A stretch of DNA of 64,000 nucleotides from Eledone cirrhosa (taxonomy: Eukaryota): contig OZ024744.1 in assembly GCA_964016885.1 (NCBI GenBank), forward strand, positions 78,492,001 through 78,556,000, in the 5' to 3' direction. A program made the translations under genes and the position numbers. The notes beneath the pieces are model-generated. The model saw only the letters and a list, made by a program, of their open reading frames with translations. It was not told the DNA's origin and did not search any database. Of the stretch, positions 1 through 64,000 are shown in pieces. Positions within the stretch are counted from its first letter, which is position 1; each line of letters begins with the position of its first letter.

Positions 1-320
1 CTCTTAGTATATATGTTTATATGTGTGTTTGGCTATATGCATGTTGTAATGATATGTAATAACCTGACCATTAACTATTTTGTTATGGTTTGGTGTGCAT
101 GTATTGTTTACTCAGAATATTTTTTTTAACAATTGGGTGGAAGCATTGTCAAAGAAAAATGAGCGAGGGGAAAACAAAACAAGAAAATAATCGTCTCTTT
201 TTCACACGTTCCAGCATGTTTATTATATTTATTTTTCGTGTTGCGTTTCTTTAATGAGATGGGTTTCAACTGAAAATTGTAGATACCATTTTGACTCCTC
301 TCTTTTACAAAGGAGAGATT

Positions 321-546
321 TTAACTTTTAATGTCCTGTACCACATGAAACAACATTAGTAAGATATTCTTGAAAAGTACAAAACAGCACAGTGATTGCA
401 TCACATTAAAAATATGAAAATCTTTGCAAAGGTACTATAGATTTTCAGAATGGTCTGTTCACTAGTAAAATTACTATAAACATTTGAATTAACAAACATG
501 TTTTTATATATTTTCTGAGAAATCATTACAGGATATTAAGAGTTAA
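321..546. mobile_element. TTAA-flanked MITE (second copy ~30983-31199)
   Basis: TTAACTTTTAATGTCCTGTA / TACAGGATATTAAGAGTTAA inverted termini; shared interior with 30983-31199. Confidence 0.7.
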
Positions 547-879
547 ATAAGTAGACCTAATCTGTCACTTGATTGGACACCACAATCACCTGGCATCTTT
601 TGAAGCCTTTAGTTGAGTTCACCCTATTAGAAGCATTCATTCAAACAAGGTCTTCCCCATCTGAGGATGAGCTGATATTTTAAATGTCTTCTTCACTCCT
701 GCAGCTGTCAGTTGGGGGTTTGTGGGTTCATTATCCTTTACACTTTCTTATCCTCTAGTCTTAGAGGTACTGTATAGGTCATCACATCAGTGGGACATAG
801 AAACAAATATGAATATGGTCATTTATGGAAGTGGGACATACCCATCCCTATGATGAAATACATGACAAATGAAAACAAC

Positions 880-1058
880 TACACGTAAAATTCTGTTATA
901 ATGAATACCATTATAACAAATTTTTCAGTATAACAACATTTTTTCACTCCCTGGCTACACATTCGATGTGTTAGGTCGATCTCGTTATAAAGAATTTTTT
1001 GTTATAACAAATTTTTTTTAATACCCTGTGAATTTCGTTACAACGGAATTTCACCCTA
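880..1058. mobile_element. pogo/Tigger-like MITE (second copy 48740-48895, nested in a piggyBac MITE)
   Basis: TA-CA(G)GTAAAATTCCGTTATAATGAA termini in inverted orientation, TA target. Confidence 0.75.
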
Positions 1059-2343
1059 TAATCTATCGTAAATTATGGAAACCAACCATTCTACTATGCT
1101 GCTGTTGTTGTTATTGTTATTATTGGTTAACAACGTTTCATTTTGAATCATTGTTGTGAGTTCAAATCATGTTGGGTGAGGGTGTCTTGATATTTTATTC
1201 TTTCAAAATTAATAGAAACTACATACTCTTTGCTATATAATGATGTCATACATACACACCACCTAAAAAATGTTTACTACTTTCATAGCAGAGAGAAGAT
1301 ATAGGCATTCATTATTGTTATCATTGTTATTGTTCATTGTTATTATTAATCAATGTTGATACTAAAATTAATAAACGACATCAATGTTAAGAGAACGACG
1401 GAGTTGCCAAAAACTGTAGAGCATTGATCCCAAAATAATTTAGATTTGAACATTTTTTAATTAATCTGTTGTTTATTATTTTATATTATTATTCTTTGCG
1501 GTGGATTGGCAGCATAGTTACGTCCCTCTATGGTCTGAGTTCAAATCCCGCCAAGGTTCACTGTCTTTCATCCTTACGGGGTCGATAAAATAAAGTACCA
1601 GTAATGCACTGGGTAATTGCTGGCCTTGTGCCAAAAGTAGAAACAATTATTATTCTTTGTTTGTTTGTCCTTTTATTATGTTCAGTTTAAATCTTACCAG
1701 TGTTTGCTTAATTTTTTAAAACATTTTTCTGGGTTTGACAAAATTTGTACCAGCAATATACTTTCATGTGATTAAATCAACTTACATATATCTAACAAAA
1801 ATTAGCTTTGACAAATTGAAATCACTTTTTCTCCTTCATCACCCTCATCCATCTCCTCCCACTTCTTCAAACCTCCTCACCGTCCTCCTCCAAATTTTCG
1901 ATTTTTCCTTTCAAAATTATTTGAAACACGTACATAGTGTCTTTCATGAGAAATATGGTAATGGATGGGTTAAATAAAAAGAAACTTTTTTTCAAAATTA
2001 ATATCAGACTATTATTTCTGCTTGTGAAACATCAATAATTATGGTAGTGCTGGATGACAATTTTTTTTATGTCTCTCAATCTTTCTCTGTCTATCATCAT
2101 CATCACCGTTTTATGTCCGTTCTTCCATGCTAGCATGGGTTAGACGGGTTGTCCTGTTGTGGGCAGTGTCTGGTCGGCTGACCATGCCTTGCTCATACAG
2201 GAACTGATTTTGGCTTGATTTCTACAGCTGGATGCCCTTCCTAACACCAACCTCATTTACAGTGAGTGCTGGGTGCTTTTTCGTGGCGCCTACACGACCC
2301 CTTTACAGTGTGGGCTGGGTGCTTTTTTGCTGCATCTGTCTTT

Positions 2344-2384
<41 letters not shown>

Positions 2385-2489
2385 ATGCATTTCTTTCAAA
2401 GAAAGTGAGGAAGAGAAACAAAATATAAACATTTCAACACGGGTAATTTATTTTTCTCAATACTCAAGAAACCTCCTCTATGATACAAC

Positions 2490-3492
2490 TGTGTAGGAGG
2501 CCAACAAAGTTTACATAGGTGTGAGCTAGAAAAAGCATTTGACAGAGTACCCTGATCTATTATCTGGTCCTTAAGGAAATTAAGTGTGGATGAATGGTTG
2601 GTGAGGAACTCAAGGCACAAGTAGAAGTTTATCAAGGTTCAGTTCTTAGCCCACATTATAGTCCTATTCATTATAGTCCTCTGTGCTATAACAGAAGAGT
2701 TTAAGACCGGCTTCCTCATGGGAACTTCTCTATGTAAATGATCTGGTCTTTATAGCTGAATCCTAGTGAGTAGGAGAGAAGATAGGACCCTGATTCCTTC
2801 AGGGAAGTGACCCTGCTCAATATGTAGAAAGGGAGTAGGCATAAACTCTATACAATGTACACAATGCAAATATTGGGTACACGAGAGATGTAGCGGGATA
2901 ATTGGTAGACTAATACAAAAGGAAGACTTTGTAGAGGATGCACAGGGGTAACTGAGGGGATTATAACCAGTAATGTAAGCCTATTCCAGTCACAGGAAGG
3001 ACCCATAGAAGTGGATGATAGTTTCTGCTATATGGGAAATGTAATTACCAATGCAGAGGGTGTTCTGAGAACATAATAGCTAGGATAGGATAGAAAATGT
3101 TCAGAGAGCTACTTTCTCTGTTGTCCACAAAAGGTTTCTCCCTTTGTACAAAAGGACGCCTGTATGATGCCTGTGTGTGATGTGCGATGCTGCATGGTAG
3201 TGAAACATGGGCTGTGACTGCAGAGGACATACGTAGAAAGATGACTGCATTGATTTGGACATGTGAAAGGCATAGGCAATGATCGTTGGGTTGAAGAAGT
3301 GCCAGGAAATGTCAGTAGAAGAAAGAAGCCACGGTAGCAATAGACCAAGAAAGACTTGGGAAGAGGTTGTGAGAACTGACCTCAAATCACTGAGAATCAC
3401 AGAGGTGAAGGATCATGACGAGGTGAGAGATACTGTGCTGAGAAGGACCTATCCAACCCATGCAAGTGTGGAAAAATGACGCTGATGACGAA
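2490..3492 (+). mobile_element. Decayed RTE LINE (RT 3' half with PHD-like insert)
   Basis: LEKAFDRVP, PCSICRKGVGINSIQCTQC, KGRLYDACV, MLHGSETWA, RPRKTWEEVV fragments. Confidence 0.85.
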
Positions 3493-4599
3493 CTGTAACA
3501 ACAATATAATCAGACTGGGTACCTTATGATTAAAACACCTGAGAAACCTCTAATGTGACAGCCTTGTTGGAGGCCAGCTAAGCCTACATAGGCGTGAGCT
3601 GAAACTTTAATTCTTTTTTTCATCCTCTACATGAATCACTGATTGATACATAGACACTCCAAATATCTTTGATCTTTTTCATTTCTAAATCCACCACAAC
3701 CATCTCTGCACCTGCTGACTTATCTGACCATTGCCTGTCTTATTTTGGTTACTACACAATTCACCCTACCTGGTGCTCCACCTCCTAGAGATTAAGATCA
3801 TTCTTTTACGCATTGTCTTACTATATTCTACACCATCATTATCATTTCATGTCTGCTTTCACGTGCACAATTTTGGTATGGACTAATGGCACTCTCTTTA
3901 ACTGAAACTAAACTAAACCTTGGTGTGCCCTGAAGGTTTGGTTTTCTTCTCCACACTCTTCCTCCTTGTATATCAATAATAGCCCACTTTCCACCAACAT
4001 TCGCCTCTATGAAAATGATACCACTCTTAATTATTCCCAACTTACTGCACCCAAGCATCATCCAAGTACAGTATAGACACTACACATCCAACCTACTAAA
4101 ACCTTGAAAGCACTTTTCAATAGAGATCTGATAACCTAGACTCTTTTAAGTTTACTGAAGGAGATTAGTTTGTCTATATTTCACCGTGCTGTATCAATGA
4201 CCAAGTCATTTAACTGTCAACAGCCCAGTCCACCTAGCTGTAAGTAGGTATCACAATGTGGTATGGATATAAAGTTACATACATATACATGAGGTTTCTG
4301 ATATAGCAGACACATACAAAAGTTGATAATGAAATTATCATGTAAGAATTATTTCATCATTTTTCCTGTTTTTTTTCCTTCTTTTCATGCATTTGCTTTA
4401 ATAGTCTCTTTGAGAAAAAAAAAACAAATCCAACACATCCAACTTTTAAAGTATTAGGTGCCTCAGTTTTTGTATCCCCTCTGGAACCTCAGAAACTATA
4501 CAACTTAGCATGTTCAGATGTTTTATCAATAATTACTAAACAAAATGATTTATTAATTGTTAGGAGGAATTTCTAGTTTACTTGAAGTATTGTGTATGG

Positions 4600-4958
4600 T
4601 ATATAAAATTTGAAGTTTGAAAGCCACAACAATGTGAAATGGACAAATAAAGAGTGAAACAGGGTGTTGTTTGTTTTACCTTATTTTATTTATATGTCCT
4701 GATATTTTGAGATTAAATCTCTTCCGAGGAAAATAAAAGGGACTAATCCAGTATACCGTGCTGTAGCATGGTATAGTGTACTACATTGAACCGTTAGATT
4801 AGTCCCTTTCATTTTCCTCGGAAGAAGAGATTTTAATCTCGAAATATCAGGATATACAGTATAAGTAAATTAAGGTAAAACAAAATCTTGTTTCACTCTT
4901 TATTTATAATATTCGTCCATTTCACATTGTTGTGGCTTTCAAACTTCAAATTTTATAT
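4600..4958. repeat. Foldback element, ~150-bp inverted arms
   Basis: ATATAAAATTTGAAGTTTGAAAGCCACAACAATGTGAAATGGAC...GGGACTAATC mirrored by GATTAGTCCC...GTCCATTTCACATTGTTGTGGCTTTCAAACTTCAAATTTTATAT. Confidence 0.92.
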
Positions 4959-6099
4959 ATTAGTTGTTTTTATTTTTGTTTTATTTTTTCACTCTTTCCC
5001 TGAAATGTTTTTGAGGAGTTATTCAGGTTGTGTGATGAAAAGGTTTGCTTCCCAGCCTTGTGGTCCTGGGTTTGATTCCATTGCTCAGCACCTTAGGGCA
5101 AGTGTCGTCTATCATATCTTCAGATTGACCGCTTCTGAGTGGCATTTGGCTGTTGGAAACTGTGTGAGTGTGTGTTTGTATGTATTGCATGTACTTTATG
5201 GTATTTTTTACACCAAGGATCAATAAAATATGTAGCAAATAAAATACTGGTTAAATATAATCAATTAAAACTCTGGCCTTCATCCAATGAATGAAACCAG
5301 TTAAAGACTAGGGGTATATTAAACTTATTATCCCAGTTCTGTTTCACATGTCATAAAATGAGTTATAGTTTATATAAAGAAATATCATTTGTTTCATTTT
5401 GCTTGATTTTTCATTTATTGCTGAGACACATCTGTGGACTGCAAGCCACAATGCAGGCAACCTGACTAGATGAACAGTATCTCTGAATAAAAACTGATAC
5501 AGGGTCAGTGTTTTGTAGACAATCTGTTTACTGGTGATAGTCTGATAACATATATGATAAGAAGAGCATCCAATGCATGCCAGCATTGAAAAAATGTAAA
5601 CTGAAGAATATACATGCGTATATAATTGTTTGTGTATGTGTATACATATGTATGTATGTGTAGTTGGTTTTTTCCTGGTGATTTCTTTTGAATAAAACAT
5701 TTCTAGTCCTGTAGAAGCCATTTCTATATTAAATTTGATTATATGTGTGTGTGTGTGTGGTTAATTAGTAATGATATTGCATATTAGTTAAGATTATTGG
5801 CTGGTTTCTTGCTAGAATTGGATTTTAATATCTTGATGTTAACCTTGGTAGAATTTGTACTTGGAGCATAGACAGCTAAAACCAAGTATTTAATCCATCA
5901 GTCTTTTGACTATGTCAATTTAGCACTCTTTATATGTGTGTGTGATTGTGATTTAAGAAGTAAACACTGTTAACTTCATCTTTGGATTCTTCTGTTGTTT
6001 ACACTAAATTTCAGACTGACCACTATCTGATTTGTTTATAGATTCCTTATTCTTATACACTCATACACTGGAGTCCTTATTTCCAGCATAGTTTCAATG

Positions 6100-6221
6100 C
6101 TATCCTTCACTCCTATAAGGCAGTTCATCACTATCCTTCAGCCCTATAAGGCAGTTCTATCACTATCCTTCAGCCCTATAAGGCAGTTCTATCACTATCC
6201 TTCAGCCCTATAGGGCAGTTT
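6100..6221 (+). repeat. 32-bp tandem repeat x4
   Basis: CTATCCTTCAGCCCTATAAGGCAGTTCTATCA at 6100, 6131, 6163, 6195. Confidence 0.92.
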
Positions 6222-7509
6222 AATTTTGGGGTGTTATTTCTGACATATGAAGACATGTGAATAATTTAGCTCAAAAGAATAACAATTATATGAATGCTGC
6301 TCAACACAGAAAGTCTAAAGTTCGTCTTAAACCTGGAGGCTAGTCCATTGTAATGTTAAACCTCCAGCTATTGCTGGTACTCATTTCCAGCTGAGTATAC
6401 TGGAACAATGTGAAATAAGGTGTTTTGCTCAAGAACACAACGCAGCCCAATCCAGAAATTGAACCCATGGCATTATGATCATAAGTCCAATATCCTTAGC
6501 ACTCAGCCGTGTGTCTCCATTATTATTTTGGATTTAAATTATAGATTCTCTTTTTAAAGCTAACAGTATGTAAGGTTTCAGTTGGCTGCTGTGTACGTCC
6601 AATGAGTGATTATACTTTTCCATGTTGGATTTGTGGTTTGTATCTTGAGTTAGATTAGGCTGCCATATTGTGATAAATTCTGTTGAGTTAGATTTGACTC
6701 CCATAATGTGTATATAAAGCTTCCTTGCTGGCTTGTATTTTAATGTTTGTTGAATTAGGTTTGTCTTCTGCATTGAAACAATCGAGTGACTAGATAATGG
6801 ATTCCTTTAAATATGATTTAGAGTTTTTTTTTGAGATTGAGAAACAGTTGCTCACTACAGTAACTGCTGTGTATAATCTCACTTGACCCTATTTTTAAAA
6901 CATTGGGGAGTTTGTTTTGTGAGATTTGATGACAGCACTCAACAGATCAATAAATGCAACTGCCTTTATATTAAGAACAAAGAAATGGAAGTAGTTGTAG
7001 TCATTTTATGTGCTTATGTATGTATTTGTATGTGTAAATATCTATCTCTATATTCAAATGTTTTTTTTTTTTATAAATTATTATTGCAAGATAATTATAG
7101 CAGGAAAATAATTAATACAAATAATTCAAACGGTGGAATAAGTTTTATGCCATGTAGAAGTCTAATATTTTTGGTGAAACTCTTTATTGGCAGAGAAATG
7201 TCAATTGGTGTTGAAAAATAAAATATAAGCACTGTATTTTTTCTAGTACTTCTTTTGTGATATAGAACATCACTAGTTTCCTTCGGAGGCTACTACTGTT
7301 TTAGTATATGAATTTCACACAAGCTTTGTTAATAGTAAGAATTTCTTCTATAAATCATTTACTACTTGTCATTAGTCATTATTGACCAATTACTTGTAAA
7401 TAACGAGGTGTGCTAATTAGGAAACATAAGCATAGTGAAAAAACGAAGTTGTTGATCATGCATTGATGATAATAAACAGTTAAAAATTTCCCTTTTGTTT
7501 CATTCTTAG

Positions 7510-7536
7510 GAGAGAGAATTGGACACAGTATTTGAG
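7510..7536 (+). CDS. Candidate 27-nt HIRA microexon (ERELDTVFE)
   Basis: tttcccttttgtttcattcttag acceptor, GAG|gtaggg donor, 9 codons, phase 0 to 0 compatible with exon 23165; non-repetitive context. Confidence 0.5.
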
Positions 7537-7923
7537 GTAGGGATAAAGTTGATTTTATTTTGATTTTTATTTCAAAAACTGTTTAGAATGACTTTTTATT
7601 GTGTTTTTGTTTTGTTTTGACCTTAAATTTTTGTTTATTGTAATATTTAACATGCCACTAAAAATATTTCTTTCACCAAATATATCTCATTCATCAGTTT
7701 ATTTGAGTGTCAGTGTGTGTGCACATGTATATATTTATATATGTCTGTGTGTATCTATATGTATATGTTAACATGAACATGCTATCTTAAAAATAGCATG
7801 TTGGCACATATGCCACGGACAGTGTTGTAATTTTCTCCCCAAATCAAATTTATACAAGCTATTCTTGATCAACACTCAACTAACTGACTCCCTCTCTCAT
7901 GCTTTCTATTTCATTCTCTCCCA

Positions 7924-7973
<50 letters not shown>

Positions 7974-8314
7974 ACAATACCATACACATACAAACACCTG
8001 ATTATAATTTTATTTATTAAAAAACCCTCCAAAAAATAACAAATGTCACTTTCCTTTCACCTCCCACTTAGTTTGATACCTTTACTTCCTACTCTTCTTC
8101 ATCTTTTCTCTCCACTTCTAAATACTATCATTCACCTACACATCTTTATTAACTTGTTACTTTCTATATCCTCTTAATAGTAAATATGTGTGTGTGTGCG
8201 TATGTGTGTATATATATATATATGTATGTAAAAGGTAAACGGAAATAACAACACAATCAGTACAGTATATGGAAGGAATATATTAGGTTAACGCTTGAAA
8301 TAGCAGGAAGAGGG

Positions 8315-8350
8315 TCTTAACGTTTCGGATGCTAGTCCCTTATCAGAAGA
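8315..8350 (-). ncRNA. Minimal type I hammerhead ribozyme relic (Penelope-like), G8 to A variant
   Basis: Minus strand TCTT-CTGATAA-GGGACTAGCATCC-GAAA-CG-TT-AAGA: stem I TCTT/AAGA, stem II GGG/TCC, palindromic ACGT stem III. Confidence 0.6.
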
Positions 8351-8619
8351 AATAATGAGAAATAAGATAGAACGAAGGGATGGGCAGGGTGGAATTGGAA
8401 AAAAATGTCCTTAGGGTGGAATGGAGCTGGCAGAGAAAAGGTTTGAGATTGGGCATGTTGAAGGTACTAGGGTGGGAGTGAAAAATAGACAGGTGAGAAG
8501 AAAGTGGTCTAAGAAGATTATAGTAGAGGAAAAGTGATATACATATACACATACACACTGTAGTAAGTTTGATAGAATTATCCAAGGGTAGCACTCAGTC
8601 CATAGGATGAGTTTAGTAT

Positions 8620-10112
8620 ATAATAATAATAATAATGAAATATTGTGTACAGTGCTCAGGTGCACTACAACTCATCAAAAAGTGTATGTTAGTACATAGG
8701 GTAATGTACAAACATCAGGAAAATGAACAGTGCATGAGTCATGATACACACATGTGTGCATGTGTATGGAAGGGGTACATCAGGTGTAGTTTTGGCGTAT
8801 TTCGGGAAGCATGAGTGTCTTAAAGGATGCAGTGTCTCGGCAGCTAACAACTGACGCAGGCAGTTTGTTCCATGCTTCAGCAACTCTGAGCGTGAAAAAA
8901 TGTCTACGAAAGTCATGGGAGCTGTGCTGTTTTCTGATTTTGTAGGCATGTCCACGTGTGTTAGACACATGGAGATCAAAAAGGTGCTCAGGGTTGCAAT
9001 TGGCGAGATGGTTAATAACTTTGTGGGTATTTACCAAGTCCATTGCCAGACATCGGAGCTTCAATGAATCCATGCCCAGGGAAGCAAGGCGTTCAGAGTA
9101 TGGTAGGTGTCTGATGGAGGGTATGCGCTTGGTTGCACGTCCCTGAACAGTTTCCAGGAGGGTAATGTTCTGAGCAAGATAGGGGTTCCAGACCGATGAT
9201 GCGAATTCCAAGTGTGGTCGTACCATAGCTATATACAGCTTTAAATAGATGGCTGGAGAGCGGCTAACAAAGGTCTTGCTGAGTGATGCCAAGACACCCT
9301 CGGCCTTCTTGACAATCTTAGAGACGTGCTTTGTCCAACGCAAATCGCTGCTGACAGTAATGCCTAGGTCACGTTCACAAGAGGACTTCTTGATATCAGT
9401 GTTGTGGAGGGAGTATGTGGACGCTGGATTTTTCCTCCCAAAATGCATGGTGGTACACTTGTCCACAGCCAGCTTCAGTTGCCAGTCTGTGATCCATTGC
9501 TGCATTGTGTCCAGGTCTGATTGTAGGAAAGAGTTGTAGATTTCAGGATCAGTCCTTTTGATTTCAAGGTACATCTTGATGTCATCTGCATATTTCAGTA
9601 CCGTGGCATTCTGTAAGTTGGCATCTATGTCATTAATATATGCCACAAACAAAAGGGGACCAAGAACAGATCCCTGTGGTACACCAGATGACATCTCATA
9701 TGGTGAAGAATGCTGTCCTAGAACCGTGACTACTTCTTTTCGACTGAGAATGAAGGATTTCAACCAGTCGAAAAGATCATCCCTCACACCCATTGCAGAG
9801 AGTTTTGCCATAAGTCTTTTGTGTGGCACAGAATTAAAAGCCTTAGCAAAGTCAAGGTAAACAACATCCACCCATGAGCCGCTGTCAGTGATCCAGGTAA
9901 TGTCTTCAAGGAACTCGATAAGCTGATCACAGCAGCTGGAGTTAGGGAAAAATCCAAACTGTGAGGGCCGGATGAGGCTGTGGGAGCTCCAGAAGTTCCA
10001 AAGTGTTTCTCTGACACAGGATTCCATCAGTTTGGCCATACAGCTAGTAAGACTGACTGGACGATAGTTGACAGGTGACATGCGGTTGCCCTTTTTGAAC
10101 AGGGGAATGACA
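8620..10112 (-). mobile_element. 5'-truncated CR1-group LINE with uninterrupted RT ORF (8780-10081, 433 aa) and (ATT)n tail
   Basis: NYRPVSLTS, DVVYLDFAKAF, VPQGSVLGP, KYADD, ERDLGI, VRPHLEFA, TRGH, FFTLRVAEAWNKLP; no endonuclease domain. Confidence 0.93.
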
Positions 10113-10113
10113 C

Positions 10114-10287
10114 ATAATTACAAGTCACATAAATAGGTACTTAAATTTCATTGGGTTCTGGACCCCAACTCATTCAGCCTGTTATAAGAAAAATCTTTAT
10201 TTTTAATTTTTTCATGACAGGCTGAATGAATTGGGGTCCAGAACCCAACAAAACTTAAGTACCTGTTTATGTCACTGTTGTAATTAT
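10114..10287. repeat. Hairpin MITE, ~75-bp arms
   Basis: TTGGGTTCTGGACCCCAACTCATTCAGCCTGT mirrored by ACAGGCTGAATGAATTGGGGTCCAGAACCCAA. Confidence 0.9.
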
Positions 10288-10890
10288 ATATATATATATA
10301 TAATTTCAACATGTGTGTAAGTTTTGTATAATGAATAATATACTATATCATCATAATCATCTTTACAAATAAACATTTGAAAGCCTTTAGCTATGAATTT
10401 TAAAAGATGTTCGGAGGGTGCCACATAGCAAGTTTCATCAGAAGCAAGGGGAAATTACCGACGGCTGTTTCTGACTTATATGGGTGTTATCAAGATAATG
10501 CACTCCTCTACCTCGCTTTCTGCTGGAACTCAATCATCATCATCATCATCATCATCACCATCGTTTAACATCCATCTTCCATGTTAGCATGGGTTAGACT
10601 GGTTCTATTTGATGTGGGAATGGTCGGGAGACCGTGTCTTGCTCGCACGGAAGTGTCTCTGGCAGTTTTTTACAGGTGGATGCCCTTCCTAACACCAACC
10701 ACATTTACAGTGTGGACTAGGAACCTTTTTACCATGTCTCCTACACGACCACCTTACAGTGGGGACAGTTGTGTCATCGACACTGGACCAAACAGGAAAG
10801 GGGGTATAGGGTAGGGTGTATGTATATGTGTTAATTAGCCTCATTTGCATACGGCGCTGTAGGCAGGCTCGGTCTGAACACGAAATGGAA

Positions 10891-11201
10891 TTAAGGTGTA
10901 AGGTGTTCGCTGCAACAAAGCTGTATACATATAGGTATGTAAGGTTTGTATACTAAATATTATATATGTTTACGAATATTGTATATTATGAAATGAGCCC
11001 GTATACATAAGCGTTAAACTATATTTTTGCTCTTATATTGAGTTCTAGCAAAAAAGTGAAGTATAGGAATGCTTTACCTTGATAGCAACCATATAAGTAA
11101 GAAAAGGCTGTCTGTAATTATCCGTAAACTTATTGTATATTATTTGATATACAACAAAACTTACTTATATGTATACAGCTATATTGGAGTGAACACCTTA
11201 A
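10891..11201. repeat. MITE with long imperfect TIRs
   Basis: TAAGGTGTTCGCTGCAACAAAGCTGTATACATATA mirrored by TATATGTATACAGCTATATTGGAGTGAACACCTTA. Confidence 0.8.
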
Positions 11202-11245
11202 TTTTATGTATATATATAGATATTAAAAGACTTTGCTTTTAATAT

Positions 11246-11292
11246 CTACCTCTGATGAGCACCCCCCCTGGGTGAAACACGTGTAAGAGCTA
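11246..11292 (+). ncRNA. Minimal hammerhead ribozyme relic (Penelope-like)
   Basis: CTGATGA-GCACCCCCCCTGGGT-GAAA-CACGTG-TA-AGAG; intact core and palindromic ACACGTGT, imperfect stems I and II. Confidence 0.55.
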
Positions 11293-11364
11293 TATAAAGA
11301 TATGTTTTAATGGCTTGTAACTCTTTCATTCACTCATTCTTTTGCTTGTATATATATAACAAAA

Positions 11365-11561
11365 GGGTGTGGCAAGATACCAGGTGGACCATAACGTATC
11401 AGAGTACTCAATACTTAGGGGAGTAGAGTGGGTAATAGGAAAAGAGTCAGGACCCCGATGGCTGAGCTCTAACTGTTTTGGATCTAGCTGTTGAAATGGC
11501 CGGAACTCAGCCATCGGGGTTCTGACTCTTTTCCTATTACCCACTCTACTACCCTAAGTAT
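11365..11561. repeat. Palindromic interspersed element (related copies ~56538-56723 and 62015-62200)
   Basis: ~55-bp arms AGTAGAGTGGGTAATAGGAAAAGAGTCAGGACCCCGATGGCTGAG / CTCAGCCATCGGGGTTCTGACTCTTTTCCTATTACCCACTCTACT. Confidence 0.9.
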
Positions 11562-11574
11562 ATATATATAATAC

Positions 11575-12390
11575 ACAGATGATCTAACGCTCATAGCTGA
11601 ATCTATGGCTGAACTAGAGAAGAAATTCCAAACATGGAAGCATGGCCTGGAATCAAAAGGCCTTAAAGTTAACTTGTCTAAGACGAAAGTTCTAGTTTGT
11701 AGAAAGGAAAATTTTATATCTGGCCAATGCTCAGGTGCAATAAGTAGCAAGTGCCCACAGGATACTAGCTCCTTCTATTGCCTAGATGGTTCTATAGAAA
11801 TAGTAGACACTTTCTGTTGCCTGGGTGATGAAATCAGCAGTGGTGGAGGGTGTTCTGAAAGTACAGTAGCCAGAGTCAGAACGGGATGGAAAAAGTTCAG
11901 AGAGCTTATACCGCTGTTGGCCACAAAAGGTTTCTCTCTAAAAATGAAAGGCAGATTAGATTGTATGATGCCTGTATACGAACAGCAATGTTACATGGCA
12001 GTGAGACATGGGCATTGTGTGCAGAGGACCTGTGCAGACTGGAAAGGAACGAAGCTTGCATGATCCGCTGGATGTGTAATAGTAATATATGTGAACGACA
12101 AAGCATAAATGAAGTAAGTGAGAAATTAGGTATAAGAGGGATCAGATGTTGTTTACTCGAGAGAAGACTACGTTGGTATGGTCACGTGATGCACATGAAA
12201 GACAACAGCTGTATAAAAAAGTACAGGGCGATCAAAATTGATGGTAGTTACGGAGTAGGCAGACTCAGAATAACCTGGGACGATCTGATAAATTCCGACC
12301 TTACACACTTGCACCTCTCTAAGACAATGTCACTGGACCGAGATCTTTGGCGCTACACAGTAATAGAGAAGACCCGCCTTACCTAAGTAC
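11575..12390 (+). mobile_element. RTE LINE 3' fragment
   Basis: TDDLTLIAES, GLKVNLSKTKV, MLHGSETWAL, RRLRWYGHVM motifs. Confidence 0.88.
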
Positions 12391-12699
12391 AAAGTGAAAC
12401 CTACAGCCAGTAGGCACCTCTTAATCAAATATACACCCCAATCCACTACCCCTACCTTATCCTCCCACTCCCACCAACACCACCCTCTCTCTGTAAAGTT
12501 GGTACCACAACATCCAAACAATTGAGATAATGAGATTGAGATCGTGTAGGTGTCACGACAAAAAAACGCACAGTCTATGCTGTAATGTGGTTGTGTAGGT
12601 AACACGGTAAAAAGTTCCATGTTCCACACTGTAAATGTGGTTGGTGTTAGGAAGGGCATCCAGCCATAGAAAAGCTGCCAGATAGTCCTATACGAGCAA

Positions 12700-13948
12700 C
12701 ACTACTTTAATTTTTTAAGATTTATTTATCAAACTTGGGTCAGTTTGTCTTCATGACTTGTTCTTTTGATCTCACTCGATAAACCCGCCATTGGCTTTGA
12801 TGACGACATCAAGGCGGCCTCGGAACTGGCTACAGGCCTTCTTCACTGTCCCCCGACTTAGGCCCCTAAAGGCACTTGTAATCCTGGCCTTCAGATCGTC
12901 TTTCGTATTGCAGCTAGATCTGTTGGTGTCTTGTTCCACTGCGCCCCACACAAAGAAGTCGAGGGGGTTGCGAGCTGGGAGGCCAGATGTCAGGTGAAGT
13001 GTGGTCGACGAAGTTCTCTGTCAGCCAGGCTTGGGTCTTTCAGCTGGTATGGCAGGGCGCTGAGTCTTGCTGCCACACGTACGGCCTACCTGCAGCTACC
13101 TGGTCGATCCAGGGCTTTACTACCTCACTCAGAACGCGGATGTTGCCATCGATGTTCAGATTGAGGCCCTCAGGGAAGAAGTGAGGTGGCATGACGTCAC
13201 CTTGACTGCTGACGACACCTAAGACCAATGTTGTCGCTGGAAACTTTGTCTGCATGACTCTGGGCACGTCTTTGGATGAGACAGCGAGCCACCTGTTGTT
13301 CTGGGAGTTGATCTTCTGGTCTTGGCAAAAGTTTTTCTCGTTGGAGAAAAACCACAGCATGTCTGGCTCCAGTGGGTGTTTCAACTTGTTGATCAGTTTC
13401 TTTGCGTGCTTCAGTCGCTTTTCTTGCATCGCCTTTGACAGAAATTGTCCTTTCCTCATCTTGTATGAAACGTAGCGAATGTCTTCATGTACCACCAGCC
13501 TAATGAGCTTTTCATCCACGCCTTTCTCCCTTGCAATGGCATGCATCGACTTGCTAGGTTCATTGTTGATGATATCCTGAACTTCAGCGACGAACTCGCG
13601 CGTTCTGAAGGCGTCAGATCGTCGATCATTTGTTTTCCTCTCTGATGTTGCTTCGTAGTCGAATCCTGAATCTTCCAATTCCTTTCTGACCTTTTCCACC
13701 ATTCTCCTGCTGACGCTGAGAAAGACTGAAATGTCCTTATTTGTCCTCCCGGCGCGGATTCCAAGAACAACTCCGTGTCTCTTCCACAAATTTGGAGGTT
13801 CAAAATTATTCTTAATCAATTATTCTGAAAATAAATAATGGCAATATAGTCACTGTTTTTATGAAGACAAGAGTGACAACGGAAGTAAAAAATATTTGCA
13901 TAAAATTAACAGTTAAAAATTGCGAACAAATATCGTCCGCACCCTGTA
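12700..13948 (-). mobile_element. Tc1/mariner maT (DD37D-like) transposon, inactive
   Basis: ORF 13040-13819 with FFSNEKNF (D to N), VMPPHFF, WQQDSAPCH, then stop and WPPSS; right end TA-CAGGGTG; left TIR truncated. Confidence 0.88.
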
Positions 13949-14315
13949 TATATATATATCATCATCATCATCACCATCATTTAATGTCCTTTTCTCCATG
14001 CTAATCCTAGATGGGTGGCCCCGTTTGGGGCAAGTTGGGTCCAGTGACTCCAGAACTGTTTCTGGCCTAGTTTCTACGGTTGTCTACAACATTTACAGTG
14101 TGTGGTGGGTACTTTTTGTTGTGACTCCTACATGACCACTTTATAGTGTAGGCTGGGTACTTTTTGTTGTGACTCCTACAAGACCACTTTATAGTGTAGG
14201 CTGGATACTTTTTATCATGACACCTATACAACCAAATTAGTGTAGGCTGGGTGCTTTTTGCTGTGTCGCCATCACAACCACTTTATAGTGAAAGCTGGGC
14301 GACTTTTGTCATATC

Positions 14316-14352
<37 letters not shown>

Positions 14353-14684
14353 GGTGTTTATGAAAGCATATTCTATGTTTCTTTGCTATCAATGAAAACT
14401 ATTTTTTTCTATTTTTTCTCTGTGAACATGTCACAGATTGTCAGTAACAGTCAGTAATATCAGACAGCACTATTTCAAGATTTGACAGTCTTTCATCAGT
14501 GCCATTCACTCAGCCAATTCTGACATGAAAATTGACTAAAGTCTATATAGATTCTGTGTGATGAACATTTGCTGGAGATGCTCATTTGCATATAGTGTAA
14601 ACTTGGTTGGTTAATTGACCGTAAAACTAAGACAATAGCATAATAGGTGTGAGTGTGAAAAATAGAGAAAAATAATTTTTTCCA

Positions 14685-14945
14685 TTTGAGAGATCACAGC
14701 TCCGATACTATGGGCATGTGGTTAGAATGTCTCAGGAAAGATTCGCTGGACAGATTTTACGAGTGAAACCAACCGGCAAGAGACCCAGAGGTAGACCTCG
14801 AGTAAGATGGCTGGATAACATCCATAAGCTTGACTGGTCTCTCTTGGATATACAGCTGGATCAGTTGGAGATGGTTGCTTCTGACAGGACCTGCTGGAAG
14901 GAGTGTTGGACGATTCTGCTCCCACGTCTCTCTCAGAAATAAGTG
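14685..14945 (+). mobile_element. RTE-like LINE C-terminal fragment (related copy ~49985-50550)
   Basis: SQLRYYGHVVRMSQER..KPTGKRPRGRPRVRWLD. Confidence 0.75.
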
Positions 14946-15094
14946 GGTGAAGAGAAATAAGAAGATGAAAAAAAAAATTTCTTTGATAGCCTGGCTACCA
15001 ATATGTTTATTGTATATAAACATATAGTATATACTTTCATATACACCCCTATTATGTCACTGCCTTATATATCTACATATATATATATATATTA

Positions 15095-15762
15095 AAATAA
15101 TAATAATAATTGTGTACACTACAACTCATCAAAGGTGCATGTATAGTACATAGAATAATGTACAAATGTCAGGAAAATGAACAGTGTATGAGTCATGGTA
15201 TACATGTGTGCGTGTGTATGGAGGGAAGATATCAGGTATAGTGTTGGTGAATTTCAGGAAGAATGGAGGTTTTAAAGGATGCAGTGTCTCAACAGCTAAC
15301 AACTGATGCAGGTAGTTAATTCCATGCTTCAGCAACTCTTGAACGTGAAAAAATGTTTCCGAAAGTCACGGGAGTTGAACTGTTTTCTAACTTTGTAGGC
15401 ATGCCCACGTATTTTAGACACATGGAAATCAAAAAGGTGCTCAGGGTTGTTGTTAGCAAGATGGTTAATAATTTTGTGCATGTCAGTTGCCAGACGTCAG
15501 AGCTTCAATGTATCCATGCCCAGGGAAGCAAGGCGTTCAGTGTATGGTACAGGGAGGGTATTCGCTTGGTTAAACGTCTCTGAACAGTTTCCAGGCGGTC
15601 AATGTTCTGAGCAAGATAGGCGTTCTAGACTGTGATGCAAATTCTAAGTGTGGCAATAGCATAGCTATATACAGCATTAAATAGATAGCTGTAGAGTGGC
15701 TGACAAAGGTCTTGCTGAGTGATGCTAAGACACCCTCGGCCTTCTTGACAATTTTAGAGAGA
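15095..15762 (-). mobile_element. Shorter, more decayed copy of the same CR1-group LINE
   Basis: Co-linear with 8620-9325 including 3' UTR and tail. Confidence 0.9.
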
Positions 15763-16614
15763 CATACATACATTCTCTTGAAGCTTCCATTAGGTTAACA
15801 TCTCCTCCAACTGACACGGTTTCTTTTATCCTGCTACCTCCTTGTGTTGGTTACCTTAGTTTTTGTCATTGTGGCTGTCGTCCAAACCCCTTGCCCCTGT
15901 TCACTCTATATTTACCCCTGATCCACACACACACACACACACGTGCGCGCTCTTTCTCTCTTTCTATTCATCTTCACTCTCTTTCCATTCCCCTTTACTT
16001 CCATATCTCACTGACACTCTCTCTTTACTACTATGTATCTCTTTCTCTTTTTCTTCTTCAATCTCTCCATTCCTCTCTCTTTACTTCTATATCTCTCATT
16101 CACACTCCCTTTCCTCTTTACTTCTATATCTCTCACTCACACGCTCTCACCATTCCTCTTGCTCCCTCATTGCATTATTTTCTCATCTTCTCTGCCTGTC
16201 TATCTCTAACTTATGTTGTGAAATTTTCTACTTTCTATTTGTTGACTCATATGAATTGCCTACACAAGCACAAACATTCATGCCTTGCAGTATTTAGTTA
16301 TGGCTTTTTTATGTTCTGAGTTCAAATCCTGCTGAGGTCAACTTTGTCTTTCATCCTTCTGGAATCAATAAAATGAAGTATCAGTCAAATACTAACATCA
16401 ATTTAATTGATTACTTCCCACTCCCAATTTCACAATTTGAGCCTATCTTAGAGGAAGACTGAAAAAAAAACACCCTTAGTAGCAGGGGTTAGAGCTGATC
16501 TCAATATACTGAATCTCCCAGTGGAAATGAGGAAGGAATGCTGCATGTGGAAGGAGGTTGTGCTGGGAAGGATCCATGCAAGTGACAAGATGGATGTAAA
16601 TAGGTTTCATTCAA

Positions 16615-17132
16615 GCCATTTACTTCTCTACTGATTCTGATATAAGAACCAGATCGTCATCATAGAGAAGTTCCCATGGACAGCCAGTCTTAAACTCCTC
16701 TGTTATGGCTTGGAGGACTATAATGAACAAGAGCAGGCTGAGGACCGAACCCTGATTTACTCCTACTTGTATCTGGAATTCCTCACTAAACTCCATTCCT
16801 ACCCTCACTTTACTGAGAGTACCTCTGTAGATAGCGTGCTCTGTCCTCACAAGCCATTCCTCAACACCCAGCTTCCTTAGGGACCACCGGATGACAGATG
16901 GGGGTACCCTATCAAAGGCCTTCTCTAGGTCAACAAAAGCTAAGTATAGTGGCTTATTCTTCTCTAAGAACCTCTCTTGTAGTTGTCTCACTAAGAAAAG
17001 GGCATCTGTTGTACTTTTTCCAGACACAAAACCAAACTGCATCTCATCTAGTTTGACCCTTTCTCTGAATAGTTGCACTAATATTCTTTCTGCCACTTTC
17101 ATAACCTGATCCATCAGTTTTATGCCTCTATA
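16615..17132 (-). mobile_element. RTE LINE RT-core fragment
   Basis: YRGIKL, QFGF, STTDALF, AFVDLEKAFDRVP, QGSVLS, LLYDDDL. Confidence 0.9.
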
Positions 17133-19338
17133 ACAAACAAAAGTACACTTGAATGTGAATGTTGTATGTAAAGGATGGATAAACAAACAGGCAGGCAGGC
17201 AGATAGACAAACAGACACAAATTACATTAGGGTGGCTAGTTGAGAATTATAGAACTGAGGAGTAAAGAAAATTGATATGTAACTAGAAGTGGGAGGATAT
17301 TGAGCAGTGAAGTCTTAAAGACAGATATATATTTTCCAATATTTCACGCATGCTATTCACAACACTTGATCTATGGGGTTGTAGGATAATACTGGAAAAA
17401 TAGTTGAGTACATTTAGTGACAATTGTTGTTGTTGTTGTTGTTTAACCTTTGGTCAGTCCTGATCTAGCAGACCAATGATCAAACATTTTCCAACTGTCT
17501 CTGGGTTGTGTATTGCCAGAAATGGAGAGTTGGCAGCTGAGTTTTTACTGCCCCCTATAAACATGCTCTATATCATCATCATCGTTTAACATCCATCTGC
17601 CACTCTAGCATGGCTAGGATGGTCGGTTTGTGAGGGATCAGGTTGGGGGACCGTGAATTCGCTCACACAGAACTGTTCTTGCTAGGTTTCTACAGCAGGA
17701 TGCTCTTCCGTACTCCAACCACATTTACAGTGTATGCTGGGTGCTTTTTGCCATGTCACCTATACGACCACTTTACAGTGTTGACTGGGTGCTTTTTTTT
17801 TGTGACACCTACACGATCACTTTACAGTGTTGGCTGGGTGCTTTTTGTCATGACACCTACATGACCACTTTACAGTGCGGGCTAGGTGGATTTTGTTGTG
17901 ACACCTACATGACCACTTTATATGATGTGTGCAATACAATCACCAATTTTCTTCCAGCTTCTTGCTTTCCTGACCCCTACAATTTGTAAAAATTCAAAAG
18001 TGATATATAAATCATCTTTCACCTTGAATTATGTTCTCTGATTTGTCCTTTCCATTCTCAGTAACCCCTTGCATTTTAGTGGCTTTATTGCCTTGTTTGT
18101 GGGGAGCAAAAAACAAGCAAACAAGAATTCCCCTTTGAAGTATCTTCGTCATGGCACTGGCACCACTAAATCAATGTAGGTGTAAAGGTGTCAGTAGAGT
18201 ACTATAATTGTTCAAACTGTTCACCTAAATATTCCAGTATGTATCTGCTTTGGGATCCTGCAGCTACTGTTGGTATTGACCTCTACATCTGTAAGTAACT
18301 TAAGGCAAATCTCTCTCTTCTATGAAATCCAAGACATGTCTGTCTTGATATTTGGCATTTACTGGTAGCGTTGACCTCTACATCTGTAAGTAGCTTAAGG
18401 CAAGTCTGTCATCATCATTGTTTAACATCTATATTCCATGCTTGCATGGTTTAGACAGGTTGTCATGTTATGAGAAAAGTCAGATCAGGTGGCCATATCT
18501 TGCTCATATGGAACTGTATTATGGCTTGGTTCCTACAGCTAGATGCCTTCCTAAAGCCAAACACATTAGAGTGTGGACTGGGTGCTTTTTATAGTGGCAC
18601 CAAAACGACCATCTAACATTGTGGACAGGGTGCTTTTTCATTTTGTCAGTAGCACAACCACCTTACAGGGTAAAATGGGCACTTTTTGTCATGTCACCAA
18701 CATGACCACTTTACAGGGTGGACTTTATGCTTTTGTTGTTGTGGCACCAGCTCTGTCACGATATAGAATAAAGTGATTTTTGTCATGACAGCAACATTGT
18801 GGGAGAGCAGATGTGAAGCATGTCCAGCTTTCCATACTTGTATGCATGGGTTGGACAGAAGAGGTGTGTCAATGAAATTGTCAACTAACCTTGATTTCCA
18901 GCTCAACACACTCAAACTAATCTTCGTTTTCACGTTTTCCAGCACATTTTAAAATGTACAGAGATTTCTGAGTCTATGACATGACTAAACATTCACACTA
19001 TGCTAAATGTATATGTAAAATATGTAGCAGCTGTTATGTATGTCTGTATTGGATATCAATAGAGAGTGTTGGTTAATATTTTAATATTTGATATCTTTGT
19101 TTGTCAGTCTTTTAAATCTTGTAGAATTTCCAGATTTTGAACTTTTAACTAAATTCTTTCGGTAATTTATTCATTTGGACATGTTTTGTTAAGAATATGT
19201 TAAAAGAGTAAACACCATCAAAAGATACGCAAGTAACAATAAGGATGATGATAGTGATGAAGAAGATTTCTTAATTAAGGAACATTTTGGAAGAGACAAA
19301 TATATTGCTGATACTTATTTTATGTTATTATTTTCAAG

Positions 19339-19530
19339 GGCGGTGGATTGGCAGTATCGGTAGAGGGTCGGACACCATGCTTTTCAGCATAGTTACGTCC
19401 CTTTACGGTCTGAGTTCAAATCCCGTCGAGGTTAACTTTGCCGTTCATCCTTACGGGGGGTCGATAAAATAAAGTACCAGTAATACACTGGGATAATTGC
19501 TGGCCTTGTGCCAAATGTAGAAACAATTAT
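19339..19530 (+). mobile_element. Second tRNA-derived SINE family (other copies ~1498-1650, 30150-30275, 32184-32367, 45920-46103, 50846-51495 cluster, 53560-53915)
   Basis: TGGCAGTATCGG / GAGTTCAAATCC boxes, central GCCTTTCATCCTTACGGGGTCGATAAAATAAAGTACCA block, (ATT)n tail. Confidence 0.8.
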
Positions 19531-20405
19531 TTTCAAGATGTCCATATATGGGATATGCCATCATTTCCTTTTTTAGATCTTTAACCCTTTCATTATCATA
19601 TTTCTAATGAAAGACACTGCCTATGATTTTCAATTAAGTTTGAAAACACTCAAGAATTTAGGGGGATTTAAGCAATATAACTAACTTTCTTCTTATTAAG
19701 CTGATGTTTGGAACATAACTTAACAAAGGTGCTTACATAAAGTTATGGTGGGAGGTTTTTAGATAGATATAAATAACCCATCCCTTGCCAGCAGGGAAAA
19801 ACAGATGTTAAATGTTGATAATGATGAAGAGAATCAGGGCTGATTTTAGGCAGTTTGGTATCAAAATAAGCAGTGCACAGTGTGGGGCTTATAGGGGGTT
19901 CTTGGAAAGAAAAGTGTGGAAGAGCTTGCTGTTCTTAGAATGGTCAATAATGACCCCCTTGAAGGAGTAGGGAGTTTCATAGAAATGCTGTAGATAAGGA
20001 AAGAGAATTGAGTGATGCAAAAGCAGAGAGAGAGAGAGAGATAGCTTAATACATTATGTTAACCAAAGTGAGATATAAATTGTGGATATTAAGGCACTGT
20101 TTTTTTACAGTTGTCAGTTATTTCCTTTCTTCAGCTTATCAGCCTAATCATTAGAACATAAGATAGAATGTTTTGTGGTATTTGTTCCAGCTCTCTCTAC
20201 TCTTGTAAGTTCTAATTCCACCAAGGTGAACTTTGTCTTTCATCCTTTCAAGGTCAATAAAAAAAGTACCAGTCCAGTACTGAGATTGATTCTTCCTCTA
20301 TATCTCTTTCTCACTCGCTTTCTCTTTCTCTGGAAGAAATCTGCTGTGCTCACTCCTGATGAGAGGATGGATTCTGTCAGGTTTAAATGCCCAAGACATA
20401 CTGAT

Positions 20406-20741
20406 GGAGGCACATGGCTTAGTGGTTAGAGCATTGGCCTTGCAATCGAAAGGTTGTGAGTTCAATTCTCAGACCAGGTAATGTGTTGTTTCCTTGAGCA
20501 AGACACTTTATTTCACATTGCTCCAGTTTACTCAGCTGTAGAAATGAGATGATAGGGACTGGGGTCCATATCATTCCACTGCAAAGTAGTCGTGGAGGTG
20601 CCATGGCAAAAAACCACCCAGCACTCACTGTAAATGAGGTTGGTGTTAGGAAGGGCATCCAGCTGTAGAAATCAAGCCAGAATCAGTTCTCGTCCCACCC
20701 TTGCAAGCAGGGAAAAGCGGACGTAAAGTGATGATGATGAT
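20406..20741 (+). mobile_element. tRNA-derived CORE-SINE with RTE-type tail (young family, copy 1)
   Basis: A box TGGCTTAGTGG, B box GAGTTCAATTC, CORE-like CCTTGAGCAAGACACTT..CAGTTTACTCAGCTGTAGAAATGAG, (GAT)n tail. Confidence 0.88.
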
Positions 20742-21742
20742 ACTGTATGTCACAACAGTATCCCTATGACTCCAGCAGTTATTTCCATTCCTCTGCTTAA
20801 CTAAATGTGTTTGTTGGTTATCATTAAGCTTCATCATCATGACTGTTTAACGTCCATTTTTCCACGCTAGCATTGGTTAGATGAGTTGTCTTGTTGTGAG
20901 AGCTAGGTCAGATGGCTATGTCTTGCTCACACGGAACTGCTTTTTGCTTGATTTCTACAGCTGTATGCCCTTCCTAACACCAACCACATTTACAGTGTGG
21001 GATGGGTGCTTTTTATCGTGATACCTACATGACCACATTACAGTGTGGGCTAGGCACTTTTTGTCATGACACCTACATGACCACTTTACAGCAAGGATTG
21101 GACACTTTTTGTCGTGACACCTTCAACTTTAATAAATTTTAAACTGGGACATATGAATAACCGAGTGTTTGTAAAGTTTATGTTTAAGTGAATTGTTGAT
21201 TAGGAAAATCATAATATTCAGTTGTTGTTTAGTCTCAGGTCTATTCTGATTAATCACACTTACAAACAAATGCATTCCTGACATGAAAGACCATAAATTG
21301 CAGAGGAGTGATGGTAATAGAGCTAGTAATGAATGTTGTTAAAAAAAAGGGAAAGGGATGGTTGAGCATGTGTTGAGGAAAGATGAAAGTAACTGGGTAA
21401 TGAGAGTAGAGCTAGTGGTGAATGTTGTGAAGAGAAATGGAATGAGATGGTTGAGGAAGGATGGAAGTGACTGGGTGAGAGGAGTGGAGGGAATAGAGAT
21501 AATGATATATGCTGGGAAGAGAAATGGAATGGGGTGGTTGGGTCTTGTGTTGAAAGATAAAAGTGACTGGGTGAGAGGAATATAGGCAGTGATGAATGTT
21601 GTGAAGAGAAACAGTATGAGATGGTTGGGTCATGTGTTAAGAAGGATGAAAATAACTGAGAAGAGCGATGGAAATGAATGAGGAAGGGAAGGATCAAGAA
21701 AGACATGGCTGGGCAATAGAGAAAAGTGGAGATGCTTGTTGT

Positions 21743-21960
21743 TTAACCCTTTAGCATTTATATTACTCTATATACATACTAGTATATTTTCATGGTAAAG
21801 GCTTTATTTCACATAATATTGAATCTATGAGATTTTTATATTATTTATTATGAGAACAATACCTCAACATCAGTATGAGCAGTCGGTTACGACCAGTTTG
21901 AACAGAAAGAGGGGAGAGAATTTTGGCCAGATACGGCTGGTTTAAATGCTAAAGGGTTAA
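21743..21960. mobile_element. piggyBac-type MITE (other copies 24828-24997, 29134-29349, 31258-31428, ~33984-34092, 39377-39581, 40239-40463, ~48707-49064)
   Basis: TTAA-CCCTTTAGCATTTA ... TAAATGCTAAAGGG-TTAA termini and shared interior. Confidence 0.88.
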
Positions 21961-22674
21961 AACATATATGATATTTAGCTGTTGTTTAATCCCAAGTCAG
22001 GCCTGTTTAAGCAGACCTTCGAGGAAATGTACACCAGTCATGAAACCATCTCACCTTTTTGTATATTCAAGAGTACATTAGCTAATGTACATTCTCTGTT
22101 TATAAAACAGTATGATGTTATTCAGGGGAATTTGACTGCTATTTCTATCACCTCTAGCAATAGTATAAAGGCTTACATCTTGGCTTGTTTTTATATTTAG
22201 TAAATGCTTAAAGTTCAATTGTGTTGTTGCTGTTGTTGGTCAGTGTAACTACTTCTTTTTATCAGTGTTCTTTCATAAGACAAATTGTTGCTGTTGCTAC
22301 TACCACCACCACCACCACCACCACTGCTATTGCTGCTGCCATGGATATATTTGGATGCATATTGGCTAAGTGATTAAGTATACTTTGCAGTTATGAGGTC
22401 CCAGGTACAATCCCAGAGCATGACATTTTGAGAAAGTGTCTTTTACCATAGCCTTTGGTTACCGCATGTCTTGTAAGTAGAATTGAGTAGAAGGGAAAGG
22501 TTTGGTAACCTGACAGGTGGACTGTACCTGTAATTCAAAAGGATTCTACCTGAAAATGAATGTTAACGGAGCATGTGTCTATGGAATACTCAACCACTTA
22601 CATGTGTCAGACAAGCAGTTGATCTAACAATGGAACGCAGATTGTTAAAACCAAATAGAGGATCTTTCTTCATC

Positions 22675-22902
22675 TACTAAAATCCCAGAATATTTTATAT
22701 CCCGAATCTACCTACTGCTGCTGTATCAGCTATAATAGCTACTATAATACCAGAATATTTCATACCCTGAATCTACCTACTACTACTGTATCAGCTATAA
22801 TAGCTACTAAAATCCCAGAATATTTCATATCCCGAATCTACCTACTACTACTGTATCAGCTATAATAGCTACTAAAATACCAGTATATTTCATACCCTGA
22901 AT
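22675..22902 (+). repeat. ~65-bp tandem repeat x3.5, ABAB pattern
   Basis: CTACTAAAATCCCAGAATATTT..GAATCTACCTACT..CTGTATCAGCTATAATAG repeated. Confidence 0.92.
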
Positions 22903-22951
22903 TTATTGAATCAACAATGTTTTTATGTTTTGTTTGATTATTAACTTGTAG

Positions 22952-22993
22952 GTTAATTATGAGACCGATCGTTTGATTGCACAGTGTTCATTG
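22952..22993 (+). CDS. Candidate 42-nt HIRA mini-exon (VNYETDRLIAQCSL)
   Basis: T-rich tract + ttgtag acceptor, weak TTG|gtgata donor, phase 0 to 0, 171 nt upstream of the B-domain exon. Confidence 0.3.
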
Positions 22994-23164
22994 GTGATAA
23001 ATATGAAAACTAATAATTGCTCTGGCAGTTGGCATTGGTGAATAGAAGATTAGATCTGATGAATAAATCTGCTTGCTTCTCTGGTTGCTCCTCAAAGGAA
23101 AATAAAGATTTGCCTTTGAACTTTGATTCTATTCAACTTTCCCTTTTTTCCCTTTTATCTACAG

Positions 23165-23250
23165 CCCACCGATAAGCAGATAGAAACCCGAACTGCAGAT
23201 GGAAGACGAAGAATTACTCCGATATATCTTGCTCCCCAACCTGACATGAG
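23165..23250 (+). CDS. HIRA: HIRA exon, ASF1-binding B-domain (PTDKQIETRTADGRRRITPIYLAPQPDM)
   Basis: Pyrimidine tract + ctacag acceptor, AG|gtaagt donor; translation matches the HIRA B-domain motif KQVETRTADGRRRITP; phase 0 to 2. Confidence 0.96.
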
Positions 23251-23269
23251 GTAAGTATAAACTATTGTT

Positions 23270-23656
23270 TGGATGTGTGATGTTAGTATGCATGAATGAT
23301 GACAGGGTGTAGACGAATTAAGTGAAAAATTGGGTATAAGAGGAATCAGATGTAGTGTGGGCAAGAGAGATGACTGCATTGGTATGGACATATGCTATTG
23401 TGGAAGATAGACGTTAAACGATGATGATGATATGAAGTATGGATGCTGAATAAAGAAGTGGAAGGAAGCTGCTGTACAGGAAGACTGAGAAAAACCTGGA
23501 CAGATGTGGTTAGAACTGATCTCAAAACTCTCAAAATGTTGAACCTCAGAAAAGAGGTGACAAAGGAATTCTACAAGTGGAATGAGGCTGTGTTGGAAAG
23601 GGCCAAACCAACCCATGTAAGCATGGAAGAACTGGTGTAAAATCTTGATGATGACT
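23270..23656 (+). mobile_element. RTE LINE 3' fragment 20 bp downstream of the B-domain exon donor
   Basis: WMC..LSEKLGIRGIRC..WYGH..RLRKTW motifs; (GAT)n tail. Confidence 0.75.
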
Positions 23657-25113
23657 ACTAATTACAAGAGGGGTTCAAATCTTATTTCTATGGCCATTCT
23701 GTTGTTTCCAAGCATGTGACATAGCTGTTTTGTTATATTATTTTTTAATGATTTACTCAGGAGGAAGGGGCACTTAACCATGATATTCATTGGCTCTCCT
23801 GCCACTCTAGTGAGATTCATCATCATCATCGTTTAACGTCTATCTTCCACGTTAGCATGGGTTAGACTATTCCTTTTATTACCATATTTCTAATAAAACA
23901 TGCTACCTATATTTCAAATAATTTAGAAAATAATCAAGAATTCGGAGGGATTTAGTAATATAACTAACTTTCTCATTACTAAGTTGATATTTGGAATATA
24001 ACTTAACAAAGGCTCTTACATAAAATGGAATATTTTTAGATGAATATAAACACTTTAACATAAACAACTTTATATCATAGAACCAGGGGCAGTATTAGGA
24101 GTTTAATATGAACAATGTTAATATGGTTATGGTTTAGTTTGGACATCTGTAGGGAAAACATGGTTGGGGTGGGAATTCCAGATGTAGGAAACATGACACA
24201 TAGAAAGTCTATAAGAGAGGAAGTGGGTATAGTATGGGTAACAAGTGAAGGAGAGGCAAGGTGTTGTGTGGCTGTAGTATGCAAGTTCAGTGTCAAATTT
24301 TAAATGTTCCCAATACTTCTTAAGTCAATCTCTTTATTTACACTTCTAATTAAAAAGATAGTTTGTGGCCAGCAACTGTCCACTATCTCTAGTTGCATTT
24401 GACCCTAATTTTATCAACTATTATTTAAAGTGATTGACTATTATTATTATGGTCATTTACATTTGGATGCACACATTCCAAATTACAAATTTTCCCAATG
24501 CTTCTTGGGTCAACTATTGTTTACATATATTTTCTCAAACTGCAATAATATTTTGTTTTATTTATTTATATATATATTTTTTCATACTATGTCTCTAGAG
24601 ATTTCAGAAAATTATATATTTATTGCAAGAAATGTTTACTGTTTACCATTCAATTTTGAAATAAGCATATGTAACCTATTGTCAGTCAGGCAGACTTAGA
24701 TAAGCAGAATTATGTGCCTTTTATTTGGGAGAAGGTAGTTTGCGGAGTGGGGTTTAAATGTTTCACTATTATCTACAGTCTCTTTCTGAGCCACCACAGA
24801 ATACCTCAATTACAATATTGCAACTGTTTAACCCTTTAGCATTTAAACTGGCCATAACTGGCTGCTCATTCATATGTTAAGGTTTTGTTCTCAAAATAAA
24901 TAATATCAAAATCTCAGATTCGATATTATGTGAGATAAAACTTTTACCATGAAAATACAATAGTAAATATAGAGTAATGTAAATGCTAAAGTGTTAAGTT
25001 TCTAAATGTCTCACAATCTGTCGGTCTGTTCTCTCTCTCTCTCTCCCCTCATCCACCTTTTCTTACTTTCTACTCCCCACCACTTTTATAATATTTTTTT
25101 CTCCTTCTTGTAG

Positions 25114-25209
25114 TCAGGGCTGTGATAATGGTGAAATGATGATGCCTTTTGATAGCCAAAACTGCTCAAACAGTGAACCCCGAAAGACAACTGTTGATAC
25201 TTCCTCAAG
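25114..25209 (+). CDS. HIRA: HIRA exon, 96 nt symmetric (SQGCDNGEMMMPFDSQNCSNSEPRKTTVDTSS)
   Basis: tttttttctccttcttgtag acceptor, AAG|gtaagt donor, open in the required frame, phase 2 to 2; no conserved motif recognised. Confidence 0.8.
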
Positions 25210-26136
25210 GTAAGTTAAATAACTAAACTTTTACTTGTGTCTCGTAGATGCTTCTTGTACAAGAGTGTGAAACAAAATAGACATTTACCCTTTTGACCCA
25301 CACAAAATCACCTATTTCTATGAAACAAAGCCACCTATTTTAAAGGGTTCCTATTTAAATTAAAACCTTCCAATATATTTTTTATATAAGAACATTTTCT
25401 TATGTTACAAATACTATCTGATTATAATTTTAGTCAACATTTCCAAAATTTTTCACTATTTGAAATACAAAGTATTTCATTAGAAATAGGGTAACAAAAT
25501 GATTAAAACATTAATTGTATCTCTGAGGATATTTTTTATAATGGTACTTCCTCTCAAATCTATAATCATTTAATAATTATCTTTTATGATTTAAATATGA
25601 TATTTTTGTAAAACAATGTTCAGGTTTACCTTGTGCAACCTTCCTGTTTTATTACCTTTGGTGCACTACTTCTTGACATACAAACATACATAAATATGAC
25701 TAGTATTTTATATAGTTTTATTAATTTAATTTAAAATATATAAAATAATTCAAATGTAAACAAAGATTCACTGTGATTTTTTGGTGCCTTCAAAAAGATG
25801 AACATGTTTATGTAACTGTTCATGATTGATTTTTATATGTCCTAAAAGGACGAAACATTTGTAAATTAAAATTTGATGTGAATTTGATGCTTGTTTTTTG
25901 GGGGGATGGGGGAGGAGGTTTAAGGAAATATACGTAACCTTATGTACAGTTTATTATAATAAATTACTATATTTTGAGCTGATATAACTTCATCTAATTC
26001 TTTCCAGTTTTTATTTTTGAAAATGAGGTTCTTTATATATATCATCGTTATATATATATACTCAACTAAATCCGTTCATGCATGTATATTTGTGTTCACA
26101 TGTACACAATATGTAGAATATAATTTTTAATTGCAG

Positions 26137-26431
26137 TGACCTTCCAGTTCCATACTCTGATAAAAACATAACTTTTACCTCTTCAACTGAACAAAGCCGA
26201 ATTGTGATTGAAAGACAGGACCGTGTAACAGGTCCAGGATTAAGCCAATCGGCAACAGCTAAAAGTGAGCTTGACCAATCACCTTCAGCGCCAACATCTT
26301 CTGTGGCAGGGAGTGGTACACTGCAAGCTAGAGGTAATTCTCCAGCACCTGAGACTGAAACTCCAACTGCTCCATCTAGTGGTAACAATGCAAATAGTCC
26401 AGCTGCTACAAATGGTACTCAATCAACACAG
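26137..26431 (+). CDS. HIRA: HIRA exon, S/T/P/A-rich linker
   Basis: ttgcag acceptor, CAG|gtaatt donor, 295 nt open, phase 2 to 0. Confidence 0.9.
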
Positions 26432-27900
26432 GTAATTATTAATTTTGTTTATATATTTGTTTATTAAATTATTTTGTTTTGCTATTTTTAGTCAATCTAT
26501 ATATGAATTTGAGCAACTTCTGTCCGTCCGTCTGTCATACAATGTGTGTGTGTGTTTGTGAGAATGTTTGTGTGTGTAAAAAGAAGGAAGGGGATGGTGG
26601 AAAAACTATAGCAAAACAGCGGCTGGCGTTCCGTTTGCTATGTTGTGTGTGTGTTTGTGTGAATGTATGTCTGTGAGTGTGTATTTTTGTAAGTGTGTCT
26701 GTGTTTCCACGTTTATATTTATATACGCATACATATAAATGTATGCACACACATGTACACATACGTGTCAGTGTGTTGAAAAAAATTCTAATGATTTTAA
26801 AATGGATTCTTCCATGTTAAGTCTTGTTCTTAATGTTGAGAATGACAAAGCTTTCAGTAACTACTTTGAACTATTTCCTCATGTCTGACTCTACCTAAAT
26901 GCATGGCACTTTTCAAACATACGCAATTTGAAAATATTTGACTTTTCTTCTAAGGTTAACAAATTACCTCCAAAATACGTGTCATACACAGTGAAGGCAC
27001 ATGGCTTTGTGGTTAGTGTATTTGGCTCACAAATGTAAGGTCGTGAGTTTGATTCCTGGCGGCGTGTCCTTGAGCAAGACGCTTTATTACACGTTGCTCC
27101 AGTCTACTCAGCTGGCAAAAATGAGTTGTACCTGTAAGTATAAGGACCAGCCTTGTCATATTCTATGTCATCCTGAATCTCCCTGAGAACTACGCAAAGG
27201 GTATGAGTGTCTGTGGAATGTTCAGCCACTTGCAAGTTAAATTCACGAGCAGGCTGTTCCATGGATCGGATCATCTGGAATACTCATCCTTGTAATCGAC
27301 AGAGGATTTCACTTTATAATCACATGGTATGTCTCATAGGAAGGCTACAGGAAAACATCTTTGTATTCTCTCAGAACCATTCGATGACAAGCACATAACA
27401 CTTACCATGGAAGTCACCAACCAATTTACAACTTGTATTCTGTAGATCACCAACACTAGGGAGGTTGTCATGTCCTCGACACAACTGAAGGGTCCTCCTA
27501 ACCCTTTGTTTGGCAGGTTTTCTATGGTTAGATGCCCTTCCTATCACCAATTATTCTACAGCATGTACAGGGTGCTTTTATTGTGTAGATCACCAGCACT
27601 AAGGGGGTTAACATGTTCTTCACACAACTGAAGGGTCCTCCCAACCCTTTGTTTGGTAGGCTTTCTATCACCAACCACTTTACAGCATCTACTGGGTACG
27701 TTTCTCATGTATATATATATATATAGATATATATATATATATATATATAATCTGCAGTGTTAAGACTTGGGAGACCACAAATTGGGGTAGTACTCTATGC
27801 ATGTGAAGATGCAGATAAAAAACATGATTATCATATAATATGAACATTCATTATTTGTTTATGTTGCTCAATAAAGAAAACTGTATATTTTCCATTTCAG

Positions 27901-27995
27901 CCTATCACAGCATTAGGGACCAACAAAATTGCCATGAAGTTTAAAGATAAATTTAATGAAAAAATCACTGCCAAAGCTAAAGCTGTTATGGAAAG
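27901..27995 (+). CDS. HIRA: HIRA exon (PITALGTNKIAMKFKDKFNEKITAKAKAVME)
   Basis: ttttccatttcag acceptor, AAG|gtaagg donor, phase 0 to 2. Confidence 0.87.
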
Positions 27996-28176
27996 GTAAG
28001 GAGATGAATATTTGTTTGTATTAAAATTGTTACATAGCAGCACTCTTAGTTTCCATAGCATGTGTTTTACATATACATTTTTTTGATGAGTTAGCAAATG
28101 ACAGTTAGTTACCATAATTCTACTGAAATACAAAGTCTGTGTTTCAATTTATTTCTAAAATAATTAGCTCTTTTGT

Positions 28177-28735
28177 AAAGTGGTCATGTAGGTGTCACTC
28201 ACTGTAAGCTAGTCGTGTGGGTGTCACGACAAAAAGCACCCAGTCTACACTGTAAAGTGATCGTGTAGGTGTCACAACAAAAGCACCCAGCCCACACTGT
28301 AAAGTCATGTAAGTGTCATGACAAAAAGTGCTCAGCCTACACTGTAAAGTGGTCATGTAGATATCACAACAAAAGGCATCCAGCCCACTCTGTAAAGTCG
28401 TTGTGTAGGGGACATGACAAAAGGAGTTCAGCCTACACTGTAAAGTGGTCATGTAGATATCACAACAAAAGGCATCCAGCCCACTCTGTAAAGTCGTTGT
28501 GTAGGGGACATGACAAAAGGAGTTCAGCCTACACTGTAAAGTGGTCATGTAGATATCACAACAAAAGGCATCCAGCCCACTCTGTAAAGTCGTTGTGTAG
28601 GTGACATGACAAAAGGAGTTCAGTCTACACTGTAAAGTGGTCATGTAGGTGTCACAACAAAAAGCACCCGGTCTACACTGTAAAGTAGTTGTGTAGGTGT
28701 CAACAAAAAGCACCCAGCACACCCTGTAAATGTGA
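28177..28735 (-). repeat. 48-bp minisatellite inside an RTE-tail SINE, with 96-bp higher-order dimer
   Basis: About 12 units of ACACCTACATGACCACTTTACAGTGTAGGCTGGGTGCTTTTTGTCGTG type; ATATCACAAC recurs at 28361, 28457, 28553. Confidence 0.93.
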
Positions 28736-30473
28736 TTGGCATTAGGCATTAAGAAGGGCATCCAGCCATAGAAACCAAGCCAAAATCAGTTTTGTGTGAG
28801 CAAAACACAGTCTTCAACCTGATCTCTCAAAAAGGGATAGCGTGTATTTGGTAACAAAAGGGTTTAAAATTTGGAGGAATTTAGTATAATATAGCTCAAC
28901 TTTTTTTTAATTACTAAACTGATGTTTAGAATATAACTTAATGGGTTCTGACAAAAAAATTAAGGTGAAAGGTTCTAATTTTAATATGATCACTTTAAAA
29001 CAGATGGTTTTATATAATAGAATTGTGGGTGTGTGTGTGTTGGGGGGGCGGGTCATATTGAACAGTAAAGTTGGTGTTTGTAAATTATCTTAACGAAAGA
29101 TTCTTACATAAAACTATGATGGAATCTTATAATTTAACCCTTTAGCATTTAAACCGACTGTATCCGGCCAGAATTTTCTCACCTCTTTCAGTTCAAACTG
29201 GCTGTAATTGGCCACTCATACTGATGTTAAGGTATTGTTTTCAAAATAAATAATATCAAAATCTCATTGATTCAATATTATGTGAGGTAAATCCTTTACT
29301 GTGAAAATATAAAAGTAAATATAGAGTAATGTAAATGCTAAAGGGTTAATATTTTAAAACAAGATATGTTTGTATAATACAATCAGTGTTGGTGGCCAGA
29401 AGTGGTAACAAAAATTTGCAAATTTTTCTTTGGTATTCCTCGAGCACTTCATGTCTTTTGGGTTTTTTTTGCTTCATGAAGGAAAGCAATTATGTAATTC
29501 TCTCACAAAAAAAGACTCCTGGTTGATATATATAGGTAAAATATGGAAATAGATCTATAAAATTCTTAGTTACACCAACAGAAGATTTCAACTTAGCACT
29601 ACTTCAAAACAGTGAAACACTTATCAATATTAGTATTGCCATTATACCACATTGTTGTTCCTACATACAACTTGGTATACTGTTCAGTTAAGTGTGATGG
29701 TCATAGTGAACTATACCACACTGTGGTACCTACTTACAGCTAGGTAGACTGTTGGAAGCTAAGTGTCTTGGTTATAGACACAGTATAGTTAAGTGACCTG
29801 GTCATAGCTAGAGTATAGTGAACTATACCACACTGGTACCTACTTACAGCTAGGTACCATACTATAGTACTGAGATCTAGAATGTCTGGGTCATTGTGAG
29901 TTATCTATGTTGTTCATTGATGGCTGAGCTTTTACACACACATTAGCAGCTATGTTTTCTTTCTATTACCCAATTTCATTTACTTTTACCATAACCATAG
30001 CCATTTACTTTTACCATAACCATAGCCCTATCTGCACCTATATATAAGCCAATTTTCCATTTTCACATACATTATCATCATCAGCATTGTCATTATGCAA
30101 ACTTTTATATTCATATAAGCTCTTATTTTTTATACATACTGTGTGTCAATTGGTAGACCATCAGACACCATGGCCCTTTATGTTCTGAGTTCAAATCCTC
30201 ACGGGGTCAATAAAATAAAGTACCAGTAATGCACTGGCATAATTGCTGGCCTTGTGCCAAAAGTAGAAGCAATTATATATATTTTCAATTCTGCCACTGC
30301 TCACTCTTCCCTGTCTTTTTATTTTTTATTTCTCATTCTATCTACTGATGATGGACTAGGGTCCTCTTTTTCTATTATATCAAGCGTAAAACTAATATAT
30401 TTCTTCATTGTACTGTAATTTGCTTTGTTATTTCTGTTTACTTTTTGCATATATATATATGTGTATCTATGTA

Positions 30474-30514
<41 letters not shown>

Positions 30515-30606
30515 GCATGTATTTGTATATAATATGTAATTTGCTTTGTTATTTCTGTTTACTTTTTGCATATATATATATATATATATGTGTATGTATG
30601 TGTGTG

Positions 30607-30637
<31 letters not shown>

Positions 30638-30686
30638 GCATGTATTTGTATATAATATGTGCACAAATATATATTTATAATTTTAG

Positions 30687-30725
30687 AGAAATGGTAGAGA
30701 AGAAAAAGTTATATTCTGGAGACAG
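30687..30725 (+). CDS. HIRA: HIRA 39-nt symmetric mini-exon (REMVEKKKLYSGD)
   Basis: ttttag acceptor, CAG|gtaaat donor, phase 2 to 2, open in frame between flanking exons. Confidence 0.65.
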
Positions 30726-31521
30726 GTAAATTTCAAAATCTATTTGTTTGCTCAGAATACATATATTTAGTACAGCAATTTATGACACAAACAGTACTTG
30801 TTGCTAGTTGTTTCAGTTAACATATAAAATTTAATGAAACTAAATAGTGTTAGATATGTTGATGATGGTGATAAGGATGATCATCATCTTCCATATTTAA
30901 CATCTGCTTTTCCATGCTGCCATGGGTTGGACATGTTAGATACATTGACGTATGTATGTAGAGTAAAGTGTTTTGTCTAAGATTTAACTCTCAACGTGCT
31001 GTACCACATGAAACAACATTTGCAATACATTCTTGGAAAGTAAAGTATAAAACAACGCTATGAATGAATCACATTAAGTATTAATGTCTTTAGTTTCCTG
31101 CAAATTTTCATAATCTGTCCACTAGTAGAGATACTGTAAACATTTGAATTATCAACATCATTTTTCAATATTTTCTGCTAAATTATTGCAGGAGTTAAGC
31201 TGGTGTCGTCAGATACGAAATCAAAATAATAGTTTTCTTAAAGATATTTTCATATCTTTAACCCTTTAGCATTTAAACTGACCATATCCGGCCAGAATTT
31301 TTTCACCTGTTTCTGTTCAAACTGGCTGTAACTAGCCACTCATACTGATGTTAATGTGTTCTCAAAATAAATATCAAAATACCACAAAAATACAAGTAAA
31401 TATAGTAATGTAAATGCTAAAGGGATAATATCATTATCAATCTTTTTTTTGATTTTACATTTCAATGATTATTATTCTGTAGTATGTTTTTATTAAATAT
31501 TTGCTTTGCTTCTTCTTGCAG

Positions 31522-31672
31522 GTTATCATCATCATCGTCATCTATAGAAGAGAAGAAAAACAGATTAAAATCCACAATTCCAGTGAAACGAAAATTTGAA
31601 GGAACTGGTCGTGTTGGGAGACCCCGTAAATACCCATTATTAAACTCAGCTTCGTCACAATCACCAAACTCT
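31522..31672 (+). CDS. HIRA: HIRA exon with basic NLS/AT-hook-like VKRK...GRPRK motif
   Basis: cttcttgcag acceptor, TCT|gtaaga donor; VKRK and GRPRK motifs as in vertebrate HIRA; phase 2 to 0. Confidence 0.92.
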
Positions 31673-33175
31673 GTAAGATTAATTGATTTCTCTTCATGTC
31701 TTTGTTCAATATTTGTATTTTTCATTACTAATACTCATTTTTATATAGCATCACTTAGTGACTTGTTAAACTCTGCCATACAGTATACATTGTTGTTATA
31801 TAATTAAGCTCTAGATCAATGCTCTTTCAAACTGTGTCCCTCACCTTCCATTTGCTTTCTTGTTCTTAGTTTGTGACGCATCATTAAGCTTTTTCATGTA
31901 AATCTCAAGTATTCACTTCCAGTAAAGATCCTCTTCCTCGGAAGGACGTTGACTGAGAGTCTTCTTAAAGAATTTAGCATCCATATCAATGAAGATTGGA
32001 ATAAATTGAGCATGACTAATTCACAGTAGTAAGAAGTTATAAGGCTTTATTCCAATCTTCATTAACAATACAACATTATGGCCACTTGCAATTTATGTTG
32101 CAGGTTCACACGTAACTTATGTGTAACCTGCACCAACCAATGTGGTGACATCTGATTGATTGATTCAAATGAATTTCATAACAGTGGATTGGCAATATCG
32201 GTAGAGGGTCGGACGCCATGCTTTCCAGCATAGTTACGTCCCTTTACGATCTGAGTTCAAATCCCGCCGAGGTTGACTTTGCCTTTCATCCTTACGGGGT
32301 CGATAAAATAAAGTACCAGTAATGCACTGGGTAATTGCTGGCCTTGTGCCTAAAGTAGAAACAATTATGATATATAATATGCATACATTGTCCTATATGG
32401 CTATGAGACAAAGTACATTTTTATCATGCCATAGTATTTGAATCGAGAGGGATCATATGTAATGCTATATTACTCTTGTTTTTTTTTTCTGGTTAATGGA
32501 GGGGATAGCAATTGTTTTTACTGCTGAGTGAATTATGGGTAAAATCTAGCAAACAAGATCAGTAATATTTGAACTTATGAAGACAGGATCAATAATCTTT
32601 CATCTTATCTACAAGGACAGTATATATTTTTTTCTATAGAGGAAGAATCAACCCCAGTACCGGACTGGTACTTTTTTTTTATTGACCATGGCAGGTTTGA
32701 ACTCAGAGTATGCAATGAGGTGGGACAAATACTGTAAAGCATTCTATCTGACGCCTTAACGACTCTGCCAATTCACTGCCTAGTAACCTGGTTCAAATAC
32801 TTGCAACAGCATATACTTCGCTAAAGGCAACATATTGATAGTGAGACTCTGACAGGCTTCCACACGGTTTCAGTCTACCAAATTTCACTTACAAGGTTTT
32901 GGTCTACTAAAGATCATAGAAGAATAACACTTGCTGAAGTGGAGTACAATGATGAGATTGAATATAAAATGTATTAGTTGCGAAACAACTTCTTCACCAC
33001 ACAGCCATACCTGTAGTGGCTGCAATGGAAATAGACATGGTGGGTTCTATCTAGAAGTTTCTTCAAGGAAAATACTGTTTGTAAATTATTAACAATATCT
33101 AATATCTCCCCGGAAGTCGTCTTTCAAAGACATGATAATGATTTTCATGTTTTTCTTTTCCTTTCTATTTTGCAG

Positions 33176-33268
33176 CCTGCTGGAAAAGAAGAGTTAGGAC
33201 ACCGCCTTTCAACTGATAGTGATCTTCATTTACCTTCAATAACTATTCAAAAGTCATTTAGTAAACAG
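33176..33268 (+). CDS. HIRA: HIRA exon (PAGKEELGHRLSTDSDLHLPSITIQKSFSKQ)
   Basis: Strong pyrimidine tract + tgcag, CAG|gtaact donor; resembles HIRA LKLPIPSPQRAFTLQ; phase 0 to 0. Confidence 0.92.
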
Positions 33269-33486
33269 GTAACTTTTCTGTTTATATCTGATAAAATTGA
33301 TCCTACAGTATGCAAATTTTTGTTATTATATTTGGTGTGTATGTTGTATGTTGTTGTTTTGTATCCCTATGTCATCACTGATAGATGTTATTTGACATAT
33401 AGATAGTCAGCCAAACATCCTAAGTATTGTGACCCTCATCACATATGTTTCAGAGTTGTACAAATGACTTGATATGCATTATCTAT

Positions 33487-33822
33487 AACTTGGCTTAGTG
33501 GTTAGTGCCGGGCTTACAATCATGAGTTGTGAGTTCGATTCTCAGGCCAGGGTTTGTGTTGTGTTCTTGAGCAAGACACTTTATTTCACATTGCTCTAGT
33601 TTACTCAGCTATAGAAATGAGTTGCGACGTCACTGGTGCCAAGCTGTATCTGTCATTACCTTTCCCTTGGACAACATTGGTGGCGTGGAGAAGAGAGACT
33701 GGTATGTATGGGTGACTACTGGTCGCCCACAAACAACCTTACCTGAATTTGTGCCTTGGAGGGGAACTTTCTAGGTGCAAATCCCATGGTCATTTTTTAC
33801 CGAAGGGGATCTTTACCTTTTA
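33487..33822 (+). mobile_element. CORE-SINE with a different 3' half (related copies ~26995-27310, ~35008-35270)
   Basis: Same tRNA head and CORE block, diverges after GAAATGAG. Confidence 0.8.
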
Positions 33823-34687
33823 TAACCTGGTCATTGCAGGTGATTTTACAGAGCACTGGGGGAATTTGAAATTTGAAAGTATGGGTATCTCAAATGCAGA
33901 CCATGAAAAAGCCAAATTTCAAGTCAGTTGCAGTGTAACTGTGTCAGTGACCAGGTTACAGACAATCACCAATATCATCATTGTTTAAACCGGCCATATC
34001 TGGCCAGAATTCTCTCACCTCTTTATATTCAAACCAGCTGCTCATGAAAATATGATAGTGTATATAGAGTAATGTAAATGCTAAAGGGTTAATGTCTGTT
34101 TTGAATGGCCAGTACTCAAGCGGTGCCTGTGATCTCCAGATGGGCTAGGGAGTCCGCTGTATAATCAGACACTCTACCATTTGCATTTTATAGTGGCACC
34201 AACATTAGGGAAGGTGTCATGTTTTTGGCATAGCTCAAGACTCTTCTTGACTTTTTCTTTGGCAAATTTTCTACTACTGGATGTCTGACAACTGAAGAGT
34301 TTTCTTGACCCTTTGTTTGTCAGGTTTTCTGTGGCTAGATGTTCTTCCTATTATTAACTACTTTACTAAAGTGTACTTTCCATACTTGTATGTCTGGTTT
34401 GGACAGGAGAAGTCCATCAGTGTTGTGGAATGAAGTGGTTGGGAAGTATGTGTATATATGTATATATTTACACACACACACACAAACACAGTCACTTTTA
34501 TATGTTGAATGTTAGAAAAAGCACATCTTATATTGTAGAATATATATTCTTTATTATATAATGTAGAGTTCAACCCATGCAGTCAAGTAAAGCCACCATA
34601 AAATGATTTGTTTGTGCCTGAATGTATCTCTCGTGTTATGTGTGGTATATATTATGTCTAACATTAGTTGCCTTCTCTCTCCCACAG

Positions 34688-34848
34688 ATTGGAGGACGCC
34701 TTTCAGATCACAATACCACAGTCATTGAAGTCGACAACAGCGTACATTTTGGTCTCACTACTGTACACCGTCTACGGTTACAACGAGGTGGTACATCATG
34801 CTGGGAACAGCTACTTGCCTCCCGTGCAGTCTGTGTTGCTGGTTCCAG
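34688..34848 (+). CDS. HIRA: HIRA exon, start of C-terminal domain (IEVDN...WEQLLASRAVCVAGS)
   Basis: cccacag acceptor, CAG|gtgaga donor; aligns by eye with HIRA IEVENE...WETVLTSRILTAAGS. Confidence 0.95.
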
Positions 34849-34936
34849 GTGAGAATGTTTACCTTTTTCCAATACTTATTTATACATAAAGGAAACCATT
34901 CTCTATTGAATTTCCTCGTAATATTTTTTACAATCA

Positions 34937-35002
<66 letters not shown>

Positions 35003-35470
35003 CACGTGAAGACGCATGGCTTAGTGGTTAAAGCATTGAGCTTGCAATCGGGAGGTTGTGAGTTCATTTCTCAGACTGAGCTTTGCATTCTGTTCTTCAG
35101 CAAAACACTTTATTTTACATTGCTCCAGTTTACTCAGCTGTAAAAATAAGTTGTGATGTCAATGGTGCCAAACTGTATTGGCCTTTGCCAGTGGTATGGA
35201 GAAGGGAGACTGGTATGCATAGGCAACTGCTGGTCTTCCACAAACGACCTTGCCCGGACTTCCACAAGATGGAAGTAGAACCCCATTAATCTAGCAGATC
35301 TATGATAAAAAATCTTCTAATGGTGACCTTCCTGTTTGTTGGGGCACACCCTCATCAGATTTAAGATACTGACATAACCATATCCAATATGACCTTCCTG
35401 TTTGTTGGGGTATCCTAAATTCCACATAAATCCATTGTGTCTCTCATGTAATATATTCATTTCTTTCCAG

Positions 35471-35632
35471 TCAGGTAGCATGTGTTGCATGTGAAGATTG
35501 TTCCATTACATTTTTTTCTACTGGTGGACGGAAAATGTTTCCTAGCCTTATTCTAAATGCCCGAGTCTCTGTTCTGGATTGCAACGGTCCGTATGTTATG
35601 GCAATCACCCAGAAAGGTCGTTTGTATGTATG
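35471..35632 (+). CDS. HIRA: HIRA exon (VACVACEDCSITFFSTGGRKMFPSLIL...YVMAITQKGRLYVW)
   Basis: ttctttccag acceptor, TG|gtaagt donor; matches HIRA CVACE...FSTCGRR...GSYVMALT...SVW. Confidence 0.96.
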
Positions 35633-35764
35633 GTAAGTACTGCATTTATTTCTTTTGCTATTTTACACCCATTTATATGTTTTTATGTGCTAGCAAAGAG
35701 AAGTCTATGTGTGTTTGTTTATATATATATATATATGTGAACTGGGCCTGGCTCAGGCGTAATG

Positions 35765-35803
<39 letters not shown>

Positions 35804-36324
35804 TATGTGTGTTAAATAAACTGGTGTGTGCTCTGAATTTACATCCGGCCGTGGTCAACTTTGCCTTTCATCCTTTCAAGGTTGATAAAAAAAGTACCAG
35901 TCCAGTACTGGGGTCGATTTTTCCTCTATAGAGGGTTGGGCTCCGCTATGTTTAAAAGTGCCCTAGACACACCGTTTGACGGTGCCTCTACTACTTTACA
36001 AGGAGTTATAGGATCTTTATCTTATCCTTATCCTAACTAGTGTTGACATCTGTTACCATCTTTGAGTGTCACTGTTATATTCTATTTATCATATTACGGT
36101 AATATATTTTATACAGTAGAATAACGTTGCAAATATGTTTTAGATATATACATAAATATAAATAACATAACAAATACAAAATCATGAACAAAAATGATAA
36201 AGGAAAGAAAGAAGAGGGGGGGGGGCGCAATTCACCACCAAGTGTGACAATTGGCAACACCTCACACCTTGGGGAGTTAATTATACACTTTCAGGCAAGT
36301 GTGTGTGTATATTTCCAATATCAT

Positions 36325-37375
36325 ATCATATCATCATCATTTTACGTCCGCTCTTCCCTGCTTGCAAGGGTAGGACGGGTCCTATTCAGCACAGCTTCTC
36401 TCCACTTGTCACGGTCCTTCATCATCTCCTCTGTGAGCTACAACGACTTCTACTGTCAAATTTCCCTGTACATCTACTGCATACATATTTCTCCCTACCT
36501 GTTAGTTTGCCTGCTATCCCGCTACACCTCTTGTGTACCCAAGATCTGCATTGTGTACATTTTATAGAGTTTATGCCAGCCCCTTTTCTACATATCGAAC
36601 ATGGCCATTTCCCTGACGGAATCAGAGTTTTGTCCTCTTTTCTACTTATCAACACTTTAGTCTAGCTAGGTTCATTCCCAGTCCTCTTAATTCCAACTGC
36701 TGTTTCCATAGCCAGAATTTATTTTCTAGCTCCTATACTGATTCTGATATAAGATCGTCAGCATAGAGAAGTTCCCATGAGCAGCCAATCTTAAACTCCT
36801 CTGTTATGGCTTGGAGGACTATAATGAACAAGAGCAGGCTGAGGACTGAACCCTGATGTACTCTTACTTGTATCTGGAATTCCTCACTAAACTCCATTCC
36901 TACCCTCACTTTACTGACAGCACCTCTGTACATAGCTTACACTGTCCTAACAAGCCATTCCTCTAAACCTAGTTTCCTTAGGGACCACCAGATGATAGAT
37001 CTCGGGGTACCCTATCAAAGGCCTTCTCTAGGTCAACAAAGGCTAAGTATAGTGGCTTATTCTTGTCTAAGAACCTCTCTTGTAGTTATCTCACTAAGAA
37101 GAGGGCATCTGTTGAACTTTTCCCAGGCACAAAACCAAACTGCATCTCATCTAGTTTGACCCTTTCTCTAATTAGTTGCGCTAATATTCTTACTGCCACT
37201 TTCATAACTTGATCCATCAGTTTTATGCCTCTATAATTGCTCCTCTTCAGAGCATCCCCTTTACCTTTGTAGCAATTTATAAGAATACTGCAGCACTAGC
37301 CTTTGGGTATGACTCCACCATATATAGCTTGATTGAAGATGCATACAACCAGTTTAGCACCTACTTCTCCTGATG
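36325..37375 (-). mobile_element. RTE LINE fragment (RT core + PHD-like finger + 3' tail)
   Basis: Closely similar to 16615-17132; HQGSVLS, LLYADDL, SGKWPCSICRKG..CTQC..WVHKRC..C..C; (GAT)n tail. Confidence 0.9.
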
Positions 37376-38143
37376 CCTTTCTCCCTTGCAATGGCACACA
37401 TCGACTTGCTAGGTTCATTGTTGATGATATCCTGAATTTCAGCGACGAACTCGGGCGTTCTGAAGACATCAGATCGTTGATCATGTGTTTTCCTCTCTGA
37501 TGTTGTTTTGTAGTCGAATCCTGAATCTTCCAATTCCTTTCTGACCTTTTCCACCATTCTCCTGCTGACGCTGAGAAAGTCTGAAATTTCCTTATTTGTC
37601 CTCCCGGCGTGGATTCCAAGAAGAACTCCGTGTCTCTTCCACAAGAGGTTCAAAATTATTCATCATCATCATTTCATCATTTCATTTTACGTCCCCTTTT
37701 TCCCTGCTTGCAAGGGTGGGATGGGAACTGATTCTGGCTTGATTTCTACAGCTGGATGCCCTTCCTAACACCAACCTCATTTACAGTGTGTGCTGGGTGC
37801 TTTTTTGCTGTGGCACCTCCATGACCACTTTACAGTGTAATGATAGAGATCCCAGTCCCTATCATCTCATTTCTACAGCTGAGTAAACTGGAGCAATGTG
37901 AAATAAAGTGTCTTGCTCAAGGAAACAACACATCACCCGGTCTGAGAATTGAACTCACAACCTTTTGATTGCAAGGCCAATGCTCTAACCACTAAGCCAT
38001 GTGCCTCCATAATCAATTATTCTGAAAATAAATAATGGAAATATAGTCACTGTTTTTATGAAGACAAGAGTGACAACAGAAGTAAAAAAAATGTGCATAA
38101 AATTAGCAGTTGAAAATTGCGAACAAATATCGTCCACACCCTG
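37374..38143 (-). mobile_element. Second copy (5' part) of the maT transposon, split by a SINE
   Basis: Co-linear with 13520-13946; CAGGGTG end; SINE occupies 37661-38008. Confidence 0.88.
37661..38008 (-). mobile_element. Same SINE family, copy 2
   Basis: Reverse complement of 20406-20741 with few differences. Confidence 0.88.
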
Positions 38144-38432
38144 TGTATATATATATATATATACACATAACAAATATTTACTACTCCAACCATCTGTTAA
38201 CTCAGACAAACAACTAAAATAAATAAATTTTTGCCTCCATACGCACACTTTGTGAATGTGTACACACACCTGAACCTTTCAATATTTATGTTTTGTGAGA
38301 GATGGGATTTAAATTTATTTTATTTTTATGTCTTTTTAATTTCAGTTTATGTGATTCAGTATATTTATTTCTGAAAAAGAATCTTTGTTTTTATTTATTT
38401 AAATTGTATCTTGATTTTTTTTTTACCCCTAG

Positions 38433-38491
38433 GAATCTTGCACAAAAATGTTCTGTAATCAGTAATGAAAATCTTAACATTATCATGAATG
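38433..38491 (+). CDS. HIRA: HIRA 59-nt exon (NLAQKCSVISNENLNIIMN)
   Basis: ttttacccctag acceptor, G|gtaaga donor; phase 2 to 1, needed to keep the frame. Confidence 0.9.
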
Positions 38492-38620
38492 GTAAGAAAT
38501 GTTTTTTTAACCCTTTTGTTCTCATATTTCTAATAAAAGACACTGCATATGATTTTAGAATAATTTTGAAAATAATCAAAAATGTGGAAGGATTTATGAA
38601 TATAACAAACTTTCTCATTA

Positions 38621-38935
38621 TTAACCTCTTGACTGCCACATATTTTACACAGCTACAGTTGTTGTACCATTTTTTTTTTAGTAAAATTACTATTTTTTTA
38701 AAATAAACATTTATTAACAACACATATCTGAATGATTGACAAACATCACATCAATAAACTAGTAACCCCATCTAACTTTAAAGTTATGAACTGTTGGAAA
38801 CAAGTTCATAACTTTGAAGTTATGAACTGTTGGAAAAGAGTTCAAACATGTTAGGACGAGTTATCTTGTCCGTGGCACTGGAACACATACGTGTTAGGGT
38901 GAGTTATCTTGTCTACGGCACACCGAAGAGGTTAA
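38621..38935. mobile_element. TTAA-flanked MITE (CCTCTT...AAGAGG) nested in another TTAA-type repeat
   Basis: TTAA on both sides; host repeat (family also at ~19581-19870 and 23870-24090) resumes after it. Confidence 0.7.
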
Positions 38936-39599
38936 GTTGGTTTTTGGAGCAAAATTTAACAAATGTTCTTACATTGAATTATGATGGAAAGTTTTTAGAT
39001 AATACAGCTTTATATACAGTTTGGTGTTGAACTAATTAACCAATCCCTTTTCTTCTGCTATTGTAATAGTGAAAGAGGAATTATAATTAATTGGTAGATT
39101 GGCAGAATTATTAAAACATCAGAAGAAATGCTTTTCAGTATTTGGTCTTGTATTTTAAGTTTGAGTTCAAGTCAACTGCCAAAGTCAATAAAATAATTGA
39201 CCAATTAAGTATTAGGGTCGATATAGATGACTTTCCTTTGCCTTGTGCCTAAATTAAAAACCATTAATTTGATTTCATTGCCTATTTCACATAATCTCCA
39301 TTACCCTTAACTTGTTTATCATTTTTGGACCATCAACTAAACTGATTAATTACTAGAAATAAAATCACACGAAAAATTAACTCTTTAGCATATCCATTAT
39401 TCTATATATACTATTATATTTTTTGTGTCTTACATAATATCGACTCTACAAGATTTTGATTGTATTTATTTTGAGAACAGTACCTTAACATCAGTATGAG
39501 CAGCCAATTACAGCTGGTTTGAACATAAAGAGGTGAGAGGATTCTTGCAGGATATAGCCAGTTTAAATGCTAAAAGGTTAAACCAATATCAACTGAAGA

Positions 39600-39836
39600 T
39601 ATGTTGGATGTGCAAAAGTCTCTCTGGCAAAATGGGGATATTTAAAGGATAGAGATGTGTGTGACTGCGGCATTGAACCACAGACTAAGCAGCACCTCCT
39701 GATATGCCCCTTGCTGGAACACCCCTGCACAGCATTGGACTTGGCAGAGTTTAATGAGAAAGGTCAGCAATGTGTTCAGCTGTAGCAGAACCACATCTAG
39801 CCAGCTTTGTAACTGACACGACAAGAAGAACTGATG
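39600..39836 (+). mobile_element. LINE 3' end with C-terminal CCHC-like knuckle (RTE-X/I-like); second copy 43305-43560
   Basis: AKWGYLKD..CDCG..QTKQHLLICP; two similar copies ending in (AAG)n. Confidence 0.65.
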
Positions 39837-41411
39837 ATATATGAATTGTACATAATAGCATATCATACACGTGGAAATAAAATAAAATTTTTATTTTTAA
39901 TGTCTTAAAACAATGAAATTAAAAACATTAAATAAATAACTTATTGAATTTTTTGTGAGATTTTGATTAATTTCTTATCACCATCGCTGTGTGATATTTG
40001 TGGCTTAATTCCATCATAGCTCAGCACTTTAAATAACAAACACTATAGGTAAGACTTATCATAATATGACCAGCATTGTTCCAGTTTGGGGGGTCTGATC
40101 CAATATCCCTGTTGACACTGAATTGTCTTGGAATGTCCTGGATATTGATGAAAAAGCATAAACCTAAAAGGGAGTAATGAGAAAGGTTAAAATCTACTCT
40201 TGAGTCCCAAATAATGGGGAGGGGGATTAAAAATTTGCTTAACCCGTTAGCATTTAAACTGGTTATATCCGGCCACCAGAATTCTCTCACCTCTTTCTGT
40301 TCAAACTAGCTGTAACCAGCCGCTCATACTGATGTTAAGGTATTGTTCTTAAAATATATAATATCAAAATCTCGTAGATTATGTGAGATAATTATATAAA
40401 ATAAAGCCTTTACCACGAAAATACTATAGTATATATAGAGTAATATAAATGGTAAACAGTTAATAATGGATATGTATTAATGGTATTTTGCAGAGATACA
40501 TTTGAAGGGGGTAGGTTACACTGATGATTTTTTTAAAATTTAATTCAGGAAGAAAAAAAGTTATAATTATTTTGCATAATTTGGAAACCCTCAACTAGTT
40601 GCCAGTTGAAGTAATTTAAGAATAAAATTATTTACTAGGATAATTGTTAATTCAATTAATTTATTAGATGATAGGCTATAAGATTTTTACAATAATAAAT
40701 TACATTGGTAGTTAAATTGAGACTTTTTTTTCCTGTCTTATATTAACTGCTGTGCTTGTAGTGATTTAAATTCTTCAAAGTCATCAGATTGTTTATTAAA
40801 TGTAGGTAAATAGATATTTACCTACATGATATTATGATATTGTTTATACAGTATTACTATATATATGATTTTTTGGAAATGTCCCTGTTTGAAATTATCT
40901 TGTTTTAAAGGTTTGAAAATTATGCTAAACCTAAAATGTGTGAGGGTTTTTTTTTTGTTTTTTTAATATATTTTGCTGTGTTCCAGTTTTCCTTTAAACC
41001 TGTGGAAAATATGAAAAAGGCATCAAACCAAAGTCTCTCAGCCATGTTTTGAGATTTTTTCACTCTTATCTCAAATATGGGGTGTGTGTGTTGCCTTACA
41101 TTATAGATTTTTAACAAAAGCTGATTTTTAAAAAATAGTTCACGGTGACATATATACAGATGTCATTCACATTTATCTTCAGTAAGATAGATAGACAGAC
41201 ACGTATTTATTATCGAAAGGTAGGTAGATACATAGGTAGGCATGGATAGCTGCCCATTTGATCACAGACCATCATGTCTACACTGTTGTGAGTGAGATGT
41301 AGAGAAGAAAATACCAAATGACCATTTCACAAACAAATCTACCATGTAGTGTTTGTCACGGCTCTTGTATTTTATTATAAAGTTGTGTGTGTGTCTATAT
41401 ATATATATAAT

Positions 41412-41743
41412 GGAGGCACATGGCTTAGTGGCATTGCCCTTGCAATCAAAAGGTTGTGAGTTCAATTCTCAGACCAGGTGATGTGTTGTTTCCTTGAGCA
41501 AGACACTTTATTTCACATTGCTCCAGTTTACTCAGCTGTAGAAATGAGATGATAGGGACTGGGGTCCCTATCATTCCACTGCAAAGTGGTCGTGGAGGTG
41601 CCACGGCAAAAAAGCACCCAGCACTCACTGTAAATGAGGTTGGTGTTAGGAAGGGCATCCACCTGTAGAAATCAAGCCAGAATCAGTTCCCGTCCCACCC
41701 TTGCAAGCAGGGAAAAGCGGACGTAAAATGATGATGATGATGA
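41412..41743 (+). mobile_element. Same SINE family, copy 3
   Basis: Near-identical to 20406-20741. Confidence 0.88.
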
Positions 41744-42961
41744 TTGGATGGCCAGTGATTCTCCTGAGTTCCTCTGCTCTTTGACGGGTTTTATTTTTCA
41801 TCCTGCAGGGTGTCCAAAATCACCCTCCTCACCAACCCCACTTGATGGGATGCTGATTTAATCGCCAATGACCCCAACCATGCACAGGTTGTATGGGGTT
41901 ACATGTTACCAGTAATGCTGAAGAGTGACCTGACAAACATATGAGTATGTGTGTGTGTGTATATATATATATTTTATTTTTTTGTGGGGCGAGTGTCTCT
42001 TAATCTTCATTAAGACATCTCTCTAGGAGAAGGCCACTGATATAAAACCTGTGATTTCATTTGCATCCAATGATGTAGAACAGTTCTTTTGGGGCAAATG
42101 CATTCGATGTTCAGTGAGTGGGATCGGCACCGTGCAAAACGTCTCCTCACAAAAAAAAGTTTCAAACCCAAGCATCACTTGATGTGTGATATTTTTGCGA
42201 TGCATGATATTACTGGCCATAGGCAAGTCCCTAGCAGGACTAAAAAGTCACATCTGCAATGCTTATGCTTAAGTATCAAGCGATGGCATTACTTGAAACT
42301 GAGTTGCAGCCATCATATATATGTGTGTGGTATGTATGTATATATATGTAATAAACAATACAATACAATTATTCCATTTACCAAAGGTTTCAAGAAAACA
42401 GGCGACCTCAACAGATGTGTCCGAAGTCGTTCATCAGAAAGGAAAATTTGATATGGATGTGAGATATGAAATTAAAAACAAAAGCTATTACCTTTTCTAC
42501 AGAAATACTTCATATATATATATATATATACACATATACATCATACACACACATTCTAGAATAGGTACTTAGTATTATTGTATGTCATAAGGGACGACTA
42601 AAAGAGATGGTACTAGGATAGGCATCCAGTTGTAAAAGGACCTCTGTATTGGGTATGAAATCTATCATGAGGGCCACAAGTCTAACCCCTTCTTTAGCAG
42701 GGAAAATGACTAAAATGCTTGTGTATGTACACAGGCACACATTTATTTATTTATATAATACAATATACTGTGGTTGGCGTTAGGAAGGGTATCCAGCTGT
42801 AGAAACCAAGCCAGAAAAAGTTGTGTGTGAGCAAGACATGGTCACCTGATCTGACCCGACCCGTCTTGCCTCAAACGGGACAACATGTTTAACCGATGCT
42901 AGCATGGAAAATGGACATTAAATGATTTTGATGATGATAATGATGACTGTTACCATTTCAG

Positions 42962-43064
42962 AAATGGATCTCATTGAAAAAGCCCAAGTCAGTCGAGAAG
43001 GAATACCAATCATTTCTTTATCAAACAACCGGACATATACATTCTCTTCTGAATTTGGAAGCTG
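42962..43064 (+). CDS. HIRA: HIRA exon (MDLIEKAQVSREGIPIISLSNNRTYTFSSEFGSW)
   Basis: catttcag acceptor, TG|gtaaat donor; matches HIRA GIPVMNLSDGKAYCF...W; phase 1 to 2. Confidence 0.94.
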
Positions 43065-43950
43065 GTAAATATTCCATATTTCTATTTTGATATCTGAATA
43101 TTCTAATTACAACTATTTTTATTATATATCTTTGATATGTTATTCAGCTTTTTGTATTTATATACATCTATTTGAGGACTTCTGTTGTCACTTTTCAAAC
43201 TGGAAATATATGTTTATTACTTCATTAATAATACAAAAAAAAACTATTGTGTCAATATATAGTGTCATGGTAAGATTGTTGTGATATTCTACGGGTTTTA
43301 GTAAGATTAAGATCTGGTGTTGGTTGTGCAAAAGCCAATCTTGCAAAGTGAGGATATTTAAAGGATGGGGATGTTGTGTGTGACTGTGGCATCGAACTAT
43401 AGACTATGCAACACCTCCTGATATGCCCCCTGCTGGAACACCCCTGCACAGCATTGAACTTGGCAGAGTTTAATGAGAAATGACAGCATTGTGTTCAGCT
43501 GTGGCAGAACTACATCTAGCCAAGCTTTGTAGCCGACACTGTTGTAGGCACGATAAGAAGTAAGATATATACGTAAGTAGGACGCAGTCCCCTTGGCATG
43601 TCTGTTAGGTCAGTAGCCTTGCTTGAGTACTGACTTGGTCTATGTAGACCTGTCCAACCCTTGCTAGTAAAGAAAGTGGATGTTAAATCATGATGATGAT
43701 GATGTAGCTATTGTAATATTGCATGGTGTTGTGGTAGTATATATAGTTATTGGGTGGGGTTTGTTGCTTAAATACCTCATAGCTACTACTATTAGGTCGT
43801 AATTATATTGTGTAATTAATTTGGCTCTTAATGAGATAAAACAATATTGCTCTACTTTCTTTCTTAAATGTTTTATGATTTTATTTTTATTTATTTATTT
43901 GTTTATTTTTTTCTATTTTTCATTTTACCTTTTCATATAATTAAATTTAG

Positions 43951-44073
43951 GGTTTGGATTACCAGTAAAGTTGATCCTTTACAACGACATTCTGATCATT
44001 ATAACTGTACACCAGTTTTTGAAACAATTTCTTCAGATGGAGCTCTGTCTTCATTACAGTCAACACAAGAACG
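43951..44073 (+). CDS. HIRA: HIRA exon (VWITSKVDPLQRHSDH...GALSSLQSTQER)
   Basis: tttag acceptor, CG|gtaaga donor; phase 2 to 2; resembles HIRA DSLAQCADF...GPLAIIQ. Confidence 0.93.
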
Positions 44074-45106
44074 GTAAGAGATTTATGACATTACTGTAGC
44101 CTTTTTAAAATAAGTAACTAACTTTTGTTCAAAATTTCTCTTTGAGCAAAAAAGATTTCAATTTAAAAAAAGGTCTTGATTTAAATTTGTATTTACTTAA
44201 AATATTACTTTAGTTCTATATACTTTATTACCTTGTAATGCTGCTAGTATGCAGAAAATTGGAAGAGTCGTTAGAGCATCAGATAGAATGCTTTGTGGTA
44301 TTTGTTTTGTCGCTCTGCATTCTGTATTCAAAACATGTCACAGTCAGCTTTGCTTTTCATTCTTTCGGGAAAACATTATTTCACCTGTTGTATTTTTAGT
44401 CCAATATTTGAAGGAGTAGAAATATTTGATCTGTTATCAATACCTTGAAGCTAAATAGATTTCAGAATTTCATCAATATTTCTAACTATATATACACACA
44501 GTATATCAATTCATTTTGAAAATAATCAAACATTTTTAATGATTTAGTTAAAATAACTATAAGAACATAGCTTTTATATAAAGTTATGTTTTAAATGCAA
44601 AAATTCTGGTTCTAAACAATCTTTTAAAGTATTCATATTTAATTTTATGTAAAATTCATATGTAATTTTATGTAAAATTTATATTCTTATATGAACTTAT
44701 TGACAGTTATTTTACCAATTTTACAAGTGAATATGCATCAAAAGGGTTAATATCTGTGATAAAAATCTAATTTGCCATCTTCTGCTTCACATATATGTCA
44801 TCTCTTGCTATAGAATTGTTGAATGTAAATATCAGAAATACTGTGTAAGGATCAGACATGCTTTTAAATATGTTGTGGAAGGATCATAAATATGTTGAGT
44901 GTAAGGATCAGGAATATTGTATGGAAATATCAGGAACAAATATCTAAGGAAGGAAAGATCAAGAGTGTATGTATGGATCAGGAATGTGTGGAAGGATCAG
45001 AAATGTTATTTGAAAGGATAAAAAAAAATGTGTTGTATGGAAGGAGAGGATCAGAAAAAACAAAACAAGCACAAATGTTATGTTTTGAATTGTCTTATTT
45101 TTCCAG

Positions 45107-45297
45107 ATCAGGTAGTCAAGCTACACGTATGTATCAGTCATCGATGCCTTCATCGAGTGGGTCATCAGGTGCAAATGTGCAGCAGTGTGCTACGTTAACC
45201 CATCTATGTAACCAGTTAGCAGCATGTTTAGCATTGCGATCAAGCTCAGAATATCGTTTTTGGCTTCTGACTTATGTCAGATATTTGGTACAAGAAG
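45107..45297 (+). CDS. HIRA: HIRA exon (TLTHLCNQLAACLALRSSSEYRFWLLTYVRYLVQEG)
   Basis: ttttccag acceptor, G|gtaaat donor; hallmark HIRA C-terminal helix TLAYLENQVAAALTLQSSHEYRHWLLVYARYLVNEG. Confidence 0.97.
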
Positions 45298-46175
45298 GTA
45301 AATTTCAATGCTTTCTTATATTTGTATGTTTTTATTTATATTTTATTTAAATTTCTTTTATTCCTACTGATTATACTGGGCTTTATACAAACTGATTCAT
45401 ACTTTTTTTTTTTAATTCGGTGACAAACCATTTACTTCTATGAACTTCTAACCTCCAGCTTAAAACGAAATACAGGTATGGTTGTGTGGTTATGATATTC
45501 ACTTTGTAAGCACATGGTCTCCAATTCAATCCCACTGCATGATTCTTTTAGGCAAATGTCTCCCTGATGTAAACTCTGTGGATGCACTTCAAAAGGACCG
45601 TATTGTTCTTAAGTGGCAGATTTAACGTCATCCACCACACAGCACTTAGGTACTTATATTGCAAACATTTGGGCCAGGTAGCTTGTCTGAGGATAGCTTT
45701 CTTCCTTCCTCTTCTGATTAACCATAAAAAAAGAATGCATTAATGTCATTTAACCTTCTTTCTTGATAAATACTTTCTTCAAGACAAGAAATGTGTATTT
45801 TAAAAAATGTGTTTACTAAATTAATAAAAACCTTTAATAGTCTAGAGACTTTTTTTCTTTAATGGTGGTATCAGATTATGAAAAGAAGTGTTTCAATCAT
45901 AATAGCTGAACATTATTTGATGGATTGGCGGTATCGGTAGAGGGTTGGATGTCATGCTTTGACACAGTTACGGCTCTTGCCATTCTGAGTTCAAATCCTG
46001 CCGAGGTTAACTTTGCCTTTCATCCTTACGGGGGTTGATAAAATAAAGTACCAGTAATTCACTGGGTAATTGCTGGCCTTGTGCCAAAAGTAGAAACAAT
46101 TATTTGATAAATTCTAGTAAATTTTTATTTACTTATAAATATTTTTGTTATATATTTATCTTTATTTCATTTTAG

Positions 46176-46267
46176 GAATTGAGCCGCGACTGCGGGAAAT
46201 CTGCGAAGATCTTTTAGGACTATCATATTCACGGAATCGTAAAGGAAAATGGGAAAGTTATATATTG
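46176..46267 (+). CDS. HIRA: HIRA exon (IEPRLREICEDLLG...WESYIL)
   Basis: ttttag acceptor, TTG|gtacga donor; matches HIRA RLREICKDLLG...WES. Confidence 0.96.
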
Positions 46268-46455
46268 GTACGAAATATTTTTTCATTTATTTATTTATTT
46301 ATTTTTTTTTAATTAAAACTTTAAATAGATTAAACCTTGATCTGAAACTAAATTTAACTGACCAAAATTGATTGTAAAGCTTAATTACTTTGAATGAATC
46401 CTTGTGATATCAACCCCAAACTGCCTCTGGTTTTATGAAACAAAACCACCCATTT

Positions 46456-46975
46456 ATCATCATCCTGCGACCTCAGCCGAAATAGACTCAATGATAGATC
46501 TACATATGAGTCTGTTACTCATGGCAGTAGCTAGGTCCTGAATGTAAACACCAGCGTCTTTGGCTATGACATCTGGATATGAGAGATTGCTGTGTCCTCT
46601 TTGTCTTGAGACAATTGCAGGTTTCCAAAGCACCAAAGATGACACTGCTTCAATTACGACAATGGCCAGCAAACCTCACCCTCCTATTACATACAAAATC
46701 AGTTATATGCAGCAGACCATTATTGGAGAGTCTTGTGTTCCTTCCAGCTTATATTTTGAGAGCATCTGAGAACTGGTGATAAGCTCTATCAAAACGTCTG
46801 TGTTGCTTGGCTGAGTGTCAAAGTTTCACTATCATAGAGTAGTATTATTGGCTGGATTGGTTTTCTGGTGGTAAAGGCCTTCGCAGAATCCATCTAGTCT
46901 TCAACCTTTTCGATAATACTGCCATCTTGAACTTTAAGGATGAATTCAGATGAAGAGTTAGAGATATATTCTGTC
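46456..46975 (-). mobile_element. RTE-like LINE 3' fragment
   Basis: Minus strand LVLWKP..RG..LSYPDVIAKDAG..DLATAMSNR followed by (GAT)n tail. Confidence 0.65.
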
Positions 46976-47483
46976 TTGCCTTCATTTCATTAACTCAAAA
47001 CCATTCAACAAAATCTTATTTAAGAACATTTTGATAAGTTATGTTACAAATATCATCTAATGAAATAACTATTAACTTTGATATTTCATTAGAAATACGG
47101 TAACTAAAAGGAATAATGAATTAGTATAATATTTGGCCTGATGAAAATGAAATGGGATCTCTGGAATCAAACTAGGCTAGAGCAGCTACACAAAATTAGT
47201 TTCATATAGTTGCAATAAGTCTTATGTATCACTTTTATTATGTCTCATGATTTTCAAATAATTGAGAATTTAGAGGGATTTAGTAATTTTTCTTATTATT
47301 TAGCTGGTTTTTGAAATATAACTTAACAAAGGTTTTTTTATAAAATTATGATGGAAAGTTTTTAGATGAATATAAAGTTTTATATCATAAAATTAGGGGC
47401 AGTTTGGAGATGAAAATTTATACTTAACCCGTTTGATACCAATTTGATTAAACTTAAACTTAACTTTTTGTTTCTATTTTTAG

Positions 47484-47600
47484 GGTTTGAGAAAACGAGA
47501 CCTCTTGGAAGAAATCCTCCCAATTATAGGGTTAAATCTACGTTTTCAACGTTTTTATACAGAATATCAAGATCAATTACTCTCTTTGTCTGATGAATAA
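47484..47600 (+). CDS. HIRA: HIRA last coding exon (GLRKRDLLEEILPIIGLNLRFQRFYTEYQDQLLSLSDE*)
   Basis: tttttag acceptor, TAA stop at 47598-47600; matches HIRA terminus GLRKRELLKELLPVIGQNLRFQRLFTECQEQL. Confidence 0.97.
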   Translation, partial: GLRKRDLLEEILPIIGLNLRFQRFYTEYQDQLLSLSDE

Positions 47601-47807
47601 AATAAAATTGTTTTTACCAAAGATGTCTTATCAGGGATGGAAAATAAAATTTTAATTATTGAAACAAAAATGTGATTTCACAGATAACATAACTGCTTGC
47701 TTTGTTATTTTTGTATATATTTTCAAGATATCACTAACTTTTTGTATATCAACTTAAGTAGTAAAAAAAGAAAAAAAAACTATTAAACAATGAACAAATC
47801 AAATAAA
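47601..47807 (+). terminator. HIRA 3' UTR with candidate AATAAA poly(A) signals (47601, 47643, 47802)
   Basis: Three AATAAA hexamers after the stop, the last followed by T-rich sequence; which one is used cannot be told. Confidence 0.55.
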
Positions 47808-50800
47808 TTTTCATTGATGTTTATTTTTCATGATAAAAGTTACATTGAGCTGGAGATAATAGAAATGAAATGAGGTGATTTGTATGAAAAGTATTTCAGC
47901 TGAAATATTCTGACAAATTAAGAGGCAAATCAACAGCCCCTTTCTATATATTTAAAAGTATTTATGGAAGAAATGAGAATTGTTGTATTGTGGTGATGAT
48001 TCAACATTTATAATTATTACCTATTTCCTATTGAAGAATCTGTTGTACTGCAGAAAAAGTTCTAAACGTGCATGAATTTTCTAGTGTCCAAAAACCTAAA
48101 GGTTAACAAAGTGTAGCTGATAGTTCAAAATACCAATGGGTTTGGGGGAGTGATTTTGTTTCATGTTTCATGTATAAGGAATGGGTTAGGAACTCAATAT
48201 TGTGTACTCACAGCATACAATAGATACACAAAAGATGCAGTGATATTTGTTACAGGCTGGGAAAGTACAAGAAGTTTAGATGTACTGGAGTATGTAGCTG
48301 TTGGGAAATATTATCATCATCATTTTTATGCACCAGAGGGTTGTCCTGTTTCTGGCAGATAGAAAACAGAAAAATATGAAAGAGAACCAAGGGGATAGGA
48401 GCAAATAGGTAATAGAAATATTATAGGAAGGGAGAAAGAAAGAGAGAGATAGCTGGAGATTCAAGAGACAACATGATAGAACACGTAGAAGGAAAACCAA
48501 GGAATATATGGGATGAACCTCATGAAGGAGATGTCACAGAATCCCAACTTGTGACAAAATGCTGTATTGGGAAGGATCTGCTCCAATGCATGTAAGCATG
48601 GATATAAAAACTGATGGAGGTTGGGGTGTATAATATCTACATTTGGGTCTCTTAGTCATTATCTCTCCATATAATGCTCTCCTTCATTATTCTTTCATCT
48701 ATCATTCACCTTTTAGCATTTACATGACTCTATATTTACTACAGGTAAAATTCCGTTATAATGAATACCAATATAACAAAATTTTTTCAATCCACGGCCA
48801 CATGCTCTGTATGTTAGGTCGATCTCGTTATAAAGAATTTTTTTTACAAATTTTTTTATACCCTGTGAATTTCATTATAACGGAATTTCACTGTATTGTA
48901 TTTTCATGATAAAGGGTTTATCTCACATAATATTGAATCTATGAGATTTTGATGTTAATTATTTTGAGAACAAAACCTAAACATCAGTATGAGTGGCCAG
49001 TTACAACCGGTTTGAACAGAAACAGGTGAGGAAAATTCTGGCCGGTTTAAATGCTAAAGGGTTAAGAAAGCGGGGGAGCAGTATATTGAGAGTTAATGGT
49101 TTGGAGAGACCCAAATGTAAAATATTGGATTGATAGTATTATCATATGAAATGCATGGCTGTATTTTGTTATAACCTTCTACAATCTGGTTTTATATCCC
49201 TCTGACATCAATTTTGCCTTTCATCCTTCTGGTATTGATAAAATAAAGTACCAGTTAAGTATTGGTGATCGATTTAATCAGCTTCCTCCTCCCCACAAAT
49301 TGATAGCCTTGTGCCTAAATCAGAAACTACTATACATTCCAACCTCCACCACTATTTACCATTTTTACATGCATACTTGGTATGAACAGATCCTATCAAG
49401 TACAGCACTTTGCCACAAATTGTGGTCCTATGTCATCTTCATAAGTTTTGTCCCATCTTTTCTTTGGTCTTCTTCTACTGGTGCCATTCATATCGAGTAC
49501 TTAGCACTTCATTATACGACTGACTTCCTCCACCACACATCATAGGCCTATACCAGTTTATATGTGCTTGGTTGTTCATTCATACTAACATTACACAGCT
49601 AGTGAAGCAAGATTGCCTCATTTCATTCAAACCTTTTAAATCTGCATTTAAGGTCCATGTATGTATAAAAGTCTGTGAACTGATACAATGACTCATGAGA
49701 TGTAGTTGGTTGTTTACTTTGATTAAAGTGGTAGTGCTGAAGTCACAATAAAATGCCAGTGCATGCTGTAAAGTGGTTGGCATTAGGAACGGCATCCAGC
49801 CATTGAAAACTACCAAAAACAGCATATGAGCAGGACATAGTCGACTGACCTTCTAGCCTCAGTGTGTGTGTGTGTGTGACAATCCATCTAATCCATGCAG
49901 GAATGGAAAATATATGTTGAATGCTGATGATGATGGAGGTGGTTTTAATGAAAGTATAGCAGCTAGATTAAGAGAGATATGTTAGCAACAGTGACATGCA
50001 TAGTCGGGTTGGAAGTGGCATCACGACGAGCAGGTGTAGGATCAGTTGACTGGAATTTGCAGACGACATGGTATTACTTAACTCGTCGGAAGGTGATCTC
50101 TAACATTCTCTTGATAGGTTTGATGGCAGGTGTAGCACGGCAGGAATGAAAATCAGTGCTGCAAAGACTGAGATACTCATCTTCTCAAGGAAGCGTGTGC
50201 AGTGCACTCTACATGAAAATAGAGTTCCACTGAAGCAGGTAGAGAAGTTCACGCATCTTGGGACTGTGTTCACAAGTGATGGAAGGCAGGAGATTGGATT
50301 AAGTGCCAGAGCTAGTGCAGTAATGCGACAGCTTCAGCATTCAGTCATCAAGCAGTCAAAATGGGGTCCCTCCAAAGGGTCTTTGGAGTAATGTTACTCA
50401 ATAGAGTGTATAACTCTGAGATCAGAGAGCTGCTACTTCTCTGAATTGATAGATCACAGCTCTGATACTGTGGGCATGTGGTTAGAATGTCTCAGGAAAG
50501 AATCACTGGGCAGATTTTATGGGCAAAACTAACCAGCAGGAGACCCAAAACTATGATTGGACTTTGGTTGTTTACAAACAGCATGATTCTACACCTAGAA
50601 ATATGGTCAGGTCTGATGCTTTTGTGTCTAGACTCCTCAAACTCCTGGAAAACATTAAAATGATGATGAGATTGTTAATATAAATATCTTTTTTTTTCTG
50701 TTGTCATTTTTTACAAACAGTATTCATGTTTTTCATTGTTAGAATCCATCCCAATTTACTTCAGAAATAGCCATCAAATTCGTTATTCTAATAAATTGTT

Positions 50801-51719
50801 TAATTTTCAACAGTTTAATGTAAGAAATTATTGTTTTTATTATTATTGCCTTTCATCCTTACGGGGTCGATAAAATAAAGTACCAGTAATGCACTGGGAT
50901 AATTGCTGGTTTTGTGCCACAAGTAGAACCATTATTGTTATTATTATCATCATTACATTCTGAATTCAAATAGCGCCGAGGTTATCTTTGCCTCTCATCC
51001 TTAGGGGGTGGGGGATAAAATAAAGTACCAGTAATGCACGAGTCGATTTAATCGACTTTCTCCTCCTCTTCAAATTGCTGGCCTTGTGCCTAAATCAGAA
51101 ACCATTATTATTATTATTAAAAGGGCAGTCAGCATAGAGTTACGGTCCTTTATGATCTGAGTTCAAATCCCGCCGAGGTTAACTTTGCCTTTCACCCTTA
51201 CGGGGTCGATTTTTATCGACTTTCCCCTCCCCCAAAAATTGCTGGCCTTGTGCCTATATAAGAAACCATTATTAAAAGGGCAGTTGATTAACAGTATCAG
51301 TGGAGCGTCGGACAACATGCTTTATGGCATAGAGTTATGGCTCTTTACGACTGAGTTCAAATCCTGCCGAGGTTAGCTCTGCCTTTCATCCTTACAAGGT
51401 TGATAAAATGAAATACCATTAACGCACTGGGGTCGATTTAATTGACTTTCCCCTCCCCAAAATTATTGGCCTTCTGACTAAATCAGAAACCAATATTTTA
51501 ATTTTTATTATTATTAAATGTGTGGATACAACATGGCTGAATGGTTAAGGAGTTTGCTTTGCAATCATTAAGTCCCAGGTTTCATACCACTGCCTGGTGT
51601 ATTGGAGAAGTGTCATTTACCATAGCCTTGGGTCGACCCATGTCTTGTGAGTGAAACTGTTTGGAATGACTGTACCTATATTTCAAAGGGCCAGCCTCAT
51701 TACTCACAGAATCATGGTC

Positions 51720-51806
51720 GTCATCATTATCACCATCACCACCACCACCACCACCACCAACATCATCATCAGCACTACCCCCACTATCATCACCACCATC
51801 CTCATC
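51720..51806 (+). repeat. (CAT/CAC)n triplet microsatellite
   Basis: Direct observation. Confidence 0.93.
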
Positions 51807-52069
51807 CTTTTTATGTCGACTTTTCTATGCTGGCATGAGTTGGATGGGACTTTTTGAGGTAATGTATTTCAGCTGGTTGCCCTTCGCATCTTCCAAAATG
51901 CAGAGATACGGTGTCATCATCATTTTATGTCCATTTTCCCACACTACCATAAGTTAGATGAGTTGTCCTGATGTGGGCAATATTAGGTCACGTGACCATG
52001 TCTTGCTCACAAAGAATTGATTTTGGCTTGGTTTCTACAACTGGATGCCCTTCCTAACAACAACCTCAT

Positions 52070-52712
52070 TTACACTGAGTACTGGGTGCTTTTTGTTCTG
52101 TCACCTACACGACGACTTTGCAGCGTGTACTGGGTGCTTTTTGCCATGACACCTACATGACCACATTACAGTGTGGGTTGGGTGCTTTTTGTCTTGACAC
52201 CTGCGTGACAACTTTACAGTGTGGGCTGGGCACTTTTGCTGTACATGACCACTTTACAATGTGTACTAGCTGTTTTTTGCCATGACATCTACATGACCAC
52301 ATTACAGTGTGGGCTGGGTACTTTTTGTTGTGTCACCTACACGACCACTTTACAGCGTGTACTGGGTGCTTTTTGCCATGACACCTACATGACCACATTA
52401 CAGTGTGGATTGGGTGCTTTTTGTCTTGACACCTGCGTGACAACTTTACAGTGTGGGCTGGGCACTTTTGCTGTACATGACCACTTTACAATGTGTACTA
52501 GCTGTTTTTTGCCATGACGCCCACATGACCACATTACAGTGTGGACTGGGCACTTTTGCTGTACACAACCACTTTACAGCGTGTATTGGCTGCTTTTTGC
52601 CATGACACCAACATGAACACATTACAATGTGGGCTGAGTGCTTTTTTTGTGACACACCTACACGACCACTTTACAGTATGGGCTGGGTGCATTTTGTTGT
52701 GACACCTACACG
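52070..52712 (+). repeat. 48-bp minisatellite inside an RTE-tail SINE, with 232-bp higher-order duplication
   Basis: About 13 units; CTGCGTGACA recurs at 52201 and 52433. Confidence 0.93.
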
Positions 52713-54119
52713 TGTGTGTGGAGGGGGGGGGGGGTATATGTGCTTCAGCTTCGGCCTGTGCCCGTGGTAAGTCGGGTCTCTTCTGTACCTATTTCAAATC
52801 ATTGAGGGCACATGTGTCTTGTGGAATACTCAGCCACTTACATACTAATTTCATAAGCAGGCTGTTCTGATGACCAAACAACCAGAACACTGACCATCAA
52901 TCCAATGGTATTGAGTTTGATATAATCAACAAAAACCTTTACTTTAACTTTATGCCGTTGTGCCTATACTTGAAATGATTTATCATCATCATCATCATCA
53001 TCACCATTTTACGTCCGTTCTTCCACACTAGCATGGGTTAGACGGGTTGTCCTGTTGTGAGCAGTGTCTGGTCGGCTGACCATGCCTTGCTCATACAGGA
53101 ACTGATCTGGCTTGATTTCTACAGCTGGATGCCCTTCCTAACACCAACCTCATTTACAGTGAGTGCTGGGTGCTTTTTTGTGGCGCCTACACGTCCACTT
53201 TACAGTGTGGGCTGGGTGCTTTTTTTTGCCGTGGCACCTCCACGACCACCTTGCGGTGGGAGGTGTGGGGGCATATTGTCTATATGCTTCAGCTTGTACC
53301 CGTGGGGGGTCGGGTACTCTGTATTACTGCGTGACGCCAGAGGTCACGGTCGTGTGTCATCGCCTTTGAGAGGTGTAATTGGGTAAGGTCGGCTTTTATC
53401 GCCTCATATGAACACTTATTTTTTTGTTGTTTTTTGTTTTGTTTTTAAGTACCAATCAAGTATGGACTCACTATAATTTCTGGCCTTTGAGTCTGTGTAA
53501 GTAAATCATTATTATGCAAGCAGGGAAAAGCGGACTTAAAATTATGATGATGATGATGATGGCTTGGCAGTATCGGTAGAGGGTCAGATGCCTTGCTTTG
53601 CAGCATAGAGTTACAGCCCTTTACGAGGTTAGCTTTGCCTTTATGGTAGTCAATAAAATAAAGTACCAATAGTGCACTGGAGTAATTGCTGGCCTTGTGC
53701 CAAAAAGTAAAAACAAATATGGCAATGTGGCTGTGGATTGGCAGGATTTACGACCCTTTACATTTTGCGTTCAAATTCTGTTGAGGTTAACTTTGCATTT
53801 CATCCTTACGGGGTTTGATAAAATAAAATACCAGTAATACACTGGGGTTGGTTTGATCGACTTTCCCCTCCCCTTCAAATTTCTGGCCTTGTGCCTAAAG
53901 TAGAAACAATTATTATGGCAGTGTAGTTAAGAAGTTCACTTTACAGCCAAGCAAACTCTTGGGTTTTATCCCATTGCATGACACCTTGGGCAAGTGTCTC
54001 CTGCTACAACCTCCAATGCCTTGTGAGTGAAAAACTACAAGAAAGCTCCCCTTTCTTCCTCGTCTGTGTGTGTGTGTGTGTGTGTTTGCTAGCAGGGAAA
54101 AAATATGTTAAAGCAATGG

Positions 54120-54365
54120 GTGTCCCTTAATTGGATTCGCACAATTAATGCCTGGACACCCCATTATCTCCATTGATGGAAAATGAAAGACAGCCCAGCA
54201 TGTGATTGTGGGGATCCTGACAGGACAGTGCTGCATGTTCAAGATTTCCCCCTCAGACGTTTTCCGAGCAGCCTGGAGGCAATCCATAATACTACAAAAG
54301 ATGCCTTGGACTAGCTCGTTGGTCTCAACCTGCCTCTTTAACTATTGTGCATATGTCATACAACG
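54120..54365 (+). mobile_element. LINE 3' fragment with CDCG..T..H motif
   Basis: LNWIRT..WKMKDSPACDCGDPDRTVLHV. Confidence 0.55.
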
Positions 54366-54387
54366 GTTTTGTTCCCCTGCCTCTTTA

Positions 54388-54460
54388 TTTTTCTTTTTCT
54401 TTTTCTTTTTCTTTTTCTTTTTCTTTTTCTTTTTCTTTTTCTTTTTCTTTTTCTTTTTCT
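54388..54460 (+). repeat. (TTTTTC)n hexamer microsatellite
   Basis: About 12 perfect units. Confidence 0.95.
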
Positions 54461-55059
54461 CTCTTTTATTTGTGTTTATCAATGGCATTATATTTGTAAT
54501 GTTCTTCTGAATAAATTGCGAGCAATTTATAAACATCCCATTGAGACCTTTGTGTAGGCACCACATGATACACTCTGGTGGCCTTTAAGAGAACTGGGTT
54601 TAGACAAATGACTTGTAAAAATGGTGCAAGCCATTTACAAGGGTACTGTTGGTAAAGTGAGAGTAAATTTCTTTTACATATGTGGTGTTCTTGGCCCTAG
54701 CGCCACCTCCCTACTGGCTACCTGCAGGTGTCAGCCACGTGAGCTAGAATGACTCTTCCAGTACATCTCCCTCATCATCCTCCAAGGAAATGCTTTCTCT
54801 ATTCTGTCCGTTGTGGCCGTGGGGCGGCCAGCGGGTGGGCCCCCATTTGCTTATAATAAAGAGAGATGAGGATAGTGGGAGAGACGAAGTAGTGACAGTG
54901 GGAGTTTGGTTCTTTTGTGTTCGGACCTTGTGTGTGTGTATATGTTTCATATACAGTACTATTAAAAACAGAAAACTAACAAATACAAAATTAAAAAGAA
55001 AGAAAATATTAATTCAACATTAAGTAAGGTGTGTCAATTAGTTATACACCACATGGGGT

Positions 55060-55270
55060 ACAGTAGCATCCCTAAAATAATTTTTGAGGTAAGCCAACAC
55101 CCTCACAGCATTACCATGGGTGATAGCGAAGCTAAGACACTGGAACAACCAAACACCCCCACATGCATTTCCAGATGCTCTGGTACGGTAGACTGCTAAT
55201 AATGTCAATAACTTCCTTGTCAGCAGCCTGCCTCTCCCAAACATCAGGAATGCCACAGGCTGGAAAAACT
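55060..55270 (-). mobile_element. Possible CRE-like (restriction-like endonuclease) non-LTR element C-terminal relic
   Basis: WLFQCLSFAITHGNAVRVL resembles the LFQRLSVAIQRGNA terminal motif of RLE-type elements. Confidence 0.45.
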
Positions 55271-55879
55271 ACTTTGCCAATAATTCTTGGTATTTTAGAA
55301 TTTTATTCTGTTTGTTTATGAAAGCATTGAGTCTTACAAAGTGAGAGGTGGAGAAGAAGTTTAGAGAGCAAGAAGGTATTTATCAAGATTTAGATCTCAG
55401 GAGTTTCAGAATGGCTGTACATGAATATTTGTAAACAAAGCCTTTGAATAAACTTAGTGAAAATTAAAGATATATCAAGCCCACCCTTTAAGGTGGACAT
55501 ATTTTTGAGAAAAGAACACCAAATCTACCCTGTAAAGTGGTTATGTTGGTGACATAGCAAAAAGCGCCTAGTCCACCCTGTTAGGTGGTTAATTTGGTGC
55601 CTCAATAAAGAGCACCCAGTCCACACCATAACATGGTTGACATTAAGAAGAGCATCCAGCCATTGAAACCAAGCCAGAATACAGATCCATATGAGCAAGA
55701 TGTGGTCAAATGACCTGACTTATCTCATAATATGACAACCATGTAAGAGCTGTAGAACCAAGCCATCCATATGAGCAAGATATGGTCACCTGACCTGGCT
55801 TATCTCATATGACAATCCATCTAACCCATTCAAGCATGGGCAATAGACATTAAACAGTGATGAGGATGTTGATACATAC

Positions 55880-56448
55880 ATATCTTATCTTATCTTCTTA
55901 TCTGTCCTGTAGTCTGATGGACTGTTGGGGTGCCACAGATGATCTGGCAACCAGCTCCAGCCATTCCTCTCGCATCTCCACCCTCCTCATGGTTGCACCC
56001 ATCCTCATGCCTATCCATTCCGGGATGTTGTCCTCCCATCTCTTTCTCTATCTACCTCTCTTCCTTCTTCCTTGTACTATTCCCTGTAAGACAGTCTTGG
56101 TAAGCCCTGAAGATCTTGTCACGTGCTCGTACCATCTCAATTTCAGTTTTTTCACAAAGGTCAACAGGTCTTTGTAGAGCCCGATGGCTTGCTAAATTCT
56201 GTTTCGCACCTCCTCATTGGAGATGCAGTCTCTGTAAGTGGTGCCAAGGAGCTTTCTAAAGTATCTCATCTTCATAGCCTGTATTCTTCTCTCCAGATCT
56301 GTTGTTATGTTGTTATTGTCCAAGACTCAGAGGCATACAAGAATATGGACATGACCAGAGAGCGCAACCGTCTGATCTTTGAGCTGATGGCTATGTTCTT
56401 GTCATTTCAGATGGTCTTAAGTTTTGTAAGTGCTGCTGTGGTTTGGGC
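55880..56448 (-). mobile_element. RTE-type LINE 3' fragment
   Basis: Minus translation RRIQAMKMRYFRKLLG..YRD..SNEEVRNRI..KLKLRWYEHVTRSSGLTKTVLQG..RKRGR..RWEDNI; (TAAGA)n-like tail. Confidence 0.85.
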
Positions 56449-57294
56449 ATATATATACATACACACATATATGTATATATATATATGTGTGTATATGTGT
56501 GTGTGTGTATAAATATATATATATATATATCAGATAGAGTGTGCTAAAATACCAGGTGGACTATAACCCACCAGAGTACTCGATACTTTGGGTAGTAGAG
56601 TGGGTAATAGGAAAAGATGCAGGACCCTGATGGCCGAGCTCCAGCCGTTTCGACAGCTAGCTCTGAACTCAGATCTAGCTGTTGAAACAGCCGGAGCTCA
56701 GCCATCGGGGTCTTGAATCTTTTTATACACACACACACACATAGATGTATTCAAAATAGGGTGTGCACAGGATAAAGACAAAGGAAAAAGCAATGGAAAA
56801 ATCGACATTTCTTTAATGAGCATAAAAGTTCGATTTTATTTAGTGTTTACGTTATTTGGTCATCAATTTAGGAATAAAGTAATTAAATGAAACATGCTGA
56901 AATATCCCACACGAGTGTCTATAATTGTCTCATCTTTATTGTTATGAATGCGTGTTACAACTTGGAAATAAGACATACCTTTCGAAATAATATAATATGT
57001 ATAATTGGTATTTATTAGTTGTAGAATTGGCAACAAGGTGAGAGAAATAGTTAGTCTCCACATGGTGTTATTGGTTTTCTGTTCCGAAGTTGAAGTCACC
57101 TGAGAGAGAGTTGCTCTTAATATGTTCACTCCACATGGTGTGGGTGAAATGAAAAGTGGGAGAAGGCAAAATTACCTCTTAACTCCTGGACAGCTGGCTT
57201 TGTAAGAGAGCGGGTACTTTCAGTTTCTCAATTTATAGTCTCCATGGGACGTAACTCTCATTAACTCTCCTTCTCGACCCAAGGGGTCACTACA
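56145..57294 (+). repeat. 1.15-kb direct repeat, copy 1 (LINE fragment + microsatellites + hairpin element + unique DNA + LTR)
   Basis: Co-linear with 61622-62771 at constant offset 5477, no indels, 5 substitutions seen. Confidence 0.97.
57020..57294 (-). repeat. 3' LTR (~275 bp)
   Basis: TGTAG...CTACA termini; abuts PPT (minus strand GGAGGAGGGAAT, 57295-57306); TATAAA on minus strand near 57233-57238; outer boundary inferred from the terminal inverted repeat. Confidence 0.75.
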
Positions 57295-57503
57295 ATTCCC
57301 TCCTCCAGACGATAGGCGAACAACCCGAAGGTAATTGTAGCGAACCCGCAAGAATGGGATCAAGGCAAAGGTATGAAAAAGGTATATGCATACACAATAC
57401 ACAAAAAAGAAATTCTATAGTTAAAGAAACATTCAACTGTTAAGAAACAAGGTAAAGAAAAGCATGTAATACAAAATACAAAAAAGGCTCCATAGTGACC
57501 AGT

Positions 57504-60500
57504 TCAGATGAAAACTGTTTGACAAAGTCTTTCGGGCCAGTGGACTCTTCGACCGGCACGGGTCGTGGTCTTGTATGTAGGTGAAGGTGGAGCAGAAGGA
57601 GCAGGTGACTGTACAATAGAGAAAGAAGGGGGTATTTGTGGATCAGGTGTATGAGCGTCTGTGAATGCCCTTTTCAGTCTGTCAACCGATGCCTTAATGT
57701 CTACAGTAAAATGTTTGTCAGCATGTGCTAACACACGGTAGGGTCCAGAGTACGGTTGTGTGAGAGGTGGTCTAACAGCGTCGTTTTTACAAAGACAAGT
57801 GTCCAGGAGGCAATATCCCTCGGGACTGCAATTTTAATAATTTGTTTCCTGGAATCCATAGGTGGTAAGTCCTTAAAATACGAGCGCAAACGAGATACGT
57901 AGGAAAGAGGATCTTGAATAGCAAGATCGACAGGGGCAAGCATTTGCCCAGGCAACACTAGAGGAGCACCATACAACAATTCAGCCGGGAAGAACCCAAG
58001 GTCCTCCTTTATTGATGACTGAATTCCTAACAACACAATAGGAAGGTACTCGCTCCAACGTAGAGAGTCTGGATAGGCGTGAAGAGAGGTCTTTAATTGG
58101 CGGTGAAAATGCTCCACCATTCCGTTTGAAGCAGGATGGTAAGATGTGGTCCGAATACGTTGAGCGCCAATAATTTTTGTCAGCTCTGAGAAAAGATGTG
58201 ATTCAAACTGCCTACCACGGTCTGTAGTAATTGTGGTTGGCATGCCATAGTGGGCAATCCACCCTGATACCAGGGCACGCGCTATCGTCTCGGCGGTAAT
58301 GTCCTTTAAAAGGATGGCTTCAGGCCATTGCGAAAAACGATCAATGCAGGTCAAAAGGTAAGAATATCCACTACTGACTAGCCAAAGTCCAACAATATCG
58401 ATGTGGATGTGTCGAAAACGAGCAACCGGAGTACTGAAAGTACCAAGTGGAGTCCGGATGTGTCTGTGGACTTTAGATTTTTGACACTGTATGCAGGAAC
58501 AGCACCAAGCAATAATTTCGCACCTCATATTTGGCCAGAAAAATCTAGCCGTTATGAGCTTTACTGTGGCTGAAGATCCTGGGTGATAAATGCTGTGCAA
58601 AGCAAGGAACAGAATTCGACGGTGAGTCTCGGGAACATAAGGTCATGGTGAATCCATAAATACATCGCAGAGAATCTGCCTGTTGGTAGTCAACAAGGGC
58701 AGATATTTCAGGTTGCAAGTCACAAATTTGGGTGATGAAGTGTCCAACGATTCGAGTGCAGGTTGATCTGCTGCCAAATGACTTAAATCTATCTCCTGGG
58801 ATGATGAAATCGAGCTGATTGGCAAGCGTAACAAGGCGTCTGCAGCTGTATTTAGTGAGCCAGAAATGTGTTGGATATCATCGGTAAACAGCGAAATGTA
58901 ATCGAGGTGCCTTGTCTCTCTGGGCGAATATCTGTCGGCTTTAGCCTCAAAGCGAAGGACAGAGGTTTGTTGTCAGTGAAAACTGTAAAATTTCTTCCCT
59001 CAAGAATATGAGAAAAATGTTTCACCGACAGATATATGGCTAATAACTCCTGGCCAAACGTGCTGTAACGAGTTTCTGCCGGTTTCAACTTCCTGGAGAA
59101 AAATACCAAAGGTTGTCGGTTTCCAGCGTTATACTGTTGTAAAACTGCTCCCACAGCAGTATCAGATGCATCGACACAAAGCGAAAGCTTGGCATCTGGT
59201 ATTGGGTGGGCTAGCAAAGATGAATTAGCAAGTGCTGTCTTGACAGCCTGGAAATCTTCGAGTTGTCCTTGTGTCAAGGAAATATCCTCATTCTTCTTAC
59301 GACGATCTTTCAAAATCTCGGTAAGGGAAAACAGTAATTTAGCACATTGAGGAACGAAATGCCTATAGAAATTGATTTGGCCTAGGAAGTGATGCAACTA
59401 GCGAAGTGAGGTAGGCGGAGGTAAATCCTGTATAGCCTTAACTCGCTGTGGAAGGGGCCGAATACCCTCAGCATCGATGATGTGACCTAAAAAATTCAGT
59501 GAAGCGGATCCGAAAACACACTTTGCGGGATTCACTCGAATGCGGTAATCCTGGAGTCGGTGAAATAAAAGGTTCAGATGACGCATATGCTCTTCTGGAG
59601 AGGAACTAGCGACGAGAAGATCATCTATATATGCATAAACGAAGTCCAGATCACGAGTGACCTCGTCTATGAACTGCTGAAAAGTGCTAGCGGCATTCCT
59701 GAGTCCGAAAGGCATGGTTAAAAACTCGAAGGATCCGAGAGGAGTCGTAATAGCTGTTTTCGGAATGTCTTCCTTCTTGACGGGCATTTAGTGGTAAGCT
59801 CGCACTAAATTGAGTTTGAAGAAAATCTTACAACCCTGCAACGAGGATGCAAAATCCTGGAGGTGGGGAATCGGATATTAACCTCCTATAATCCCCAGTG
59901 GGTCTCCAGTCGCCAGAAGTCTTGGGCACCATATGTAATGGGGAAGCCCAAGGTCTCATGGATGGGCAAATAATGCCCAGCTGCAGCATATGGTCGAACT
60001 CGGACCGTGCTACCTTTAACTTGTCCGTCGGTAAACGACATGGACGTGAAAATACTGGAGCACCGATTGTAGAAATAAAATGTTCGGTTGAGTGAGTTGG
60101 CTCAGTAACTTGAAAATTTCCATCAGTGAGCTCTGGGAACGATTCTAACAATGAATGGTAGGCGTCTCCAGCGGCAGCAATGAAGAAGGTTGGGCTAACC
60201 GTTGAAGCACCGGCTCTTCGGCCACGAATTGAGAAACTGGTGATGTCATCCACTAGACGTTGGCCTCGGACACCCACAGTCAAGGAGAAATTATGGAGAA
60301 AATCCACTCCTAAGATTGGGTATAGCAAGTCAGCGACCGTAAAAAAATCCATTTAAAATTCCTACGAAGATTTTGGAATTTGAGGGGAAGTGAGATTTGT
60401 CTGTACATCTTTATAGGTGAGTGGTTAACGGCCTGCAGAGTAACAGATGACTCCACGGGGATATCCTTTAGGCAATGGACCGGCCAAATACTACAGGAGG

Positions 60501-60618
60501 CTCCTGTATCCACGAGGAAGGCTCTTCCAGACAGGAGGTCCTTGTTGAAAAAGTGGCGGTTTGGGTGCTTTACGCTGAGGTCAACTGCCGCCCTCAGTGA
60601 ACCTCTCTGGCGTTTCCC
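57504..60618 (-). pseudogene. pol: pol (protease, RT, RNase H, integrase), broken by stops and frameshifts
   Basis: FLVDTGAS (PR); WASPLHMVPK, MPFGLRNA, YIDD (RT); VDAS, ELLAIY, TDNKPL (RNase H); HSIYHPG..CIQC, HIDIVG, TDRGRQF, NGMVE (IN). Confidence 0.95.
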
Positions 60619-61384
60619 GACTTCGCAAACGAACAAGGCTGCACACAGTGGTTCGCGTTCTCAGCAAAACACTCGTGGTGCAGCATAAAGATGAAGCTGG
60701 TGACCTGGGGCGGTGTCTGAAAGAGGTAGATCTACCGCGACTGCGCGAGCGCGAACGAGCATTACCAGAGTCCTTCAGCATCTGTAGCTCCAGGGTGAGT
60801 TCTTGAATAGCTTTTTGCATAGCCATTATAGCTGCGCTGTCTGCTTGAGTTGCCGCACAGGTGGCATGGCCAGGTTGGCCTGAGCTGGGGAAGAAACAAC
60901 AGCAAGGGTCTCGCTGTCTCCAGCACCCGTGACCTCAAAAACCTTGTCCGCAGAGGCGGCCAGTTGGTCCACAGAACATGTATCCTTAATGGGGGCCAAA
61001 ATTGCTTGAACATTGGTCGGTAGCCGCGAGAAAAACAACTGCTTCAATATTACAGTTTCCGCTACCGACCCCTCTGTTAGGTCTTTCATTCGATGTAAGA
61101 GGTCCGATGGAGTGCCATCCCTGATATGCTCCAAATGGACCAGAGCTCTGAAGAGTTTATAGGCGGACTGTGCAGTCCGGCTGACTATTTTAGCCTTCAA
61201 CGACAGTCGGTGTCTCCAATACAAGATCCTTAATAGTTGGAAGAAGTGCCGGAGGAATGGCACTAAGAACGAAGTGACGTTGCTGTGCTTCAGCGATGTT
61301 GTTAGCCTCGAAAAATGCTTCCATTTGAGCGAACCATAACTTCACGTCGCCCGTATAAGTAGGGAGAATAGATTGAGCTGCCAT
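60594..61384 (-). pseudogene. gag: gag (frameshifted) with CHCC zinc finger
   Basis: MAAQSILPTY..LWFAQMEAFF..PSDLLHRM..LFFSRLP; C-x-HH..F..A..C..PC motif near 60635-60686 across a frameshift. Confidence 0.88.
60612..60618 (-). promoter_or_regulatory. -1 ribosomal frameshift slippery site G GGA AAC (gag to pol)
   Basis: Gag frame TCG GGA AAC, pol frame GGG AAA CGC; gag stop 6 codons later; CTGAGG/CCTCAG stem downstream. Confidence 0.8.
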
Positions 61385-61593
61385 TGGTGCAATCTCAGTA
61401 AGCGGCAAAATGCGTCTCCGTAAAGAAAAATACCTCGAACACAAGGAAAGCAAAAACCAACATGGCGCATGGTTTCACGCCCAAAAACTGTTGAAGAAGA
61501 AAGCCGCCATCTTGATATCTTCAAAAATTTCAGCAAAGGAAAAAAAGAAACGTCAAACACTTTTTTTTTTAGTGGTATGTTTACCATATACCA

Positions 61594-61608
61594 ACGTCTG
61601 GGTCACCA
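61594..61608 (-). promoter_or_regulatory. Primer-binding site complementary to tRNA-Trp
   Basis: Minus strand TGGTGACCCAGACGT versus canonical tRNA-Trp PBS TGGTGACCCCGACGT, upstream of gag. Confidence 0.85.
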
Positions 61609-61621
61609 CTTTAACAATTTG

Positions 61622-62771
61622 AGTTTTTTCACAAAGGTCAACAGGTCTTTGTAGAGCCCGATGGCTTGCTAAATTCTGTTTCGCACCTCCTCATTGGAGA
61701 TGCAGTCTCTGTAAGTGGTGCCAAGGAGCTTTCAAAAGTATCTCATCTTCATAGCCTGTATTCTTCTCTCCAGATCTGTTGTTATGTTGTTATTGTCCAA
61801 GACTCAGAGGCATACAAGAATATGGACATGACCAGAGAGCGCAACCGTCTGATCTTTGAGCTGATGGCTATGTTCTTGTCATTTCAGATGGTCTTAAGTT
61901 TTGTAAGTGCTGCTGTGGTTTGGGCATATATATACATACACACATATATGTATATATATATATGTGTGTATATGTGTGTGTGTGTATAAATATATATATA
62001 TATATATCAGATAGAGTGTGCTAAAATACCAGGTGGACTATAACCCACCAGAGTACTCGATACTTTGGGTAGTAGAGTGGGTAATAGGAAAAGATGCAGG
62101 ACCCTGATGGCCGAGCTCCAGCCGTTTCGACAGCTAGCTCTGAACTCAGATCTAGCTGTTGAAACAGCCGGAGCTCAGCCATCGGGGTCTTGAATCTTTT
62201 TATACACACACACACACATAGATGTATTCAAAATAGGGTGTGCACAGGATAAAGACAAAGGAAAAAGCAATGGAAAAATCGACATTTCTTTAATGAGCAT
62301 AAAAGTTCGATTTTATTTAGTGTTTACGTTATTTGGTCATCAATTTAGGAATAAAGTAATTAAATGAAACATGCTGAAATATCCCACACGAGTGTCTATA
62401 ATTGTCTCATCTTTATTGTTATGAATGCGTGTTACAACTTGGAAATAAGACATACCTTTCGAAATAATATAATATGTATAATTGGTATTTATTAGTTGTA
62501 GAATTGGCAACAAGGTGAGAGAAATAGTTAGTCTCCACATGGTGTTATTGGTTTTCTGTTCCGAAGTTGAAGTCACCTGAGAGAGAGTTGCTCTTAATAT
62601 GTTCACTCCACATGGTGTGGGTGAAATGAAAAGTGGGAGAAAGCAAAATTACATCTTAACTCCTGGACAGCTGGCTTTGTAAGAGAGCGGGTACTTTCAG
62701 TTTCTCAATTTATAGTCTCCATGGGATGTAACTCTCATTAACTCTCCTTCTCGACCCAAGGGGTCACTAGA
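61622..62771 (+). repeat. 1.15-kb direct repeat, copy 2
   Basis: Same ORFs recur in the ORF track at +5477 (56544/62021, 56863/62340). Confidence 0.97.
62497..62771 (-). repeat. 5' LTR (~275 bp)
   Basis: Copy of 57020-57294 at offset 5477 with 4 substitutions. Confidence 0.75.
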
Positions 62772-63619
62772 GTTCCATCTCCTCAGTCAATATGGGCTGA
62801 AGTCCAAACTGCAGACAAAGAAGAATGACACTGATGTGTAAATAAGTTAAGAAGGAAGAATAAAAGAAGACAGACTGGGTGGAGTGATGTCTATTATATG
62901 CAGATATTACTACAACAGAAGTCTTATAACGAAAAGAGAATCAAATGCCTACTTATACCTTTTAATAATTACAGGTTGAAACATCTATGGACCTTGTTTA
63001 TCACAAACAATTGTATAATTTAATTCCCTGTAGAGGAGGTCTTAAGAAAATACCTTGGTCGGTGTGGTCCTTCTTCTGTACTTGCTGTGACAGGCTTCCG
63101 ACATCCTTTTTAACACTCAATACGATATAAACACATATTTATTGTTATAAAGCCGAATTTCTATACATACAGGAGGATATAAGGAATGAAAGCAATTACT
63201 GGCCGGTAAATTGAAGGTAGGCAGGTACTGCCTGGAAGAAAACAGGAAATATTGAATATCTCATATCGCAACAGAACAATTCCTGAAATGTGGAATATGT
63301 CTCGTTGATAAATGTTTAGTTTTTCCTTACAGGATTATATAAGGATTACAGTAGGAGCTATCCTGTAGTAGGTCTTCTCATATTGCTGGCCAGAGTCTTA
63401 TCTCCCATGTGCTGGCAGGTTTTCACGACGAGGCGACAATGTATTCATACGCGATTTAATACAATTGGTTTGTTTAACCAAATCACATATGAAATATTGC
63501 TATTGCAATTTTATGAAGTAGTTCCGCTACATCCTCATAAGGCCTCACCATTCATATTTAGAGATTAGGATTGCTGTTCCTTCCAATCACTCCTTTCCAT
63601 GTCGGCCAGTCAGCGAGGC

Positions 63620-63646
63620 AGAGGAGGAGGAGGATGAGGAGACGGC

Positions 63647-63712
<66 letters not shown>
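63620..63712 (+). repeat. Compound (GAG)n(GGC)n(GAC)n triplet repeat
   Basis: Direct observation. Confidence 0.95.
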
Positions 63713-64000
63713 ATCAGAGCCCTAACATCATTCCTTCATAATCAGCCTATCAACTTTTCAACCCACCCTTGTATAATGTTTACACAAGGTTGCAATTACA
63801 GGTTATCAACTAAATAGTGTTATGCAGTTAAATTGAGTATTCAACGAACTAAATAGAATTAGGAAAAAACATAAAAAGACATTTTGAGTAAATTAATGTT
63901 AAAATGTATATTTTAAATAGAATAATTTTACATATATGCATAAATTGAGAAATGGGTCATAGCGACCTATATATATATATTTTAAATTTAACTTTTTTTC

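Follow-up and report, generated by a model that had tools for sequence, protein, structure and literature searches.

A host-flank copy between the primer-binding site and the 5' LTR of a decayed CsRn1-like Ty3/Gypsy element in Eledone cirrhosa

How does host DNA from one side of an LTR retrotransposon come to lie inside the element at its other end? The question is raised by a locus in a 64,000-nt stretch of the Eledone cirrhosa genome (the window), where a direct repeat with copies at 56138–57294 and 61615–62771 brackets gag-pol. The copies are 1157 bp long, lie at an offset of 5477 and show no indels. A preliminary description of the locus had recognized this indel-free repeat and named five substitutions from position 56145 onward; the true start is 56138/61615, and a sixth difference at 56144/61621 joins the five, all of which were recovered (56144, 56257, 57165, 57176, 57250, and 57293 in left coordinates). 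Four differences lie within the 130 bp on the U3 side of the LTR, and the order of parts in element orientation is LTR-flank-PBS-gag-pol-PPT-LTR-flank, both as previously proposed. As argued below, the locus records a real event, most probably an isolated accident of repair in a dead element, resembling the known conversion of plant LTRs into their flanks.

The assignment of the element to Gypsy was confirmed by an RT-RNase H-integrase order between direct LTRs with a PBS and a PPT. Pfam matches, found in four of the ten frame pieces scanned, follow the Ty3/Gypsy order on the minus strand (RVT_1, RT_RNaseH, Integrase_H2C2, rve), with DUF7041 in addition. Judged by Pfam and open frames, the gag-pol region (57311–61480, minus strand) is decayed into many frame pieces with similarity to Gag (DUF7041), RT, RNase H, and integrase, the longest open frame measuring 304 aa. 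The polypurine tract (57295–57310, minus strand) is evident in the sequence, and an identical tract adjoins the 3' LTRs of family members. Compared with family copies, the leader carries a private deletion of ~140 bp (61446/61447). The PBS (61594–61608, minus strand) is complementary at 14 of 15 bases to the 3' end of tRNA-Trp, as given by the host tRNA-Trp(CCA) gene in L122 plus the CCA that is added to tRNA 3' ends. ARAGORN detected one tRNA in L122 and none in the three other candidate loci (3/3). Dense clusters of the tRNA-Trp 3'-end motif occur elsewhere in the genome (G000:C4:353.39–353.49 Mb and 277.41–277.44 Mb), and the one copy checked is a full tRNA-Trp gene.

These features point to a known clade. 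As characterized in the available text of PMC2582038, CsRn1-clade elements combine a tRNA-Trp PBS, a 4-bp target duplication, LTR ends TGT...AAA or TGT...ATA, and a CX2HX9CX3C Gag motif. The ends of the present LTR, TGT...AAA, fall within this definition. Among eight single-LTR loci, the 4-bp target duplication is exact at four, matches at three of four bases at three, and at none of the four at one; it is also exact in L043, L048, L049, and L052, and three of four bases match at the window locus. The full Gag motif is found in 8 of 12 regions from the element's own family and in 4/4 sister copies, and it is incomplete in any single frame of the decayed window copy. Judged by PBS, target duplication, and LTR ends, the element thus appears to be a "CsRn1-like" Ty3/Gypsy element. 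It resembles CsRn1, PwRn1, and AgCR, as described there, in its tRNA-Trp PBS, 4-bp duplication, TGT...AAA ends, and RT-RH-IN order, and the Gag motif of the clade recurs in own-family copies; unlike those elements, the window copy is decayed and carries an additional block of 674 bp of host DNA that separates its PBS from its 5' LTR (PMC2582038).

The length of that block depends on where the LTR ends, for which ~275 bp of LTR and ~880 bp of host flank had been proposed. A search of the genome (G000, 3.0 Gb) with this 274-bp LTR as query gave 40 scored matches from 109 candidates, the best outside the window among the matches listed being 97%. When flanks were compared, family similarity reached 56812, which places the 3' LTR at 56812–57294 (483 bp, minus strand, ends TGT...AAA in element orientation), and in 10 of 12 fetched family elements a 5' LTR of 483–486 bp directly follows the PBS. 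With an LTR of 483 bp, not 275 bp, the copied host block (56138–56811) measures 674 bp, in place of the larger figure. The earlier picture of a host mosaic therefore holds for these 674 bp, and the 209 bp labelled unique host DNA belong to the LTR. A family with a 1.15-kb LTR was ruled out, since 10 of 12 fetched copies carry an LTR of 483–486 bp and neither the long repeat nor an extended U5 was found in any of the 29 evaluable related loci. One LTR site (window 57012–57032) is occupied by a tRNA-like SINE or its remnant in L005, L008, L016, L018, L027, L028, L012, L017, and L023. Its variable 5' truncations and boundaries suggest a hot spot that was hit independently several times; in the loci examined it lies in 3' and solo LTRs and in no 5' LTRs, and L043 has it in one LTR only.

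Family copies likewise clarify the PBS-side junction. In these copies, a single base separates the PBS from the LTR tip TTTAA; this tip recurs in the window at 61610–61614, where the flank copy adjoins it directly. By comparison with family tips, 5–6 bp of the original 5' LTR are thus retained (61610–61615, minus strand), and the novel junction, 61614/61615, has a microhomology of 0–1 base. Filler DNA was ruled out, as the LTR tip meets the flank copy directly. What had been described as a 13-nt junction is not foreign; it consists of one spacer base, 5 bp of LTR end, and the start of the flank copy.

The left copy of the block is the native one, as had been proposed. The 3' part of a LINE (55880–56440, minus strand; at least 40 genomic matches, 79–86%), putatively of the RTE type by the label given in the preliminary description, passes the left repeat boundary uninterrupted. 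LINE sequence aligns across 56137/56138 in 14/14 fetched related copies, which identifies the left copy as native; a weak RVT_1 match was obtained in one of three LINE relatives scanned. The native flank F (56138–56811, 674 bp), delimited by repeat comparison and host-repeat alignment, comprises a piece of this LINE, AT and CA microsatellites, a hairpin repeat of very high copy number, and one half (the left) of an older host repeat. F was the donor of the copy F' (61615–62288), which differs from it at two sites and lies between the PBS and the 5' LTR.

The host repeat also fixes the insertion site. At three unrelated loci (L115, L117, and L119; eight fetched), it runs from the end of F straight into the right flank, its two halves in the window overlapping by the 4-bp target. 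Both outer flanks therefore belong to one insertion, and a recombinant between two insertions was ruled out, as the two flanks together make up a single host repeat; the element split this older repeat with a 4-bp target duplication. According to intact host-repeat copies, the left target-site copy, TTTC (56808–56811, plus strand), is one base off the right copy, GTTC (62772–62775, plus strand), which forms the first bases of the native right flank and is nearer to the intact repeat. F' carries the changed left form, TTTC, at 62285–62288. Because an insertion starts out with two identical target copies, F' derives from the left side and postdates the insertion. A different duplication was seen in L078, a copy of a related family (208–646 versus 6682–7412), where ~293 bp of upstream flank are repeated directly after the 3' LTR and 438 bp are repeated again at 99.7–100% identity; this may be a long target duplication, a local tandem repeat, or an assembly effect.

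The direction and relative age of copying can be read from variants within the LTR. In its inner 353 bp, seven rare variants are common to both LTRs and none is unshared; in the outer 130 bp, two are shared and four unshared, with the derived state in the right LTR at three of the latter and in the left LTR at one. Polarity was assigned against 28 family loci that are not all independent, informative sites are few, and the contrast between inner and outer parts (Fisher p = 0.021) uses a boundary picked after inspection of the data. The switch point lies at 57098–57165 in left coordinates, or 62575–62642 in right coordinates. The 5' LTR (62289–62771, minus strand) is accordingly a hybrid, ~353 bp overwritten with 3' LTR sequence and an original outer 130 bp with four differences. 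Divergence is 2/1027 in the copied tract (0.19%; 95% interval 0.02–0.70) and 5/134 outside it (3.7%; 95% interval 1.2–8.7). Ten other two-LTR family copies (10/10) differ at 7–21 of 253–270 sites, in agreement with 3.7%, the older figure. Thus, the order of events was insertion with target duplication, divergence of the LTRs, and then copying of part of the LTR, the target copy, and the flank from the left side; sequence from the 3' LTR side overwrote the 5' LTR long after the element had inserted. The locus combines its original target duplication with a nonreciprocal tract of identity in otherwise diverged LTRs, the signature of intra-element gene conversion. The polarity markers, together with contigs across the junction (see below), support the earlier proposal that copying from the 3' LTR side went beyond the end of the LTR, with rejoining at the PBS. 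That the event was "recent" stands relative to the insertion only, as each flank copy probably carries one derived difference. At 56144/61621, the base in the right copy is the more frequent one among LINE copies (8/14), and that in the left copy a rarer one (2/14); another haplotype may have served as donor, or the left base may be a later change.

The locus is a clean natural snapshot of LTR conversion passing the end of the repeat, datable by markers that it carries itself. It also holds a warning for annotation, since LTR finders would report an LTR of 1.15 kb and underestimate the age of the insertion more than 10-fold.

From the order of parts, the polarity, and the junction, we infer a break, an invasion, and a joining; with moderate confidence, we propose break repair in which invasion of the other LTR was followed by synthesis beyond its end and by end-joining beside the PBS. 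A break or gap would have removed most of the 5' LTR; the end retaining LTR homology would have invaded the 3' LTR, on the same chromatid, the sister, or the homologue, and been extended. The PBS-side end, keeping only 5–6 bp of LTR, would have been too short to anneal; synthesis would have continued into the flank, with closure by end-joining (aborted synthesis-dependent strand annealing, SDSA). Lack of homology at the PBS-side end would explain why the junction lies at the LTR edge. A copied tract of ~1.0 kb and a blunt junction fit aborted SDSA as in Drosophila, where, in the gap-repair results given in PMC3962482, aborted SDSA with end-joining was as frequent as complete SDSA and synthesis extended at least 0.9 kb in 80%. 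The likeness extends to one-ended invasion, synthesis of ~1 kb, and nonhomologous closure; unlike that system, the present case concerns a natural locus, a break deduced after the fact, and a donor that is the element's other LTR (PMC3962482).

The closest precedents come from plants. Intra-element LTR conversion is reported to be common in the angiosperms studied, affecting 23% of elements on average with tracts of 222–428 bp, and conversion between internal and flanking DNA was noted in 3 of 77 elements (Vitte and Panaud 2003) and 1 of 53 (Ma et al. 2005), both as cited in PMC5751070. As in those cases, one LTR here overwrites the other, the tract spans a few hundred bases, and copying crosses the LTR boundary into nonhomologous DNA. 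Unlike conversion as PMC5751070 describes it, the flank is a net insertion that replaced no internal sequence and left PBS and tip in place, a feature that the plant cases may share. A search of the literature found no flank copy inserted beside an intact PBS; this result does not establish absence from print, the nearest plant cases being available through the account in PMC5751070.

A single locus cannot separate such one-step repair from two-step, inter-homologue, or cDNA routes. Other routes at the DNA level are less likely: flank-LTR-internal may have been duplicated in tandem, with subsequent LTR-LTR recombination, or nonhomologous exchange may have joined a full allele's internal end to the flank beside a solo LTR on the homologue. 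A solo LTR is a left/right hybrid, so that the clustering of differences is equally predicted; allelic variation could account for the six differences in 1157 bp, and the commoner LINE base at 61621 sits in the right copy. Tandem LTR structures and solo LTRs are also described as segregating at single rice loci (PMC11899658). Against these routes, two events or two haplotypes are required, the junction at the LTR tip is left unexplained, and the intermediate was not found in the assembly. Tandem arrays of LTR retrotransposons that share an LTR, as presented in PMC11899658, are similar to the present locus in involving recombination between both LTRs of one insertion; unlike them, the locus has no second internal region, and the duplicated part is host flank.

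A route through RNA is quite improbable. Here, transcription would read through the 3' LTR, reverse transcriptase would jump to flank RNA 5–6 bases after priming at the PBS, and the cDNA would recombine into the parental 5' LTR rather than integrate. Such a course predicts the exact order, the intact PBS, and the retained LTR tip, and a junction 5–6 bp from the PBS is also expected from a jump just after priming. Insertion of cDNA into existing elements is documented for Tf1 in the findings outlined in PMC11042837, and cDNA is discussed as a conversion template in PMC7251063. A sister family that is young and has a Trp-type PBS offers a potential helper, with open frames of at least 1000 aa in 13 of 150 scored matches and LTR pairs 99.3–100% identical in 4/4 sampled. 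This helper is distant, however, being internally only 80% identical to the window element and having an LTR that does not align with it, and the window copy itself is decayed, with ~140 bp of leader missing. The transcript would have to pass three AATAAA hexamers, three rare steps are required, and a comparable junction is present in 0/29 evaluable related loci. Moreover, the 0–1 base of microhomology compares with a median of 6 at reverse transcriptase switch junctions, as stated in PMC5131818. With 3' transduction and LTR-mediated retroposition, as set out in PMC13317346 and PMC5131818, the locus shares the presence of host DNA inside an LTR element; unlike those products, which lie at new sites with both LTRs new, it has its own flank, its original site, and its original target duplication. 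In line with this difference, the captured flank is native here and its junction was found once genome-wide, in contrast to what characterizes LTR-mediated transduction.

Fusion by the assembly of a full-element haplotype with a solo-LTR haplotype, an alternative that the preliminary description had named, is very improbable and largely refuted at the junction by read-derived contigs. Among 23 sequencing runs considered, three short-read contig sets from one sample (X18, X19, and X20) had a word share of 0.42–0.43; X1–X17 (0.05–0.07) were left out of the contig comparison, and the RAD-seq runs X21 and X22 were uninformative, with zero coverage at the junction. Over the region compared, 61395–61720 (24 of 118 pieces listed), a 67-bp contig of X19 covers 61585–61651 at a depth of 5.58 and a 66-bp contig of X20 covers 61586–61651 at a depth of 7.5, both with 0 differences and with the right-copy base at 61621. 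Shared flank (61622–61700) has a depth of 11.6 in X19 and 15 in X20, and unique right flank 5.28 and 7.65. The native left junction is also present, in X18 (record 7, depth 6.32) and as a loose end in X19. The two-copy depth called for as a check was accordingly seen in these short reads, shared flank being at about the sum of the native and novel junction depths. The novel PBS/flank junction is thus present at about single-locus depth in two of three runs of one sample, which makes an assembly chimera unlikely, and the window contains no N (0 in 64,000 nt). In favor of an artefact, the one informative sample is possibly the assembly's own source, the bridging contigs have a left arm of 29–31 bases, at or just below the 31-base threshold, and no listed contig spans the whole 6.6 kb. 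Among the pieces listed, X18 has no junction contig, and none of the three runs has a contig over the private leader deletion. The hairpin repeat has very high depth and swamps a wide contig comparison, in which the flank/LTR join is uncovered. The missing contigs could be explained if the contig builder or a filter pruned low-depth branches inside multi-copy repeats.

Has the enlarged end spread? In a genome of 2,995,841,428 bases, the junction pattern was found once. The flank-LTR join was detected at no other locus among 40 of 232 candidates scored, nor the flank-leader join among 40 of 317. A survey of the PBS region, whose positive control passed, covered 32 related loci, three of which were set aside because L095 and L096 lack a recognizable PBS or LTR start and L054 lacks a leader; in all 29 evaluable loci, a family LTR comes directly after the PBS region, and eight of them (L044–L051) look like copies of one insertion. 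The latter, in G000:C28 at ~34–54 Mb, are at least eight family copies with common satellite-like flanks and target site, probably one insertion amplified with its surroundings. The earlier expectation that host DNA would be built into the LTRs of progeny is unsupported: the junction is unique, the element is decayed with a leader ~140 bp short, and all ten dated two-LTR family copies are old. Survival of PBS and tip makes transmission of the enlarged end conceivable in principle, but such transmission is unlikely and was not observed, and the rearranged element is probably a dead end, with no known function.

A broader idea, which we regard as decidedly doubtful, is that flank capture at the U5 tip recurs and that LTRs thereby swap their inner ends, through over-run of the LTR or a jump of reverse transcriptase after priming on readthrough RNA; the window locus would then be a frozen intermediate and related subfamilies propagated earlier captures. 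If so, the PBS and the terminal 5–6 bp needed for integration would survive and progeny would inherit a new U5, and recurrent captures, by keeping PBS and LTR tip, would offer a concrete route to fast turnover of LTR sequence. Sister subfamilies (L083–L099 and L102, compared with window 56812–57103) have the leader, the LTR's outer 190 bp, and the TTTA tip in common. Their inner LTR parts are unalignable with the window family (z from -1.2 to 0.9 for eight sister LTRs, versus 15–75 among themselves). Together with the shared tip and outer LTR, this is one suggestive observation for recurrent capture.

Several further repeats were noted. In a sister subfamily, 23 copies of a 57-bp unit give an LTR of ~1.5 kb at both element ends (L086:6561–8103 and 332–1874; L092). 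Within the window, a dispersed tandem repeat family with a 48-bp unit occurs on both strands (14092–14307, 17718–17920, 28200–28730, 52069–52710, and 55511–55624), and a multi-copy SINE, which we take to resemble the SINEs of octopus genomes, is spread throughout. Finally, a compound CGG/CGA trinucleotide repeat lies at 63643–63712 in AT-rich surroundings.
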